This document shows positions 1-64,000 of a stretch of DNA of 64,000 bases, in pieces. The translations under genes were made by a program, and so were the position numbers. The notes beneath the pieces were generated by a model. The model worked only from the letters and a program-made list of their open reading frames with translations. It searched no databases and was not told the DNA's origin. Origin of the DNA: an uncultured virus (IMG/VR IMGVR_UViG_3300042554_000984) (Duplodnaviria; Heunggongvirae; Uroviricota; Caudoviricetes; Kyanoviridae). Each line of letters begins with the position of its first letter. The stretch's first letter is position 1. The stretch covers positions 1 to 64,000 of IMG/VR virus record IMGVR_UViG_3300042554_000984. One strand, given 5' to 3'.

Positions 1-413
1 CTCAAGGCTTGACGGCAGTACTTGATCTTGAGATGGTTGGTCAGCCCGTCAAGCCTTGAGGCATGGTCACGAAGCCAGCCGTAGCCATAGCCCTTGCCGG
101 TGAGTCGGAAAGCCTCACGATCAAACCATTCATAGACTTCAAGAATGTCATCCATCTTTCTTGAAAATTCAATCTCTTCGTGAGTGGCATCTGCCTGACG
201 CTGAATCACGATGTCAAGTTCGATGCGAGTCTCGTTGGAGGAGTTTCGTGGAGGATCGGGAATGTGGCAGGGTTCATTGGAATTCAAATGATGCCACAGG
301 GCCGTCGATGAATCCTTGGCCTGCCGCTTGACCTTGCTGACATACTTTGCAATGTCCCCGTCATGGCGAAGGGAGTCAAGGAAAGAGATGTGCGAAAGGT
401 GAGGCAGGCTCAT
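1..413 (-). CDS. PAP2/class A acid phosphatase-like protein, partial (runs off the window start)
   Basis: Manual translation from ATG at 413: MSLPHLSHISFLDSLRH...IPDPPRNSSNETRIELD...LTNHLKIKYCR. PP.NSS.ET..EL and K..Y.R resemble the N-terminal half of PAP2-type phosphatases. Open to position 1. Confidence 0.5.
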   Translation of the reverse strand, partial: MSLPHLSHISFLDSLRHDGDIAKYVSKVKRQAKDSSTALWHHLNSNEPCHIPDPPRNSSNETRIELDIVIQRQADATHEEIEFSRKMDDILEVYEWFDREAFRLTGKGYGYGWLRDHASRLDGLTNHLKIKYCRQAL

Positions 414-825
414 GGAATTATGTATCGGAAGGCGGTAACTGACTTGCCCCATTACCACTCTTTTTCAAATACTCAGGGAAAGAATTGTTGGAAGCGGTCA
501 TATGGGGGGAGAGTATAGGTCAAGGAGGGAAAGAAGTCAAAAACCACTCTGAGACATTGCAAATGAGGTTTGGGGGGAAAACGATTTGAAGAAAGTACTC
601 TGCGCCCCCCGTGGGGGAGGGTGGGGGAATATGGGGATGAGTGGAGATGAATGGGGAAGAGGTGGGGAAAGAAAAGGTAAGTGTCCGTCTTAGGGGCCGA
701 AATCCCGAGTCACTTCGGACGAAAATTTCACGAAATCCGTTGGGATTTTCCCAGAATTTATTTTCCGTTGTAACTCGTTGTTGCGGCGTAACTTACGCTC
801 ACACACTCCCCCGAATTCTTGTCAC

Positions 826-1080
826 TCAGATTTCGCCCTGCACTACAGCGCCGATGAAGGCACGAAACTTTTTCTCGTCGGCTCCGTTGGCAGTCACGAA
901 TCGCTGAAACACTTTGCCACTCTCCAAGTCAACCCATCCACAGTTGAAAGTGTACGCAGGATTCCCATAGAAATCCTTGGTGTTGTAATGCTTGAGTATC
1001 TGTAGGAAGACATGCGGAGGAATCTCCACGAATTCCTGAGTCCACAAATCCTGAGCGATGAAGACGGTGCTTTCGTTCAT
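826..1080 (-). CDS. hypothetical protein (84 aa)
   Basis: ORF with ATG start, preceded on the minus strand by an ATAAATAC late-promoter-like box (gtatttat at ~1086-1093). Confidence 0.6.
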   Translation of the reverse strand: MNESTVFIAQDLWTQEFVEIPPHVFLQILKHYNTKDFYGNPAYTFNCGWVDLESGKVFQRFVTANGADEKKFRAFIGAVVQGEI

Positions 1081-1147
1081 TGGATGTATTTATGACAACC
1101 CCCCTATGGTGAGGGGGGTGGCTGTGAGAGGGGGGGGGTGGTATGCC

Positions 1148-1759
1148 CTAGGGGGTAGGGTTGTTGTAGTTGATGGGGTGGTACTGGGAGCGGTGGCTCC
1201 TGCGTGGCGGTGGGGGTGGGGTGGCCGCAGGCGGGGAGGAGTTGTCGAAGGCGTAGTAGGGGCCACCGAAGTACTTGTTGGCCGACTGGATCGCGATATC
1301 GATGATGTGCGGCCACGCCATCCCCCCGTCATGCAACTTCAACAGTTCATCCTCAAACTCCTCGGCGGTGTCCACGGTGCCCATGGTGTTGGAACCCTTG
1401 CAGCGGTAAGTCCACTCGGCATCGATCAGGCTCTCCCACAGGGAACGGGCGATGGGGGTCGGCAGGCTGTTGCACACACCGTGCTTGTGGGGCAGTCCTG
1501 CTGCCTTGATCTCGGGGAAGGCATCCCACATAGGCGGGTCTTTGCCGTCACAGGTACGGTAGATGACCGTCATCTCGCTGGTGTCTTTCGGAAGCAGGAC
1601 ACGGAGTTTCGTGAAGATGAGGAAGATGTTGGAATTGGTGGGATGCCACATTCGCCAGAAAGCCATGGGGCGAATCTTGTTGTGCAACAGATGGTTGCTC
1701 CACTCTGCCCTAGGCATGGAGGGGTAGGTCAGGAATCTGGCAGTCGCACTCTTGTTCAC
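1148..1759 (-). CDS. hypothetical protein with Pro-rich low-complexity C-terminus
   Basis: Part of ORF 1148..1846. Likely GTG start at 1759, overlapping the stop of the upstream gene (GTGA). Confidence 0.55.
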   Translation of the reverse strand: MNKSATARFLTYPSMPRAEWSNHLLHNKIRPMAFWRMWHPTNSNIFLIFTKLRVLLPKDTSEMTVIYRTCDGKDPPMWDAFPEIKAAGLPHKHGVCNSLPTPIARSLWESLIDAEWTYRCKGSNTMGTVDTAEEFEDELLKLHDGGMAWPHIIDIAIQSANKYFGGPYYAFDNSSPPAATPPPPPRRSHRSQYHPINYNNPTP

Positions 1760-1983
1760 TTCTGTCTCTTGGCCAGCAGGCGGTAGTACAGGCTCGGCAG
1801 GGCCATGATGGTGAAGCCGGTGGCGATCAGGGCATTGGATGACCAAAACCCGTAGCCACGGTCACGCAGGAATTGGTAAATTCCAAAGAGCAGGCTCTGC
1901 CCGATGAAGACCACCGATGCGTACAGGGGAAGCACGACCAACATCGTGGTCAGGGTAATCAGAATGGGCTTCTTGGAATTCAC
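1756..1983 (-). CDS. small membrane protein (2 hydrophobic segments)
   Basis: 75 aa ORF with hydrophobic stretches, coupled to its neighbours. Confidence 0.55.
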   Translation of the reverse strand: MNSKKPILITLTTMLVVLPLYASVVFIGQSLLFGIYQFLRDRGYGFWSSNALIATGFTIMALPSLYYRLLAKRQK

Positions 1984-2093
1984 TTGTTCATCTCCTCAAA
2001 GAGAAAGCCACAGACGACAATCCACAGCAGGATGATGACTGAAATCAAAAACAGTCCCAATCCCATGTTGAAGACCACCGAAAGAAATGTCAT
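1980..2093 (-). CDS. small single-TM peptide (37 aa)
   Basis: Manual translation MTFLSVVFNMGLGLFLISVIILLWIVVCGFLFEEMNK; fills the gap with start/stop overlaps. Confidence 0.45.
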   Translation of the reverse strand: MTFLSVVFNMGLGLFLISVIILLWIVVCGFLFEEMNK

Positions 2094-2470
2094 CACGGCT
2101 TCAACTCCTTCGTGAGAGTGCCAGCGAACGGCGGCAGGTTCTTCACCCACATCAGAATCTCAACCAACTCGTCAGGACTCACATGGCCCTTGACTTGCTG
2201 ATCGTCGGAAAAGAGGATGAAGTCCTCGTTGGGATCGAAGATTGCAACTTCAACATTGGCAGCAGGCTCAAGTTCAAGATGCTCACTCGGTGCAGGGTAC
2301 TTGTCCCTCTCATAAGTATTGCTTCGATGGGGTTCGCTGTACATGCCAACCCCATACACGACCGAAACCTTGTAGCCGTTACGGAAACGCATCACCATCG
2401 ATCCCTTGGGATACTCTCCGGGACCGTGGCGTTGAACCATGAACAACTGCGGGAATTCTTGAATATCCAT
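2093..2470 (-). CDS. hypothetical phage protein (125 aa)
   Basis: F.NGYKVSVVYG.GMYS...EVAIFD...VKGHVSPDEL pattern typical of small phage proteins; co-oriented with the VWA gene. Confidence 0.65.
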   Translation of the reverse strand: MDIQEFPQLFMVQRHGPGEYPKGSMVMRFRNGYKVSVVYGVGMYSEPHRSNTYERDKYPAPSEHLELEPAANVEVAIFDPNEDFILFSDDQQVKGHVSPDELVEILMWVKNLPPFAGTLTKELKP

Positions 2471-2472
2471 GT

Positions 2473-4830
2473 TCAGTCTCGCTTGCTCACTCGGGCGGCG
2501 ATACGAGCCATCAGCGGACGGCTCGACTTGTTCTTGGAAATCTCGTCGGAGAGGGCACGGGCCAACTTGGCCTTCGTCGCCGTGGTGCCGTCGATGGCAT
2601 CAAGGTAGTCCTCCTCGTCGGCCTCAAGGTCGGTCAGGCCGAACCACTCGGAGTAGCCCATCCACTCCTCGCCCGAAACCCAACCCTCGTCGCGGAGGAA
2701 CTTCTTCTTGGCCGCGATGTAGGCCTCGCCGTTGACAACGGCCTTGGCATACTCCTTGGTCTTCTTGCTCATTCGGGCCACGCAAGTCTGCATGTAGGAG
2801 TTGAGGGCACGGGTTCCGTCGATGCGGAAGCCGATCACATTGCAGTCAGCCTCAACCCGAAGGTAGCGAAGGTAGGCATCCTCGGCACCCGTGTAGGCTT
2901 CCACCGCCCGCTTGCCCTGAATGTTGACTTCAGCGAAGTCGCGGCTGTAGCCCGTGGGCGAGTTATCGTCGGTCCACACATTCACCCAACGGTCAGCCAC
3001 ATAGCGGTAGCCCGTCCGATCCGTAGCCTCGCCATCGGTGAGGATGACGGTGTTCACGATCTGGACACCGGTCTTTGCACGGAACATCGGGACCACGGTA
3101 GCCATCGAAGCGATGGCCGCATTCAGCGGAGTGCCGTTGAGGTAGTACTTGGAGGCAAGGTGATCGCCCTTGGCATTCTTGCCAAACATCTCGTCGTGAC
3201 GGTAGGACCGGCTGTGCTTGGCCCAAGCGAGGAGTCCCGCGAGGGCAGTACGAATCTGCACGGGCTTGGCCGAAGCCGACAAGATGTTCAGCAGGCGGAA
3301 GTCGGAGAAGATGAGTTCGCCGTCATTGCGAGTCCAAACCTTTTCCTTAACGATGCCGTGAGCATCGGAGAAAGCGTAGACTTCGCAGGGGATGTTCGCC
3401 GCAGCGCAGAACTGCACCAAGCAGCCCAACTGCATGATCGTGGGCTCAAGGATGCGATTCATGCTGCCCGACCAGTCAAGCAGGAACACAAGTCCGTGAT
3501 TCTTGCCTTCCTTCTTGACTTCGTAGGAACCGAAGATTTCCTCCGAAATCCGATAGGCCCACAGGCGGCTGGGGTCGATGGCACCCGTATCGGCGGTGCG
3601 AGTGCGGTTAGCCTCGTCAGCGGCCTTGCGGCGCATGAATTCCTGAACAAGCGCCGTGATCGAACGGCGATTCTTGGCCATGAACTGCTGATAGAGGGCG
3701 AAGCCGTCACCCTTCTCGGCCATCAGCCGAAGATCATCGATAACCTCGCTGAAGGGCAGGATGCCCTTGGCGGCATCGAAGGTCGGCATTCTGACCGTGG
3801 AAGTCCCATAGTTGGAATGCTCGTCGCGGTTCTGCTTGGCAAGTTCCTCGAAAGCCGAATCCGTCACCGACTCACGGGGAGTCCGATTCTTGGATTCCTT
3901 CGTTGACTTGCCCTGAGCCTCGCCCTCGCTCTCATCGTCCGAATCCGACTCCGACTCCTCGCCCTCGTCGCTGGCGTTATCGGACTCCTCGCCCTCCTCG
4001 CCACCTTCGGTGCTTTCGTCGGCGTTTTCGTTCTCGCCCTCGTCGGCGGTATCGCCCCGCTCCTCGCCCTCTTCGGACTCGTCAGAACCCGACGAATCGC
4101 CCTGCTCCTCGTCGGACTCCTGCTTTTGGTTGTCCTGCGGACTGCCGCTGCCCTCGCCTTCCTCACCGTCCTGCGGCTCGGACATGTCGCCGTCCTCGCC
4201 CTGCGACTCTTCCTGCGAGGAGTAGTCGAAGAGTTCCTTGGCAAGGGCAACAACCTCGTCCCAAGACTTGGTAGTCGCGACCCGCTTGACAAGGGGAAGT
4301 TCAGCGGCAGAGAACGGGACATTGACCGCGAAACCAACCTTATAGTGAATGTTGATTCGGTCAATCAGCGGGAGTTCCGAAAGATCCTTGTCAAGGGCAA
4401 GCAACTTCGGGTTCGTGATCGTCAGACTACGGTACGCCTTGGCGAAGGTCGAACGCAGGCCGGGATAGGTATCCTTCATGCTGCGTTCGATTCGGGCATC
4501 CTCAACGATGTTCACATAGCCCTTGAAGGAGTTGAAGCCTTCCTTGCCGACGAGTTCGGTGAGTTCCTTCACCCATGCGTCACCCTTGGGGCTGTGCATG
4601 GCGTGGCCGACTTCGTGAGCGACGAGCATGTCGTACAGGTCGCCGTCCATCGCCTTCCAAACAGGAAGGGTCAGAAGACGGGTCTTGGTGTCAAACGATG
4701 CGGTCGCGGCCCGATGCGAGTGCTGCACCCGAATGTTTTCGGTCGCAAGCAGACGGGCCAGAAGCGAAAGAGCCTCAACCTGACGGCGGTTCAGGTTTGG
4801 CTTCGGGGTGTTGGCTAGGGTAGGGGTCAC
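2473..4830 (-). CDS. metallopeptidase (HExxH) - acidic linker - VWA domain protein (CobT-like partner of MoxR/CobS ATPase)
   Basis: AHEVGH zinc motif, NIVEDARIE, long E/D/S-rich linker, VWA MIDAS motifs LLDWSGSM, GTPL and ILTDG. Confidence 0.85.
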   Translation of the reverse strand: MTPTLANTPKPNLNRRQVEALSLLARLLATENIRVQHSHRAATASFDTKTRLLTLPVWKAMDGDLYDMLVAHEVGHAMHSPKGDAWVKELTELVGKEGFNSFKGYVNIVEDARIERSMKDTYPGLRSTFAKAYRSLTITNPKLLALDKDLSELPLIDRINIHYKVGFAVNVPFSAAELPLVKRVATTKSWDEVVALAKELFDYSSQEESQGEDGDMSEPQDGEEGEGSGSPQDNQKQESDEEQGDSSGSDESEEGEERGDTADEGENENADESTEGGEEGEESDNASDEGEESESDSDDESEGEAQGKSTKESKNRTPRESVTDSAFEELAKQNRDEHSNYGTSTVRMPTFDAAKGILPFSEVIDDLRLMAEKGDGFALYQQFMAKNRRSITALVQEFMRRKAADEANRTRTADTGAIDPSRLWAYRISEEIFGSYEVKKEGKNHGLVFLLDWSGSMNRILEPTIMQLGCLVQFCAAANIPCEVYAFSDAHGIVKEKVWTRNDGELIFSDFRLLNILSASAKPVQIRTALAGLLAWAKHSRSYRHDEMFGKNAKGDHLASKYYLNGTPLNAAIASMATVVPMFRAKTGVQIVNTVILTDGEATDRTGYRYVADRWVNVWTDDNSPTGYSRDFAEVNIQGKRAVEAYTGAEDAYLRYLRVEADCNVIGFRIDGTRALNSYMQTCVARMSKKTKEYAKAVVNGEAYIAAKKKFLRDEGWVSGEEWMGYSEWFGLTDLEADEEDYLDAIDGTTATKAKLARALSDEISKNKSSRPLMARIAARVSKRD

Positions 4831-4884
4831 GACCCAATTGTAACAGATTCGCCCCCGCTCCGCAAGAGCCTACCCCCGTAGAAG

Positions 4885-5014
4885 GTTATAGGACGAAAAA
4901 CAAATAATAGACGATATTGTATTCTGTAATTACCGCTATCGGACGCTGATAAGTTATCGGACTCTGTGCCGCCCCCCTCTACTATAGAGAGAGTTGACCG
5001 AAAGTTATCGGACT
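4885..5014. repeat. four copies of a (G/C)TAT(C/A)GGAC motif in the divergent promoter region
   Basis: gttataggac 4885, gctatcggac 4935, gttatcggac 4953, gttatcggac 5004. Confidence 0.7.
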
Positions 5015-5057
5015 TTAAGAAAAAAGATTATTGGCTAGCAAAACGCACCCATGGGGA

Positions 5058-5086
5058 TTGACTTTTGAGAATGCTTCGTTTACACT
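5058..5086 (+). promoter_or_regulatory. sigma70-like early promoter for the AAA ATPase
   Basis: TTGACT-17 nt-TACACT upstream of AAGGAG RBS and ATG 5115. Confidence 0.6.
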
Positions 5087-5114
5087 TTGGTCAGCCAAAG
5101 GAGCAATCGACCCC

Positions 5115-6383
5115 ATGAAGCGTTCTGAAGCCAAGTCCAAGTTCCTCACCGCCGCCTACGCCATTACGGGCGGCTCCCGTGAGATTACCCGCCCACAAGT
5201 AGTTCAGGCCGCCGATGACGCAGGGCTTCCGATCCCTGCGTGGTTCGTCAACGACCGCGAGTATCGGGTCGCTTGGGGACGCTACCGCCTGCCGCTACAG
5301 GATGGCGTGGTCGCTCCTCGCAAGGCGACTGCCCCGTCCGTGACCGTCCGTCCCGCCCCCGTGGCGACTCCCGTTCAGGTGGCCCCGCCGCCGATGGTTG
5401 AGTCCGCTCCCGTGGCTCAGACTTCCCTTGACCTTGCCATCCTGAGTGGCGAGGCCGTTGTTCCGACCGTGGATCCCAACTATGTGGCTTGGGGCAACCA
5501 CGACACGATTTACGAAATCGTCAAGAGCGGACGGTTCTTCCCCGTCTATGTGTGGGGTCTGTCCGGTAACGGCAAGACCTTCACTACCGAACAGGTCTGC
5601 GCCATGCTTGGCCGCGAGTACTATCGGGTGAACATCACCCCCGAGACTTGCGAAGACGATTTGCTTGGCGGGTTCCGACTCGTCAGCGGCGAAACCAAGT
5701 TCGTGTACGGGCCGGTGTCCCTCGCGATGGAGCGGGGCGGCGTTCTCCTGCTTGACGAGGTTGACCTTGGGTCGGATAAGATCATGGCGCTTCAGCCCGT
5801 CCTTGAGGGCAAGCCCGTGTATCTGAAGAAAATCAACAAGTGGGTCCGTCCCGCCCCCGGCTTCACGGTCGTGATGACCGGTAACACCAAGGGTCTTGGC
5901 GACGAGACTGGCAAGTTCGCGGGAACTCGCATCCTGAACACGGCCTTCCTTGAGCGAGTGAACATCATGCTCAAGCAGGAATACCCCCGTCCCACGGTTG
6001 AGAAGAAGATTCTCACGAAGATGATGGAATCTTCGGGTTGCGTGGACGAGAAGTTCGCTGATGCGCTGGTCCGTTGGGCCGAGGCCATCCGCAAGACCTA
6101 CGACGAAGGCGTGAGCGAGGAAGTCATCACGACCCGCCGCCTCGTCCAGATCGTCAGCGGGTACTGCATCTTCAAGGATCGCCTGACCGCCGTTCGTCAC
6201 GGCGTGGGCCGGTTCGATGATGTCACGGCTGAAGCCTTCCTCAATCTCTACCAGAAGATTGACGCTGAGGCTACCGCCGCCGATCCCGATGCGTCCAAGG
6301 CGGGTGCAGCCCCTGATGAACACCTTCAGGCTCACGCTGCCGCCGCTGCGGCCACGGCTTCCACGACCAAGGCTCCCTTCTGA
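5115..6383 (+). CDS. cobS: CobS/MoxR-family AAA+ ATPase (phage type) with N-terminal putative DNA-binding domain
   Basis: Walker A GLSGNGKT, Walker B LLLDEVD, sensor TGNTKGLG, LNTAFLER, ITTRRLV. Start at ATG 5115 after RBS. The symbol is the phage-annotation convention; a cobalamin role is not implied. Confidence 0.9.
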   Translation: MKRSEAKSKFLTAAYAITGGSREITRPQVVQAADDAGLPIPAWFVNDREYRVAWGRYRLPLQDGVVAPRKATAPSVTVRPAPVATPVQVAPPPMVESAPVAQTSLDLAILSGEAVVPTVDPNYVAWGNHDTIYEIVKSGRFFPVYVWGLSGNGKTFTTEQVCAMLGREYYRVNITPETCEDDLLGGFRLVSGETKFVYGPVSLAMERGGVLLLDEVDLGSDKIMALQPVLEGKPVYLKKINKWVRPAPGFTVVMTGNTKGLGDETGKFAGTRILNTAFLERVNIMLKQEYPRPTVEKKILTKMMESSGCVDEKFADALVRWAEAIRKTYDEGVSEEVITTRRLVQIVSGYCIFKDRLTAVRHGVGRFDDVTAEAFLNLYQKIDAEATAADPDASKAGAAPDEHLQAHAAAAAATASTTKAPF

Positions 6384-6403
6384 GAAATTAAGAAAGGCAA
6401 GCC

Positions 6404-6685
6404 ATGGAACTACCTGACGAGCGTACATTCTCCGTAACTGACTACTACCAAGGAACAGTCAACCTTTGGATGCATTCTGATTGGCAGGATAATCCAAAGA
6501 GTTTCCACAACCTCCGTTCCTTGATAGAGTACTTCGTGCTGGCCCTTGAGAACAATCCCTTCCTCTGGCTTATGGATGAGGAAGAGGAGTTGGTCCGTGC
6601 CATCGCTGAGGATGTCAAACTTTCCAAGTTCTACCCTGAACGATTTCATCCCATTGAGGAATGGGGAAACCCGCCTCAAAAATAA
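6404..6685 (+). CDS. hypothetical protein (93 aa)
   Basis: ATG with AAAGG RBS, directly after the ATPase. Confidence 0.6.
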   Translation: MELPDERTFSVTDYYQGTVNLWMHSDWQDNPKSFHNLRSLIEYFVLALENNPFLWLMDEEEELVRAIAEDVKLSKFYPERFHPIEEWGNPPQK

Positions 6686-6709
6686 AACTTCCCTTTGACG
6701 AAATACCTC

Positions 6710-6737
6710 TTGACAAACGGTTTGTCAGGGGTACAAT
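6710..6737 (+). promoter_or_regulatory. sigma70-like promoter overlapped by a palindromic operator-like site
   Basis: TTGACA-16 nt-TACAAT; TGACAAAC-G-GTTTGTCA palindrome at 6711-6727. Confidence 0.7.
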
Positions 6738-6767
6738 CTACGCAACATCTCTTCGGAGAACTTCACC

Positions 6768-7061
6768 ATGACGATGAACACCATCAACCTGAACAAGCGC
6801 CAGATCAACTTCCTCGCCGCCTTTGAGGCCGCTAACGGCCAGCCGGACACGGTGACGAGGCAGGAACTGCTCAACTTCAAGAATTCACTTGGCCCGAATC
6901 AGACTGGCCCCCTTGGCTATGTGATTCGTTGGCCTGCATGGCTTACCAACAGCGGCACCTTTACCACTTCCCGAGCGGTCTATACCCTCCCGTGGGGGAA
7001 GTACAACGAATGGAAGGCAGCAAACGCCGCCTCCGTCACTCCCGCCGCCGCTGTTGCGTGA
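6768..7061 (+). CDS. small protein resembling the N-terminal domain of the CobS/MoxR ATPase
   Basis: Shares FL.A...TR.....PAW..N...Y.LP pattern with the first ~60 aa of the ATPase; GGAG RBS. Confidence 0.7.
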   Translation: MTMNTINLNKRQINFLAAFEAANGQPDTVTRQELLNFKNSLGPNQTGPLGYVIRWPAWLTNSGTFTTSRAVYTLPWGKYNEWKAANAASVTPAAAVA

Positions 7062-7075
7062 TGAGGGTCGCTTCA

Positions 7076-7180
7076 GATCAGAGCGTAGGGGTCATGCTCT
7101 GATCAATCGTCGTGTGGAGAGGGAAACCTCTCCTCACGATTTCCCAACCTAGCCAACCGTCAGGGCTGACGGATATTGGC
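7076..7180 (+). ncRNA. candidate structured RNA leader (three consecutive hairpins)
   Basis: Stems 7076-7104 (11 bp), 7110-7139 (GAAA tetraloop) and 7152-7180, ending just before the RBS of the next gene. Confidence 0.4.
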
Positions 7181-7201
7181 GCAACTCTTTTAGGAGATAC
7201 T

Positions 7202-7507
7202 ATGCCCACGATGACCGTGAATGGACCGAATGTCAAGATCCGCAACCGCAGCCGCATCGCTGTTCAGAACCTCATGGAGGGCGATGAGTTCCTTCTGCGT
7301 GGTGAGCCGAGCCTGGTGGTCGATTCGATCACCCGCAACGAGGACAAGGGCACCGTCAAGGTGACCTTCGACACCGGCGAGTCTCGTCGGTTCGCTTGGA
7401 ACTCCAAGGTTTCGATCAAGGAGACTGCCGAGCGTAACTCGTTCCGTCGCAACTCGCTGCGTCGGTACGGCTACCCCAACTACATGGATTACATCTACGG
7501 CGGCTAA
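7202..7507 (+). CDS. hypothetical protein (101 aa, beta-rich)
   Basis: TAGGAG RBS, ATG 7202, codon usage like highly expressed genes. Confidence 0.7.
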   Translation: MPTMTVNGPNVKIRNRSRIAVQNLMEGDEFLLRGEPSLVVDSITRNEDKGTVKVTFDTGESRRFAWNSKVSIKETAERNSFRRNSLRRYGYPNYMDYIYGG

Positions 7508-7625
7508 TCGCCCGTAGTCCATGCGGCGGGGCAGGAGCCAATAGATGATGGCTTTCCTGTGACGGCTCCTGCCCCCGCCGTTGGGTGACATTCAAATTTC
7601 CCTGAAGCCCTAGTCTTCTGGGTTT

Positions 7626-7651
7626 GCCCCGCCGAAAGGCGGGGCTTTCTT
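7626..7651 (+). terminator. rho-independent terminator
   Basis: GCCCCGCC-GAAA-GGCGGGGC followed by TTTCTT. Confidence 0.75.
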
Positions 7652-7869
7652 ATACCCATTTTGCATTTTCAAAAGTCCGCGGCAACTGTAGCCGGGGCAG
7701 CCTGACCTGCTGTTCGAGTAGCCCCACAGTCTCAACCCAACTTCAACGCATTCGTTGGATTCAACTCCAAATGACCTCAACTTGCCCTCCGGCGGAGTCA
7801 CCGGCTGTACCGGTTTTGGATGTGCCCGCCGGTCACGAGAACTCCTGCTCGCTACATACTTTCAACCCA

Positions 7870-8364
7870 ATGCTTGAGAAACTGCTCCAATCCCTCAACA
7901 AAGCCAACGAATACCTCAACTCTTCGTTGCATTTAAACGCTGTCGAGAAGACATCGAGCGAGCCAACCAGCAGACAATCAAGCCAGTCTCAAGCCAATTA
8001 CAACGACTCCAACGACGATCTCACCGAAGCCCCAATTTCAAAGATACTGAATGTAAACGGGAAGGCAGCAAAGACTCTGGACTTCTCCTCCAACCCCAAC
8101 GACCCCAATGTCAATGTCTTTGGTCTAGGCACATACAGCCTTTCAAATCTCAAGAAGATGACAATCATGGATGCAAAGAAACTTGCGGAAATCATCGCAA
8201 GCGACAATGCAGACTATGGGAGAGTCCTGAAGATGATGTCTGATGTAGAGGGCAAGGACTCATCTGTCTACCTAGCCTACAGGTTGCTTGCATTGGCAGA
8301 GGTACAGCAGTACATGAAGCAGCCTGCCACCAAGAGAAGAATCACCCTGATGAAGAGAGGGTGA
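7870..8364 (+). CDS. hypothetical protein (probably virion-associated)
   Basis: ATG 7870 within ORF 7624..8364; CTACATA late-like box upstream; internal LTEA site. Confidence 0.6.
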   Translation: MLEKLLQSLNKANEYLNSSLHLNAVEKTSSEPTSRQSSQSQANYNDSNDDLTEAPISKILNVNGKAAKTLDFSSNPNDPNVNVFGLGTYSLSNLKKMTIMDAKKLAEIIASDNADYGRVLKMMSDVEGKDSSVYLAYRLLALAEVQQYMKQPATKRRITLMKRG

Positions 8365-8520
8365 CTCTCGCAGTCAACTGCGGAGCAGAGTGTGTGCGAG
8401 GATGTGTGCGAGGGCTTGAGTGATTTCATATTTTGGAATGCGGACCCCCACCTTATATTTTGGAAAATGGTTTTGAAGGAGTGGGGTTTAGGTCTACCGA
8501 ACCTTCGCACAAAAGGGTTC

Positions 8521-8770
8521 CCATTCCACACTTAAACCCCCGCCCATCCCATAGTCACAACTCAACTCTCCCCGTCGATCCCCGCATATGACTTGGGCAT
8601 CCCCCTCTCTCTCCCAAACCACTTACGGCTTCCCCAAAACACTTACCTAGCCGCCCCCTCTCCCCAAACCACTTATTCCGATCTCTCATTCCAATCTGTC
8701 CTTCCCATACGGCCAGATTTCCCCCAAACTGTCCTTCTCAGACGGCCACTTTTGAAACCTTCGTGAAATC
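8521..8770. repeat. non-coding C-rich array of short direct repeats
   Basis: CCCAAA(C/A)CACTTA at 8613, 8633 and 8663; CTGTCCTTC.CA.ACGGCCA at 8696 and 8729. Confidence 0.7.
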
Positions 8771-8928
8771 AAATTCCCAAAATTTGCAAAAATCCCTTGG
8801 TACATTTTTGGCCAAAACAGGTCGCACTCCCCTCACCACATATCCCTCTCTCCTTCACCCCTTTCCTAAATATCCCTTGTCATGTTGCGTCTGCATTCTC
8901 TGCATCCCCATCTTCCCTGCACAGCCCC

Positions 8929-9891
8929 ATGAGAAGTTTCTACGATTTCTCAAAGTCTGTCCCTGTCACTCCTGTCACTCCTGTCAATTTGAAACTTGAC
9001 GAGGCGAGCAGGGTGAAGTCTTCAGAGGACTTGCAGAAATTGGCAAAGAAGATTCGTCCCATCACCGTATGCGACATCTTCTCTGATTCCACTCCCAAGC
9101 GTCTGTATGAATTGATGGACGAGAATCTTTGGCATCAGACACTTGTTTCAAATGGCATCATCTCAAGCAGGGGGTATTCCTACGATTATGATGCTCCTGC
9201 ATGGATGGAAAGGCTCAAGCGTGACATCTGGTCACCCTTTGTTGAATGGTTCGAAGCCGAGGGTGGTTCCAAGCAGGGGATGATTCCCAAGATCGCGGCG
9301 ATGGCCTCATGCAGGAAGAGGGCAGCATGGGCGAACTGGTCGGGAACCGCCTATCGCGGACTCAGCCGAAGCCTTGCACGGATCGCCAAGTACGAGTACA
9401 CCAGCAAGACCGAGGCTGTCGGTGGCAGGACATGGCTTGTGGCAAGTGTCTCCTATCAGAGCAAGTATGCCATTCAGTCATGGACGAGTGAACCTAAGGT
9501 TGCCAAGAACTTTGCCGATGGCGGCATGGATGTTGCCGTGATGTTGCAGATGGACATAAAAAAAGGCGAGGGGTTCCTGTCGCCCGAGGTGAGCAACAGA
9601 TTGGGCAAGCACTACAAGGAGAGCGAGGTGCTGCGAATCGGCAACGCCAAGACGAGGGTGAAGGCTCTGGTTGACATGAGAGACTTGCTGAACGAACTTG
9701 ACGAGATCCTTGGTGTCATGCGTCTTCCCGCATCATGGGATACGATGCCCACGAAGATGCGTAAGCAGGCATGGCCCGAGGCCGTGGCGGCGAAGATGAT
9801 TCGACTTGGATTCTCAAAGTCCTCTGTCGCAAGCCTCATGTCTTCGGGGCATCCATTTTACGCATCGGTGATGAAGAGGGTGCCATGGTAA
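8929..9891 (+). CDS. ADP-ribosyltransferase-like protein (R-S-E clade)
   Basis: AYRGL ... QSWTS ... KESEVL motifs in the canonical order; N-terminus MRSFYDF; CTAAATA upstream at ~8866. Confidence 0.65.
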   Translation: MRSFYDFSKSVPVTPVTPVNLKLDEASRVKSSEDLQKLAKKIRPITVCDIFSDSTPKRLYELMDENLWHQTLVSNGIISSRGYSYDYDAPAWMERLKRDIWSPFVEWFEAEGGSKQGMIPKIAAMASCRKRAAWANWSGTAYRGLSRSLARIAKYEYTSKTEAVGGRTWLVASVSYQSKYAIQSWTSEPKVAKNFADGGMDVAVMLQMDIKKGEGFLSPEVSNRLGKHYKESEVLRIGNAKTRVKALVDMRDLLNELDEILGVMRLPASWDTMPTKMRKQAWPEAVAAKMIRLGFSKSSVASLMSSGHPFYASVMKRVPW

Positions 9892-10190
9892 ACTTCAAGT
9901 CATACATCAGCGAGGCAAAGGTCAGGATGTCGTGGAAGCGATATGTCATGAAGACTGTTGATGGAAAGATTGCAGATTGGATAGAGGCTGCTTACGAAAG
10001 CAGCAACAAACGATTTGTCATCAAGAAGCACAGACGAAGTTCGACATATGAACTGTTTGACAGACGGCATCCGAGGACATCTTTTGGATCATATGAAACC
10101 CTTGATGCGGCAAAGGAGAGTGCAGAGTGGGCATTGCTGAACGATCCACGGACAGAGTGGCATCCTTCTCTGCGTGAGGGCACGGCATGA
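9885..10190 (+). CDS. hypothetical protein, capsid-targeting-like N-terminus
   Basis: MVNFKSYISEAK; overlaps its neighbours' stops and starts. Confidence 0.65.
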   Translation: MVNFKSYISEAKVRMSWKRYVMKTVDGKIADWIEAAYESSNKRFVIKKHRRSSTYELFDRRHPRTSFGSYETLDAAKESAEWALLNDPRTEWHPSLREGTA

Positions 10191-10927
10191 AGTCTTTCCG
10201 TGGCCACATCACCGAGGTGTTCGACACGACACACTCATGGGAGCCTGTGTCCACGGGAGGCAACCATTGGGTCTATCGCTTTGCCTTGGCAAAGGTTCGC
10301 CGTGGTTTGTTCCTTCCTGCTCCCCTGCGTGGCGAGGAGATCGTCAAGTTCTACGAAAAGCAGGGAATGAGAATCACGGGCAAGGATGGGCAGAACCGTC
10401 CCTTGGTAAACGGCAAGGACATTGCAAGCACTCCTCTTGCGGGTGCGATGTACGAGGTTGGCTTTCGTTCATTGGGACACAACATGGAGAAGTATTCCGA
10501 GTTGTTCAAGCGTTCCAACCTTGGCGGCAACGACAAGTATCTCCTGTGGGAAATAGACTTTGCACGAAACGATTCGATGCTCAAGTGGTCAAACGGAAAC
10601 TGGCAATGGGACTATGAATCGAATTCAGGGGGTTCTGACGAGGATCTTGGAATCATGGGAGGCGGCGATGCTGCTGCCATACTGTCCACGGTGGTCGCCA
10701 TCGCCAAGGAATTCGTCGCCAAGGTCAAGCCCATGGGAATTCTCCTTGGCACGAAGATGGACGCAAAGGGAGCAAGGAGCCGAATCTATGCTGGCCTTGC
10801 AAGCAGAAACAATGCACGGATGATTCCCATTCCCTACTCGCCAAGGTCAGGCATGGGCAATGCGAACATGCTGTGGTTTGGCAAGGACAAGGACTTCCAG
10901 CCCGTCAGCAAGGAAGGCAAGCCATGA
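10187..10927 (+). CDS. hypothetical protein, capsid-targeting-like N-terminus
   Basis: MKSFRGHITE; ATGA coupling. Confidence 0.75.
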   Translation: MKSFRGHITEVFDTTHSWEPVSTGGNHWVYRFALAKVRRGLFLPAPLRGEEIVKFYEKQGMRITGKDGQNRPLVNGKDIASTPLAGAMYEVGFRSLGHNMEKYSELFKRSNLGGNDKYLLWEIDFARNDSMLKWSNGNWQWDYESNSGGSDEDLGIMGGGDAAAILSTVVAIAKEFVAKVKPMGILLGTKMDAKGARSRIYAGLASRNNARMIPIPYSPRSGMGNANMLWFGKDKDFQPVSKEGKP

Positions 10928-11571
10928 AGTCATTCATCGCATTCATCAGCGAGGCACAGTCCTTCGCACAATGGGTTGCACGGAATGCCGAGAAGCGCAA
11001 GGCACCCGCATCGGGTTCTCCCCGCAGTTCCTTCCCGTGGATGCAGAATGCCAACATGGTTCCCGGTTGGTGGCATCCGACCAAGCAATGGTTCACTTTC
11101 GCCCACGGCAAGCAGGGCTACCATGTCACGCATCTTGTGAACAACCTCTCAAAGTTCGGCATTTCCGAAAAGGAGTTGATGGCTGCTGCGGCGAAGGAAG
11201 CGCAGAGGCCATATTGGGACAACGAATTGAGAAAGCAACGGGGACACAATCTTGTCGATGCCGAGCGGGTGATCCACATGATCAAGAACGAGAACATCGA
11301 CAACTCCTATCCGATCATGGCACTAGCCTACAAGCGTGGATGGCTCAAGGCATACGGCGGGAAGTTCCACACCGGCGACCGTGGCGGCGCAATCGAAGGT
11401 TCCGACAAGAAGAGCATCAAGGCCGCGATCCGCGAGATAGAGCAGGCGGCATCCATGGCAGGAATCGATGACATCCGTATCGATGCAACGGAGCGGTCAA
11501 ACACCACATACGAGCCAAAGTTCTTCGTTCTGGATTCAAAGTTCAAGCGTGATGGATACATGAGGCAATGA
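10924..11571 (+). CDS. hypothetical protein, capsid-targeting-like N-terminus
   Basis: MKSFIAFISEAQ; ATGA coupling, AGGAAGG RBS. Confidence 0.75.
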   Translation: MKSFIAFISEAQSFAQWVARNAEKRKAPASGSPRSSFPWMQNANMVPGWWHPTKQWFTFAHGKQGYHVTHLVNNLSKFGISEKELMAAAAKEAQRPYWDNELRKQRGHNLVDAERVIHMIKNENIDNSYPIMALAYKRGWLKAYGGKFHTGDRGGAIEGSDKKSIKAAIREIEQAASMAGIDDIRIDATERSNTTYEPKFFVLDSKFKRDGYMRQ

Positions 11572-11572
11572 C

Positions 11573-12046
11573 ATGAGCAACCACTTTTCACAACTTCGTT
11601 TCTCTCCCGTCAGCAAGAGGAAGGTTCTGTATTCCTTCTATGACCTGACCATCCGCCCGATGCGGACCATGCCGCCATTCTCCTACGGTGTCAACAACAT
11701 CGAAGGGCTCCGTGTCGTTACGATGACACCCGATGGCAAGGAGACTTCCAACACAGCATCCAAGGGAGACATCATCATGAGCGGGGTAAGCCGCGAGAAG
11801 TATGTCATCCGTGGGGCGAAGTTCGGGAAGTTGTATGTGGGCACCATCGGTTCCACCGTATATCCCGAGCAGTCACCGAGGATGGTCGCAAGGTATGACG
11901 GTCCCAATGTCACATTCAAGGCTCCGTGGGGCGAGGACATGGTTGCCAAGAAGGGCGACTACATCGTCCGCGAGGGCGATGGTGCAGGATTCTACCGTGT
12001 GGCCAAGGCCGAATTCGAGAAGACCTACAACCCTCTGCCGAAATAA
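11573..12046 (+). CDS. PGDYG-like domain protein
   Basis: Duplicated half-domains KGDIIM..GVSREKY and PWGEDMVAKKGDYIV...FEKTY. Confidence 0.6.
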   Translation: MSNHFSQLRFSPVSKRKVLYSFYDLTIRPMRTMPPFSYGVNNIEGLRVVTMTPDGKETSNTASKGDIIMSGVSREKYVIRGAKFGKLYVGTIGSTVYPEQSPRMVARYDGPNVTFKAPWGEDMVAKKGDYIVREGDGAGFYRVAKAEFEKTYNPLPK

Positions 12047-12067
12047 ATACAAAAACAGGAGAACGCC

Positions 12068-12544
12068 ATGGGATTCAACGACAACTGGGACGGAGTGAAG
12101 CGCATCGACCTCAACGAAAAGTTGATCGGCAAGCAGCACAAACTTGACTTCAACAAGGACGGCAAGTTGACCAAGACCGACTTCGACATCCTCAAGGGAA
12201 TCCGCAAGGATGCCGAGAAGAAGAAGGACAAGAAGGAGTCCGTCGAAGAAGTCGATGAGGCCACGAATCAGGCACCGAGACTGCCGCACTTCACCGACCT
12301 GAAGGACTTCGCTGCCAATGTCCGAAAGACAGCAATGACAGTCAAGTCTTCGGACATGCAGAACTATCTCCTGCAAGTCTCGGGTTCACTTGCTCATGCC
12401 GGTCAGCAGCAGGCATATTTCTTTGAAGGACTCATCAGTTCCCTTACGGACATTCACCGCAAGACCATGAGTCCTTCCAAGCACGGCAACATGGAAATAC
12501 TGAAAGACCTTGAGATGGTGATCAAGGAACTCAAGAAGTATTGA
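12068..12544 (+). CDS. hypothetical virion protein with LIGKQHKLDFNKDGKL (EF-hand-like) module
   Basis: ATAAATAC late box at 12044 and AGGAG RBS. Confidence 0.7.
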   Translation: MGFNDNWDGVKRIDLNEKLIGKQHKLDFNKDGKLTKTDFDILKGIRKDAEKKKDKKESVEEVDEATNQAPRLPHFTDLKDFAANVRKTAMTVKSSDMQNYLLQVSGSLAHAGQQQAYFFEGLISSLTDIHRKTMSPSKHGNMEILKDLEMVIKELKKY

Positions 12545-12629
12545 AATAGGCATTCGTGGGGTTGCGACATTTGACTTGCATTCGGCGGTTCATGCTGTAT
12601 ACTTGTCGCAACCATCAAGGACAAACACC

Positions 12630-12812
12630 ATGCAGAAAGCGGAAAATACGATTCAGCGGCTCCTTGCCCTGCGAGACAAGTACGAGTACAACGACGATAT
12701 TCGTGATGTGTGCAATCTCGCGATTTCTCAACTTCAGATGTTCGTCAAGGAAGATCGAAACACGATTGATCGTTTCTTCTTCCGTGGATGGGGAAAGGGA
12801 AAGGACGAGTGA
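12630..12812 (+). CDS. hypothetical protein (60 aa)
   Basis: AAGGA RBS; TTGCAT-16-TATACT promoter at 12576-12603. Confidence 0.55.
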   Translation: MQKAENTIQRLLALRDKYEYNDDIRDVCNLAISQLQMFVKEDRNTIDRFFFRGWGKGKDE

Positions 12813-13066
12813 TGATGGATATTGCAAGATATCGCTTCCTGTCCAATGGGACGGGACCGTGTGTGAGGCTGACGAGGGAAGAGCAAGAGCAGGGATGGCA
12901 TTGGTGTTGGGAGTGGGATGACATGCTTGTCGGTCCCCACATGGCCGAGGCTTTCTCATGCACCTGTGGCGTGAAGAATCTTGAGGAGTGGAAGAACTCC
13001 CCCGAGGGAAAGAAGTTCGAAGAGGAACAGTTCAAGTGCGAACCCTTGGACGGTGGAACTTTCTGA
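12812..13066 (+). CDS. hypothetical protein (Cys/His/Trp-rich, possible metal binding)
   Basis: GWHWCWEWDDMLV...CTCG; coupled start. Confidence 0.55.
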   Translation: MMDIARYRFLSNGTGPCVRLTREEQEQGWHWCWEWDDMLVGPHMAEAFSCTCGVKNLEEWKNSPEGKKFEEEQFKCEPLDGGTF

Positions 13067-13277
13067 TTTCCTAAACACTTGGGTGAAAGAACCCGAGCGA
13101 AGAAACATCCGCACCGTAAACTTCAAGATCGAAGGCGGTATCTCTGCAACTCTCGCAAGCAACATGATGATCCGTGAGAGCAACCGTGCCAAGGCTGAGG
13201 GATGGGAACAGGTATTGCTTGAAGTCCACACCAAGAACAACACATTTCAGTTGACCCTGACGGGCATCAAGTACTGA
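13053..13277 (+). CDS. hypothetical protein
   Basis: Distal part of ORF 12981..13277; GTG start is uncertain. Confidence 0.45.
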   Translation: MELSDFLNTWVKEPERRNIRTVNFKIEGGISATLASNMMIRESNRAKAEGWEQVLLEVHTKNNTFQLTLTGIKY

Positions 13278-14555
13278 TTACTTGACGCAGCCCCAGAAAA
13301 GGTCTGCGCCAGCCTTGCTTGTTATGTCTATGCCCTTTTTGGCGGTAGTCTTTGACTTCGAACCCTCAACACGGGGAGCGATGGCAAAGGTCACTCTTGC
13401 CTTCTTGCTCTCTATTGTGCAAGACACATCAAATACGGACATTGATCTAGCCTGACGGTTTATGTCGGTTGCCTTTGTCGGAGTTGAGTGTACTTGTGTT
13501 ATCTTTCCGATTTCTAGGTTTCCTGATGTTGCAGGGAACGGTTTCATGCTATAGATGTACTGTTGACCGTTCACCTTGATCGTCTTGCTTGATGTGTTGA
13601 AGTCCACGGCTCCTGTCTTGGCAAGATTCGACAGGACTTTCTCTTCCATGTAGACGGGCTTCCCTACCTTTATATCGTTTATGGATGCCGCTTGGATTCT
13701 TATCCTTCTTTTCAGGGCAACCGTGGTTTCGCTCAATGATCCTCGCTTGAGGCGAACCTCCATCTCTCTCGCAGAATCATCCATCTTGTCAAGTGAGGAA
13801 ATCGATGGGACTGTTCCGCCAACAAACCACGAAGGAAGTTTGGCACCAGAGTAAAGAAGCCCGATGTTTTCAATATAGACAAAGTGGTCACCGCCATTCT
13901 TTGCAAGACCTTGCAAAGTTGCCCAGTAACTGTCTAGGGTGATTCTCCACTTTTCGCCGCTTTCCTGTGTCGTGTACTTCTTCAGTATTGGATTCCATAT
14001 TTCCTTTGTGACCCAGAAGTGTATGTTTCCCGAGATAGTGGATTGATCGTTCATCCACTTTCCGATAGTCGGCAACATGACATCAAGTCTGGCTTCCACG
14101 GTTGTCAACTTCTTGAGTACCGACTTTCGGTTTATCTCACTCATGGAGTTCCACTTGCCAAGGGACACCTCTGTGGGGCTCCACTTCTTGTTGTTTCGAT
14201 TGAGAGTGATGCTGACTCCCTGTGCTTCTTCTTTCTTCACTTCGATCACGATAGGATCGCTGAGTCTCTTTCCGTTCTTGTCTAGTTTGTAGATTGTAAT
14301 GTCAGGCTGTACAGAACCAATTCCCTTGTCTCCTCCACCTTGAGAGAAATTGCTTACGACCTCTATCTTTCCCTGAAGATGCGAAGGCATTTCCTTGAGA
14401 AGTGCCTTGGCTATTTTGTTCTGCAACACACCGCCAGCCTGCCCACGAATCGACTTCTGCGGAGCCTTGGCTTCGAGGAACATACGGGCAGCAGGGGACA
14501 GCAGAGGAGAACTCTCGTCCAGATGGATGAACTGTTTTAGGGTTAGTGGCTTCAT
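13278..14555 (-). CDS. PD-(D/E)xK nuclease-like protein
   Basis: QPDITI...VIEVK motif; N-terminus MKPLTLKQFIHLDE; ATAAATAC box on the minus strand just upstream. Confidence 0.55.
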   Translation of the reverse strand: MKPLTLKQFIHLDESSPLLSPAARMFLEAKAPQKSIRGQAGGVLQNKIAKALLKEMPSHLQGKIEVVSNFSQGGGDKGIGSVQPDITIYKLDKNGKRLSDPIVIEVKKEEAQGVSITLNRNNKKWSPTEVSLGKWNSMSEINRKSVLKKLTTVEARLDVMLPTIGKWMNDQSTISGNIHFWVTKEIWNPILKKYTTQESGEKWRITLDSYWATLQGLAKNGGDHFVYIENIGLLYSGAKLPSWFVGGTVPSISSLDKMDDSAREMEVRLKRGSLSETTVALKRRIRIQAASINDIKVGKPVYMEEKVLSNLAKTGAVDFNTSSKTIKVNGQQYIYSMKPFPATSGNLEIGKITQVHSTPTKATDINRQARSMSVFDVSCTIESKKARVTFAIAPRVEGSKSKTTAKKGIDITSKAGADLFWGCVK

Positions 14556-14560
14556 GCTCG

Positions 14561-14576
14561 GTATTTATCTAAATAA
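14561..14576. promoter_or_regulatory. back-to-back T4-type late promoters
   Basis: GTATTTAT (minus-strand ATAAATAC) adjacent to CTAAATA (plus), between divergent genes. Confidence 0.6.
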
Positions 14577-14593
14577 AAACCGAGGATACCCCC

Positions 14594-14851
14594 ATGAAGA
14601 GTTTCAAGAAACTTAAGGAAGAGTTGGCAGGCCGTGTTCAGGTTCACTACGGATCGAAGGACGGCTTTGGTAAGGATGTCAAGATCATCGCCACGGTTCC
14701 CCCGATGACTGAACCTGCCATCGAAAACAAGTACGACCTCATGCGAAAAATTGAAAAGTACATCAAAGACATGAAGACAAAGGGGTTGATCAAGGGGAAT
14801 GGCTACAAAATCGTATACCCACATGACCCACAATGGCGTGGGAGTAAGTGA
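14594..14851 (+). CDS. hypothetical protein, capsid-targeting-like N-terminus
   Basis: MKSFKKLKEEL; GAGGA RBS. Confidence 0.7.
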   Translation: MKSFKKLKEELAGRVQVHYGSKDGFGKDVKIIATVPPMTEPAIENKYDLMRKIEKYIKDMKTKGLIKGNGYKIVYPHDPQWRGSK

Positions 14852-14857
14852 GCAAAC

Positions 14858-15025
14858 ATGGGAAGAGAGCGTAAGGGAAAGATGGACAAGGGGGGCAAGA
14901 AGCCCGGACTTTCGTTGCAGGGACTGCCGAAGATTTATCCACCCAATGGTCAACCCATAAGCAAGGAACTTCGTGCTTGGGCAGAGCGGAAGATTGCCGC
15001 CAACAAGGCAGCAGGCAAGCGTTAA
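14858..15025 (+). CDS. small basic protein (55 aa)
   Basis: Manual translation MGRERKGKMDKGGKKPGLSLQGLPKIYPP...AAGKR. Confidence 0.45.
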   Translation: MGRERKGKMDKGGKKPGLSLQGLPKIYPPNGQPISKELRAWAERKIAANKAAGKR

Positions 15026-15321
15026 CGGTAGCGGACGATCAGGGTCTTCTGCCAGATCGACCAAGTGACCTTCTCGTCATCGCCAACGATGTCCGAGAGA
15101 AGTTGCTCCACTTTTTGCCGAGCAGACTTGCGTAGTTCTGAATCGTCCTGCCGTTGCGAGTCACCAATTGGAATCTGTCCGTTGAGTCCCTGTATCAGGT
15201 TGAAGTCGGGTGCATTCCTGAATTCAGGTATCTCCATCATTAGCCAACTAATGTCATAGGTCTTGATGACATCGGGACACATGAGCATCAGGCTCGTAAG
15301 CAGGACGGGAAGAATCTGCAT
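15022..15321 (-). CDS. secreted protein resembling a planctomycete secretin N-domain fragment
   Basis: Hydrophobic leader ending in C, then KTYDISWLMMEIPEFRNAPDFNL...LLSDIVG...TLIVR. Confidence 0.45.
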   Translation of the reverse strand: MQILPVLLTSLMLMCPDVIKTYDISWLMMEIPEFRNAPDFNLIQGLNGQIPIGDSQRQDDSELRKSARQKVEQLLSDIVGDDEKVTWSIWQKTLIVRYR

Positions 15322-15596
15322 CAGTATTGCTCCGAATAGGGCTTGGCCCATGACAGGGCGATGATGTCCTCTATGCCTAGAGGATTTGCGATCCTACGCA
15401 GCACACCCTTTTCCGTGGATGTTGGCTCTCCCGGCGTACCATTACGCATGGCACGGACGCACTTTTCAAGTGTTGCCTCGTCCAAGGATTTCAAAATTTC
15501 AAGGTATTCCTCGGGAATCGAAGCGGATTCGGGGACAGCCTCGTAGGCAATTTCAATCGGAGGCATTGAGATGTTTCCGTATCGGAATCTTGGCAT
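15321..15596 (-). CDS. hypothetical protein
   Basis: ATG 15596 with GAGGAG RBS; coupled to the next gene. Confidence 0.6.
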   Translation of the reverse strand: MPRFRYGNISMPPIEIAYEAVPESASIPEEYLEILKSLDEATLEKCVRAMRNGTPGEPTSTEKGVLRRIANPLGIEDIIALSWAKPYSEQY

Positions 15597-15662
15597 GGAA
15601 GTCTCCTCTGTATCTATGGGGGCAGGCGAATTTGAGGAATAGATACAGTAGAGGAATTCCCC

Positions 15663-16133
15663 ATGGCATATGCACACAAGTTGGCAGAACTAGCCAACCA
15701 AATCACTAATCTCACCGAGGCTCCGATGCTTGCTCCAAGCACGGACACCGGCATGTTCGGCTACAGCAAGTCGCAGTTTGAGATGAAGATTCGCCAACTG
15801 CTTCAGAGAATGGGATTTGAGAAGGGCATCAACAAGATGGAGATCGGCTCCAACGGTAAGATGATGCTCCACTTCGCCAATGCAGCGAAGGCACGGGACT
15901 TCATGATCACATTCAACGGCATGGTTCGTCGCATGGCCAAGGGCGGTGCCACGGCTGCACAGATGGTGACTTCCTTCGACAAGAACAAGTCTCCCGGCAC
16001 GGCTGCCGTTGTATCCGTTGACTTCTCCGTGATGATGAAGAAGGAAGGTGTCGAGGTCACCGAGGACATCTTCGTGATGCTCGAAAGCCTGCACGATTCG
16101 TTCATCAAGGAACAAACTTCTACGGAAGAATAA
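15663..16133 (+). CDS. hypothetical virion-associated protein
   Basis: GAGGA RBS, ATAGATAC late-like box, LTEA site. Confidence 0.7.
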   Translation: MAYAHKLAELANQITNLTEAPMLAPSTDTGMFGYSKSQFEMKIRQLLQRMGFEKGINKMEIGSNGKMMLHFANAAKARDFMITFNGMVRRMAKGGATAAQMVTSFDKNKSPGTAAVVSVDFSVMMKKEGVEVTEDIFVMLESLHDSFIKEQTSTEE

Positions 16134-16447
16134 TGCACTATCGTGACTTGAAGAAAAAGTTGGAAGAGGAGATTGCCAACACCACGGCGATCATCAATTA
16201 TCCCGCAGGGTTCCAAGTAGACACGGTTCCATCTGACTTCGATGTCGAAGACTTTCCCGAGGATGATGAGTGGAGCAGAGACAGAAAAGACCTTGGCGAC
16301 AAGTGGGAAGTTGCAAATGCAGCGGCAGCACGGGAACGCCGTGAGACTGTACTTCGCTGGCTTAAAGCCGCCTCTGGCAATCAGTTAAATGCGGTTGACA
16401 ACAAGAGCCTCCCCAAGGTTCCCGGTTGGCAATCCGAGAAGTATTAA
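16133..16447 (+). CDS. hypothetical protein
   Basis: MHYRDLKKKLEEEIAN; TAATG coupling. Confidence 0.65.
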   Translation: MHYRDLKKKLEEEIANTTAIINYPAGFQVDTVPSDFDVEDFPEDDEWSRDRKDLGDKWEVANAAAARERRETVLRWLKAASGNQLNAVDNKSLPKVPGWQSEKY

Positions 16448-16535
16448 ACTTGACACGAATTGTGGGGTGAATGTAGACTCCCTCCCTATACATACCTATC
16501 CCTATCCATTGTGGGTCGGGAGTTACAAAGGAGAA

Positions 16536-17306
16536 ATGATGAAGAAAGTAATTACCTACGCTGCGGCTATGGTTGCCGCTCTTTCCTTCGGCCACATGGC
16601 TGCTGCTCAGGAGGCTGCTGCTCCTGCCGCTGCTCCGGTGTTCGAAGTCAAGAATTGGTACTTCCGCGAGAGCATCGATGTGAATGCCCTCAAGGATAAC
16701 GGCGGCACCTTCGTTGGACTGAACCAGACCCTAGGATTCGACATCATGAAGGATGTGACTGTCGATTTCAATGTTCCCGTGTATGCACAGAATGGCTACA
16801 CCTCGGTGGCCAACCTCATGCTCGGTGCAAATTGGGCTGCGTTCAAGGGCAACAACAGCGTCCTTGGTGACTGGATGCTGAACTTCGGTGGCGGTTTCTA
16901 CATTCCCGTTGGTACGGAATACTTCCGCAATGCGAATGTGAACCCGTTCGTGAACACCAAGTTCGGCTTCGATCTGTGGAAGTTCGACTTCGCACAGACC
17001 GTTGACTACCGCTTCAACGGTGGAGAGTCCTACATCACTTGGCTCGGAGCCAAGACCGATTCGGATGTCCTCACCCTTGTGTCGGATCTGTCCTATGCTT
17101 GGAACGCTTGGAACTTCGGCCTACAGTTTGACCAGTTGTACTATGTCAACAGCGGCGAGTACCAGTTGTTCCTTGGTCCGGTTGCTTCGTGGGAGGTTGC
17201 TTCGAATGTTTCGTTCGACGCTGCCATCCTCATCCCTGTTGCACAACAGGTCACTAGCGCCGAGTCCAATGCCTTCGTGAAGGCTGGCATCGAAGTCAAG
17301 TTCTGA
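16536..17306 (+). CDS. outer-membrane beta-barrel protein
   Basis: Sec signal peptide (MMKKVITYAAAMVAALSFGHMAAA), amphipathic aromatic-rich beta strands, C-terminal ...GIEVKF; AAAGGAG RBS. Confidence 0.8.
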   Translation: MMKKVITYAAAMVAALSFGHMAAAQEAAAPAAAPVFEVKNWYFRESIDVNALKDNGGTFVGLNQTLGFDIMKDVTVDFNVPVYAQNGYTSVANLMLGANWAAFKGNNSVLGDWMLNFGGGFYIPVGTEYFRNANVNPFVNTKFGFDLWKFDFAQTVDYRFNGGESYITWLGAKTDSDVLTLVSDLSYAWNAWNFGLQFDQLYYVNSGEYQLFLGPVASWEVASNVSFDAAILIPVAQQVTSAESNAFVKAGIEVKF

Positions 17307-17326
17307 TTTCAAATTTCTGCTACTTC

Positions 17327-17360
17327 AACGGCAGGGAGTCGAAAGACTCCCTGCTGTTTT
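17327..17360 (+). terminator. rho-independent terminator
   Basis: AACGGCAGGGAGTC-GAAA-GACTCCCTGCTGTT followed by TTT. Confidence 0.8.
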
Positions 17361-17373
17361 CCTAAATATCCAT

Positions 17374-18258
17374 ATGCGTAGATTCCGAAGTTTCGTTTCC
17401 GAAGGTTACAACGGCGATGGCGATTGCATGGAAGCCGCCGCCAACCTAATGATGCGTTTTCACACTCCTTTCTTCGGAAAGCAGTTGCAGTCCAAGTCGG
17501 GAAATCCCATTCTCGTCCATGCCCTCGTCTACGGACAGGGGCCGGTGAAGAATCTTCGGTTCCCCCATGCATGGGTTGAGGATGGAGATACCGTCATCGA
17601 CCAATCCAACGGTCGCGATATCCAAATGGACAAGCGAGTTTACTACGCAGTAGGCAAGATTGATCCCAAGCAGAAGGGTGCCTACAAGACATATACCTTC
17701 AAGGAAATGAAGAAGAAGTTGACATCTACAGGTCACTACGGACATTGGGACTTGGATGAGAAACTTGAGGAAGTCACTTCGCGAATTGGCAAGATGCGAA
17801 AGCCGGTTGGACGCAAGGTGATGGACATCCTGAAGGAAGCAATCGTCAGCGGAGTGGGCGGTGGCGTAAGAAAGCCGATGCCCCCTTCATCCCCCGTCAA
17901 GAAGATTGAGTGGAACGAGTTGAAGCGGCTTGAGTCGATGCTTGACAATCTGTTCGCCGCTGCAAAGTTGGACATCAAGTTCACCAAGCACTTCCTTGAG
18001 AGAGTCAACGGTTCCCGTGGGTACGGCGGCACCGTGACGATGGGTGAGATTCAGGATGCCTTCAACAAGACATTCAAGAAGTATGCAAGCGTCATTCAGA
18101 ACAAGCCCGTCGATTGGAAGGCAGTCATCAACGATGTCTCCAAGAATCTCAACATGCCGTTTGCGTTGGATTGGGACGCAAGCAAGAAAAGCATGGTGAT
18201 CCTGACGGCGATGAAGAAACCCAACTTTGCCTCGCCCGACCCAAAGTTGAAGGTCTGA
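17374..18258 (+). CDS. two-module protein: transglutaminase/papain-like domain plus small FTKHFLER domain
   Basis: GDC...HAWVE...VID triad-like motif; N-terminus MRRFRSFVSE; CTAAATA upstream. Confidence 0.55.
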   Translation: MRRFRSFVSEGYNGDGDCMEAAANLMMRFHTPFFGKQLQSKSGNPILVHALVYGQGPVKNLRFPHAWVEDGDTVIDQSNGRDIQMDKRVYYAVGKIDPKQKGAYKTYTFKEMKKKLTSTGHYGHWDLDEKLEEVTSRIGKMRKPVGRKVMDILKEAIVSGVGGGVRKPMPPSSPVKKIEWNELKRLESMLDNLFAAAKLDIKFTKHFLERVNGSRGYGGTVTMGEIQDAFNKTFKKYASVIQNKPVDWKAVINDVSKNLNMPFALDWDASKKSMVILTAMKKPNFASPDPKLKV

Positions 18259-18343
18259 TAACAAACAAAGTTATTGGTCAAATTCCGCAGCATCCAAGGG
18301 GGTTGACGGCGAGAACGGATTTTGCTAAACTTGGGTCAGACAA

Positions 18344-19216
18344 ATGACCACGACGATGACCGCCAACTCCCCAACCGTCACGAACCGCCCCCTGCTGCCC
18401 GAGATGCAACCGGACTTCGCGACGATGGCGGTGCCTTCGACCGCCGATTGGGATTTTGTCAGGGAAACGGTTTCTATGACAAATTTTGTCAGGGAAACCT
18501 ACCGTGGTGTCGTGTTCAGCGCCAAAAAGGTGGAAGATGCCCTAGAGCAACTACGCTCTCGCGGGGAAGTCTACGCCGCCGTCATGACGGTCGATGTTGA
18601 TGAGTCCCGCCCCGTATCCTCCGACTACGATCCTACCGTGTTTGGTAGGGTCTACCTTCGGGTGGCTTATCGGAACAACGCAACACCGAACAATCCCGTC
18701 GATGTCACCGCCATTCCCTTGGCTTCGATGTACACGCAGTTCTATCCGACCGCGAGTGACCGTGAGCGGCTGAGGGCCACCGTCACCGAGATGGTGGAAA
18801 CCGTCAGTCCGCTGACGGATTATTGGAAGTCCCTGCTCACCACGGCCAAGTCGATGGTGGCTTCTCCCGACCGTGTTGAAGCAGCACGGACGGAATTGAT
18901 CCTTGGGATGATGGAGCAAATCCGCAACGATATGCGGGCTGCTCTCAACGACAAAATGCGCCGTGGCTGCAACATCGGAGTCAAGGTCGTGAGAGGACGC
19001 AAGGTTCCTGTTGGCACCATGGGCAAGGTCTTTTGGGCAGGCAAGAATCAATGGGGTCTTCGGGTCGGGCTGAAGACGGACAAGGGAACCGTCTATTGGA
19101 CCAGCGTGGCAAATGTTGAAGTCACCGACCAGCCCAACGAAATGGAAGTCCTGGCCACGGCTAGGCAGCGATACACCAACATCTACTCCGACCTGTTCGG
19201 TTCCGCCCGAGACTAA
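18344..19216 (+). CDS. hypothetical early protein with C-terminal SH3-like VVRGRKVPVG domain
   Basis: TTGACG-17-TAAACT promoter at 18303-18331; GC-rich early-type codon usage. Confidence 0.7.
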   Translation: MTTTMTANSPTVTNRPLLPEMQPDFATMAVPSTADWDFVRETVSMTNFVRETYRGVVFSAKKVEDALEQLRSRGEVYAAVMTVDVDESRPVSSDYDPTVFGRVYLRVAYRNNATPNNPVDVTAIPLASMYTQFYPTASDRERLRATVTEMVETVSPLTDYWKSLLTTAKSMVASPDRVEAARTELILGMMEQIRNDMRAALNDKMRRGCNIGVKVVRGRKVPVGTMGKVFWAGKNQWGLRVGLKTDKGTVYWTSVANVEVTDQPNEMEVLATARQRYTNIYSDLFGSARD

Positions 19217-19234
19217 CAAAAGTTTGTCTTTGCT

Positions 19235-19263
19235 GCCCCGCCCAAGAGGCGGGGTTTTTCTTT
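19235..19263 (+). terminator. rho-independent terminator
   Basis: GCCCCGCC-CAAGA-GGCGGGGT followed by a T-run. Confidence 0.75.
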
Positions 19264-19264
19264 G

Positions 19265-19292
19265 TTGACATCAACCCCCCATGGGGTATAAT
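19265..19292 (+). promoter_or_regulatory. sigma70-like promoter of the tRNA cluster
   Basis: TTGACA-16 nt-TATAAT, 9 nt before the first tRNA. Confidence 0.8.
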
Positions 19293-19301
19293 CCCGACAA
19301 T

Positions 19302-19374
19302 GGCACGGTAGACCAACGGCAGAGTCAGTTGACTCAAAATCAACATAGTGTGGGTTCGAATCCCACCCGTGCTA
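19302..19374 (+). tRNA. tRNA-Leu(CAA), short variable arm
   Basis: Acceptor GGCACGG/CCGTGCT-A, anticodon arm GTTGA-CTCAAAA-TCAAC, T arm GTGGG-TTCGAAT-CCCAC. Confidence 0.9.
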
Positions 19375-19386
19375 CTATAGATACTT

Positions 19387-19458
19387 GCGAATGTAACTCA
19401 GCGGTAGAGTCTCGGTTTTCCAAACCGATGGTCGTGGGTTCGAATCCCATCATTCGCT
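19387..19458 (+). tRNA. tRNA-Gly(TCC)
   Basis: Acceptor GCGAATG/CATTCGC-T, anticodon arm TCGGT-TTTCCAA-ACCGA, TTCGAAT T loop. Confidence 0.9.
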
Positions 19459-19463
19459 TATAT

Positions 19464-19568
19464 GCGTAGTTAAGCAGCAGGGGATAAACCGCTAGGCTTA
19501 CTAGGGTCGCCTACTTGCAAGGGGTGATCTGATACAGAGCAACAGAGGTGCAAGTCCTCCGCTACGCT
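19464..19568 (+). ncRNA. tRNA-like RNA with non-canonical core (105 nt)
   Basis: Acceptor GCGTAGT/GCTACGC-T and T arm GAGG-TGCAAGT-CCTC are present, but the D region is enlarged, stem TAGGC/GCCTA closes an 11-nt loop, and there is a long extra arm. Confidence 0.55.
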
Positions 19569-19572
19569 TCGA

Positions 19573-19644
19573 TGGCCCATAGCACAACGGTAGTGCGATC
19601 CGCTGTTAACGGATAGGTTGAAGGTTCGAATCCTTCTGGGCCAG
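19573..19644 (+). tRNA. tRNA-Asn(GTT)
   Basis: Acceptor TGGCCCA/TGGGCCA-G, anticodon arm ATCCG-CTGTTAA-CGGAT, TTCGAAT T loop. Confidence 0.92.
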
Positions 19645-19689
19645 TTTATAAATAACCGTGTATGAGCCGATGTTGAAAGGAGGCTCACC

Positions 19690-20487
19690 ATGCGGATGCG
19701 TAATCTAGCGGCGGCTGCACTTGCGGTCGCTCTTCCCACGGTAGGGCTGAATGCCTGCAAAGGTGTCAGCCCTTTGTCTTTCCATGAGTCGATGGAGGCA
19801 CAGCGAACGGTGGTGATACGCAGGATAATTTCCTGCAATATTGCAATCTCGTACAACAATGCATTGGGTTCGGGTGTTGTGTATCGCAAAGATGGAAAGT
19901 TGTATGCACTTACCGCTGCCCATGTCGTTGAAGACGAACCCACCACGGTCGCAGCATTTTCGGTAAACGGTTCAGCACCGATTCCTTTCGTCACAAAGAC
20001 CCACGGAACCAAGGACATACTTGTGTTTGCCGTGGAGGAAAATGGAACGAATGTGTATTATGCCTGCAAGGCAGACATTGTTCTTGTGGTTCCAGAAGAG
20101 GACATAGCGGTCTTGCAGTTGCAGGAAATACCCGGCTTGGTTGAAAACATTGGCAATTCAACTTTTGACTTTTCGACTCCAACCATTGGTGAAAGAGTCT
20201 TTGCCGTTGGCAACACCTCTTTCGAAATTGGAACTTTGTCGGCAGGGATAGTTCAGCATGGAAACAGAAAGCCCGCAGGAAGCACAGGAGAACAAAGATT
20301 CGTACAGAGCGACTGTGCAGGAGGACCGGGGATGAGTGGTGGTGGGCTGTTCCTGCAAAGCACGGGAGAGTGCATCGGAATCGTGTCCATGAAGAGCGAT
20401 ATCACGGGAAGCATTTATGCCATCCCTATGAGCAAAGTCAAAACTTCAATTTTGAATTCCCTTCGGAAGGATGTCTGTCCCGACTGA
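19690..20487 (+). CDS. trypsin-like (S1) serine protease with signal/lipoprotein-like leader
   Basis: TAAHVV, DIAVL, GMSGGG catalytic triad; TATAAATA at 19647; AGGAGG RBS. Confidence 0.85.
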   Translation: MRMRNLAAAALAVALPTVGLNACKGVSPLSFHESMEAQRTVVIRRIISCNIAISYNNALGSGVVYRKDGKLYALTAAHVVEDEPTTVAAFSVNGSAPIPFVTKTHGTKDILVFAVEENGTNVYYACKADIVLVVPEEDIAVLQLQEIPGLVENIGNSTFDFSTPTIGERVFAVGNTSFEIGTLSAGIVQHGNRKPAGSTGEQRFVQSDCAGGPGMSGGGLFLQSTGECIGIVSMKSDITGSIYAIPMSKVKTSILNSLRKDVCPD

Positions 20488-20529
20488 ACATCCATTGTCT
20501 CTATCTCGTACTTCTAGCAGGAGATCACC

Positions 20530-21936
20530 ATGCTGCTACCTCTAGCAACCACCCTGTCGCTTCTCGCCCCTCCACAGATTGCCGAAGTTCCGCAAGTGGA
20601 TACCATGTTCATCCAATGGAAGCAGTCAGCAGACAAGGCACGAATACTTTCCTCGCTTGATGGCATTGAATCCGTACACCACTACGAGAACATTCCCAAC
20701 CTTACTTTGGTTGACATGGTTGATGTTTCGTCAATGCAGCAGGCAACATCTAAACTTTCGGGAAATCCAAGCATTGAATTCATCGAAGAGGATCGATGGG
20801 TCATCGTTGAGAGGCAGACTTTCCCACCACCGAATGATCCCGGCTTCTCTCAATGTTGGGGTCTTCGCAACACCGGCTCAAGTGGCGGTCAGGCGGGATG
20901 GGACATGAATGCCTTGGGTGCTTGGGATGTAACCACGGGGAATCCTGCCGTCAGAGTGATGATCATCGAAACGGGAGTGGATGAGACACATGCTGACCTG
21001 AACCTAGACCAAGGCAGGGACTTTACCACAGGTGCCGTAAATGGCATCTTGGGTGGGGGGCCAAGCAATCAATGTGACAATCATGGCACAGCCGTGGCAG
21101 GATGCATCTCCGCAAGGATCAACAACGCATCAGGCACGGTCGGGATCGCTCCCAATTGCAAGGTGGTATCGGCAAAGGTAGGCATTGCAACTACGCCATG
21201 CAGCGGCTCATGGAATGGACAGATCAGTTGGACGGTGAATGCCTTGAATTGGGCAATCGGTGCAGGCATAAAGGTGACCAACAACAGCAACGATTACGGC
21301 ACATCCTCCAATGCAATGAGCAGCGCATATTCGGCAGGCCGTGCAGCAGGCATCGTGCATTTTGCAAGTGCAGGCAACGGAGGAACGGAGGGCATGGGAT
21401 TCCCCGCAAGATTGAGCAGCGTCAATGCTGTAGGCTCTGCCTCAAGGAATGGAACCAAGTCTTCTTTCTCAAGTTACGGCAACGGAATTGCATTCGTTGC
21501 TCCCGGTCAGTCCATCTATACAACCGACAGAACAGGAAGTGCAGGATACAATTCAACAAATTGGGTTACCATCGACGGCACATCGTTCTCGTCGCCATAT
21601 GCAGCCGGTGTCGCTGCCCTGCTGTTTTCCGTAAATCCAACCTTGACTCCCACGCAAGTTGAAAATGCGATGAAGTCAACAGCCGATGACATGGGAACCG
21701 CAGGCTATGACACACTTACGGGATGGGGAATGATCGATGCAGCAAAGGCCGTGCAGGCAGTTGCACCACAGCCCTGTCCTGCCGACTTGAACGGGGATTC
21801 AATCGTAGACGGAAATGATCTTGGAATTTTCCTGAGCCTGTGGGGGCAGTCAAATTCAGCAGCCGATTTCAACAATGACAATTTTGTAGATGGAATCGAT
21901 CTTGGAATTTTGCTAAACGCTTGGGGTGGCTGCTGA
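20530..21936 (+). CDS. subtilisin-like (S8) serine protease with C-terminal dockerin-like repeat
   Basis: IIETGVD, HGTAVAG, ASAGN, GTSFSSP; tail CPADLNGDSIVDGNDLG...ADFNNDNFVDGIDLGILLNAWGGC. Confidence 0.9.
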   Translation: MLLPLATTLSLLAPPQIAEVPQVDTMFIQWKQSADKARILSSLDGIESVHHYENIPNLTLVDMVDVSSMQQATSKLSGNPSIEFIEEDRWVIVERQTFPPPNDPGFSQCWGLRNTGSSGGQAGWDMNALGAWDVTTGNPAVRVMIIETGVDETHADLNLDQGRDFTTGAVNGILGGGPSNQCDNHGTAVAGCISARINNASGTVGIAPNCKVVSAKVGIATTPCSGSWNGQISWTVNALNWAIGAGIKVTNNSNDYGTSSNAMSSAYSAGRAAGIVHFASAGNGGTEGMGFPARLSSVNAVGSASRNGTKSSFSSYGNGIAFVAPGQSIYTTDRTGSAGYNSTNWVTIDGTSFSSPYAAGVAALLFSVNPTLTPTQVENAMKSTADDMGTAGYDTLTGWGMIDAAKAVQAVAPQPCPADLNGDSIVDGNDLGIFLSLWGQSNSAADFNNDNFVDGIDLGILLNAWGGC

Positions 21937-21953
21937 AAGAAACCGAGAGTGGC

Positions 21954-21981
21954 TTGACTTTGCTGTCCCTGTCGTTATACT
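21954..21981 (+). promoter_or_regulatory. sigma70-like promoter for the clamp/clamp-loader operon
   Basis: TTGACT-16 nt-TATACT. Confidence 0.7.
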
Positions 21982-22008
21982 GTGAGCAACACTTTGGAGA
22001 ACTACACC

Positions 22009-22716
22009 ATGAAGATCAGCCAAGACACACTCGCAATCCTCAAGAACTTCAGCACGATCAACAGCAATCTGCTCGTTCGTCCGGGAAACACCCTGACCAC
22101 GATCAGCCCCACCAAGAACATCCTCGCTGAAGCCACCGTCACCGAGACATTTGATGTTGAGTTTGGAGTTTGGGATTTGTCCAAGTTCCTCGCCACCATC
22201 AGCCTGTTCAAGGATCCCGAGTTTGACTTCAGCGATTCCTATGTGGAGATTTCCTCCACCGGCAGCAAGGCTTCGGTGAAGTACTACTACAGCGAACCCG
22301 AACTGCTCGTCAAGGCCGATAAGAAGTTGAAGATGCCGGGGACTCCCGTGAACTTCACCCTCACGGCCAAGGACTACACGGAGTTGCAGAAGGCTGCATC
22401 CGTCCTTCAGGCACCTGACCTTGCATTGGAGTCCACCGACGATGACCGCATGGTTCTCCGTGTCTTTGATCGCAAGGACAGCACAAGCCACTCCTACAGC
22501 ATCGATGTCGGAGAGAACAAGAGCGGTGCGGCTTTCTCTTTCCTCTTCAAGACCGAGAACCTGAAGATGATTCCTGGCACCTACGAGGTGGGCATCAGCG
22601 AGAAGAAGGTGAGTCAGTTCCGCAACAGCAACGGCATCACCTATTGGATTTCACTAGAGGCAGACAGCGAGTACGAGGCTTCCAACAACAAGATCGCCAA
22701 TGTCGCTTCTCGTTGA
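22009..22716 (+). CDS. gp45: sliding clamp (T4 gp45-like)
   Basis: MKIS..TLAILKNFSTINSN..., FGVWDLSKFL, FKTENLKMIPG.Y, YWISLE. Confidence 0.93.
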   Translation: MKISQDTLAILKNFSTINSNLLVRPGNTLTTISPTKNILAEATVTETFDVEFGVWDLSKFLATISLFKDPEFDFSDSYVEISSTGSKASVKYYYSEPELLVKADKKLKMPGTPVNFTLTAKDYTELQKAASVLQAPDLALESTDDDRMVLRVFDRKDSTSHSYSIDVGENKSGAAFSFLFKTENLKMIPGTYEVGISEKKVSQFRNSNGITYWISLEADSEYEASNNKIANVASR

Positions 22717-23629
22717 AAAGTATCGTCCCGCCAAAATTGCCGATTGCGTCCTGCCCAAGAACATCAAGAAGATGTTTGAGGATATCGCCAAGACTGGCGA
22801 CATCCCCAACTTGATTCTCAACGGCGGTGCGGGTTGCGGCAAGACTACGGTAGCCAAGGCACTATGCAACGAACTAGGCATCGACTACCTGTTCGTGAAT
22901 GCTAGTGAGGACAGCGGCATCGATGTGCTGCGGACTCGCATCCGCAACTTTGCATCGACCGTTGCCCTTGGTGGAGGGAAGAAGGTTGTCATCCTTGATG
23001 AGGCTGACTATCTCAATCCGCAGTCCACGCAACCCGCACTCCGTGGGTTCATCGAAGAGTTCGCGGCAAACTGTCGCTTCATCATGACTTGCAACTTCAA
23101 GAGTCGGATCATCGAACCGCTGCACTCCCGCTGCACGATGATCGACTTCAAGATTCCAAGCAAGGAGAAGCCAACGCTTGCATCGGAGTTTCTTGAACGG
23201 GCGAAGTTCGTGCTTGGCAGCGAGGGGATCGCTTATGACGAGAAGGTGGTTGCCCAACTCATCGTAAAGAACTTCCCCGATTTCCGCAAGGTTCTCAACC
23301 TGATTCAGCGTTATTCTGTGTCGGGTGCGATTGACTCGGGCATCCTGTCTGCATCTACGGACATCACGGTCAACTCCCTCATCGAATCGATGAAGAAGAA
23401 GGACTTCAATGGCATCCGCAAGTGGGCAGTAGACAACGCCGACAAGGAGATGGCAGGAATTTTCCGCCGTATTTATGATTCTCTGCAAGACCACATCGAC
23501 GCTCCATCGATTCCACAGGCCGTGCTGATTCTGTCGGAGTATCAGTACAAGTCTGCGTTCGTCGCGGATCAGGAAATCAACCTAGTCGCTTGCTGTCTCA
23601 TGCTTGCTTCCGATTGCACCTTTCGATAA
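22700..23629 (+). CDS. gp44: clamp loader large subunit (gp44-like)
   Basis: VEKYRP, GAGCGKTT, ILDEADYL, QPALRGFIEEF, PLHSRC. Confidence 0.95.
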   Translation: MSLLVEKYRPAKIADCVLPKNIKKMFEDIAKTGDIPNLILNGGAGCGKTTVAKALCNELGIDYLFVNASEDSGIDVLRTRIRNFASTVALGGGKKVVILDEADYLNPQSTQPALRGFIEEFAANCRFIMTCNFKSRIIEPLHSRCTMIDFKIPSKEKPTLASEFLERAKFVLGSEGIAYDEKVVAQLIVKNFPDFRKVLNLIQRYSVSGAIDSGILSASTDITVNSLIESMKKKDFNGIRKWAVDNADKEMAGIFRRIYDSLQDHIDAPSIPQAVLILSEYQYKSAFVADQEINLVACCLMLASDCTFR

Positions 23630-23652
23630 ATAGAGAGCGAAGGGAGGTCGGT

Positions 23653-24372
23653 ATGGACAAGAAGATCCCTAGCCTCAATGACCTGTCGATCAATCTGCAC
23701 TTGATCAACAAGAAGTACAAGATCAAGGACTTCATCGCGGAGTACCGCGAGGAGATATCCAAGATCAATGATCTTCTTCGGCAGGAACTCATCACTTCGG
23801 ATGGTCTGACCAATCCCGTGCAGAAAGTTGTGCAAATCAGCCAAATGCTCACGGAAGAGGAGTTGGATCAGACGATAGAAGTAGTGGAGAAGTTGTCTCA
23901 CAAGTACGACTACACCTCCTACATTGAAGAGTGCGAAACCATTCGCAGAAACTTCATGGTTGACCGCGAGAACTACTTTGCGGTGAAGGCAACCAAAAGC
24001 CAAGCCAAGATAGTTGATGAAGTGACCACGATCTTTGAATTGACGGGAACCTCGGAGATAATTTTCTCAAAATGGATGGACAAGATCCTAGAGAAGATAC
24101 AGCCCAAGACCCTTGAGATTGACTACGAAGACATCGACGGCAAGCGCAAGAAGGCCAAGGCAAAGCACAAAGTTGCCTCAATGAGCGATGACTTTGTTGA
24201 AGCACCACTCATTGATCGCTATCATGGCATCAATGCATACGACTCGTTCCTACTGCACTCGTTCTTTGATGTGTATCAGAACAAGTGGATTTACATACCA
24301 GTAAAGTTAATCATCTCATTGAGATGCGATGACGATATCGATGACCTTGATGTCGGTGAAGGGAAAAAATGA
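23653..24372 (+). CDS. hypothetical protein inserted between gp44 and gp62
   Basis: GGAGG RBS, ATAAATA box at ~23627, ATGA overlap with gp62. Confidence 0.7.
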   Translation: MDKKIPSLNDLSINLHLINKKYKIKDFIAEYREEISKINDLLRQELITSDGLTNPVQKVVQISQMLTEEELDQTIEVVEKLSHKYDYTSYIEECETIRRNFMVDRENYFAVKATKSQAKIVDEVTTIFELTGTSEIIFSKWMDKILEKIQPKTLEIDYEDIDGKRKKAKAKHKVASMSDDFVEAPLIDRYHGINAYDSFLLHSFFDVYQNKWIYIPVKLIISLRCDDDIDDLDVGEGKK

Positions 24373-24755
24373 ACCCGTTTGAGTTTGTGAAGAGCATCAA
24401 CGAAAAGACCGGAAACATCCTTGAGCAGAATTCAGACCTAGAGAAGGCATACACTCCCTTCTTGGTCAACCGTGGGCTGTCGTTCACTCCCGACACGATC
24501 CTCTCTGCCAACGAGATGAATGCCGCTCCATTCCTTGACAAGCGAATGCAGTATGACTATCTGTATTCAACGGTTCGCAAGAAGAAGCGGTATGCCAAGT
24601 GGATCAAGGCAGAGCAGGACGATCTTGAGGATTTGGTGGTCGAACACTTTCAGGTCAGTCGCCGTAGGGCAGCAGAATATCTTGCCTTGCTGACCGATAG
24701 GGACTTGCAGGAAATCAAGGAAAGAAACAACAAGGGCGGAATTCGCAAATCCTGA
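24369..24755 (+). CDS. gp62: clamp loader small subunit (gp62-like)
   Basis: MNPFEFVKSIN, YTPFLVNRGLS, ANEMN, QYDYL, KKKRYAKW. Confidence 0.9.
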   Translation: MNPFEFVKSINEKTGNILEQNSDLEKAYTPFLVNRGLSFTPDTILSANEMNAAPFLDKRMQYDYLYSTVRKKKRYAKWIKAEQDDLEDLVVEHFQVSRRRAAEYLALLTDRDLQEIKERNNKGGIRKS

Positions 24756-24803
24756 AACACGGATTGACTAAATATCTCCTGTATGCCCAACTAGGAGATC
24801 GTC

Positions 24804-25211
24804 ATGGATTTGTCAACATTCATTGAGGTGACCCTGCCACAGCAGGAGAACTTCCTAAAGGTCAAGGAAACGCTTACCCGAATCGGGATTTCGTCCAAGA
24901 CCGAAAATAAACTCTACCAGTCCTGCCACATTCTCCACAAGAAGGGCAAGTACTACATCGTCCATTTCAAGGAATTGTTCATGCTTGACGGAATGCCAAC
25001 GACATTCCCCGAGAGCGACATTGCCCGACGAAATACCATCGCAAACCTATTGGCCGAGTGGGGCTTGGTCAAACTTGTCGAAACTGCCAAGAGCAAGGAA
25101 CCTGTAGTGCCCGTGTCGTATTTGAAAATTCTGCCTTACGGGGAAAAGAAGGATTGGGAATTGGTTCCCAAGTACAACATCGGCAGAAAAAAGTCACCTG
25201 ACAGCGAGTGA
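24804..25211 (+). CDS. regA: translational repressor RegA
   Basis: FLKVKETLTRIGISS...LYQSCHILHKKGKYYIVHFKELF...RRNTIA.LL.EWGL. Confidence 0.95.
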   Translation: MDLSTFIEVTLPQQENFLKVKETLTRIGISSKTENKLYQSCHILHKKGKYYIVHFKELFMLDGMPTTFPESDIARRNTIANLLAEWGLVKLVETAKSKEPVVPVSYLKILPYGEKKDWELVPKYNIGRKKSPDSE

Positions 25212-25253
25212 TTGCTTGACGGGGGTTGATTGCTGCGATACAATGTCTGAACT

Positions 25254-25805
25254 ATGAACAACGATGAACCAAGGACGCTTCGTTACCTGAAGTTGCATCC
25301 GAAGGTGGCCGATCTCGCTTTGGCCACGCAGGAATCCGCCTGCTTTGACCTTCGGGCATTCTTTCATCCCAACCTCAAGAAGATCGATGGCTTTAATGCT
25401 GATTCGACTTCCATCTCCTCCCCAATTTCAACGATTGAATGGAAAAAGGCAGACAGTCCAAGAGCGGTAGTCATCAATCCCGGCGAGAGAATGATGGTTC
25501 CCACGGGGATCATCTTTGACATTCCCAAGGGTTACTCTGTTCGCATCCATGCCCGCTCTGGTCTTGCCCTGAAGGCGGGTCTTGTGATGGGCAATGCCGA
25601 AGGCATCATTGATTCGGACTATACCGATGAGACTAAGATCATCGTGCTGAACATCAGCAACATTCCGATTCGAATCAACCACGGTGACCGCATCGCACAG
25701 GCCGAGATGGTTCCTGTACTGAACTACAACCTCGTACCCACCACCGAGGACATTGCCCAAAAGACCAACAGAGCGGGTGGCTTTGGCTCTACCGGAGTTT
25801 CATAA
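25254..25805 (+). CDS. dut: trimeric dUTPase
   Basis: SACFDL, RSGLALK, GIIDSDY, GDRIAQ, RAGGFGSTG. Confidence 0.95.
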   Translation: MNNDEPRTLRYLKLHPKVADLALATQESACFDLRAFFHPNLKKIDGFNADSTSISSPISTIEWKKADSPRAVVINPGERMMVPTGIIFDIPKGYSVRIHARSGLALKAGLVMGNAEGIIDSDYTDETKIIVLNISNIPIRINHGDRIAQAEMVPVLNYNLVPTTEDIAQKTNRAGGFGSTGVS

Positions 25806-26311
25806 TGAACCGAGAAGAACTTCTGAATATGCACTCGACCCTCTGCGATAAGTCACGCAACCTGATGAGAAAGAAGAATGCTGACTACGCAGGAAAGCAT
25901 GGTGTGGAGCCGTTTGCCAACTTCACCCGTGTGGAGTCGATGGGCATCTGCAAGACTGAGGCAGGAATGCTCGTTCGAATGACCGATAAGATGAGCAGAC
26001 TGTCATCTTTTCTTGAGGCCGGTAAGTTTGAGGTCAAGGATGAGTCCCTTGAGGACACCATTCTTGACATGATTAATTATTCGGTACTTCTGTACTCCTA
26101 CATTTCCGATAAGAAAAAGAGTCAGGAAAATTTCATCTCTGTGGGCGGGAATGCCGATACCAGTAATAGGGAACCCCCTGTTTACCTAACGGAGAACCAT
26201 GAAAATGAAAAGTGCGAGATTGATCCTGTCGGCCCTCCTCATTTACGCAACGGTTGCTGTGGCGGCGGTGCCAACCTTTTCACGACACGAACGCCTCTTG
26301 CAGGCGATTGA
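25805..26311 (+). CDS. nucleotide-modification-associated (DUF1599-like) protein
   Basis: KKNADYAG..PFANF...VRMTDK.SRL...ESLEDTILDMINYS. Confidence 0.7.
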   Translation: MNREELLNMHSTLCDKSRNLMRKKNADYAGKHGVEPFANFTRVESMGICKTEAGMLVRMTDKMSRLSSFLEAGKFEVKDESLEDTILDMINYSVLLYSYISDKKKSQENFISVGGNADTSNREPPVYLTENHENEKCEIDPVGPPHLRNGCCGGGANLFTTRTPLAGD

Positions 26312-26618
26312 GCAAGTTGAGTCGCGAGGAAACGCAAAGGCTGTGGGCGACAATGGACGAGCAATCGGTCCATTTCAGATTTGGCGTTCTTACTGGCAGG
26401 ATGCCGTTGAGCATGACAAGAACATCGGAGGTCGTTACGAGGATTGCTTCGACAAGGAGTATGCCAAGCGAATCGTCCTTGCCTATTGGGATCGTTATGC
26501 TCCTAAGAATGCAACAGATGAGCAATTGGCTAGGATCCACAACGGTGGCCCGAAAGGCCACCGAAACCCGAAGACTCTAGAGTATTGGACAAAGGTAAAG
26601 AGAGAACTACTGAAATGA
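26199..26618 (+). CDS. i-type (destabilase-like) lysozyme / lytic transglycosylase with signal peptide
   Basis: QVESRG...GPFQIWRSYWQDA...ARIHNGGPKG; GGAG RBS. Confidence 0.8.
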   Translation: MKMKSARLILSALLIYATVAVAAVPTFSRHERLLQAIEQVESRGNAKAVGDNGRAIGPFQIWRSYWQDAVEHDKNIGGRYEDCFDKEYAKRIVLAYWDRYAPKNATDEQLARIHNGGPKGHRNPKTLEYWTKVKRELLK

Positions 26619-27013
26619 CAAACAACCCATTCGGATACTCATACTACTTGGATATGTACAACTGCCGTGCAGGAGCAGCCGATGACTTGGAACTCACCTA
26701 CCGATTCCTTGAGCGGGTGGTTGACCGCATCGGCATGACTCGCATGAGTCAGCCCATTGTCATTCATGGGCCTACTCATTACGGCAAGGAACTGTATCCA
26801 CAGAAGGCCGGTGTGAGCGGTTGGGTTCCGCTGATTGAAAGTGGAATTCAGATTCATTCCATGGAACCAACTCACTTCATCACTCTTGATGTTTATTCTT
26901 GCAACAAGTTCGACAAGAACATCATTCTTGAGTATGCCAAGGAGTGCTTCGATTTCACCGACTTCGAAGAAAACTTCTTTGTTCGTGGCAGGGGATACGG
27001 CAATATCGTCTGA
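26615..27013 (+). CDS. speD: S-adenosylmethionine decarboxylase-like proenzyme
   Basis: GVSGWVPLIESGIQIH...LDVYSC (ES autocleavage site). Confidence 0.75.
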   Translation: MTNNPFGYSYYLDMYNCRAGAADDLELTYRFLERVVDRIGMTRMSQPIVIHGPTHYGKELYPQKAGVSGWVPLIESGIQIHSMEPTHFITLDVYSCNKFDKNIILEYAKECFDFTDFEENFFVRGRGYGNIV

Positions 27014-27026
27014 TGCGGGGTGAGGT

Positions 27027-27710
27027 ATGCCGTATAAAGACAAAGAAAAGGCGAAGGCTGCTGCAAAGGCAAGATACCTTGCAAACAGAGATAAGAAAAT
27101 TGCACAAGCAAAAGCATGGGCAGAAGCCCATCGTGAACAGGTAAGAGAAAATCATAGAAGATGGCAGAAAGAAAACAGGAATCGGGTTAACAGATCAAAG
27201 AGGAAATACGAATCAAAAGATCCCCAAAAATGGAAGAAGTGGAGAAATAAATGGAGAAAAGATTGGTGGAGAAACAATCCCGAACAAGCAGCGGAGTTGT
27301 GTAGAAGAAAGAAATATCGGAAAACCCAAAGTTTAGTGCCACTTACAGTTAAAGAAATACAAGCAGTTCTTTTACTAGAGCGAACACGAAAGCAACTTCA
27401 AAAAAAGACAGGGCAAACCTACCACATAGATCACATTCTGCCGATTATTCACGGCGGCATTCATCACCCCGTCAATTTGAGAATACTTCATGCGAGTTAC
27501 AATTGTTCAAAACGACATAAACTTCTTCCCGAAGCGATTGATCTTGCACATGAACACTATAAGTTGTACTATGAGCGGATCGGTACTGAAAGAGCAGAGG
27601 AGTTCGTGAAGCAACTCGCAAAAGCCATTGGGCTGAACGAGATAGACCCGAAGAGAGGCGTTTTGTCTTCCCTTCCAAAAAGAGTAACACTAGAGGATTT
27701 AATGGAATGA
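27027..27710 (+). CDS. free-standing HNH homing endonuclease
   Basis: K/R-rich helical N-terminus, HIDHILPIIHGGIHHPVNLRILHASYNCSK; AT-richer than its neighbours. Confidence 0.85.
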   Translation: MPYKDKEKAKAAAKARYLANRDKKIAQAKAWAEAHREQVRENHRRWQKENRNRVNRSKRKYESKDPQKWKKWRNKWRKDWWRNNPEQAAELCRRKKYRKTQSLVPLTVKEIQAVLLLERTRKQLQKKTGQTYHIDHILPIIHGGIHHPVNLRILHASYNCSKRHKLLPEAIDLAHEHYKLYYERIGTERAEEFVKQLAKAIGLNEIDPKRGVLSSLPKRVTLEDLME

Positions 27711-27922
27711 ACACGCATCGGATCATCCAAGGTGACTGCATCAAGGGCATGGCAACATTGCCCGAAGGATGCATTAATACTTGCATCACATCTCCTCCCT
27801 ATTTTGGCCTGCGTTCATATTTGCCCGATGGTGTAAAACTCCGAGAGGATTTGACACCCGAACAGGTGGAGTATGTGTTAACTGAATTAAAAAATAGAGG
27901 TATTGACCATATTTCGGAGTGA
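27707..27922 (+). CDS. DNA N4-C/N6-A methyltransferase, N-terminal fragment (catalytic SPPY)
   Basis: IIQGDCI...CITSPPYFGLRSY, then a non-homologous ~30-aa tail and TGA. Confidence 0.85.
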   Translation: MNTHRIIQGDCIKGMATLPEGCINTCITSPPYFGLRSYLPDGVKLREDLTPEQVEYVLTELKNRGIDHISE

Positions 27923-27950
27923 TCTTCCATATATAGTATGGAGAAACTAT

Positions 27951-28517
27951 ATGGGTCAAAAAAGAAAACCTGATGGAACATTTGAGAAAAACAGCCATTG
28001 GAGAACCCCCAATAAACTGTGGGACAAACAATGGCTTGAAGAACAATATTTGTCAAAGCAGCGATCCATGCAAGACATAGCATCCGAAATGGGTGTATCA
28101 GAACCTGCTGTTCGTCATTGGATCAAAAAGCATCAAATACCATCACGAAAAATATCCGAAGCAAGAGCAATCAAATATTGGGGTTCGTTTGGAGCGGACA
28201 ATCCAATGTGGAACCGTAAAGGTGAACTAAATCCGAACTGGAAAGGTGGGGTAACACCAGAAAGACAGGCATTCTATACGAGCAAGGAATGGAAGACTGC
28301 CTGTAGAACTGTTTGGAATCGTGATGGTGCGTGTTGTAGAAGATGTGGATTGCATAAATGCGAAGCAGAAGATGTTCCTTTTCACATCCACCACATAAGA
28401 CCATTTAGTGAATCGATTGAGTTAAGAACAGATGTCAACAATCTTGCTTTGGTTTGTGAAATATGTCACCATTGGATACACTCAAAACAAAACACACAGA
28501 AAGAGTTTTTGGTATGA
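27951..28517 (+). CDS. HNH endonuclease with N-terminal HTH, inserted in the methyltransferase gene
   Basis: SMQDIASEMGVSEPAVRHW (HTH), NPNWKGG, RDGACCRRCG...HIHHI...NLALVCEICHHWIH. Confidence 0.9.
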   Translation: MGQKRKPDGTFEKNSHWRTPNKLWDKQWLEEQYLSKQRSMQDIASEMGVSEPAVRHWIKKHQIPSRKISEARAIKYWGSFGADNPMWNRKGELNPNWKGGVTPERQAFYTSKEWKTACRTVWNRDGACCRRCGLHKCEAEDVPFHIHHIRPFSESIELRTDVNNLALVCEICHHWIHSKQNTQKEFLV

Positions 28518-29407
28518 TCTATAAGAAGTCTGACATCCCCGATGATCTCATGAAGTTTTTTGAACCCGCCGAGATAGGGCAGGAGGACACCGTTGAGGGA
28601 TATGTAAAGAAAATGGTTGAAGTCTTCCGTGGGGTTCGTCGCATTCTTCGTGATGATGGAACTTTGTGGCTCAATTTGGGGGACTCTTACATGTCGGCTA
28701 CTTGCGTTCCTCCTCCACAGACGGTGGCAAATGGCAACAATCGTGGGATGCCAACCGACTCCATCCCTGCCAATCGACAGAAGCAGAACGGTCTGAAGCA
28801 GAAGGACTTGATCGGCATTCCTTGGCGGGTGGCACTTGCTCTTCAGGCGGATGGTTGGTATCTCCGTCAGGACATTATCTGGCACAAGCCAAACCCGATG
28901 CCCGAAAGCGTGGAAGACCGTTGCACCAAGGCACACGAATATATCTTCTTGCTGTCCAAGAAGCCAAAGTATTATTATGACCACAATGCAATCAAGGAAC
29001 CACACAAGTGGAGTCATGTTGGGGAAATGCGTAAAGGCAAGGAAAGTAAAAATGGAGGAAGCATCGAAGAACCCATAAAGGGCAGAGGAAACACCACCGG
29101 CAGTTTCAGAGCCTTTGGGGAAGGCGGCAAGAACAAGCGTTCTGTTTGGACTGTCACCACCAAGCCTTTCCGTGGGGCACATTTTGCAACTTTCCCAAAA
29201 GAACTTATCGAACCTTGTGTCTTGGCAGGATGCCCCAAGGGAGGAACGGTATTCGATCCCTTCACGGGCAGCGGCACAACGGCGGTAGTTGCATTGAACA
29301 ACGAAAGGAACTATATTGGTACGGAACTGAATCCCGACTACATCGCCCTTGCAGAGGGCCGCATTCGGGATGAGGTGACTGCCAGCCTTTCGGAGTTCCT
29401 TGCTTGA
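28514..29407 (+). CDS. DNA methyltransferase (beta class), C-terminal fragment
   Basis: EIGQED...RRILRDDGTLWLNLGDSY, IIWHKPNPMPES, HFATFP, DPFTGSGTT (SAM-binding); ATG 28514 overlaps the HNH stop. Confidence 0.9.
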   Translation: MIYKKSDIPDDLMKFFEPAEIGQEDTVEGYVKKMVEVFRGVRRILRDDGTLWLNLGDSYMSATCVPPPQTVANGNNRGMPTDSIPANRQKQNGLKQKDLIGIPWRVALALQADGWYLRQDIIWHKPNPMPESVEDRCTKAHEYIFLLSKKPKYYYDHNAIKEPHKWSHVGEMRKGKESKNGGSIEEPIKGRGNTTGSFRAFGEGGKNKRSVWTVTTKPFRGAHFATFPKELIEPCVLAGCPKGGTVFDPFTGSGTTAVVALNNERNYIGTELNPDYIALAEGRIRDEVTASLSEFLA

Positions 29408-31953
29408 AGCCCTTCTATACGAACATCTCTATTCGTGGCAACAGCATCCTTCACCGTGGCTATGATGCCAACGGCAAGCGGGTGCATGAGAAGGTTTCCT
29501 ACAGCCCGACCCTATTCGTCCCGAGCAAGGGAGGAAATCCCGAGTGGCATACTCTTGATGGCCGTGGGGTGGAGCCGTTCAAGCCGGGAGACATCAAGGA
29601 TTGCCGCGAGTTCGTGGAAGAATACCGAGATGTCGGTGGGTTCGAAATCTTCGGCAACACCGAGTACATCTACCAATACATCGGTGACACCTTTGAGGGC
29701 GAGGTTGAGTATGATCCTTCTCTCCTACGCATTGGATTCATCGACATCGAAACGGAGTCCGAGGAAGGATTTCCGCAGATCAATACCGCCAACGAGCGGG
29801 TGAATGCAATCACCCTGAAGTTCAGGGACAAGACATTCGTGTTTGGTCTTGGACAGTTCTCTATCCCTGACGAGAATGTCAAGTGCTTTCAGTACGACGA
29901 TGAGGGACGGATGCTGCGGGAGTTTCTTGCGGCATGGGAGTCCCTTGATCTTGACATCATCACGGGGTGGAATGTCAACTTCTTCGACATTCCTTATCTT
30001 GTCAATCGCATCACTCGCCTGTTTGGCGAGAAGGAAGCCATGCGGCTGTCGCCGTGGCGGGTCATCAAGAGCCGAATCGTTGAGGTCATGGAGCGAGAGA
30101 ACGAGGTGTATGATCTGATCGGCATGTCGATCCTTGACTACTTCGACCTGTATCGCAAGTTCACCTATGTCACACGGGAGTCCTACAAACTAGACCACAT
30201 CGCATGGGTTGAATTGTCCGACCGAAAGATCGCCTACGATGGATCGTTGGCAGACTTCTACCGCAATGACTTTCAGCGGTTCATTGAGTACAACATCCAC
30301 GACACCAATCTCGTTGACCGTCTTGAGCAGAAGTTGAAGTTGATGGAACTTGCCCTTGCGCTTGCTTACAGCGCAAAGGTGAACCTGAACGATGTCTTCT
30401 CCCAAGTCCGCACATGGGACGCAATCATCTACCACGAACTCTGCAAGCGAAAGATCGCCATCCCCATGAAGCGGGGAGGGATCGAAAAGGAGGACAAGTT
30501 CGAAGGTGCATATGTCAAGGAGCCCATCGTCGGGGAGCATCAATGGGTGGCATCCTTCGACTTGGATTCCCTGTACCCACACCTGATGATGCAGTACAAC
30601 CTCAGCCCCGAGACAAAGACCAATCATGGCAAGCGTAATGCTTTTCCCGTGGATCAGTTCCTGTCTGGCCCGTGGCAGGAGGATTCGGACATAGCCAAGC
30701 AGATGGCCAAGTGGCAGGACAATGACTTGTCGGTTGCCGCCAATTGCATCACCTTCCGCCGCGATGTGCAGGGCATGTTGCCTTACCTCATGGAAGTGAT
30801 GTATGAGGAACGCAAGATGTACAAGGGCAAGTTGCTTGATGCCAAGCGCAGGCTCAAGACCTTGGGCGATGATGCGGATCCAGAGGAAGTCAAGAAAGTC
30901 AAGAACGACATCTCCAAGTTTCACAACTTCCAACTTGTGCGTAAGATTCAGTTGAACTCGGCATTCGGTGCCTGCGGTAACGAGTACTTCCGCTATTACG
31001 ATCAGGACATTGCGGAAGCCATCACGCTGTCGGGTCAGTTGTCCATCCGTTGGATCGAACGCCATCTCAATGACTTCCTGAACAAGAGCCTGAAGACCAA
31101 GAAGACCGAAGACTTCATCATTGCCGCAGACACGGACTCCGTTTATCTGCGGTTGGGAAAGTTGGTCGAACAGGTAATGCCGCAGGAAACAGACAAGCAG
31201 AAGATCACCAAGTTCCTTGACAAGTTCTGCAACGATGTATTGCAGCCCTTCATCAACAAGAAGTATGAAGACCTCGCCAAGCAGCAGAATGCCTACGGTC
31301 AGAAGATGCACATGAAGCGGGAGGCGATTGCATCCAAGGGCATATGGACGGCAAAGAAGCGGTACATGCTCAATGTCTTCATGGGAGAGGAGAATGTTCT
31401 GCTTGGCACTCCCGACCTGAAGATCATGGGTATCGAAACTTCGCGGTCATCGACCCCACAGATTGTTCGTGATGCCTTGAAGGAATCGATTCGGATCATC
31501 ATGAACGGCACCGAGGAGCAGTTGATAGCCTTCGTCGCGGACTTCCATGATCGCTTCCGCAAGTCCCCGATCCACGAAATTGCCTTCCCCCGTTCCTGCA
31601 AGAAGATGTCCGAATACAGAGACTCTTCCTCCATCTACCGCAAGTCAACTCCCATCGCGGTCAAGGGCTCGCTCGTATACAATCATTGGTTGAAGGAGAA
31701 GGGATTGTCGAAGAAGTATCCTCTCATCAGCGAGGGCGAGAAGATCAAGTTCGTGTACCTGAAGATTCCCAATACGATTCGTGAACATGTGATCTCGTTT
31801 TCTTCGGCGTTTCCAAGCGAGTTGGGCTTGGATAAATACATTGACTATGATACGCAGTTCGAAAAGTCCTTTCAGGAACCCCTGCGGACAATCATCAACT
31901 GCATCGGATGGAAGATGGAGAAGACAAGTTCATTGGAAGACCTGTTCGCATGA
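29404..31953 (+). CDS. gp43: family B DNA polymerase (gp43-like)
   Basis: DIET exonuclease motif, SFDLDSLYP, KIQLNSAFG, DTDS, KKRY; C-terminal SLEDLFA. TTG start; no intein seen. Confidence 0.97.
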   Translation: MKPFYTNISIRGNSILHRGYDANGKRVHEKVSYSPTLFVPSKGGNPEWHTLDGRGVEPFKPGDIKDCREFVEEYRDVGGFEIFGNTEYIYQYIGDTFEGEVEYDPSLLRIGFIDIETESEEGFPQINTANERVNAITLKFRDKTFVFGLGQFSIPDENVKCFQYDDEGRMLREFLAAWESLDLDIITGWNVNFFDIPYLVNRITRLFGEKEAMRLSPWRVIKSRIVEVMERENEVYDLIGMSILDYFDLYRKFTYVTRESYKLDHIAWVELSDRKIAYDGSLADFYRNDFQRFIEYNIHDTNLVDRLEQKLKLMELALALAYSAKVNLNDVFSQVRTWDAIIYHELCKRKIAIPMKRGGIEKEDKFEGAYVKEPIVGEHQWVASFDLDSLYPHLMMQYNLSPETKTNHGKRNAFPVDQFLSGPWQEDSDIAKQMAKWQDNDLSVAANCITFRRDVQGMLPYLMEVMYEERKMYKGKLLDAKRRLKTLGDDADPEEVKKVKNDISKFHNFQLVRKIQLNSAFGACGNEYFRYYDQDIAEAITLSGQLSIRWIERHLNDFLNKSLKTKKTEDFIIAADTDSVYLRLGKLVEQVMPQETDKQKITKFLDKFCNDVLQPFINKKYEDLAKQQNAYGQKMHMKREAIASKGIWTAKKRYMLNVFMGEENVLLGTPDLKIMGIETSRSSTPQIVRDALKESIRIIMNGTEEQLIAFVADFHDRFRKSPIHEIAFPRSCKKMSEYRDSSSIYRKSTPIAVKGSLVYNHWLKEKGLSKKYPLISEGEKIKFVYLKIPNTIREHVISFSSAFPSELGLDKYIDYDTQFEKSFQEPLRTIINCIGWKMEKTSSLEDLFA

Positions 31954-32702
31954 TCGACTCATTTCTGCGCCATAATGCCAAGGCTTATCTGTCGGAGTTC
32001 GCAAAGCGACTCCCAAGCGGCTATGCACACACATACGCAGGATCGGTCAGCATCTTCCACCCCGAGAATCCGAATCCCAATCTTCCATCCATGCTTGTGG
32101 CAACCGGTTGGCACGGTGATGAGGAAGCGGCTACCCTAGGTTTGATGGATTTTGTTGGTTACGATGATTCCAAGTTCTTCGCTAAGAACATCAACATTTC
32201 CTACATGCCTTTGGTTTCCGTGGAGGGAAACATGATGGGAATGCGGAACAACATCCGTAGCCAAGACCCCAACTATGCCGAACCCGAGAACCGCAAGTTG
32301 ATACAGAGCGTAATTGAGCCATCCTCCGAGGCCCAAGGTCTATTTGATAATTTGGATCTTGTCCTGCGTCTTGCTAGGAATGGCTATTACACTATGCACG
32401 AAGACATGAGGAATCGCTATGGTGGTGCATACATCTACTATGCCGGGGATGATGATGCCCTGCCTTTCACGCTTGTGAACGAATTGGAGCAATGGATGGA
32501 GGTCAGCGACAGCAACACGATCATCGAAACCCACAAGAAGGGGTCTTTTGAAAGTTTCATGCACGATCAGGGGGTTCCTGAAGTGGTCTGCACGGAAACA
32601 ATTGCCTGTCAGCAATGCAATGTTCCCGAACGAGTCCGTCGAATTGCCCATGTCAACTGTCTGCGAATTTACTGCGAACACATCGTTGCACTTGGCACAT
32701 GA
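31950..32702 (+). CDS. M14-like zinc carboxypeptidase / succinylglutamate desuccinylase family
   Basis: GWHGDE, RNN..QDPN, TMHED, CTET motifs. Confidence 0.7.
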   Translation: MIDSFLRHNAKAYLSEFAKRLPSGYAHTYAGSVSIFHPENPNPNLPSMLVATGWHGDEEAATLGLMDFVGYDDSKFFAKNINISYMPLVSVEGNMMGMRNNIRSQDPNYAEPENRKLIQSVIEPSSEAQGLFDNLDLVLRLARNGYYTMHEDMRNRYGGAYIYYAGDDDALPFTLVNELEQWMEVSDSNTIIETHKKGSFESFMHDQGVPEVVCTETIACQQCNVPERVRRIAHVNCLRIYCEHIVALGT

Positions 32703-32736
32703 TGTGATATAATCACTCAACAATGAGGTCTACACT

Positions 32737-33789
32737 ATGAGCAACTTTCTGAAGAGCATTCTCAAGGATTCTGGCAACGAACACGCATCTCTGGCAGTCG
32801 ATGGATTGGAGTCCGATGTATCGGGCTTCGTTGATACCGGCTCCTATTCATTCAATGCCCTGCTGTCAGGGACGATCTACGGCGGTATGCCCGACAACAA
32901 GATCCTCGGCATCGCTGGCGAGTCGGCAACGGGTAAGACATACTTTGCCTTGGGCATTGCCCGCAAGTTCCTAGAGGAAAAGAAGGACGGGGCAATCCTG
33001 TACTTTGACACGGAGCAGGCCGTGACAAGCGACATGATCAACGACCGTGGGCTTGATCCCAAGCGGGTTGCCGTTTTCCCTGTTGCAACGGTTGAGCAGT
33101 TCCGCCACCAGATGTTGCAGATTCTTGACAGTTACGGCAAGATGAAGGAAGAGGATCGCAAGCCGATCCTGGTTGTACTTGACTCTCTCGGGATGCTTTC
33201 CACCAGCAAGGAAATGAACGACGGTCTTGAAGGCAAGGAAGTCCGCGACATGACCCGTTCGCAGATTATCAAGTCGGTCTTCCGTACCGTGACCCTGAAG
33301 TTGGGCAAGTACAACATTCCCCTGATCGTCACCAACCACACCTACGATGTGATTGGTGCCTATGTCCCAACCAAGGAGATGGGCGGCGGCACGGGACTCA
33401 AGTACGCAGCCTCCACCATCGTGTACCTTTCCAAGAAGAAGGAGAAGGTGGACAACGAGGTGATCGGCAACATCATCCATTGCAAGTTGTACAAGGGTCG
33501 CCTTACCCGCGAGAACAAGATGATCGATACCCTGTTGACCTTCGACAAGGGCTTGGACAAGTACTATGGACTCGTCCCGCTTGCCATCAAGCACGGGGTC
33601 TTCAAGAAGAGTTCGACCAAGATCGAACTGCCCGATGGCAAGTCCGTCTTTGAGTCACAGATCAACAAGAACCCGGAAAAGTATTACACCGAGGAAATCC
33701 TAAAGGCCATCGATGCCGCAGCCTCCAAGGAATTCAAGTATGGCATGGAAGAGGTGGAAGCCGATGGAGCGGAAAAGACTGCTGATTAA
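32737..33789 (+). CDS. uvsX: RecA-like recombinase UvsX
   Basis: AGESATGKT, FDTE, LDSLGMLST, DMTRSQ, MGGGTGLKYAAS. Confidence 0.95.
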   Translation: MSNFLKSILKDSGNEHASLAVDGLESDVSGFVDTGSYSFNALLSGTIYGGMPDNKILGIAGESATGKTYFALGIARKFLEEKKDGAILYFDTEQAVTSDMINDRGLDPKRVAVFPVATVEQFRHQMLQILDSYGKMKEEDRKPILVVLDSLGMLSTSKEMNDGLEGKEVRDMTRSQIIKSVFRTVTLKLGKYNIPLIVTNHTYDVIGAYVPTKEMGGGTGLKYAASTIVYLSKKKEKVDNEVIGNIIHCKLYKGRLTRENKMIDTLLTFDKGLDKYYGLVPLAIKHGVFKKSSTKIELPDGKSVFESQINKNPEKYYTEEILKAIDAAASKEFKYGMEEVEADGAEKTAD

Positions 33790-34438
33790 GTTCCCTTCCC
33801 GGTCAAGGCCGGGTCGGTTCATGGAGACATTCGGGCTGTACAAGAACATGCTTTCGGGTATGCACGATGTCACATTCGTCTTGTCATTTGACAAGGATGA
33901 CATCACCATGAACAACAAGGGGATGCACAGTTGGCTTGAGAGGCAAGGAGAGAATGTCAAGTGGTTCTATGGGGAATCCAATTCCAAGATTTCCGCAGTC
34001 AATGCTGATCTTGATCGTGGATGGGATTACGATGTTCTTCTCCTTGCCTCTGATGACATGATTCCCGTCAAGGCAGGATACGATGACATCATCATGAAGG
34101 ACATGGTTCTATGTTATCCTGACTTTGATGGAGTGCTGCACTACAACGATGGGCGGCGAGGAGAAAGCCTCAACACCCTGTGCATCCTCGGCAAGAAGTA
34201 CTATGATCGCTTCGGGTACATTTACCATCCTTCCTACAAGAGTGTCTACTGCGACAACGAATTCACGGATGTCAGCAGAATCCTCCACAAGGTGACCTAT
34301 ATCGACAACACTATCATCAAGCACTATTGGATTGACATTGGTGTCGATGCCTTGTACATGAGGAACGAGAATCCTGCGTTCTATTCCGTCGATGGGGAGA
34401 ACTACAAGAACCGAAGAGACAAGAACTTCGGGCTTTGA
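33764..34438 (+). CDS. GT-A glycosyltransferase (copy A)
   Basis: KFPSRSRP, ASDDM (DxD-like), YIYHPSY..YCDNE. Confidence 0.75.
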   Translation: MERKRLLIKFPSRSRPGRFMETFGLYKNMLSGMHDVTFVLSFDKDDITMNNKGMHSWLERQGENVKWFYGESNSKISAVNADLDRGWDYDVLLLASDDMIPVKAGYDDIIMKDMVLCYPDFDGVLHYNDGRRGESLNTLCILGKKYYDRFGYIYHPSYKSVYCDNEFTDVSRILHKVTYIDNTIIKHYWIDIGVDALYMRNENPAFYSVDGENYKNRRDKNFGL

Positions 34439-35431
34439 GTGGATAAGGTAGCAGTCATCACCGGAGTGAATGGGCAGGATGGTTCCTATCTTGCCGAATT
34501 CTTGCTTGGCAAGGGCTATCGTGTGGTCGGACTGCGCCGTTCTCCGTCCTCAAGCACCCACAGGATCGAATCCATCCTGAGCAATCCGAACTTTGAGTTG
34601 GAGATATGCGATGTCAGCGATGTGTCTCGTACCAACCACATAGTGAAGACATATCTGCCCGATGAGATATACAACCTTGCAGCGCAGTCCCATGTGGGGA
34701 TTTCCTTCCAGATGCCCGAACATACGGCGGAAACGATATGCCAAGGCACGATGAACTTGCTCAATGTCATCAAGTCGGTGTCGCCCAAGACAAAGTTTTA
34801 CCAAGCATCCTCCTCTGAGATGTTCGGCATCAGCAAGGGATCGGGACCGAATGGATTCAACGAGAACAGCCCATTCAAGCCCGTTTCCCCGTATGCATTG
34901 TCCAAGGTCTACGCACACTATTGCGCTCAGATGTATCGATCTGCCTACGGACTCTATGCCTCAAGCGGCATCCTGTTCAACCATGAGAGCCCACGCCGTG
35001 GAGAGACATTCGTGACTCGCAAGATCACGATTGGAGCAGCAAGGATACGGGAGGGATTGCAGGACAACCTTGTGTTGGGAAACATCGATGTCAAGCGTGA
35101 TTGGGGCTTTGCGGGGGATTATGTCGAAGCCATGTGGCTGATGATGCAGCAGACGGAAGCGGATGATTTCGTGATATCCACGGGGAAGGAACACACAGTC
35201 AGAGAATTCCTTCAAGTGGTATTCGATCATGCGGGACTTGGTTCGTATGAGGATTATGTGGTGGTCGATCCGAAGTTGTTTCGACCAAACGAGATACCAT
35301 CCCTTGTTGGGGATTCGTCAAAGGCACATTCCATCCTTGGGTGGAAACCAGAGGTTGACTTTGCAACCTTGGCGAAAATGATGTATGATTACGACCTTTC
35401 AAAGGTGAGGAAAGACCATGCCAACAGATAG
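34439..35431 (+). CDS. gmd: GDP-mannose 4,6-dehydratase
   Basis: ITGVNGQDGSYLAE, NLAAQSHV, YQASSSEMFG, SPYALSK, FNHESPRRGETFVTRKI, RDWG. Confidence 0.95.
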   Translation: MDKVAVITGVNGQDGSYLAEFLLGKGYRVVGLRRSPSSSTHRIESILSNPNFELEICDVSDVSRTNHIVKTYLPDEIYNLAAQSHVGISFQMPEHTAETICQGTMNLLNVIKSVSPKTKFYQASSSEMFGISKGSGPNGFNENSPFKPVSPYALSKVYAHYCAQMYRSAYGLYASSGILFNHESPRRGETFVTRKITIGAARIREGLQDNLVLGNIDVKRDWGFAGDYVEAMWLMMQQTEADDFVISTGKEHTVREFLQVVFDHAGLGSYEDYVVVDPKLFRPNEIPSLVGDSSKAHSILGWKPEVDFATLAKMMYDYDLSKVRKDHANR

Positions 35432-36023
35432 AAACAATGTCCTGTTCACCGTGATGATCCTGTCGATTCCGAGCAGGATCGAAAAGTACTATCTTCCATT
35501 GCAGGAAAAGTTGGAGAAGCAAATCACGGATGGCAGCGTGGAGGTTCTTACGCTCATCGATAATAAGTGCATGACCATCGGAGAGAAGCGGCAGGCTCTT
35601 CTTGGGGCTGCACGGGGCAAGTGGATGGGGTTTCTTGACGATGATGACATGGTTTCCAATGATTATGTCTCGTCCCTCACCGAGGCGATGCAAAAAACGC
35701 CTGCGGATGTGATCACCTTTGACCAACATTGCTCCGTGAATGGCGAGGAATTCATGGTGAACTTCAAAGTTGGCAACCCGCATGAGCCGTGGGTGCCGGG
35801 ATCGGGCATGAGGACGATTCGTCGGCCTCCATACCACATGTGCTTCTGGCGCTCCAAAATCACAAAGAACATTCCGTTTCGCCCATCGTCATATGGCGAG
35901 GACTTGGATTGGGTCATGCGGATGCTTCCGTATGTGACTTCCGAAACCCACATAGATAAAGTGCTGCATCACTACCGATACAGCGACAGTACATCTGAAT
36001 CCATACAGTATGCAGGAAGGTGA
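35418..36023 (+). CDS. GT2-like glycosyltransferase (copy B)
   Basis: IGEKRQ.LL..A.G...FLDDDD, YGED. Confidence 0.75.
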   Translation: MPTDRNNVLFTVMILSIPSRIEKYYLPLQEKLEKQITDGSVEVLTLIDNKCMTIGEKRQALLGAARGKWMGFLDDDDMVSNDYVSSLTEAMQKTPADVITFDQHCSVNGEEFMVNFKVGNPHEPWVPGSGMRTIRRPPYHMCFWRSKITKNIPFRPSSYGEDLDWVMRMLPYVTSETHIDKVLHHYRYSDSTSESIQYAGR

Positions 36024-36033
36024 AATCTAGATC

Positions 36034-36999
36034 ATGGCTCAAAATGCGGTAGTTACATACATGTCTTGCATGAGGGACTTGCCGATTCTTCATCGGAGTC
36101 TCGTCATGCTGTTCAAGAACTGGAAGTACGCACAGCAGTATCCTGTCCTTGTCTTTCATGATGACTTGAATCGTGTGGCAATGTCAAGTCTCATGGTTGC
36201 CCTGCACCGTGAACTTGGATTCATGCCAAAGATAAACTTCGAAGAGTTGAAGTGGGAGATGCCTTCGTGGGTTTCTCCTGATCCATCGAAGTACACCACA
36301 TCCCTCAACGAGTTCTGGATGGGGTATCGTCATATGTGTCGGTTCTATTCGGGTGGGATCTATCGCCATCCAAGCATGGCTCAGTATGATTGGTACTGGC
36401 GATTGGATTCAGACTCATACATTCTCTCTCCCGTGGATTACGATCCATTCCAAAGAATGGCAGACAACGGATACGAGTATGCCTACATGGGAGATACTGA
36501 TGAGAAGGATTTGCCCCGTGTCTGTATGGGGCTGTGGGATACAACCATGGACTTCATGAAGAAGAATGGCATATCCATGAGCAAGCAGTTGAAGGAACAT
36601 TCCTTGGAAGATGGCAAGACATGGGATCACACCATGTATTACACCAACTTTGAAATTGGAAAGTTGTCATTCTTCCGAGGCAACGATTACATGGCATACT
36701 TTGACCATCTTGATCAGACGGGACAGATTTACTACAACCGATGGGGCGACAATGTGATCCATTGGCTAGGAGTCAACATGCTCATGGACGAAAGCAAGAC
36801 ATGGGCAGTCAAGGACATGACCTATCAGCACAACAATTGGCTGAGAAATCTGAGTTCCCTGAAGGATGGAAAGGTTTCGGATGACATTCTCCGCTATGTT
36901 GATGGGGACAGCAATCCCAAGGGAAGAAGAGCGAGGCTTCTATATGCCTTGGATCGATACGCAAAGACTGGAATTGACGGCTGCAATTGGAGCGATTAA
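36034..36999 (+). CDS. GT15 (Kre2/Ktr-like) alpha-mannosyltransferase (copy C)
   Basis: YRHMCRFYSG, YDWYWRLD, YDPF, YTNFEI, G..Y.RWGD. Confidence 0.85.
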   Translation: MAQNAVVTYMSCMRDLPILHRSLVMLFKNWKYAQQYPVLVFHDDLNRVAMSSLMVALHRELGFMPKINFEELKWEMPSWVSPDPSKYTTSLNEFWMGYRHMCRFYSGGIYRHPSMAQYDWYWRLDSDSYILSPVDYDPFQRMADNGYEYAYMGDTDEKDLPRVCMGLWDTTMDFMKKNGISMSKQLKEHSLEDGKTWDHTMYYTNFEIGKLSFFRGNDYMAYFDHLDQTGQIYYNRWGDNVIHWLGVNMLMDESKTWAVKDMTYQHNNWLRNLSSLKDGKVSDDILRYVDGDSNPKGRRARLLYALDRYAKTGIDGCNWSD

Positions 37000-37719
37000 A
37001 TGCACATACTATTGAAATACCCGACTCGTCAGCGACCACAAAAGTTTGTCACCAACTTCTTGGGATACATGGATCGCATCTCCGAGAAGCATGAGATCAC
37101 CGTTGTAATCAGCATGGACAGCGATGATCCCCTCATGAACAACGACAGGATTCGTGGGTTCCTTGCCAAGCAGAACCAAAGGGGTACTGCCAAGATCATG
37201 TACCATTACGGCGAAAGCAAAGGCAAGATCAACGCAATCAATCGTGACATTCCCTTGGATGTTCCTTGGGATGTTGTGGTGGCAACAGCCGATGACATGG
37301 AGCCGCAGGAAAATGGTTGGGATGACATCATCGCCAATGACATGCTCACCGAATTCCCTGATACCAACGGTGCCATCAACTACAATACCGATCCTAGGCT
37401 TGAAACCAAGATTGATGGGCGACCTGAAGGATGGAAGGGACTCATCACCCTGCCTGTGATTGGCCGCAAACTGTATGATCGCTTCGGATACATCTATCAT
37501 CCCGACTATGTTTCGGAGTCCTGTGATGACGAACAGACTCTGGTATTCACGAAGTTGGGAGTGTTGCGTCATATCGACCGAAGACCCATCTTCCACAATT
37601 TCGTCCCATGGCATGATGAGTTGATGGTTCGGAACATGAGAATCGGGCAGACCGTTGATCGTCAGAAGTTCTTGGAGAGAAAGGCAATCAACTTTGGGTT
37701 GCCTGTGGAGATTTCGTGA
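37000..37719 (+). CDS. GT-A glycosyltransferase (copy A')
   Basis: KYPTRQRP, TADDM, YIYHPDY..CDDE; paralog of 33764..34438. Confidence 0.75.
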   Translation: MHILLKYPTRQRPQKFVTNFLGYMDRISEKHEITVVISMDSDDPLMNNDRIRGFLAKQNQRGTAKIMYHYGESKGKINAINRDIPLDVPWDVVVATADDMEPQENGWDDIIANDMLTEFPDTNGAINYNTDPRLETKIDGRPEGWKGLITLPVIGRKLYDRFGYIYHPDYVSESCDDEQTLVFTKLGVLRHIDRRPIFHNFVPWHDELMVRNMRIGQTVDRQKFLERKAINFGLPVEIS

Positions 37720-38330
37720 TGTTCTACTCGCAACAGTCAGAGGATGTCATTCTGTGGAAGAAGTACCTGAACTACCGCAACGGATTCTTCGTTGAACTTG
37801 GTGCGATGGATGGGGTGACCTATTCGAACACGAAGTTCTTTGAAGATGAACTTGGTTGGACCGGCATTCTCATTGAACCCGAACCCAACCAGTACAAGCG
37901 TCTGTGGGCAAACAGGCCGAATTGCAAGAACTTCAACTACGCAGTATCTGAGGTTGATGGAACGGTACTGTTCTACTCAAGAAACGGTGGTGATTCCGGT
38001 GGCGGGATCAAGGACACCCACATAGAAACGAATCTGTATGGAAAGGAACACGAAATACCCGTACAGAGCAAGCCATTCCATGCCATCCTTGCCGAGGCAG
38101 GAAAGCCCAACAGAATCGACCTCTTGGTGGTTGATGTTGAGGGTGGCGAGTATGGTGTTCTCAAGACATTTGATTGGTCGATACCGACTTATGTTGTTCT
38201 GGTAGAGTTTCATCAGAATAATCATGCCACAGAAGAATGTAAGCGAATGCTTTCTGAAAATGGCTTCGAATACGGCATGACGATTGGCTGCAACGAAGCA
38301 TGGATAAATCACAAGGTGGGAAACGCATGA
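37716..38330 (+). CDS. FkbM-family methyltransferase
   Basis: YSQ.SED, FVELGAMDG..SNT, GWTGILIEP, IDLLVVDVEGGE. Confidence 0.85.
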   Translation: MMFYSQQSEDVILWKKYLNYRNGFFVELGAMDGVTYSNTKFFEDELGWTGILIEPEPNQYKRLWANRPNCKNFNYAVSEVDGTVLFYSRNGGDSGGGIKDTHIETNLYGKEHEIPVQSKPFHAILAEAGKPNRIDLLVVDVEGGEYGVLKTFDWSIPTYVVLVEFHQNNHATEECKRMLSENGFEYGMTIGCNEAWINHKVGNA

Positions 38331-38986
38331 CTGACATCAAACTTTCAATATGCATTCCGAGCATCCCCAATCGCCTGAGAATGTACTTGCATCCTCTGTA
38401 TTCTCGCCTGCTCACACAGATTGGCGACAGCAAGGACATAGAGGTTCTGTCTTTGGTTGACAACAAGATGATGAGCATAGGAAGAAAGAAGTCCCTGTTG
38501 CTCTCCATGGCAACCGGAAAGTATTCATGCATCATTGATGATGACGATGATGTGGTTGGTGACTACATCGCAACCATGCGTGGACTCATCACGGAAGAAA
38601 TGGATATGGATGTGATTTGCTACAATCAAGAAGCCACCATCAACGGCAAGACATGGTTGGTGAAGACGAGCCTTGACCATAACAGAGTTCATCCTTTCGA
38701 CCAACTTGAAGTTGATTCCAAGGGCAACACTATTCCTTGCAAGCGTCCTCCTTGGCAATGGTGTGCATGGAAGACTTCCATGATAAAGACGGTTCCGTTT
38801 GGTGACAGCAATTGGGCCGAGGATGCCGCATTCACTCTCGGTGCATTGGAGAAGGCCAAGACGCAATATGTCTTGGATAAGGTGATGTGCGTATACAGAT
38901 GGTCACCCCAAGTCACGGAAACACAACGGCCAACAGAACAGACAAACATTCAGGAAATGCGGAAAGTGAATTTGACAAATGGCTGA
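38327..38986 (+). CDS. GT2-like glycosyltransferase (copy B')
   Basis: SIGRKK.LL..A.GKY..IIDDDDD, WAED; paralog of 35418..36023. Confidence 0.75.
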   Translation: MTDIKLSICIPSIPNRLRMYLHPLYSRLLTQIGDSKDIEVLSLVDNKMMSIGRKKSLLLSMATGKYSCIIDDDDDVVGDYIATMRGLITEEMDMDVICYNQEATINGKTWLVKTSLDHNRVHPFDQLEVDSKGNTIPCKRPPWQWCAWKTSMIKTVPFGDSNWAEDAAFTLGALEKAKTQYVLDKVMCVYRWSPQVTETQRPTEQTNIQEMRKVNLTNG

Positions 38987-39926
38987 GAATGCCGCGATCA
39001 TCTATATGTCACGAAAGCGTGACTTGCCCCTGCTTTACCGCAGTCTCAGTTTGCTTTGCTACAACTTCAAGCAAGCACGGGAATATCCGATCATCGTGTT
39101 CCATGATGACATAACCAAGACTGATGTTGCCAACCTGACGGTTCAGTTGCATCGTCAACTTGGCTACATTCCGAGCATTCGCTTTGAACTTCTTTCTTTC
39201 GAAATGCCTTCTTGGGTATCTGCCGATGAAAGCAAGTACATCGTGCCATTGAGCGAGGCTTGGATGGGTTACCGACACATGTGTCGCTTCCATTCGGGAG
39301 GAATCTATCGGGATGAGAGATTGCTCAAGTATGATTGGTATTGGAGGCTTGATTCCGATTCCTACATCTACTCCCCCATTTCTTACGATCCATTTGAGCG
39401 AATGAAGAATGAAGGCTATGAATATGCCTACATGAGTGAGGAAGATGGAGAGGTTCCTAGCGTTGCACAGGGTCTATGGGAAGAAACCGAGAACTTCCTG
39501 AAGACAAACAACATCGAAATGAGCGAGTATTTCAAGAGTTGCTTGGTGGATGGAAAGTGGAACTATCGGCTCTTCTACACGAACTTTGAGATTGCAAAGT
39601 TCTCTTTCTTCCGAGGCAAGGAGTACATGGATTACTTCGATCATCTTGACCGGACAGGAAACATTTATTATCGACGGTGGGGGGATGCACCCATCCATTG
39701 GTTGGGTGTAAAGATGTTCCTTGATCCCAAGAAGACATGGGCGGTCAAGGACATAGCATATCACCACAACGCATGGGTAAGGAATTTGAGTGCCATACCC
39801 AACAAGCAAGTCCCTGAAAAAATCTGGCAAATCTTGCAGGGAGATGACTACAGGATGAACCGTTTGTCGCAAGGGATGGCTAAATACATTTCGGGCGGCA
39901 ATGATGGCCTGAATTGGGGTGAATGA
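38979..39926 (+). CDS. GT15 (Kre2/Ktr-like) alpha-mannosyltransferase (copy C')
   Basis: YRHMCRFHSG, YDWYWRLDSDS, YTNFEI, RRWGDAPI. Confidence 0.85.
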   Translation: MAENAAIIYMSRKRDLPLLYRSLSLLCYNFKQAREYPIIVFHDDITKTDVANLTVQLHRQLGYIPSIRFELLSFEMPSWVSADESKYIVPLSEAWMGYRHMCRFHSGGIYRDERLLKYDWYWRLDSDSYIYSPISYDPFERMKNEGYEYAYMSEEDGEVPSVAQGLWEETENFLKTNNIEMSEYFKSCLVDGKWNYRLFYTNFEIAKFSFFRGKEYMDYFDHLDRTGNIYYRRWGDAPIHWLGVKMFLDPKKTWAVKDIAYHHNAWVRNLSAIPNKQVPEKIWQILQGDDYRMNRLSQGMAKYISGGNDGLNWGE

Positions 39927-40537
39927 TGTATTCGCAAGCATTTCAAGATGAATTCGTAGACATTCTTCTGTCTCGTCCCACCAAGGGGTTCTTTGTGGAT
40001 GTCGGTGCTGGATATGACCAAGCCATCGACATAAACAGCAATTCTTTGATGTTTGAGGAAAGAGGGTGGGAAGGTATAGCCATAGATGGAAGCATGGAGC
40101 GAATGTTGGGTAGAAAGTGCAAATGTGTTTCTTGCTTCATCGGGGATGGGTCAGAAGGAACAGTCCTTCTTTCCGATGTTCTCTCTGCAAATGGATGCCC
40201 AACTGTGGTTGACTATCTGTCCGTGGATATAGAAGGAAATGACTACAAGGCCATTGAGTCTTTTGTTGGTGGTGGTTATGAATTCAAGATCGCAACCATA
40301 GAACACAATTTATATTCTCGTAATGCTGGAGTGGATGAACTCAAGAGAGATGTGTTTGACCTCTTGACTCGCAACGGTTACATAAGAATCGTTGACAATG
40401 TGGGTCACATGGCGATTTCCTCGGATCTACACAGAGGATGGCCGTTCGAAGACTGGTACATCAATCCGAAATATGTGAAGTATAAAGAGACAATGAACAC
40501 AATAAAGACCATGAAGGAAAATGGAGAAGCAAGATGA
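39923..40537 (+). CDS. FkbM-family methyltransferase
   Basis: YSQAFQD, FVDVGAG, DYLSVDIEG, FEDWY. Confidence 0.75.
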   Translation: MMYSQAFQDEFVDILLSRPTKGFFVDVGAGYDQAIDINSNSLMFEERGWEGIAIDGSMERMLGRKCKCVSCFIGDGSEGTVLLSDVLSANGCPTVVDYLSVDIEGNDYKAIESFVGGGYEFKIATIEHNLYSRNAGVDELKRDVFDLLTRNGYIRIVDNVGHMAISSDLHRGWPFEDWYINPKYVKYKETMNTIKTMKENGEAR

Positions 40538-41442
40538 AACTCGACAAAGTGGTGTTTGGATGCTCCGAGACATTTAGCCCGTGGTGGAACATTCAGTCCC
40601 GTGTATGGAAGACCAAGTTCAATGTTGAACCGGTATGCCTGTTGTTTGGTGACAAGAACAAGTGTGGCATGTCTGAGAAATATGGGCAAGTAGTGGAGAT
40701 GCAGTTTGACAAAGACTTGCCGGACATCATTCAGATACAGTTCTGCAAATTTTACTATCCAAAGACCGAGCCAGACAAGACATGGATCATTGGTGACATT
40801 GATCAGATACCTTTGCAGACCGAGTACTTCTTGGAAGACCTTCCTAGCATTCCCGACGATGCCTATGCTCACCTGAACTATACTCTTACTGCACAGATGC
40901 GTCCCGATGCTCGAACGGATGGATTCCCCGGAATCCCCGCCGATACCTTTATGAAGTTGGGATCGTATGCAAATGGTGGCTTTGATCTTCCCGGACATTA
41001 CCATGTTGCAAAGGGTCATCTTTATGAAAAGTTGTTCTTCAACGGTCGTTCCTTCAAGGAAGTTGTTCAATATGTGATTGAAGCACAGAGGCATGGGATG
41101 ATAAAGGAGGATGCCAGAAAGACCCTCAATCAGAACATTCATGGTATGTACTGGATTGCTGAGGAAGGCTATACCTCCGAACAGATATGGTATGGATTGA
41201 AGTCCAAGAAGATCAGCGGCTTCTACGGCAAGGAATACCACATTTGGAATCAGAAGATCGACAGAGTAGGAAGACTGTTTGATGCTCAGGGAAGATTTAC
41301 ACCTCAATGGACAGGTAGCAACTATCTGTATGATGAGAACAAATTGAGGAACAAGGGATACATGGATTTGCATTGCCATCGGCCTTATCACGAACAGGAA
41401 AGGCCCATGATGCGTATTCTTGAAATCGCTGAGATGATCTGA
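40534..41442 (+). CDS. putative glycosyltransferase
   Basis: IIGDID (DxD) motif, DLHCHRPY; position within the glycan island. Confidence 0.5.
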   Translation: MKLDKVVFGCSETFSPWWNIQSRVWKTKFNVEPVCLLFGDKNKCGMSEKYGQVVEMQFDKDLPDIIQIQFCKFYYPKTEPDKTWIIGDIDQIPLQTEYFLEDLPSIPDDAYAHLNYTLTAQMRPDARTDGFPGIPADTFMKLGSYANGGFDLPGHYHVAKGHLYEKLFFNGRSFKEVVQYVIEAQRHGMIKEDARKTLNQNIHGMYWIAEEGYTSEQIWYGLKSKKISGFYGKEYHIWNQKIDRVGRLFDAQGRFTPQWTGSNYLYDENKLRNKGYMDLHCHRPYHEQERPMMRILEIAEMI

Positions 41443-42848
41443 TGGCATTCATCTGCATATCCGGCAGTTCGGGTGTGGGAAAGACCACGATATCGACTTT
41501 GATGCAGTCGGTATTGGGTGCGGAGAATTGCACCACTCTGAGCGGAGATGATCTACACAGATGGGAAAGAACAAGTCCCGTGTGGAAGATCAAAACTCAC
41601 TTGGATCCAGAAGAGAACGACTTGGAGCGAGGCTATGCTGACATACGGGCTCTCATGGACGGCAAAACCATCGAACGGAGAAAGTACAACCACGACACGG
41701 GAATATGGGATTCTCCAATTTTGGTTCAACCAAGGGAACATGTTCTGTACGAAGGGCTTCATGCCCTGTACCACATTCCGACCTATAGCCTTGCTGACCT
41801 GACGATCTTTGTTGATACGGATGATACGCTGAAGACCGAGTGGAAGGTGAAGCGAGATACGAAGAAGAGGGGCTACACGGAAAGCCAAGTTCTTGAAACG
41901 ATGAAGAGGCGAAAGAAGGACGAGGAATTGTACATCACGCCGCAGAAAGAGAGAGCGGATGTGGTGGTGAAGTTCACGAAGGGAAGGGACGGATCGATAT
42001 CGCTAGAGTACATCTCTGTGAACGGCAAGGGAATTGCATTGATGGACAGGATGAAGGAATTCTACGATTCTCTTCGGGATTACATGAATCTCTGCAAGTG
42101 GATATCGCTTGATCCTTCCTTAGTACAGGGACCGGGAGGAAATGTTTCCGTGAAGTCAAAGAGCGGAATCATTATCAAGTCATCAGGTGCGAGAATGTCC
42201 GATGTAAATCTACATCACGGATTCAGTCTTTGTGACATAGATGGGGACTTTCCTGAATTTCAGTCGGAGGAGGAATACACGGAGTTCGTTCATCGTTCAC
42301 GGAAAATGGGCAGCAGGCCATCTATGGAAACAGGATTCCATGTAGTGTTGCCCGAGCGAGTGGTAGTACATACGCATCCTATCCATCTCAATGCCATCCT
42401 TTGCAGCAAGGAGGCTAGGGGAACCATCAGGGACATCTTCCACGATCTTTCATACGATTTCATTGAATACACAAGACCCGGCATGATGCTCACCAACAGG
42501 TTGATAGAAGACATGCCAGCGAACATCATATTTCTAGAGAACCACGGACTGATCGTGTGTTCCGAAAGCCCGCAGGAGGCATTGGAGACAACCGAAAGAA
42601 TAAACAACCGATGCAAGAGATGGCTTGCTAATCATGTTGAGTCTTTCGTTGATCTTGAAGATTGCAAGCAAGAATCTCTGCCACTTTTCCCCGATGCTGC
42701 CGTCTTGCCTGATGAAATGCGCTCAACCAACAACTACATACTTGGTCTGCTGAATGCAGCCTGTCTATCTCCGAATTACCTTTCGGAGGAAGAGGCAACG
42801 GCACTCAACTCAATGATTTCAGAAAAGTATAGGAAGGCTATAGCATGA
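41442..42848 (+). CDS. phosphoribulokinase/uridine-kinase-like domain fused to class II aldolase-like domain
   Basis: GSSGVGKTT, DDLHRW, YNHDTG, EGLH, KRDTKKRGY; then GGNVSVK, RPSMETGFH, HTHP, NHG. Confidence 0.85.
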   Translation: MAFICISGSSGVGKTTISTLMQSVLGAENCTTLSGDDLHRWERTSPVWKIKTHLDPEENDLERGYADIRALMDGKTIERRKYNHDTGIWDSPILVQPREHVLYEGLHALYHIPTYSLADLTIFVDTDDTLKTEWKVKRDTKKRGYTESQVLETMKRRKKDEELYITPQKERADVVVKFTKGRDGSISLEYISVNGKGIALMDRMKEFYDSLRDYMNLCKWISLDPSLVQGPGGNVSVKSKSGIIIKSSGARMSDVNLHHGFSLCDIDGDFPEFQSEEEYTEFVHRSRKMGSRPSMETGFHVVLPERVVVHTHPIHLNAILCSKEARGTIRDIFHDLSYDFIEYTRPGMMLTNRLIEDMPANIIFLENHGLIVCSESPQEALETTERINNRCKRWLANHVESFVDLEDCKQESLPLFPDAAVLPDEMRSTNNYILGLLNAACLSPNYLSEEEATALNSMISEKYRKAIA

Positions 42849-43681
42849 AGATTGTGATTCCGATGGCAGGGACGGGGAATCGGTTCGTGGAAAAGGGTTA
42901 TGCCGATCCCAAGCCGCTCATTCGTGTGAACGGCAAGCGCATTATCGATTACATTCTTGATATGTTCGACACGGAAAACGATGAGTTCGTCTTCATCTGT
43001 AATGATGTTCACTTGGCAACGACCAACATGGAGAAAATCCTTCGGGCAATCGTCAAGAATGCAACCATCATTTCGATGCCGCAGCACAAGTTGGGCCCGG
43101 TCTACACGGTTCAGGCTGCTTACGATCACATCAAGGATGACGAGGAAGTCATCATCTCGTACTGCGATAACCCACATCTGTGGGATCGCAAGGACTTCGA
43201 AACCAAGATGCATGAGGGAGGATATGCCGGTTGCGTACTCACGCACACGGGATTCCATCCACACACCCTTGCTCACACGAAGATGGCTTTCGTCAAGGGA
43301 AGCAACAATATCCTTGAGGAGATCAAGGAGAAGGCTTGCTACACGGACAATCCGATGGATGAACATGCATCCACGGGAGTCTATTACTTCAGCAAGGGTG
43401 CCTATATCAAGAAGTATTTTGACCAAGCAGTAGCCGAGAAGATACAGTACAACGGCGAGTTCTATGTTACGCTTGTCTACAATCTTCTCGTTCGTGATGG
43501 ATTGAAGGTTGGATACTACGATACACCCTATGTCACGGTGTTTGGGACTCCAGAGGAAGTAGAGAATTTTGAGGCTTGGGCCACGATTCTCAAGGGAACG
43601 CAAGTGAAGAATGTCATCGATCTTGTGGCCTGCTATCAATATTGGAAGAAGTACCATGAGGAGGAAGCAACAGTACTATGA
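42845..43681 (+). CDS. sugar nucleotidyltransferase (NTP transferase)
   Basis: VIPMAGTGNRF...PKPLI, YCD, GVYYF, NGEFYV, GTPEE. Confidence 0.85.
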   Translation: MKIVIPMAGTGNRFVEKGYADPKPLIRVNGKRIIDYILDMFDTENDEFVFICNDVHLATTNMEKILRAIVKNATIISMPQHKLGPVYTVQAAYDHIKDDEEVIISYCDNPHLWDRKDFETKMHEGGYAGCVLTHTGFHPHTLAHTKMAFVKGSNNILEEIKEKACYTDNPMDEHASTGVYYFSKGAYIKKYFDQAVAEKIQYNGEFYVTLVYNLLVRDGLKVGYYDTPYVTVFGTPEEVENFEAWATILKGTQVKNVIDLVACYQYWKKYHEEEATVL

Positions 43682-44148
43682 TCTACATTTCACACAGAGG
43701 AAATCTCAACGGCATCAAGCCTGAACTTGAGAATGCCCCAACCTACATCGATGAGTGCATCCATCGTGGCTTTGACTGTGAGATAGACCTACGGATGCGG
43801 GATGGTATGCCTCACTTGGGGCACGACACACCCGACTTTGTTGTTTCTGCCTCTTGGCTGAACAATCGAAAGGACAGGCTATGGATTCATGTCAAGGAAT
43901 ACGAGGCTTTGGTGTGGCTGATGGAGAATTGCCCTGATTGTAAGTTTTTCTGCCACGAAAGTGATCGATACACATTGATAAGCAATGGATGGATATGGTC
44001 GCATGATTTGACAAATAAAATGACAGAGAAGTGCGTGGTTCCATTGCTTTCAAAAGAATCGATAGAGGCGTATTCTCAAGAACCAACATTCGGTGCAGTC
44101 TGTTCGGATTTTGTGTTTGATTGCATGGAGAAGTTCGATCTGGACTGA
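43678..44148 (+). CDS. glycerophosphodiester phosphodiesterase-like protein (short form)
   Basis: ISHRGN...EN, EIDL, LGHD, WIH.K, VCSDF. Confidence 0.75.
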   Translation: MIYISHRGNLNGIKPELENAPTYIDECIHRGFDCEIDLRMRDGMPHLGHDTPDFVVSASWLNNRKDRLWIHVKEYEALVWLMENCPDCKFFCHESDRYTLISNGWIWSHDLTNKMTEKCVVPLLSKESIEAYSQEPTFGAVCSDFVFDCMEKFDLD

Positions 44149-44155
44149 ACCTGTC

Positions 44156-44183
44156 TTGACTTCGGTGTTGGGTGCTGTATACT
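44156..44183 (+). promoter_or_regulatory. sigma70-like promoter of the helicase (near-leaderless)
   Basis: TTGACT-16 nt-TATACT, 7 nt before ATG. Confidence 0.7.
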
Positions 44184-44190
44184 TTGCCCA

Positions 44191-45612
44191 ATGACTTCTG
44201 ATCGAATCGAAACCCTTGTACTTCGTTCGCTGATTCACGATGATGAGTTCGCTCGTCGGGCTTTGCCGTTCATCAAGCCCGAGTACTTCATGGATCGAAA
44301 CGAGAAGGTGGTCTATGAAACCATCCACTCGTTCATCACTACCTATAACAAGACTCCTACCGCAGAATCACTCTGCATCGACCTATCGAACCGTGATGGA
44401 CTTTCCGAAGAAGAGTTCAAGCAGGCAAAGAAGGTAATCGAAGAGATCGCGGAGTACAACAAGCCCGACACAGACTGGCTTGTCAAAAGCACCGAGAAGT
44501 TCTGCCGGGACAAGGCCATCTACAATGCCATCATGGAGTCGATTCAGATCATCGATGGCAAGGGCAATAAGACACAGAACGCCATTCCCGAGATTCTATC
44601 TGATGCCTTGGCTGTTTCGTTCGACACACACATCGGCCATGACTTCATCGATGACCACAACGAACGGTACGACTTCTACCACAAGATCGAACGGAAGATG
44701 CCGTTTGACCTTGAATACCTGAACAAGATCACTCAAGGAGGTGTACCGAGCAAGACACTCAATGTCATCCTCGCGGGCACGGGTGTGGGCAAGAGCCTCT
44801 TCATGTGCCATCATGCCGCCCAATGCCTTATCGGTGGGAACAATGTCCTGTACATCACCTGTGAGATGGCAGAGGAGAGGATCGCAGAACGCATCGATGC
44901 CAATCTCATGGACATCTCCCTTGATGACCTGAAGAAGTTGCCCAAGGACATCTACACCCGAAAAATGCAGAGGATCATGTCCTCCACTTCATCGAAGTTG
45001 ATCATCAAGGAGTATCCCACAGCAACGGCAAATGCTATGCACTTTGAACACCTGTTGGATGAACTGCGGCTGAAGAAGAACTTCAAGCCCGATATCGTGT
45101 TCATCGACTATCTCAACATCTGTGCATCAAGTCGCTTCAAGGCTAACTCCAATGTGAACTCCTACACTTATGTCAAGGCGATTGCCGAGGAACTTCGTGG
45201 CATGGCCGTCAAGTACGATGTTCCCATCTTCACGGCAACACAGACCAATCGCGAAGGGTTCGGAAACAGCGATGTGGAACTCACCAACACAAGCGAGTCC
45301 TTCGGTCTTCCCGCCACGGCTGACTTCATGGTTGCCCTGATTTCCACCGAGGAACTTGAGGAACTTGGACAGTTGATGGTAAAGCAGTTGAAGAATCGAT
45401 ATGGTGACCCGTCAAGTAACAGGCGATTCGTTGTCGGTGTTGACCGCAGCAAGATGAAGTTGTTTGATTTGGATGCCTCCGCACAGCAAGGCATTTCTAA
45501 AATGGGCGATGCCGAGAAGGACGAGGAGCAGGAACAGGGAGGATTCAGGACTTTCCGTCAGCGGATGGAGGACAAGTTTGTCAAGAAGAATAATTTCGAT
45601 GACTGGTCTTGA
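44191..45612 (+). CDS. gp41: replicative helicase (gp41-like)
   Basis: AGTGVGKSL, EMAEERIAERIDAN, IDYLNIC, TATQTNR, SESFGLPATAD, KQLKNRY. Confidence 0.96.
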   Translation: MTSDRIETLVLRSLIHDDEFARRALPFIKPEYFMDRNEKVVYETIHSFITTYNKTPTAESLCIDLSNRDGLSEEEFKQAKKVIEEIAEYNKPDTDWLVKSTEKFCRDKAIYNAIMESIQIIDGKGNKTQNAIPEILSDALAVSFDTHIGHDFIDDHNERYDFYHKIERKMPFDLEYLNKITQGGVPSKTLNVILAGTGVGKSLFMCHHAAQCLIGGNNVLYITCEMAEERIAERIDANLMDISLDDLKKLPKDIYTRKMQRIMSSTSSKLIIKEYPTATANAMHFEHLLDELRLKKNFKPDIVFIDYLNICASSRFKANSNVNSYTYVKAIAEELRGMAVKYDVPIFTATQTNREGFGNSDVELTNTSESFGLPATADFMVALISTEELEELGQLMVKQLKNRYGDPSSNRRFVVGVDRSKMKLFDLDASAQQGISKMGDAEKDEEQEQGGFRTFRQRMEDKFVKKNNFDDWS

Positions 45613-45643
45613 ACTTGTCAACATACAAGGTATACTTTACACC

Positions 45644-45883
45644 ATGACATATCGCCTACACATTGACATTCCGATTGAAGCCTGCTCCGTGGAGGAGGCT
45701 CAAGAGAAGGCAAGAGGAATCCTGAATGAACTTTCGATTCGTGAAGATGCCCAAATGGGTCATCTCGTTGAAGAGATCAATTACAGATTGGGTCATGACG
45801 ATGATCGGCAGCGTTCGAATTATCTGGACATCGATACTAGAGGGCATTGCTCAAGCAAGAAGAGCAAAGTACGGTTCAGATAA
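45644..45883 (+). CDS. hypothetical protein (79 aa)
   Basis: TTGAAC-16-TATACT promoter directly upstream of ATG 45644. Confidence 0.55.
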   Translation: MTYRLHIDIPIEACSVEEAQEKARGILNELSIREDAQMGHLVEEINYRLGHDDDRQRSNYLDIDTRGHCSSKKSKVRFR

Positions 45884-46148
45884 GTATCCCACCAACGGGC
45901 CGACTTGCCTGAATTGCGGCTGTGCCACGCTTCGAACATTGCGAGATCATCAGTTTGAGATCGGAAGCAGGGAAAATGCACGGACAGAACCATTGGTCAA
46001 GGCAACCATCGTCTACAACCTTCCCGTATATCAATGCGTCAATGCCAAGTGTGGCTACTACTACACCGATGAGGAGGCAATGCTCATAGTCGATCCAATC
46101 TACAAAGCCTTGCTGAAGCACATACAGAGAACCAAGTCACTTGAGTGA
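45726..46148 (+). CDS. YgiT/MqsA-type zinc-ribbon protein (start uncertain)
   Basis: CLNCG...NLPVYQCVNAKCGYYY; the 5' part overlaps the previous ORF. Confidence 0.45.
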   Translation: MNFRFVKMPKWVISLKRSITDWVMTMIGSVRIIWTSILEGIAQARRAKYGSDKYPTNGPTCLNCGCATLRTLRDHQFEIGSRENARTEPLVKATIVYNLPVYQCVNAKCGYYYTDEEAMLIVDPIYKALLKHIQRTKSLE

Positions 46149-46156
46149 CACCGAAT

Positions 46157-46230
46157 GGGGCGAGGGGGTCTTTGGTTGGCCCAGGAGAGTTTATACCTCT
46201 CTGGCGCAGGTTCGAATCCTGATCGCCCTA
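46157..46230 (+). tRNA. tRNA-Ile(TAT), non-canonical D arm
   Basis: Acceptor GGGGCGA/TCGCCCT-A, anticodon arm GAGAG-TTTATAC-CTCTC, T arm CAGG-TTCGAAT-CCTG. Confidence 0.75.
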
Positions 46231-46265
46231 CTTGACGGATAAATACCACCACAAAGGAGATTGCC

Positions 46266-46655
46266 ATGCTTATTCCAAATACTGACTACATCATCATCGA
46301 AACCACCAAGGAAGAATTCGAGAAGCGAACTGACAGAAGCAACGCCAACTTCACCACGGACATGCTCTACAATGTCACGGGCCGAATCTATGCTGTGGGT
46401 GACAGCAAGTTCTCTGACAGCCCTGTGATGGGAGATGGACGGTCTTTCTCTTGGGCACGGAGGCCGGACGAGTTCCCGCTGAAGAACGGCGAGGAAGTCG
46501 TATGTGGTTCTTGGGAACACGCCACGGTCCATGAGGGAAAGCACTTGTTCCTCGTCCGCAAGGACACCGTGCTTGCTGTTTATCGTGAACGGGAACAGGT
46601 CGAAGCGACTTTGTTTGACACCGCAGAGGAACAGGAAGTCCAACTTAACGCTTGA
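46266..46655 (+). CDS. GroES/Cpn10-like co-chaperonin
   Basis: IPNTDYIII...TGRIYAVG...LKNGEEVV...LFLVRKDTVLAV follows the GroES pattern; ATAAATA box and AAGGAG RBS. Confidence 0.55.
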   Translation: MLIPNTDYIIIETTKEEFEKRTDRSNANFTTDMLYNVTGRIYAVGDSKFSDSPVMGDGRSFSWARRPDEFPLKNGEEVVCGSWEHATVHEGKHLFLVRKDTVLAVYREREQVEATLFDTAEEQEVQLNA

Positions 46656-46698
46656 AATTCAATAAATGCACCCCGCCAGAGATAGCATCTCCGGCCCG

Positions 46699-46729
46699 AC
46701 AGCCCCCGCTAGCAGGGGGCTGTTTCTTT
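46699..46729 (+). terminator. rho-independent terminator
   Basis: ACAGCCCCC-GCTAGCA-GGGGGCTGT followed by TTCTTT. Confidence 0.75.
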
Positions 46730-46761
46730 AAATCAGGATGGGGGAAAGGATAAATATGACC

Positions 46762-48009
46762 ATGATAAGGACTTTCTCAAGCCTGATCGAAGAGCGGCAA
46801 CCCGTCATGGAGGCGGTGCAGTCGCAGCATCTTGATCACCTTGAGGACTTGATCTTTTTGGATGGAGGGGTAAAGAAAGCCACCGAAATCCTTAAGAATC
46901 TGGTGAAGTCCTTGGCTTCAGCCACCCCTACGGCAAAGATGGTCATCACCACGAAGTGGGATGGGGCACCGGCAATAGTGGCAGGAATCCACCCGGCAAC
47001 TAAGAAGTTCTTCGTGGCACTCAAGGGAGCAACCCTTTCTGCCAATCCCAAGATTTGCTATACACAGGCAGACATCAACCGGGAGTATGGAGACAAGGCG
47101 GAACTTGCATCCAAACTTTCAGTTTGCCTGAAGAACCTTCCCTCCGTGTTGCCTGCAAAGGGAATCTATCATGGGGACTTGCTCTTCACAGACAACAAGA
47201 AGATCGCCACAATTGACGGTACATCTATGGTGACTTTCCGACCAAACACGATCATGTATGCCGTTCCTGCTGACAGCCCAATGGGAGTGAAGATAAAGGC
47301 TGCAAAGATGGGAATCGTATTCCATACGCAGTACACGGGCACGGGCAAGGAACTCAAGGATCTGTCCAAGTCTCCCCTTTCCTCGCTGCAAGGGTTCAAG
47401 CAGACAACTGCCGTATGGTTCACGGGTGCCACTTTGCCGTCCCCGCCATCAGGATCAACCTTCCTCACGGCAAGCAACGCCAAGCAGATAGTTGACCTTA
47501 TTGGATTGATTGCGGCATCGGCAACCCAAGTCAACTCATTTCTCAAGATTGTGAAGAAGTCCCACGAAAAGGACATCTACGCAGAACTGATGCCCTTCAT
47601 CAATTCGGGGGTTCGGGCAGGAATTTCAAAATACGATTCCGCCAAGTTGAAGGTGTTCATCGAAGGTAAATACAATGCAGCAATCGCGAAGTTGAAGACA
47701 CAGACAAAGATAGCAGAGAAACAAAACGACAAGAAGAAGGCAATTGCCTTCATCGATGCATACGCAGGGCAGTTTGATCAGTTGTTCAAGGTTCACTCGT
47801 TGGTGTCGGAAGCAAAGATGGTGGTAATCAGCAAGTTGTCTGAAGTAAAGACGATAGGAACATACTTGCCAACCGCATCCGGCTTGAAGGCAACCAATCC
47901 CGAAGGATTCGTTGCCGTGTGTGGAAAGACTTGTTCAACCATCAAGTTGATAGACAGATTGGTGTTCGCAAACGCAAACATGAACATAACCAAGGATTGG
48001 AAGAAATGA
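46762..48009 (+). CDS. ligase-like nucleotidyltransferase (KxDG), conserved in T4-like phages
   Basis: HLDHLED, TTKWDGAPAI, HGDLLF, PEGFV, KLIDR..F; N-terminus MIRTFSSLIEE; ATAAATA box. Confidence 0.7.
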   Translation: MIRTFSSLIEERQPVMEAVQSQHLDHLEDLIFLDGGVKKATEILKNLVKSLASATPTAKMVITTKWDGAPAIVAGIHPATKKFFVALKGATLSANPKICYTQADINREYGDKAELASKLSVCLKNLPSVLPAKGIYHGDLLFTDNKKIATIDGTSMVTFRPNTIMYAVPADSPMGVKIKAAKMGIVFHTQYTGTGKELKDLSKSPLSSLQGFKQTTAVWFTGATLPSPPSGSTFLTASNAKQIVDLIGLIAASATQVNSFLKIVKKSHEKDIYAELMPFINSGVRAGISKYDSAKLKVFIEGKYNAAIAKLKTQTKIAEKQNDKKKAIAFIDAYAGQFDQLFKVHSLVSEAKMVVISKLSEVKTIGTYLPTASGLKATNPEGFVAVCGKTCSTIKLIDRLVFANANMNITKDWKK

Positions 48010-51000
48010 AAACCTTCTCGGAAGCAACAAAGAACTTCAAGCCAAAGGGCAAGTCCGTAGTAGTGGCTGTTGGGAGGTTCAATCCCCCCACCACAGGGCA
48101 TGAACTTCTTCTCAAGAAGGTCAAGGAAGTGCAGTCTGCAAAGGGTGCCGATGCTCATGTCATCTACTACAGTTATTCCAACGATCCTAAGAAGAATCCC
48201 CTGACTGCGGCGCAGAAAGCCAAGTATCTCAAGCAATTCTTCCCCGGCTACAAGTTCAAGCAGATGCCCAAGCCTTCGGCAAAGGGTTCGGGTGTATATG
48301 CCTGTATGCAGGAGTTGAGCGACCAAGGCTACACACAGGTTTATGTTGTGACCGGTGCCGATCACATGACGGAATACCAACTTGTCAAGAAGTACATCAA
48401 GAAGACCCCGACACAGAAGGACGGGTACAACTTCAGCAAGTACGAGATAATCAGCGCAGGAGAGCGTGATCCCGATTCTGAGGGAGTGGTCGGCATGTCT
48501 GCAAGCAAGATGCGTAAGGCCGCATTCGATAAGGACATCAAGACCTTCATGACGGGCATTCCTTCAGGAGTTTCCAAGACGGTAGCAAAGCAGATGTACA
48601 ATGATGTCCGCAAGGGAATGAGCCTAAAGGAAGAGGTGATCGTAGAGGAAACCAAGACACCCGTGACGATCATCGCTCTCACTTCAAGCATGGAAGAGAG
48701 CGAGAAAAGCACAATCGGAAAGATGGAGGAAGCCTGCAAGAAGTACAAGGTGAACTTCCATCCGATCCGCATCAAGACCGCCACCATCAACATCGCCAAG
48801 GCAAGTCCCGACAAGATCACCATAGAGAACTTCGATGGCGAAGGAAATGATGTCACCATCATCCCGAACCAGACCCTGTGCGTTGTCCGTGGTGGCACGA
48901 TGAACAGCGAAGTCGGCATTGCCCTCCTCATGTTGTTGCAGAACAACGGCGTATTCATGGTGAACGAACGAGGCGGCATGGATCTGTGTGCAAACAAGTT
49001 GCAGACTGCCATCACGCTAAAGCGACACAACATTCCTCACCCAAAGACTGCATTCGTCGCAGATGCTGAATCCATTCCCGATGCCCTGAAGCAGATCGGA
49101 GGGAAGTTCCCCGTCATCGTCAAAACCCTGACGGGAGCGGAGGGAATTGGCGTATCGATCATCGAAAGCGAAAAGTCACTTGTGTCCGTGCTGCAAAGCC
49201 TGTGGAAGTACGGTGCCGAGATCATTCTTCAGGAATTCATTCCCGGCTTCACCCATGATGTCCGAAGCATCTGTCTCAACGGCAAGATTTTCGCATCTGC
49301 CAAGCGAGACAAGGCCAAGGGAGACTTCAGAACGAATATTGCCCGTGGTTCAAAGGGCGGTTCATTCGAACTATCTGAGGACGAGATCAAGTTGGTGGAA
49401 ACCGTGGCGAGGGTTTCCAAGTGCTACTATGTCGGAGTCGATCATGTGGTCGCTGGTGGAAAGCCTTACATCATAGAGATGAATGCGAGCCCCGGAAGCG
49501 GAAATGTCTACACTCTGTATGAGGACGGAAAGCCGACAAAGGATGTTGATGGCGATGAACTTGTCGAAGAACTCGTCAAGCACCTGTCCAACAAGCAGAA
49601 TTGGAAGTTGTTCAGTTCCGTCGCGGTGGTCGAACCAATAAAGGTCGCAGGCGAGGAATTCTACGGCAAGGTGGATACGGGCAACAGCGGTTACAACTCA
49701 ATCCATGCCACGGACATTAAGATCAACGAGAAGAACCACACAGTCACCTTCAAGTTCAATGGCGAGAAGGAGATGACCAAGCCCATACAGAGCCGTATTC
49801 GTCTTCGCCATGGTTCTTCCAAGGAAGAGGCAGTCCGTCCGACTGTCCTGTTTGATGTTGAATTTAATGGCAGGGAATTCAAGAATGTCAAGTTCAGTCT
49901 TGCCGACAGAAGCCACATGAACTACAAGGTTCTTCTTGGTCTTCGTTTCCTCGTTCAGGCCGGTGTCATGGTCGATCCCAAGGACATGTCGGCTTCGAAG
50001 ACGAAGATCGATGAGGAGAAACTTGCCATGCAAGGCAAGGAAATGAAGAGTCACCTTGACGGTCTGATTTCAAAGATCAGGGAAAAGCATGGAAGCACAA
50101 ATGTGACCTATTCGCAGGCTATGAAGATCGTAGGTGCGACAGGTGCTGCTCGTCTTGCTGCCCGTGGAATGATTAAGCGTGACAGCGGCAAGAAGGAAAA
50201 GGGAGAACTTGGCAAGGAATCCGTGGAGGAATCCAAGTACACAACCAAGACCGGAAAGGCCGTGTCTCCTGCAAGAGACACGAAGGCCGACTTGCCGAAG
50301 AAGTATGTCGCTGGCCTGAGCAAGACGCAGAAGGCAAAGCGAAAGGCACAATTTGACAAGCGCAAGGACATTCCCGACAGCGATCCCCGTGCATGGAAGA
50401 AGTTGCCGGGTGATCCAAAGGAAACCAAGAGAAAGTCCAAGTACACTCAATTGTTTGCCAAGAAGTTTGGGAAGAAGGTTGAAGAGGCAATCGATCAATT
50501 GATGAAGATCGATTCACTCTCCATCCCCATGTCGGAAAAGGTCGAACGAGTCAGGGAATACCAATCCAAGTTGCAGACGAAGGAAGAAAGAGACATCTGC
50601 ACGGTCTTTATTGAAGTCGTCAAGAACGAGATGTACGAACCATATTCCAACATCAAGACAACCTTGGACGAGGATTTCGAGTGGATGATGTACAACAGTA
50701 CGGATTCAGAGTCCACGGCAAGAATCATTAAGAAGAAGTTGCAGGAAGTTCTTGAAATCGGAACCAACGAAATCGTCAAGGCGTATTCCAAGATGACTCC
50801 GGGGCAGAAGTACTACACCGAGGACAAGGCCAAGGAAGAGCAGGATGCCCTTTACAAGGAATGGGAAAAGTTGGTCAACATGGGTCCAAAGGAGTTGGAG
50901 TCCTTCATCGATTCAGATGAGGGCGAAGAAGCAGGACTTTCCCGCAAGGAGGCTTCCAAAGCAGGAGCCAAGGGCGGAAAGATCAAGTCCGGACGAGACT

Positions 51001-51191
51001 CGGCCCGTGCCATTGTACGCATGTTGCAGACCAAGAAGAAGGATTGGACACCCAACGATTGGGAATGGGCACGAAGACAGGTCAATTTCATCACACGCAT
51101 GAAGGGAGCCCAAGGACCGATGCGTGACGAAAAGGGTCGCCCAACAAGGAAACTTCTGGCTCTGAAGATTTGGGGCCACAACCCGGAATAA
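48006..51191 (+). CDS. multidomain protein: cytidylyltransferase-like + RimK ATP-grasp + aspartic protease + small basic modules
   Basis: GRFNPPTTGH/MSASKMR; ANKLQT..HPKT, KTLTGAEGIGV, ILQEFI, DFRTN, GVD, IEMNASPG; KVDTGNS...FSLADR...LLGLRFL; C-terminal VNMGPKELE...WGHNP. Confidence 0.85.
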   Translation: MKTFSEATKNFKPKGKSVVVAVGRFNPPTTGHELLLKKVKEVQSAKGADAHVIYYSYSNDPKKNPLTAAQKAKYLKQFFPGYKFKQMPKPSAKGSGVYACMQELSDQGYTQVYVVTGADHMTEYQLVKKYIKKTPTQKDGYNFSKYEIISAGERDPDSEGVVGMSASKMRKAAFDKDIKTFMTGIPSGVSKTVAKQMYNDVRKGMSLKEEVIVEETKTPVTIIALTSSMEESEKSTIGKMEEACKKYKVNFHPIRIKTATINIAKASPDKITIENFDGEGNDVTIIPNQTLCVVRGGTMNSEVGIALLMLLQNNGVFMVNERGGMDLCANKLQTAITLKRHNIPHPKTAFVADAESIPDALKQIGGKFPVIVKTLTGAEGIGVSIIESEKSLVSVLQSLWKYGAEIILQEFIPGFTHDVRSICLNGKIFASAKRDKAKGDFRTNIARGSKGGSFELSEDEIKLVETVARVSKCYYVGVDHVVAGGKPYIIEMNASPGSGNVYTLYEDGKPTKDVDGDELVEELVKHLSNKQNWKLFSSVAVVEPIKVAGEEFYGKVDTGNSGYNSIHATDIKINEKNHTVTFKFNGEKEMTKPIQSRIRLRHGSSKEEAVRPTVLFDVEFNGREFKNVKFSLADRSHMNYKVLLGLRFLVQAGVMVDPKDMSASKTKIDEEKLAMQGKEMKSHLDGLISKIREKHGSTNVTYSQAMKIVGATGAARLAARGMIKRDSGKKEKGELGKESVEESKYTTKTGKAVSPARDTKADLPKKYVAGLSKTQKAKRKAQFDKRKDIPDSDPRAWKKLPGDPKETKRKSKYTQLFAKKFGKKVEEAIDQLMKIDSLSIPMSEKVERVREYQSKLQTKEERDICTVFIEVVKNEMYEPYSNIKTTLDEDFEWMMYNSTDSESTARIIKKKLQEVLEIGTNEIVKAYSKMTPGQKYYTEDKAKEEQDALYKEWEKLVNMGPKELESFIDSDEGEEAGLSRKEASKAGAKGGKIKSGRDSARAIVRMLQTKKKDWTPNDWEWARRQVNFITRMKGAQGPMRDEKGRPTRKLLALKIWGHNPE

Positions 51192-51196
51192 TTCAA

Positions 51197-51463
51197 ATGC
51201 AAAGATTCAAAAACTACATCTCCGAAGACAAGCCAGCCGCACATACATCCTTGGAGAAGAAGTCCAAGGCTTCAGGCATCCCTTACCGCTTCCTCAAGCA
51301 AGTCTATGACCGTGGAGTGGTCGCATGGAAGGGAGGCCATAGGCCGGGGGCTGGCCCCGAGCAATGGGGTCTGGCAAGAGTCAACAGTTTCATCGTCGGC
51401 GGCAAGACTCGTCATACCGCCGATGCAGACATTTGGAAAAAGTACAAGGGCAGCAAGCGTTAA
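51197..51463 (+). CDS. small basic virion protein (GHRPGA..QWGLARVNSF family)
   Basis: MQRFKNYISE N-terminus; KKSKASGIP..LKQVYDRG..AW. Confidence 0.7.
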   Translation: MQRFKNYISEDKPAAHTSLEKKSKASGIPYRFLKQVYDRGVVAWKGGHRPGAGPEQWGLARVNSFIVGGKTRHTADADIWKKYKGSKR

Positions 51464-51507
51464 ATTTCGCTAAATACCCAAGCATCAACTTCACCTAGAG
51501 GTAAACA

Positions 51508-52425
51508 ATGCACAGTAACAAAATCTCTGCCAATTTGCAAAATGACATTCTGAAGGTTCTTCGTGGCGAAACTATTTCGAAGACCGAACTCCCGACCGCC
51601 ATCATGGAGGCCGCAAAGCAGGCTTCCATCGATCTGGGTCATGCCTTCCTTGACGAGGGCTATCTGTCGGCAGAACGCCGCCGCGACATCCTTCGCCGCA
51701 ACCTCGCAGAGGGGTTGAAGAAGTGCGGATGCACTCCGACCACGGAAATGATCAACCGCTACGAGGAAGAGGCTTCCAAGCCCGTTCAGGTTGATGCTAA
51801 GAAGGAAGTTGCCGAGGAAACCAAGAAGGAAGAAGTCGTTGATGAGGCAGTAGTGACCGAAACCGAAGAAGAAACTCTTACCGAAAGCAAGGCTAAGGTC
51901 ACACAAACAAAAGATGGCCGTTATTTCTTCGAATATCCAGGAATGAGTGCAACAACACGGGCTGGACTTATGCTCTGGGTAAGAGAGGTGTTTGGAACAA
52001 ACGACAAAACCTACACCTCGGCTAATACTAAGAAAGCATATGACACACTTGCCAAACATGCAGATGGAATCAATGCATGGATGAAAAAGAACAATTTCGG
52101 ATCATTTGCCAACGGTACGCACCCTAACTATAAGCACCTTATTGGTTATTATCTGAAGAACCTAAAGGGTGTAAATATTAAGGGCAAGTACGATGTTAAG
52201 AATGATCTCGGAGCCGGTAAGACTTTAAAGAAGGAAGAAGTCGTTGATGAGGCTGCATCCGACATGATGCTTCGCTCTTGGATTCGCAACAATTATCCAA
52301 GCGCCGACAACACCAAGTTCAACAAGATCCTCGCAGCAATGCAGAAGCAGTACAACAAAGACCCCAAGGGCTATACCTACGGTGGCGGCTTCAGCAAGGT
52401 TGCAAAGGACGCAGGGATCAAGTAA
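51508..52425 (+). CDS. modular Glu-rich head-associated protein
   Basis: CTAAATA box, GAGG RBS; repeated KKEEVVDEA linkers. Confidence 0.7.
   Translation: MHSNKISANLQNDILKVLRGETISKTELPTAIMEAAKQASIDLGHAFLDEGYLSAERRRDILRRNLAEGLKKCGCTPTTEMINRYEEEASKPVQVDAKKEVAEETKKEEVVDEAVVTETEEETLTESKAKVTQTKDGRYFFEYPGMSATTRAGLMLWVREVFGTNDKTYTSANTKKAYDTLAKHADGINAWMKKNNFGSFANGTHPNYKHLIGYYLKNLKGVNIKGKYDVKNDLGAGKTLKKEEVVDEAASDMMLRSWIRNNYPSADNTKFNKILAAMQKQYNKDPKGYTYGGGFSKVAKDAGIK
51823..52253 (+). repeat. 26-bp perfect direct repeat flanking an internal module
   Basis: AAGAAGGAAGAAGTCGTTGATGAGGC at 51823-51848 and 52228-52253. Confidence 0.85.
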
Positions 52426-52473
52426 TCCCTTTCCGAGAGACTAAATAACAGAGCCCCCAAAGGAGAACCATAG

Positions 52474-53355
52474 ATGCCACTCTGGAAGAACAACAATCGC
52501 GAAGAGTCGAAGCCGTCATGGCTGAACAAGATCGAGAAGAGACTTTGCGTCCGCACCGTCCGTGGTTGGGAGAAGCCCCTTGATGGGTCTTTCTTCAGCC
52601 AAGGAACCACCGCAACCAACTCGGTTCCTGTTCAGATGGAACTCCTTGTCACCATGCCTTATGATCCTTCGATCACGGGTGGCGTAAACAGCGCATATGC
52701 CTACAGAACAGTAGGCGGGCTCTCCTCGGACAGCCGTGGCATCACTTCGTCCACCGAAGTGCAGTATTCTCCCTACTTCTCGACTCCTTTCGATGGAGAC
52801 AGCGCCACCGCAGGCGGTCCTGCTGGTGTTGGAGTCACCCACGACAACATCACCTATGTTGTTCCCAATGGTGCAACTCGCGGTGCTGGAGTCGGCTACC
52901 AGTATGGCGTGAATGCCTATGGCGTGTCCACCCTCGGTGGCCTGACCGGCGTTACCGCTTACATCAAGATTGTTGCCAACGATACCAACCTGACACAGAA
53001 CCTAACTATCGGTCTGTCGGGAACCTACAACGGAATGGCTCTCTACACCGGCATCGGACTGACTGTCGGCAATGCCGCTCCTGCCATTCCAGAGGTTGTG
53101 TACAACGCCTTCTTCGGTGCAACCGGAGATGATCCGGGGATCAAGCAGTATCGTCAAGACAACATCGCTGTTCTTGTTGTCGGTGGCCAGACTGCTGCCG
53201 GTACAAAGGTTGTTGATCTAATCGTTCGCGACAACTCGGGTGTCACCTTCGGCACCATCAACGGTCTGACGGGAGCAACCGGCTTTGCCGAATTCACGCT
53301 GTCGTTCGACCGTAATGCCGCCGATGCCAAGTGGATCACTTCGTACTCGAAGTAA
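52474..53355 (+). CDS. virion structural protein (G/T/A-rich)
   Basis: MPLW...KPSWL N-terminus typical of T4-like structural proteins; CTAAATA box, AAGGAG RBS. Confidence 0.7.
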   Translation: MPLWKNNNREESKPSWLNKIEKRLCVRTVRGWEKPLDGSFFSQGTTATNSVPVQMELLVTMPYDPSITGGVNSAYAYRTVGGLSSDSRGITSSTEVQYSPYFSTPFDGDSATAGGPAGVGVTHDNITYVVPNGATRGAGVGYQYGVNAYGVSTLGGLTGVTAYIKIVANDTNLTQNLTIGLSGTYNGMALYTGIGLTVGNAAPAIPEVVYNAFFGATGDDPGIKQYRQDNIAVLVVGGQTAAGTKVVDLIVRDNSGVTFGTINGLTGATGFAEFTLSFDRNAADAKWITSYSK

Positions 53356-53368
53356 GTAAGGAGTCAAG

Positions 53369-53965
53369 ATGCGTTTCAAGGACTTGCGTAAGAAGATTGA
53401 GGAAGCAATGCTTCCTACCGACTACTACGGTGGGTATGTTGTCGGCACAAAGGTTGGACCCTTGGACTCTCAGGACAATGCAGTTGATGCTCCCGAGGCC
53501 AGCGTCCACAAACTCACGCATCAGGAATTGAAGAGACTCAACACCTTCCTTGGTGCTTCAGAGGACAAGGCTTACATTGATGTGAATGTAGCCATCAACA
53601 ACATGAAGCAGAAGTTGCAGACACAGGGCATTTCGTTTGACTTCAAGCCCGATGATGTGATGGAAGACGGCGATCACATCTTCCCGCTGAAGCAGTTCGG
53701 CGGACGCTACGGAATGGACGGGACATCCTACAATCCAATCAACGACGATGGCATCACCCATCGTCTTGGTCACGGATTGAACCTGATGATCACCACCATG
53801 CGTCAGTCAAACGGCCTCACCAACATGTGTGCCAAGATTTGTCCTGCCAATGAAATGCCAACCTCTCCCGAGATGAAGCCCAAGAATGCACCCATGAACA
53901 TGTCGGCAAGCACGGTAATGGCAAACAAGAATCCATTCACCAACCCGACATTCTCCAAGCAATAA
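53369..53965 (+). CDS. conserved hypothetical phage protein
   Basis: MRFKDLRKKIEEA; FPLKQFGGRYG...DDGI. Confidence 0.7.
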   Translation: MRFKDLRKKIEEAMLPTDYYGGYVVGTKVGPLDSQDNAVDAPEASVHKLTHQELKRLNTFLGASEDKAYIDVNVAINNMKQKLQTQGISFDFKPDDVMEDGDHIFPLKQFGGRYGMDGTSYNPINDDGITHRLGHGLNLMITTMRQSNGLTNMCAKICPANEMPTSPEMKPKNAPMNMSASTVMANKNPFTNPTFSKQ

Positions 53966-53980
53966 TCGAAGATATGAAGA

Positions 53981-54016
53981 AAGGGGCATCAGTTTCGGCT
54001 GGTGCCCCTTGTTATT
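53981..54016 (+). terminator. rho-independent terminator
   Basis: AAGGGGCATCAG-TTTCGG-CTGGTGCCCCTT followed by GTTATT. Confidence 0.65.
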
Positions 54017-54047
54017 TGGATAGATAATGGTGTATCAATGACTCATC

Positions 54048-54437
54048 ATGCAATTCAAGAAACTAGACAATGACAACTACTCGCTGTATGCAGCGAAATA
54101 CTACGACAATCCAACTTGTCGTGGAGTTGAGGAATTCAACGAGGATTTGACCCGCCTGATATACCTCAAGCGTCTGTTTCGCCGCTATCGAAGGACGGGT
54201 GAATTGCGTGAGCGATTGATACTGAATCATTTGATTACTTTCTACAATGTCTTTGGTGTGGAAGCCGCAACTCGGCTTCTCTTTTTCAAAATAGACCCCG
54301 ATTTGTATGATGTGTTGAAGACCTTCATTGTGTTCCTGAACTACATGGACCCAAAGACAAACACCATAGATGGCATAGATATTATTGCAATTCAGTTGGA
54401 TCAGACGATCATAGATCGATTAAGGACACTCGGGTGA
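54048..54437 (+). CDS. conserved T4-like hypothetical protein
   Basis: YAAKYYDNP.C...EF.EDL.R..YLKRLF.RY...GELRERLILNH. Confidence 0.8.
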   Translation: MQFKKLDNDNYSLYAAKYYDNPTCRGVEEFNEDLTRLIYLKRLFRRYRRTGELRERLILNHLITFYNVFGVEAATRLLFFKIDPDLYDVLKTFIVFLNYMDPKTNTIDGIDIIAIQLDQTIIDRLRTLG

Positions 54438-55162
54438 AGAGCAAGGCACAAGACAAACTCATACAGCATCGCCTGCTTGATCTTGTGCTGACCTCTTGGA
54501 CAGAACAGCCTGCCTTCATGTGGGGCATCATCAACGAGCATGGGGCGATTCTACGCAATCGTGTATCCCTTATGACCAAGGAAGAGAAGGCTGCATATCC
54601 AAGCAACTTCTATGCTCTTGCATGGAAATTCAAGAAACTCCTTGAGACAGCCAAGACTCCAACCGAGATTGCCAAGGCCATCGTCGCTCTCTACGACATC
54701 CGCGAGAAGACGAAGGAAGACATGGTGAATCCAAAGTCCATCGATGAAGCCGCAAGGATCATCTTCAAGGAAACAAACATCGACCTACAGTCGCTACTTG
54801 AAGAGAACCACGATGCCCGTCCGCTTATCGGAAAGTATGAACTAGACGGAAAGCCCGTGTCATTCGAAAAGCCAGTCATGCCGATTGATGAAATCCTTGG
54901 ATTCCCAATTTACAGAAATGGTGAAGACTTGTTCCTGACTCTTGAGGCAAAGAAGACTAGCAGCGAGGATGGAGCAGCAGCCGTGGCTGTTCCTGCCAAC
55001 AATGTCGGATCAGGAAACATCGCCGGTGTGTCGCCGGGTCAGGAACCGCCGGGTCCAAAGGGTGGGTTCAAGGCATTGGCCAAGATGAAGAAGAAAAGGA
55101 TCATGCAACTCAGGAGGGATTCAAAGACCCTCAATGTGATTGCCAAAGAAGACAAGGAGTAA
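54434..55162 (+). CDS. conserved T4-like hypothetical protein
   Basis: W.EQPAF.WGIINEHG; PANNVGSGNIAG..EPPG; GTGA coupling. Confidence 0.7.
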   Translation: MKSKAQDKLIQHRLLDLVLTSWTEQPAFMWGIINEHGAILRNRVSLMTKEEKAAYPSNFYALAWKFKKLLETAKTPTEIAKAIVALYDIREKTKEDMVNPKSIDEAARIIFKETNIDLQSLLEENHDARPLIGKYELDGKPVSFEKPVMPIDEILGFPIYRNGEDLFLTLEAKKTSSEDGAAAVAVPANNVGSGNIAGVSPGQEPPGPKGGFKALAKMKKKRIMQLRRDSKTLNVIAKEDKE

Positions 55163-55165
55163 GAC

Positions 55166-56056
55166 ATGCTTTTTAGATGCTTTGCCGTGGTGTTGGGGGC
55201 AACCATCCTATTTGCAAATGGCTGCAAGAGCCTTCCTCCTGTCGAACCTTCCACGGGTGCAGCATCCGCAACCCTCAATTCCGTGGTTGACAGAACCAAC
55301 GATGAGGTGGCAAACATCAAGCGAGATGCCTTGGAGATCAAGGAAAATACCAAGAGTGCAATGCTGTCAAAGAGTGGACCAGAGATGGTGTTGGGCAAGA
55401 TCGACAGCGAGGCAGACGCAATCGTTGCCTCTGCCAATGACATACAGAAGGAAACCGCCAAACTCAAGAAACTCACGGCAGAGGTGACTAAACTTGAAAA
55501 GTCCCTGACTACCTTGAGGATTGCCATGGAAGAAGCCAAGGCCGCTGCACTTGAACGGCTTTATGGCTACATCACTTTGTTCTGGGTAATCGGCTTCATC
55601 TTGATCGCGGCTGGCGCTGCGGTTGCGTTCTTTCTCAACAAGACATATGGTGGGATGTTGGCGCTCCTAGGTGCCCTGATGCTTGGGTTTGCCTCTGCAT
55701 CGCATCGCTATCTTGACGAGATCGCCATGGTCGGTGCCATACTTCTTGTGGCAGGGTTCATCACGGCTGTGGGAATGATTGTCTGGTCAACCATCAACAG
55801 CAAGAGAAGCAGCATTGCCGTCAAGGAAATCGTGGAGATGATGCAGATTCTCAAGGAAACCATGACAGACGATGAGAGAAATCGAATCTTCGGGCCGGAT
55901 GGGATTGCAAGCAAGGTGCAGTCCGATCTGACCAAGGAGATCATCGCAAAGGTCAAGGAGAAGAATGGTTTCAAGCGGCTTGAGGAAATCCGCAATGCCA
56001 TGAAGGAGTCGGAGAAGACAGGAGCAACGGGGGCAGCACCGCCCGAGTCAAAGTGA
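55166..56056 (+). CDS. lipoprotein-anchored coiled-coil protein with 3 TM helices
   Basis: Lipobox-like FANGC, heptad region, three hydrophobic helices, charged tail. Confidence 0.7.
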   Translation: MLFRCFAVVLGATILFANGCKSLPPVEPSTGAASATLNSVVDRTNDEVANIKRDALEIKENTKSAMLSKSGPEMVLGKIDSEADAIVASANDIQKETAKLKKLTAEVTKLEKSLTTLRIAMEEAKAAALERLYGYITLFWVIGFILIAAGAAVAFFLNKTYGGMLALLGALMLGFASASHRYLDEIAMVGAILLVAGFITAVGMIVWSTINSKRSSIAVKEIVEMMQILKETMTDDERNRIFGPDGIASKVQSDLTKEIIAKVKEKNGFKRLEEIRNAMKESEKTGATGAAPPESK

Positions 56057-56218
56057 CGCTATGTATGCGTGACCGTTGCTGAAAATCCCACTTTTTCGGG
56101 CAGTTACAACAATTATTTTTGCGGCGAGAAAAAGAGGGCGGAAGTCAACTTTTAGTGAGCGAATCGTTGAGATTTGCTGTTGACTGTCTTCGTTGGTGGT
56201 GTATACTTTCCGAACCAC

Positions 56219-57259
56219 ATGAGCAACTACATCGACAGCAAGTACATCAACATCATCTCCCCTAGGCTGCAACGCTTTGGGTGGAAGAAGCAGAGCCTTG
56301 CTGTCTGTCGATGCCCCATCTGTGGAGACAGCCAGAAGTCCAAGAGCAAGACGAGGTTCTACTTCTACGAGAAGAAGGGCGGATTCTTCGTCCGTTGCCA
56401 CAATTGCGACTATGGCACCACCTTGGGGAAGTTCATCGAATACATCGATCCGTTCGTGTACAAGCAGTACATGCTTGAGAAGTACCGTGATGGTCTTGAG
56501 GGTCGCCATGACGGAAAGGCCGATGCCGAGAAGCAGTTCAAGTTTGAAAAGCCCGTGTTCGAAAGCAAGCGCAGGGAACTTCTGCTTGAATCCCTTGAGC
56601 CCTTGACCGATCTGCCCGATGACCACAAGGCGGTGGAATTCGTCAGGAACCGAAGGATTCCCGTGGAGCAATGGGAGAGGCTTTACTTCACGGAGGACTT
56701 TGGGTGGTGGGCCAAGCAAGTCGATCCCGAGATCGAATCCCCTCCCGACGAGCGGTTGGTCATTCCAATCATGCGTGGCAATCGATTGGTTGCAGCACAG
56801 GGAAGATCGCTGTCTTCCACGGCTTCCGGCAGGATCATTCGCTACATCACCATCAAGCGAGACAAGGACTTGCAGTCCATCTGGTTCGGCTTGGAGCGCA
56901 TCGACAAGACCAAGCCCGTGATTGTGGTCGAAGGACCGCTCGATTCGCTGTTCCTTCCCAACTGCGTGGCAATGCTTGGAGCAAAGCACATCGGTGAACT
57001 GCCTGCGGAACTTGAGGGATGCAACATTACCTTTGCCCTTGACAATGAGCCAAGGAACAAGGAAGTGGTGGGAATTTATCAAAAACTCGTGGAAGACGGA
57101 TACCGTGTCTGCTTCTGGCCTGAGAACATTCGGGTGAAGGACATCAACGACATGGTGATTGCAGGACACGAACCCAAGGAAATTGAAAGAACGATACGGG
57201 AAAATTCGTCAAGTGGGCTGATTGCCAGACTGAAACTGTCCACATGGCGGCATACATGA
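56219..57259 (+). CDS. gp61: DNA primase (gp61-like)
   Basis: CRCPICGDS...CHNC zinc finger, QGRSL, VVEGPLDSLF, DNEPRN, KDINDM; TTGACT-16-TATACT promoter at 56180-56207. Confidence 0.95.
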   Translation: MSNYIDSKYINIISPRLQRFGWKKQSLAVCRCPICGDSQKSKSKTRFYFYEKKGGFFVRCHNCDYGTTLGKFIEYIDPFVYKQYMLEKYRDGLEGRHDGKADAEKQFKFEKPVFESKRRELLLESLEPLTDLPDDHKAVEFVRNRRIPVEQWERLYFTEDFGWWAKQVDPEIESPPDERLVIPIMRGNRLVAAQGRSLSSTASGRIIRYITIKRDKDLQSIWFGLERIDKTKPVIVVEGPLDSLFLPNCVAMLGAKHIGELPAELEGCNITFALDNEPRNKEVVGIYQKLVEDGYRVCFWPENIRVKDINDMVIAGHEPKEIERTIRENSSSGLIARLKLSTWRHT

Positions 57260-57272
57260 ACTAAATACCAAC

Positions 57273-58010
57273 ATGAGCGAAGAATCAACAGAACAACCAC
57301 AGAATGACGAAACAGAAGTTCAGTCCTCTCCCATTGGCGATCTGATCGACCGTCTGCAAAGCAAGGACTTGATCGGAGGAAAGGACATGATTCGTTCCAT
57401 CCTCTTCTCCAAGTTGAGGGGACGGCTAGACACCCTCAATTCAACTACGGCTCCTATCGATGGAATCGAAGTCAATGAACCCGAGGTTGAGATTGCTGAA
57501 AGCGGCGTTGGTGCTGCCCTGACTCCTGACAAGCAGGGAACCGCCCGTAGAGGATTCAAGCCTCACTACCGTCAGTTCCCGACCGAGTTCGTGTGGACCG
57601 CCGAGAAGGATGGTCAAATCATCGACACCGCAAAGATGAACGCCGAGACTCTTGATCGGGCACAGGAAGCCATGAAGGAACTTGGCAAGATCATGGCCGA
57701 GAAGGGTGCGGAGGTCATCAAGATTCATGGTCGCGATGGCAAGGTTCTTTCGTCCATGAAAATCGGTGAGTCCGTGGAGGCCGGGGGGTGGAACCTAGGT
57801 GACTTGGACAAGATCACCGGAACAGGCAAGGCCATGGGTGCAAAGGTCAGCGACATGATGGTGAACATCCGCGAAAAGATCGTCAAGCGTGGCGAGAAGT
57901 TCGTCATCCTTTCCAAGGATGGCAGCAAGCAACTTGGCGAGTACGACAACCTTGCGGATGCCGAGAAACGCCTGCGGCAGATTGAGTATTTCAAGCACAT
58001 GAAGAAGTGA
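57273..58010 (+). CDS. modular head-associated hypothetical protein
   Basis: CTAAATA box; acidic N-terminus; C-terminal IVKRG.KF...SK.LG.Y...AEKRLRQIEYFK module. Confidence 0.7.
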   Translation: MSEESTEQPQNDETEVQSSPIGDLIDRLQSKDLIGGKDMIRSILFSKLRGRLDTLNSTTAPIDGIEVNEPEVEIAESGVGAALTPDKQGTARRGFKPHYRQFPTEFVWTAEKDGQIIDTAKMNAETLDRAQEAMKELGKIMAEKGAEVIKIHGRDGKVLSSMKIGESVEAGGWNLGDLDKITGTGKAMGAKVSDMMVNIREKIVKRGEKFVILSKDGSKQLGEYDNLADAEKRLRQIEYFKHMKK

Positions 58011-58024
58011 CAAGGAGATAGATC

Positions 58025-58768
58025 ATGCAAGTTACTGAAGTGTTGGGTGGGCGACCGAAGAGTGTCCTTGCTTTGGACAAGGGGTTCGTTGAATATATCG
58101 ATCATCTTGGCGATGACCTGACCGTGGTGAATGCGGCTCGGGTTTCGTTCCACAAGGAAAGCAGTTGGGAGTGGGAGGATTCACATGTCCCCCGTGGTCA
58201 TCTGTCCGAGAAGGACCAGAAACTCATCAAGTACCTTGCCAAGCACAAGCATTGGACACCTTTCGCTCACCCACAGGTGACGCTCCGAATCAAGGCTCCA
58301 ATCTTCGTTCGGACGCAACTCTTCAAGCACAAGGTAGGATTCACCGAGAACGAGGTTTCTCGTCGCTATATCTCTGAGCCGCCACAGGTCTATTACCCCC
58401 GTTGGCGTGGCAAGCCCACAAACGGCGCAAAGCAGGGTTCCGATGACTTTCTGCCCGTCAACGAAGAACTCAATACCATCAATCGACACTACGAGATGAC
58501 GGTCAGGGAGTCTCTTCTGACCTATCACGAACTAATTGATCGTGGGGTTGCACCCGAGCAGGCACGGGCGGTCTTGCCGCAGGGAACCTACACGGAGTGG
58601 TGGTGGACTGGATCTTTGTCCGCATATGCCCGTGTGTATGCACAGCGCATAGACGCACACGCACAATGGGAAGTTCAGCAGTATGCACAGGCCATCAATT
58701 TGATTATTGCGCCTTTGTTCAAGCATTCTTGGGCGGCACTCACGGAAAAGCCATCTGCGGGTATCTAA
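58025..58768 (+). CDS. thyX: flavin-dependent thymidylate synthase
   Basis: VNAARVSF, HWTPF, APIFV..QL.KH...NEVSRRY, PEQAR.VLP, HAQWE. Confidence 0.95.
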   Translation: MQVTEVLGGRPKSVLALDKGFVEYIDHLGDDLTVVNAARVSFHKESSWEWEDSHVPRGHLSEKDQKLIKYLAKHKHWTPFAHPQVTLRIKAPIFVRTQLFKHKVGFTENEVSRRYISEPPQVYYPRWRGKPTNGAKQGSDDFLPVNEELNTINRHYEMTVRESLLTYHELIDRGVAPEQARAVLPQGTYTEWWWTGSLSAYARVYAQRIDAHAQWEVQQYAQAINLIIAPLFKHSWAALTEKPSAGI

Positions 58769-58777
58769 ATACCTTGC

Positions 58778-60232
58778 ATGGCCAAATTCCGAGACTTCAT
58801 AGGCAAGGAACCCGATCCCGAAGGGTTGGAAGAACTGTACAAGGAATTTCAGGAGTTCATGGAGGCTCCTGAGCCGGATGTAGTCTCGTCTGCAACATCC
58901 AAGCAAAAAATCCGAGTAGTGAGGGGTTCACCCGGCCCGAAGGGCGAAAAGGGTGACAAGGGAGACACCGGCGAACGGGGTCTTCGTGGTTTGCGTGGAA
59001 TCACAGGCCCAAGGGGCGAAAGAGGTGACCGTGGCGAGAAGGGCGACAAGGGCGAGCGTGGCGAAAAGGGTCCGCAGGGCGAAAGAGGTCCGCAAGGCGA
59101 GGTCGGCCCCCGTGGGGAAAAAGGAAGTGACGGGAAAGCGGGTGCCCAAGGCACACCTGGACCCCAAGGTCTTCGTGGCGAAAAAGGTGACAAGGGAGAC
59201 AGAGGAGAAGCAGGGCCGCAAGGACTGAAGGGGGTTGCTGGTCCCAAGGGGGACAAGGGAGAGAAGGGCGATGTAGGCCCACGGGGTATCGCTGGCCCCA
59301 AGGGAGACAAAGGAGATAAGGGCGATAAGGGAGACAAGGGTGAGCCGGGTCTTCAGGGAATCGCCGGAGTCGCGGGAGCCAAAGGAGAGAAGGGTGCTGT
59401 TGGTCCAGTTGGTCCGCAGGGCAAGCGTGGTTCCAAGGGACAAAAGGGTGACCGTGGAGAAAAGGGCGAGAAGGGTGATGTTGGTCCTGCCGGTCCACAA
59501 GGTGAGAAGGGTGCCACGGGAGACTCTGGCGTTCTTCATGCAATCTATCCACTCAAGTACGATCCCAAGTCAAAGACACTCAAGGTAGACCTTACCAACC
59601 TGAATCGCGGAACCACCGTACTGGGCAATCCCGGCGGCGGAATGGGTGAAGCATTCAAGTTCGTTGAAGTCGCAGGACAGCCCGGTCTTACTGCCATCCA
59701 GTATCAGGCAGAGACTCTTCGGTTCGATGCAGGCAACAATGTACAACTGATCACCAACCCTGCGACGAACAGCATAACCATATCCTCTTCGGGCACGAAC
59801 TTCTTCTATCAGCCCGATCCCCCGACATCGGGATTCACCGCCGGTTCACGATGGATGGATTCGGATGATGGACAGGAGTACATCTACATCAATGACGGCA
59901 ACACGCAGCAATGGGTGCAGCCCACGGTGAATCCTGCAATGGTGGTTGCCGTGACATCGGTAACGGGAAGCACATACCTAGCCACGGGTAGGGATCACTA
60001 CATCGGTGTCAACGCAACCGGACCCGTGACGATAACTCTTCCTTCCCTGCCGTTCACGGGAAGGGAAATCATCGTCAAGGATGAGTCGGGTCGGGCAGGA
60101 GAGCCTTATCGATACATCACCATAGTCGGTGCAACGGCGGCAGACACGGTTGACAACCAAGAGTCCGCAACCATCAATCTAAATAACGCAGGACTGCATT
60201 TCATATACAACAATGGGTGGAGAATAGTATGA
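58778..60232 (+). CDS. collagen-like fibre protein (charged G-X-Y repeats)
   Basis: About 65 G-X-Y triplets (GEKGDKG), then beta-rich domains. Confidence 0.85.
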   Translation: MAKFRDFIGKEPDPEGLEELYKEFQEFMEAPEPDVVSSATSKQKIRVVRGSPGPKGEKGDKGDTGERGLRGLRGITGPRGERGDRGEKGDKGERGEKGPQGERGPQGEVGPRGEKGSDGKAGAQGTPGPQGLRGEKGDKGDRGEAGPQGLKGVAGPKGDKGEKGDVGPRGIAGPKGDKGDKGDKGDKGEPGLQGIAGVAGAKGEKGAVGPVGPQGKRGSKGQKGDRGEKGEKGDVGPAGPQGEKGATGDSGVLHAIYPLKYDPKSKTLKVDLTNLNRGTTVLGNPGGGMGEAFKFVEVAGQPGLTAIQYQAETLRFDAGNNVQLITNPATNSITISSSGTNFFYQPDPPTSGFTAGSRWMDSDDGQEYIYINDGNTQQWVQPTVNPAMVVAVTSVTGSTYLATGRDHYIGVNATGPVTITLPSLPFTGREIIVKDESGRAGEPYRYITIVGATAADTVDNQESATINLNNAGLHFIYNNGWRIV

Positions 60233-61464
60233 GTTACCTTTTCAACGATCAAGTGCAATTCAAGGGAAATGCAGTAGATGCCTTCAACCGATTGAAAGTC
60301 TCTGCACCTTTCACGCTTTTCGACAGCCAGAATCGCTATCAGATGAACGACAAGTGGGACACATTCGGTGCCACCGGAGGTACTGCCACATTCGCAGTAC
60401 TTGAAAGCGCCATCAACATGACCGTGGGAACAACGGCAGGAAGCAAGGTCACACGGGAAACCAAGAGGGTGTTCCCCTACCAACCCGGCAAGTCCCTGCT
60501 CGTCCTCAACACCTTTGCAATGAACACTCCCAAGGATGGTCTGTTGCAGCGGGTAGGGTATTTCGGCATCACGGGAGGGGCGACCGCATCCGTTCCCTTC
60601 AATGGCATCTACTTGCAGCAAGACGGGCTCACGATGTCCATGTGCTTGGCTAGTGCGTCACTTGGCAACACAATCACGGTCAATCAGTCAAATTGGAATG
60701 GAGACAAGTTCGATGGAAACGGAGAGTCGGGAAGGACTCTTGATCCAACCAAGGGAAACATAATGTGGATGGACATTGAATGGCTCGGTGTCGGTGATGT
60801 GAGGACAGGGTTCATTGTAGATGGACGGCCAATCGTTGCCCATACATTCCACAACGACAACCTGAATCCAACGACCTACATGACAACGGCGATATTGCCG
60901 ATTCGGTATGAACTGATGAATACCAAGGGGCAGACCGGAAGCAGCACGATGAAGCAGATATGCTCATCCGTGATAAGCGAGGGTGGATATGAAGGATTCA
61001 GCCGCAGACACAATGTCACCCATAACGGAGCAACCCTAAAGACCCTGACCACGGCGGGGGTGCAGTATCCGATCATCGCACTTCGACTCAATTCCAATCG
61101 GCTCGACAGCGTTGTGGTTCCTTCCAACATCAATGCCGTGATTCAGGAAACCAGCAACAACAAGCCCAACACGGCACAGTATCGCATACTGTTCAACCCA
61201 TCGATAAGCGGCGGTTCATGGGTCACCCACTACAACGGAAATGTTGACTACAACAACACAATGGCAAGCATAACTGGTGGAACCGACATCATAGGCGGAT
61301 ACATCAGCAGCAGCGGATCTTTGGTAATATCGGATGTCAATGACTTCAATTTCCAAATCGGAAGAACCCAACTTGGAGTTAGCGATGTGATCGTGTTCAC
61401 CATGACACCAATCTATGATGGTGCAAAGATATGCGCTGACTTCTCTTGGTTTGAGATCATCTGA
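60229..61464 (+). CDS. virion structural protein (beta-sandwich/lectin-like)
   Basis: [15 protein letters not shown]...YQPGKS...EWLGVG family seen in large phages; lies in the fibre operon. Confidence 0.7.
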
Positions 61465-62999
61465 TGCCCTTGGACTTTCCGTCGAATCCCTTCCTAAACC
61501 AGGTCTATGCTGCCAATGGCAAGGCTTGGCGATGGAACGGAGCCGCATGGGAGACACACAACGCATCCCTTACGGTTGATTATGTCTCGGACATTAACGG
61601 CATATCCGGCAGCGTATCACTCACGGCTGGTGCAAATGTAACCATCACGAAGTCGGGACAGACCCTGACAATTGCGTCTAGCGGAGGCGGCGGTGGAGGA
61701 ACAGGAAGCGGCGCAAATGGTGCCACAGGAGCAACAGGTGCTACTGGTCCTGTGGGTGCCACAGGTCCGCAGGGTGCTACTGGTTCCACGGGTCCGCAGG
61801 GTGCCACGGGTACACAAGGCCCAACAGGCCCACAGGGTGCAACGGGTACACAAGGCCCAACAGGCCCACAGGGTGCAACAGGTCCTCAAGGAGAAATTGG
61901 CCCTCAAGGCATTCAGGGTGAAAGTTTTTACTTTAGAGGCCCTTACGGTGGTTCAGAGATTGTTTATAATCTCAATGATGTAGTTACATTCATTGGCAAT
62001 TCTTATATTTGTTTAACTAATGGTCTTACTGGCTCTCAACCAGATTCTTTAGTGGGTTGGGATGTATTTGTAGAAAAGGGTTCAACTGGCCCACAGGGTG
62101 CAACAGGTCCGCAAGGTGCAACTGGTGCAAATTCAACTGTTCCCGGCCCAACAGGCCCAACAGGTCTGCAAGGTGCAACGGGCTCACAGGGTGCAACGGG
62201 TACACAAGGCCCAACAGGCCCACAGGGTGCAACGGGTACACAAGGATCAACAGGCCCACAGGGTGCAACAGGTCCGCAAGGTGCAACGGGCTCACAGGGT
62301 GCCACGGGTGCTACAGGAAGAATAGCGTTCACCTATGGTGCAACTGCTCCATCTTCGCCTCAAATGGGAGATCAATGGCTCAATGAAGTCAATGGAAATC
62401 TTTATACTTGGCTGGTCGATGAGGGAGAAGGAACAGGCCAATGGGTCAACTACAACACAAGCATCACGACAATAGGTGGCGATGGTGCAACAGGAGTCAA
62501 CAAATTTACCTACAGTTCTATGGAACCAACTGGTTCCACATCTGGAGATGAATGGCTGAATTCTGTTGACGGGAAACTCTACACCTACCTTGTGGATGCA
62601 GGCGAAGTGACAGGACAATGGGTAGAACTTTCCGTGATTCCCGATGCCATAAACACATCGTTCCGTGGACCATCAGGAAACACCTTGGGACCATTGACAT
62701 TCTCTCAGCAGGCTACATCCGACTATACGCTTGTCATTGGTGATTCTGCCAAGACCATAGAGATGGTATATGGTTCTGCCAACACATTGCAGATTCCCTC
62801 ATACTCCAATGTTGCATTCCCCACGGGTACTCAGATCATGGTCATGCAGGCTGGGGCAGGGAACACATCATTGACAGGGGCTGCCGGTGTTACCCTGAAT
62901 TCAAGAAATTCAATGTTTTCTCTGAACGGCCAATGGTCGGTCGTGACTCTTGTAAATAGGTCAATAGATACTTGGGTCGTACACGGAGACTTGGCCTGA
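61464..62999 (+). CDS. collagen-like fibre protein (Thr-rich GAT/GPT/GPQ repeats)
   Basis: DFP..P...W.WNG..W N-terminus; two collagen tracts; C-terminal F.TGTQI.V.Q.GAG...W.V.GDL. Confidence 0.85.
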
Positions 63000-64000
63000 T
63001 GGGAGCAGAAGATATCATCATAAAGTTGAAGCGTGGTGTTTCGGGTGGGGCAGCACCGACTGGCCTGACCCACGGTGAACTTGCCATAAACACCACGGAT
63101 GTCCGTCTGTATGTTGGTTCCTTGACTGGCTCGGTTCTGGCGATAAACAACAGGTTCTTCACCGGGGCTACCGCTCCCGATTACCCAATCGAAGGAGACA
63201 GATGGTACAACGGCACATATGAAAGTGCCTACATCTCTGGTTCTTGGCAGGCTGTGGGCGGTGGAGGTGGAACTGGATCATTCAATCCTGCAAACTTGCT
63301 GATGTTTGTCGCTGGGGCAAGTGGTTCTGGCGGAATTACCTTCTCGGGAAATTTTACGATCACCAACAATCTTGGTGGAACTACTGAAATTCTAAACGGT
63401 CTGACCGTTGTTGGGGGAATCACAGGAAGCATTCTGACCGCAACCCAACCAAATATCACCTTGGTGGGAATCCTTTCCTCGCTTACTGCATCGGGGCTGA
63501 TCTCTGCAAACGCCGGTCTGTCGGCAAGCAACCTGTTTGTTACCAATGGTGCCACCTTTGGCTCCAACATCTATGCGCCAAACATGGTCACGGGTGTCAA
63601 TGGAATCACAGGTGCGGTAACCATCACATCCGGTTCCAACATCACGATCACTCAGTCGGGCAAACAGATAACAATAGCGGCTGCTGCAACTCCCGCAACT
63701 CTTGCCACCTCAAGTGTTACCGGTGTTGCCTCTTTCCGTGCAGCGGACTTTGATGTATCTGTGACTGGTTCGGTGAGTCTCACGGGAACCGTGGCAAGAA
63801 CCAATGTTTCTCAGACATTCACCGGATTGCAGACATTTGGTTCCGGCATTTCTGGCAACGGCATCACGGGAACTTTGCTGACTTCGACGCAGCCAAACAT
63901 AACATTGCTTGGTTCGTTGTCTGCGCTTACTGCTGCCAATGTTCAGGTTTCTGGCGGTGGGCTCAGCGTAACAGGCGGAATCGCGGGAACAATAGTTACG
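62999..64000 (+). CDS. tail fibre protein, partial (runs off the window end)
   Basis: [13 protein letters not shown]...P..L.HGELAINT.D.RLYVG N-terminus; G/T/S-rich with repeated T.TQPNIT.LG.LS.LT motif; open to 64000. Confidence 0.8.
   Translation, partial: MGAEDIIIKLKRGVSGGAAPTGLTHGELAINTTDVRLYVGSLTGSVLAINNRFFTGATAPDYPIEGDRWYNGTYESAYISGSWQAVGGGGGTGSFNPANLLMFVAGASGSGGITFSGNFTITNNLGGTTEILNGLTVVGGITGSILTATQPNITLVGILSSLTASGLISANAGLSASNLFVTNGATFGSNIYAPNMVTGVNGITGAVTITSGSNITITQSGKQITIAAAATPATLATSSVTGVASFRAADFDVSVTGSVSLTGTVARTNVSQTFTGLQTFGSGISGNGITGTLLTSTQPNITLLGSLSALTAANVQVSGGGLSVTGGIAGTIVT

Follow-up and report, generated by a model that had tools for sequence, protein, structure and literature searches.

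The closest described counterpart of the locus analysed here is found in Aeromonas phage Aeh1, where the genes-in-pieces nrdA-a, mobE and nrdA-b encode an enzyme whose activity in split form has been demonstrated (Friedrich et al. 2007, as presented in PMC2988022). The mobA gene in the topoisomerase gene of phage T4 and the split gene 43 of phage 25 are further cases (PMC2988022). How the products of genes-in-pieces assemble is given in this source as an open question, and its available part names no added peptides. Another arrangement is that of the fractured genes, in which a split intein is combined with a free-standing endonuclease (Dassa et al. 2009, PMC2677866). Finally, in the ShiLan domain of mycobacteriophage methylases an HNH is hidden out of frame (Arsenault, Gosselin and Gogarten 2025, PMC11855218).

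The window, the whole stretch of 64,000 nucleotides that was analysed, comes from a lake phage and contains a beta-class DNA methyltransferase (MTase) gene split by an HTH-HNH gene. Its features are the following:

27707..27820, plus strand: MTase N exon, M1-Y38, with 37 of 38 residues identical to the uninterrupted P0009; phrog_67 positions 121-159
27707..27922, plus strand: N-half ORF of 71 aa, with SPPYFGLRSY followed by a 33-aa tail; TGA at 27920-27922
27791-27802, plus strand: motif IV (SPPY), inside the MTase N exon
27821..27922, plus strand: tail, putative first clasp half, 33 codons (LPDGVKLREDLTPEQVEYVLTELKNRGIDHISE) and the TGA stop
27923..27950, plus strand: spacer of 28 non-coding nt, with GGAG at 27940-27943, 7 nt 5' of the HNH start
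27951..28517, plus strand: HTH-HNH homing-endonuclease gene, ATG start, 188 aa and stop
28514..29407, plus strand: C-half ORF of 297 aa, its ATG overlapping the HNH stop (ATGA)
28514..28570, plus strand: leader, putative second clasp half, 19 codons (MIYKKSDIPDDLMKFFEPA), its ATG on the HNH stop
28571..29407, plus strand: MTase C exon, E20-A297 and stop; PF01555 at 1.4e-47
29261-29281, plus strand: motif I (FTGSGTT), inside the MTase C exon
27815..28569, plus strand: stretch of 755 nt absent from the nuclease-free allele, which has 20 letters there instead, reading (R)DYGGGDD(EIG)

The original prediction had placed the cut just after SPPYFGLRSY, with a tail of about 30 aa on the N-half, and had described an HTH-HNH ORF and then a C-half that restarts over the HNH stop with a leader. 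The ORFs confirm this, the tail being 33 aa long and the two following genes lying at 27951..28517 and 28514..29407, and the ORFs, the sequence and Pfam also bear out that the HNH gene is intact and that the C-half is coupled to it via the ATGA overlap. The break point of the MTase lies after motif IV. As the N-half ends in TGA and the C-half restarts, the MTase would consist of two separately translated chains, one of 71 and one of 297 aa. The same three-gene layout with a same-strand HNH gene was found in eight distinct loci, also in GC-rich DNA and with HNH identity down to 39%, so it is more than a chance arrangement. A scan of positions 26500-29800 for promoters and terminators gave none on the plus strand, with counts not above those of shuffled sequences, and no direct repeats able to restore the frame flank the cassette in the window.

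As in Aeh1, the two cistrons of a conserved enzyme gene are separated by a free-standing HNH gene, their products must reassemble, and neither an intron nor an intein is involved. The window differs in its conserved pair of tail and leader around the nuclease, a pair which recurs at no fewer than six sites and persists after nuclease loss. Moreover, the activity of the split enzyme has been shown in Aeh1, whereas that of the window's MTase is presumed. The gene order of fractured genes, as far as the available text of PMC2677866 describes them, is also that of the window: the N part with an element peptide is followed by a spacer (27-51 nt in that source), an endonuclease that overlaps the downstream start, and an element peptide with the C part. 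They also resemble the other clasp loci presented below, since they include Vsr-like (DUF559-type) passengers and one nuclease-less locus that is still split. However, the peptides of the window are not intein halves, having no nucleophile, no His-Asn and 52 aa in total, and any reunion of the MTase halves must therefore be non-covalent. Besides, the hosts given in that text are replication and nucleotide enzymes, with no methylase among them. Concerning ShiLan, both are HNH homing elements within a phage DNA methylase gene and neither intron nor intein, and the free-standing HNH just upstream of related methylases in that paper is as in our loci L088 and L089 (PMC11855218). Nevertheless, ShiLan is a 202-aa insert that lacks a stop and is translated in frame with its methylase, whereas the N-half of the window ends at its TGA; the methylase (Mantra gp64, DPPY type) and the site are also others, and the tail and leader motifs are absent from the ShiLan description in the available text (PMC11855218). 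One protein among the relatives (P0322) may be a ShiLan-type read-through relative. In the literature searched, no description of a clasp of tail and leader was found.

Regarding the enzyme, SPPY in the N-half comes ahead of FTGSGTT in the C-half, which is the motif order of the beta-class N4/N6 DNA methyltransferases, and the fold matches of a relative (P0281) are M.BceJIV, CcrM, PvuII and RsrI. Residues 20-281 of the C-half align with profile positions 18-220 of 221 of PF01555. Against PHROGs, N-half residues 1-39 correspond to phrog_67 positions 121-159 and C-half residues 29-288 to positions 169-347; the tail and leader are thus outside the MTase family profile. The closest uninterrupted relatives, P0009 and P0012, read SPPYFGLRSY-NGGDD-EIGQE at this point, and DLane gp61 and Mantra gp63 are uninterrupted MTases with plain loops. 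Compared with a related split locus (L085), the N exon has a pN/pS of 0.21/0.87 and the C exon one of 0.28/0.81, values which indicate that both MTase halves are under purifying selection.

The HNH protein matches PF01844 at 34.1 bits (cut-off 21.4) and phrog_8446 at 2.8e-26, and its residues 25-68 match HTH families weakly. Eight relatives preserve both CxxC pairs and the H..HH..N..H residues of an HNH endonuclease, the invariant positions being C129, C132, H145, H147, H148, N164, C169, C172, H173 and H177. As in other genes-in-pieces, an HNH ORF with an intact catalytic motif separates the halves of a gene that relatives have in one piece. A scan of genome contigs with the HNH profile returned six loci; of the two inspected, L267, on a MAG contig, is a split locus, and L268 has a distant HNH with no MTase seen nearby.

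The two peptides, judging from their substitution patterns, evolve as proteins. Against L085, the tail has a pN/pS of 0.04/0.46 and the leader one of 0.11/0.69, and the tails of the window and of a locus in GC-rich DNA (L013) share 39% of amino acids and 44% of nucleotides. Furthermore, both peptides stay in the mature chain of the contiguous forms described below. The insertion is neither an intron nor an intein, as had been predicted from its 28 non-coding nt and its junctions. Rfam at E<=10 gave three chance matches and no intron family in 27000-30000, and at E<=0.1 it gave one tRNA only and no intron family in seven related split loci (37,279 nt); a long ORF inside a loop can lower the sensitivity of such searches. 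Neither the ribozyme core nor the RNA-like flanks of a group I intron were observed. The tail starts at Leu39 and the leader ends in Pro-Ala followed by Glu, with no intein-type junction residues, and peptides of 33 and 19 aa do not correspond to a split intein with its initial Cys/Ser, its final His-Asn and its HINT fold of about 130 aa. The gene order (N part and peptide, short spacer, endonuclease, peptide and C part) is that of the fractured genes. The RNA run X20 gave two contigs, one of 278 nt within the HNH gene and a short one at 28846-28902, neither of which attests transcription or splicing.

It had also been proposed that the element carries its own tags, and this claim gained ground, since the pair of tail and leader recurs at five or more further break points, and with a second nuclease family. 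A profile search that included the MTase N exon gave 12,276 matches, and the best 150 were classified: 75 are site-A N-fragments ending in the tail, 21 are longer N-fragments with another break and the same tail at the end, 7 have the tail in a chain that continues, and 47 have no tail. The tail-ending N-fragments thus represent 96 representative clusters among these best 150. A tail HMM finds the same motif at other MTase break sites, the real other-site tails scoring 12.9-31.3 bits and reversed proteins at most 1.7 bits; leader-like peptides are present at other sites as well. When all loci were scanned in six frames (34,434 segments), the 45 tail matches and the 30 leader matches were without exception on the host strand. 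The loci with DNA are 26 distinct ones, holding 27 clasps, and between tail and leader there is a same-strand HNH gene (8 loci), an opposite-strand HNH gene (9), an opposite-strand DUF559 gene (5), nothing (3) or the contig end (1); all 14 opposite-strand nucleases are above the Pfam cut-off. The pair is found at six or more break points of beta-class MTase genes, with HNH or DUF559/Vsr-like nucleases on either strand, and also without nuclease, contiguous or still split (L200, L294 and L279). In L200 the MTase is in three cistrons with two nuclease-free clasps, the gaps being of about 17 to 40 nt, with AAGGA before the ATG at the first one. This recurrence at many sites, with two nuclease families and without nuclease, argues that the clasp is portable and not a loop of one host.

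On the other hand, the idea that such tags would appear in genes other than MTases found no support: every host is a DNA MTase, in 26 of 26 loci and 96 of 96 tail-ending fragments. The exhaustive profile search contained the MTase N exon, and therefore only MTases could be found with it; the host-blind scans by DNA pattern were narrow (22 and 309 stretches, leading to 13 and 18 relatives). If the module served association in general, host genes of other kinds might be expected to have it as well. Among cultured phages, the 30-aa tail query gave no tail at E<=1, no convincing cover of the tail was seen among the 30 listed of 142 records, and leader residues 1-11 were uncovered among the 25 listed of 239. 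Three apparent two-feature matches in cultured phages were discarded as ordinary full-length MTases. A search of the ESM Atlas by features gave no usable match, and searching longer proteins for the tail by words produced 18 candidates, none of them useful; the later profile searches showed that this method was too insensitive for the task.

The comparison of alleles indicates that tail, nuclease and leader move together as a unit, in agreement with the prediction that the two peptides travel with the nuclease. Between the window and L085, nucleotide identity is 87% in the tail, 82% in the HNH gene and 78% in the leader, whereas the MTase exons on either side are at 64% and 60%. Likewise, L084 is 96% identical to the window in the HNH and 94% in the tail, and 71% in the C exon. 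Across eight loci, tag identity correlates more closely with the identity of the HNH (r 0.91) than with that of the exons (r 0.65), the 28 pairs being non-independent. Presence and absence of the insertion were also observed among near-identical MTase alleles. P0002, with the leader, and the uninterrupted P0004 are identical in 281 of 281 residues from AEIGQED to the end, and in the DNA run X17 one 562-nt contig (depth 12.9) connects 27814 with 28570 through 20 other letters. This nuclease-free contig, the sole joined form found, occurs with cassette contigs (depth 3-4) in one lake sample. In runs X15 and X18, parts of the window without contig cover were not counted as absence.

Tail, linker and leader lie in one MTase chain in 18 clusters. 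Among these contiguous forms, P0178, P0250, P0279 and P0284 are mutually diverged and have a common C-terminal zinc ribbon, while P0279, P0281 and P0275/6/8, compared with P0305, keep a start Met or Val exactly where the split C-half begins. It had been anticipated that uninterrupted homologs holding both peptides would count against the element, and this minority of 18 clusters does hold them; the nearest uninterrupted alleles, however, have neither peptide. For this reason, and because the pair occurs at many sites, the contiguous clusters look like nuclease-free clasps and not like a native loop. AlphaFold2 modelled the contiguous P0281 from one sequence with a mean pLDDT of 78.9, and 10-residue block means over clasp residues 46-100 were 80, 93, 94, 73, 88 and 94, with the lowest block in the linker, where split genes break. 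The clasp is thus predicted in this protein as a confident small domain that is weakest at the split site. A complex prediction of the tail (39-71, the scored chain) with the N exon (1-38) and the C-half gave ipSAE values of 0.32, 0.22 and 0.29, with a median of 0.29 where the mark is 0.32; these runs had no controls, and their values weigh neither for nor against binding. Two other origins for the peptides were tried and dropped. One, suggested by a MAFFT alignment and the ShiLan paper, was that the tail arose by duplication of the adjacent downstream exon and then diverged; when hhalign compared the tail profile with 131 native loop/helix sequences, the score was 9.8, which is at control level (10.3 for the reversed control and up to 13.1 for shuffles). 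The other was a split ribbon-helix-helix, and 0 of 60 N-halves match such a Pfam family at E<=1.

These results could also be read with the clasp coming first, if tail, linker and leader were an insertion domain of the MTase and nucleases invaded the linker later, the peptides being co-converted and not evolved with or for the nuclease. Inteins and introns have been invaded by nucleases in a similar manner. The contiguous forms in 18 clusters, including the four diverged ones with a common zinc ribbon, the contiguous clasp without nuclease in L279, and the presence of two unrelated nuclease families, on both strands, in the same linker are consistent with such an order. Nevertheless, it seems rather unlikely, because the nearest uninterrupted alleles of the window gene are entirely without the clasp, split forms outnumber contiguous ones by 96 to 7 among the 150 best of the 12,276 profile matches, several contiguous forms with the start Met or Val of the C-half look like in-frame fusions after nuclease loss, and a domain without nuclease has no obvious route to six sites. 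We find it improbable that the peptides serve the nuclease, by translation control or joint action on DNA, or that complementation of the halves needs no peptides. MTase genes are the only ones in which the clasp was seen, and Rossmann-fold fragments can complement without tags, split M.HhaI and M.SssI being used in engineering according to the available part of that literature. Yet the pair remains where the nuclease is gone (L200, L294, L279) and at the 14 loci where it is on the other strand, so coupling to nuclease expression cannot explain it.

A dead MTase, with halves that are decaying remnants after the insertion, would fit the frequent dispensability of phage MTases and the short frame-breaking insertions in motif codons of related loci. 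It is very improbable given the open frames, the ribosome-binding sites and the full set of motifs kept in the two halves, the purifying selection on both of them across relatives at 60% DNA identity, and the tailed N-fragments kept in the 96 clusters. There is, finally, next to no likelihood that a group I intron, another self-splicing RNA or a split intein restores a single chain. HNH genes do often ride in phage group I introns. Moreover, the spacer, nuclease and overlapping restart are laid out as in fractured genes with split inteins (PMC2677866). However, Rfam gave no intron family and the non-coding DNA is of 28 nt only, the flanks evolve as protein and remain in contiguous mature chains, the sole joined form comes from a DNA run and has 20 other letters between its sides, and the junctions offer neither a Cys, Ser or Thr nucleophile nor His-Asn, with 33 and 19 aa being too few for an intein fold.

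We therefore favour, with a probability of about 65%, a homing-endonuclease unit that splits the MTase and brings with it a portable non-covalent clasp, in which the binding of the halves, the activity of the MTase and the cleavage by the nuclease are presumed. The mobile unit would have three parts: the tail codons with their stop, the spacer with the ribosome-binding site and the nuclease gene, and the restart codon with the leader codons. The tail (strand and helix) and the leader (short strand, helix and strand) would be the halves of a domain of about 55 aa, the clasp, which could re-associate non-covalently and hold the enzyme pieces together without splicing; the insertion would then cost the phage little. 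In a mixed infection, the nuclease would cut nuclease-free MTase alleles, its presumed target, and repair would copy the whole unit in. The clasp would outlast the loss of the nuclease, either fused into one chain or still split.

To our knowledge, homing endonucleases are thought to persist in genes only via introns and inteins, or at lucky sites where the broken enzyme assembles. The clasp might be a third vehicle beside introns and inteins, that is, a docking domain borne by the element, swapped between nuclease families and outliving them, although we would put this wider reading at somewhat less than even odds. A nuclease gene could then break a coding gene at many loops, since the two products would snap together again. 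For the engineering of split enzymes, such as split MTases for targeted methylation, the pair would offer natural compact candidate heterodimerising tags. In genome annotation, 'orphan' MTase fragments of 60-100 aa and their partners would be read as one enzyme. A portable peptide pair, if true, would be a simple protein-level answer to how split pieces reassemble, and the clasp would also explain the frequent fragmentation of MTase genes in phages.

The source virus record comprises 74,549 nt (completeness 34%, CheckV), and 19 metagenome runs of lakes and freshwater (2016-2025) contain all or most of the stretch. At 27707-29407 (+), three consecutive ORFs are arranged head to tail:

27707-27922 (+): ORF 1, 71 aa, N-half of a beta-class DNA methyltransferase (MTase), from its start to SPPYFGLRSY, then 33 extra residues (the tail, 27821-27922) and TGA
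27951-28517 (+): ORF 2, 188 aa, starting 28 nt after ORF 1, with GGAG within those 28 nt
28514-29407 (+): ORF 3, 297 aa, C-half, its own ATG overlapping the ORF 2 stop (ATGA) and headed by 19 residues (the leader, 28514-28570)

The middle ORF encodes an HTH-HNH endonuclease (PF01844, 34.1 bits, cut-off 21.4; phrog_8446, 2.8e-26) whose zinc and catalytic residues are invariant across 8 relatives. In the third, the PF01555 match (1.4e-47) begins at residue 20. N-half residues 1-39 and the C-half from residue 29 onward match the phage MTase family phrog_67, so that the tail and leader both fall outside its profile. Close relatives without the interruption (P0009, P0012) read SPPYFGLRSY-NGGDD-EIGQE. 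The layout is in all details the one described in the original prediction.

Other features of this locus were observed. Immediately upstream is another free-standing nuclease gene (27027-27710, +), whose stop overlaps the start of the MTase (ATGA). Its PHROG matches are phrog_1035 (endonuclease VII, 3.5e-10) and HNH families; Pfam gave no match, and the syntenic locus L004 lacks this gene. The C-half has a mosaic variable region (28950-29130, residues about 150-205), common to the window and P0002-P0008 and replaced by unrelated sequence in the otherwise closest alleles P0009 and P0012; in a contig of run X15, 29002-29129 is replaced by 108 other letters. A 278-nt contig of metatranscriptome run X20 lies within the HNH gene (27994-28271, 6 differences), which by itself is no proof of transcription.

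The nuclease cassette and its two protein-coding ends are acquired and lost together. Between the window and the related split locus L085, DNA identity is 87% in the tail, 82% in the HNH gene and 78% in the leader, against 64% and 60% in the flanking MTase exons. At L084 the HNH gene is 96% identical to that of the window and the adjoining C exon just 71-72%. P0002, which carries the leader, and the uninterrupted P0004 (...RDYQGGE/AEIGQED at the site) agree at 281/281 residues, from AEIGQED through the C-terminus. Moreover, one 562-nt contig of lake run X17 (depth 12.9) connects 27814 with 28570 and omits 755 nt; 20 intervening letters complete the reading R-DYGGGDD-EIG, and its flanks differ from the window at 7/108 and 30/327 positions. 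Further contigs of the same run cover the cassette at depth 3-4; therefore, occupied and empty alleles coexist in one sample. The L085 identities, the P0002/P0004 pair and the empty allele bear out the proposal that the peptides travel with the nuclease. Viral contigs contain nine full-length relatives of the window HNH, each at an MTase gene: seven are inside a split MTase (three being copies of the window sequence and two of L013) and two directly upstream of an uninterrupted one (L088, L089). None of 13 distant matches confined to the HNH domain adjoins an MTase.

The original prediction had discarded both an intron and an intein, and the results agree with it. Rfam with permissive filters gave no intron family at 27000-30000 (3 chance matches) or in seven related split loci (37,279 nt), where the single match was a tRNA. 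Both peptides evolve as proteins: between the window and L085, pN/pS is 0.04/0.46 for the tail and 0.11/0.69 for the leader, and the GC-rich L013 retains both motifs though DNA identity falls to 44% and 52%. The cassette ends are under protein-level selection, and the intron reading was rejected. The sole joined MTase form found is a contig of a DNA run. Regarding the intein, the tail begins with Leu, the leader ends in Pro-Ala and the next residue is Glu; these junction residues rule out protein splicing, and 52 residues are too few.

The original prediction named uninterrupted homologs with both peptides in one contiguous loop as evidence that would refute it, and such MTases do exist. Tail, linker and leader occur in a single chain in P0173, P0178, P0250 and P0241, and a dedicated search gave 18 clusters of this form (17 sequences inspected). 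However, three observations speak against a native loop. Several contiguous forms keep Met or Val at the exact position where split C-halves start (P0279 versus split N-half P0170; P0275/6/8 versus split C-half P0305). The peptides are absent without trace from the nearest uninterrupted alleles of the window gene. Finally, a tail-only HMM finds the same motif (roughly h-x-L-R-x-D-L-T-P-E-Q-x-A-Y-V-L-x-E-L-x-K-x-G-L, then stop) ending N-terminal MTase fragments broken at other places. As for the origin of the clasp (tail and leader as one small domain), it may have arisen together with the nuclease, or an MTase insertion domain may have been colonised later by nucleases. P0322 has, in one frame after NLGDSY, a tail-like peptide, some 150 residues of low complexity and a leader-like peptide; judging by its sequence, it could be a ShiLan-like read-through form whose nuclease gene lies concealed in a different frame.

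Tail and leader are found at numerous sites, accompany two nuclease families and outlast loss of the nuclease. The HMM matched 26 proteins at other breaks (12.9-31.3 bits; maximum on reversed proteins, 1.7 bits); these breaks follow GQIGLE-TP, NLGDSY plus a few residues, ..DGW or N-K/R-RSVWT, or fall within a C-terminal zinc ribbon. Among the 150 best representatives of an exhaustive profile search (best 150 of 12,276), 75 are fragments ending in the tail at the break point of the window, 21 end in it at other sites, 7 continue beyond it and 47 lack it. Nine viral and 18 metagenome loci came from host-blind scans with a tail alignment; merged with the earlier ones and freed of duplicates, they make 26 distinct loci with 27 clasps. 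The leader (E/S-E/D-I/V-P-x-x-L-x-E/K-F/Y-F-E/D-P), found by HMM and by eye, heads the downstream fragment in 24/26, the contig ending first in the other 2. In a six-frame scan of all loci, the 45 tail and 30 leader hits were every one on the host strand. The original prediction was largely right on the genetics, and the binding that it ascribed to the tags is putative. The tags, whose presence in other genes it said would define a new class of mobile element, do recur at other break points, but all hosts found are MTases, PF01555 wherever Pfam detects the host. One MTase subfamily (L217 2459-3400; L283; L294) has a Cys cluster following GLEPTPDC; its clasp, some 13 residues further downstream than that of the window, lies between the first Cys and CxxCxxC.

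Content between tail and leader at the 26 loci
HNH, host strand: 8 loci (window type, L084, L085, L004, L013, L199, L201, L267)
HNH, opposite strand: 9 loci (L280, L281, L217, L283, L282, L286, L287, L297, L298)
DUF559/Vsr-like nuclease, opposite strand: 5 loci (L285, L276/L291, L292, L296, L299)
No nuclease: 3 loci (L294, L279, L200)
Contig ends between tail and leader: 1 locus (L293)

All 14 opposite-strand ORFs exceed Pfam cut-offs. L294 is nuclease-free yet split (gap about 180 nt), and L279 has the clasp in one chain of a divergent DPPY/HPT-type MTase. At L200 (2501-4836) an AT-rich phage MTase is in three cistrons with two nuclease-free tail/leader pairs, after SPPY..Y and ..NPNW; the gaps are short (about 17 to 40 nt), AAGGA precedes the ATG at the first of them, and the third piece holds an intein with a LAGLIDADG domain (PF14890, PF14528).

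The MTase gene is a hotspot for mobile inserts of different types. Inteins or LAGLIDADG inserts also occur in this family in P0241, P0305, L201 and L281 (after DIIW/C and ALQ..). Directly upstream of the split MTase of L085, a 226-aa ORF (1604-2284, +) has an AP2-like motif, as is typical of HNH-AP2 homing nucleases. Four loci have 4-8 nt insertions, all starting TGA, inside the most conserved MTase motif codons (L276 about 2430-2445; L088 about 3150-3156; L285 about 3975-3985; L279 about 3223-3232). Those at SPPY/WGLRDY or SPPYY/GLRDY adjoin an upstream HNH of the window HNH's family, and those at HPT/VK(P/S) are different 8-mers in two different contigs. They could confer immunity to the nuclease, or represent footprints or minimal splits.

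AlphaFold2 was run on the contiguous P0281 with an 81-row alignment of contiguous forms, C-halves and N-halves (mean pLDDT 78.9, pTM 0.80). The 55-residue insertion is predicted with confidence (10-residue block means 80, 93, 94, 73, 88, 94):

49-52: predicted strand
58-70: predicted helix
71-83: weaker linker
84-85: predicted bridge
91-96: predicted helix
97-99: predicted strand

The canonical helix 108-125 follows, and the break of the split genes falls at the weak linker. The fold matches M.BceJIV, CcrM, PvuII, RsrI and MboIIA; none of the solved beta-class MTases compared by sequence covers the insertion. In the most likely mechanism, the tail would give a strand and a helix and the leader a strand, helix and strand, folding together into one small domain that tethers both MTase chains, and the core would then be completed by ordinary fragment complementation. 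Cleavage of empty alleles by the nuclease would fall close to the motif IV codons, with the unit copied in during repair. In the window, translation of the C-half is probably coupled to the HNH gene through the ATGA overlap; no + strand terminator was found in a scan of 26500-29800.

The window cassette is a new version of the fractured-gene kind. As far as the available text of Dassa et al. 2009 (PMC2677866) goes, gene order is alike, with a split intein there and a non-splicing peptide pair here. The outcome resembles Aeh1 nrdA/mobE, where the assembly of the pieces is unexplained in the portions available of the review PMC2988022. The ShiLan domain (PMC11855218) differs in being a read-through HNH insertion in another methylase family. 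The tail/leader pair was not found described in the available literature text, the 2023 ShiLan paper included. This cassette has a fair chance of deserving to rank with introns and inteins, as a third mode in which homing nucleases persist within genes.
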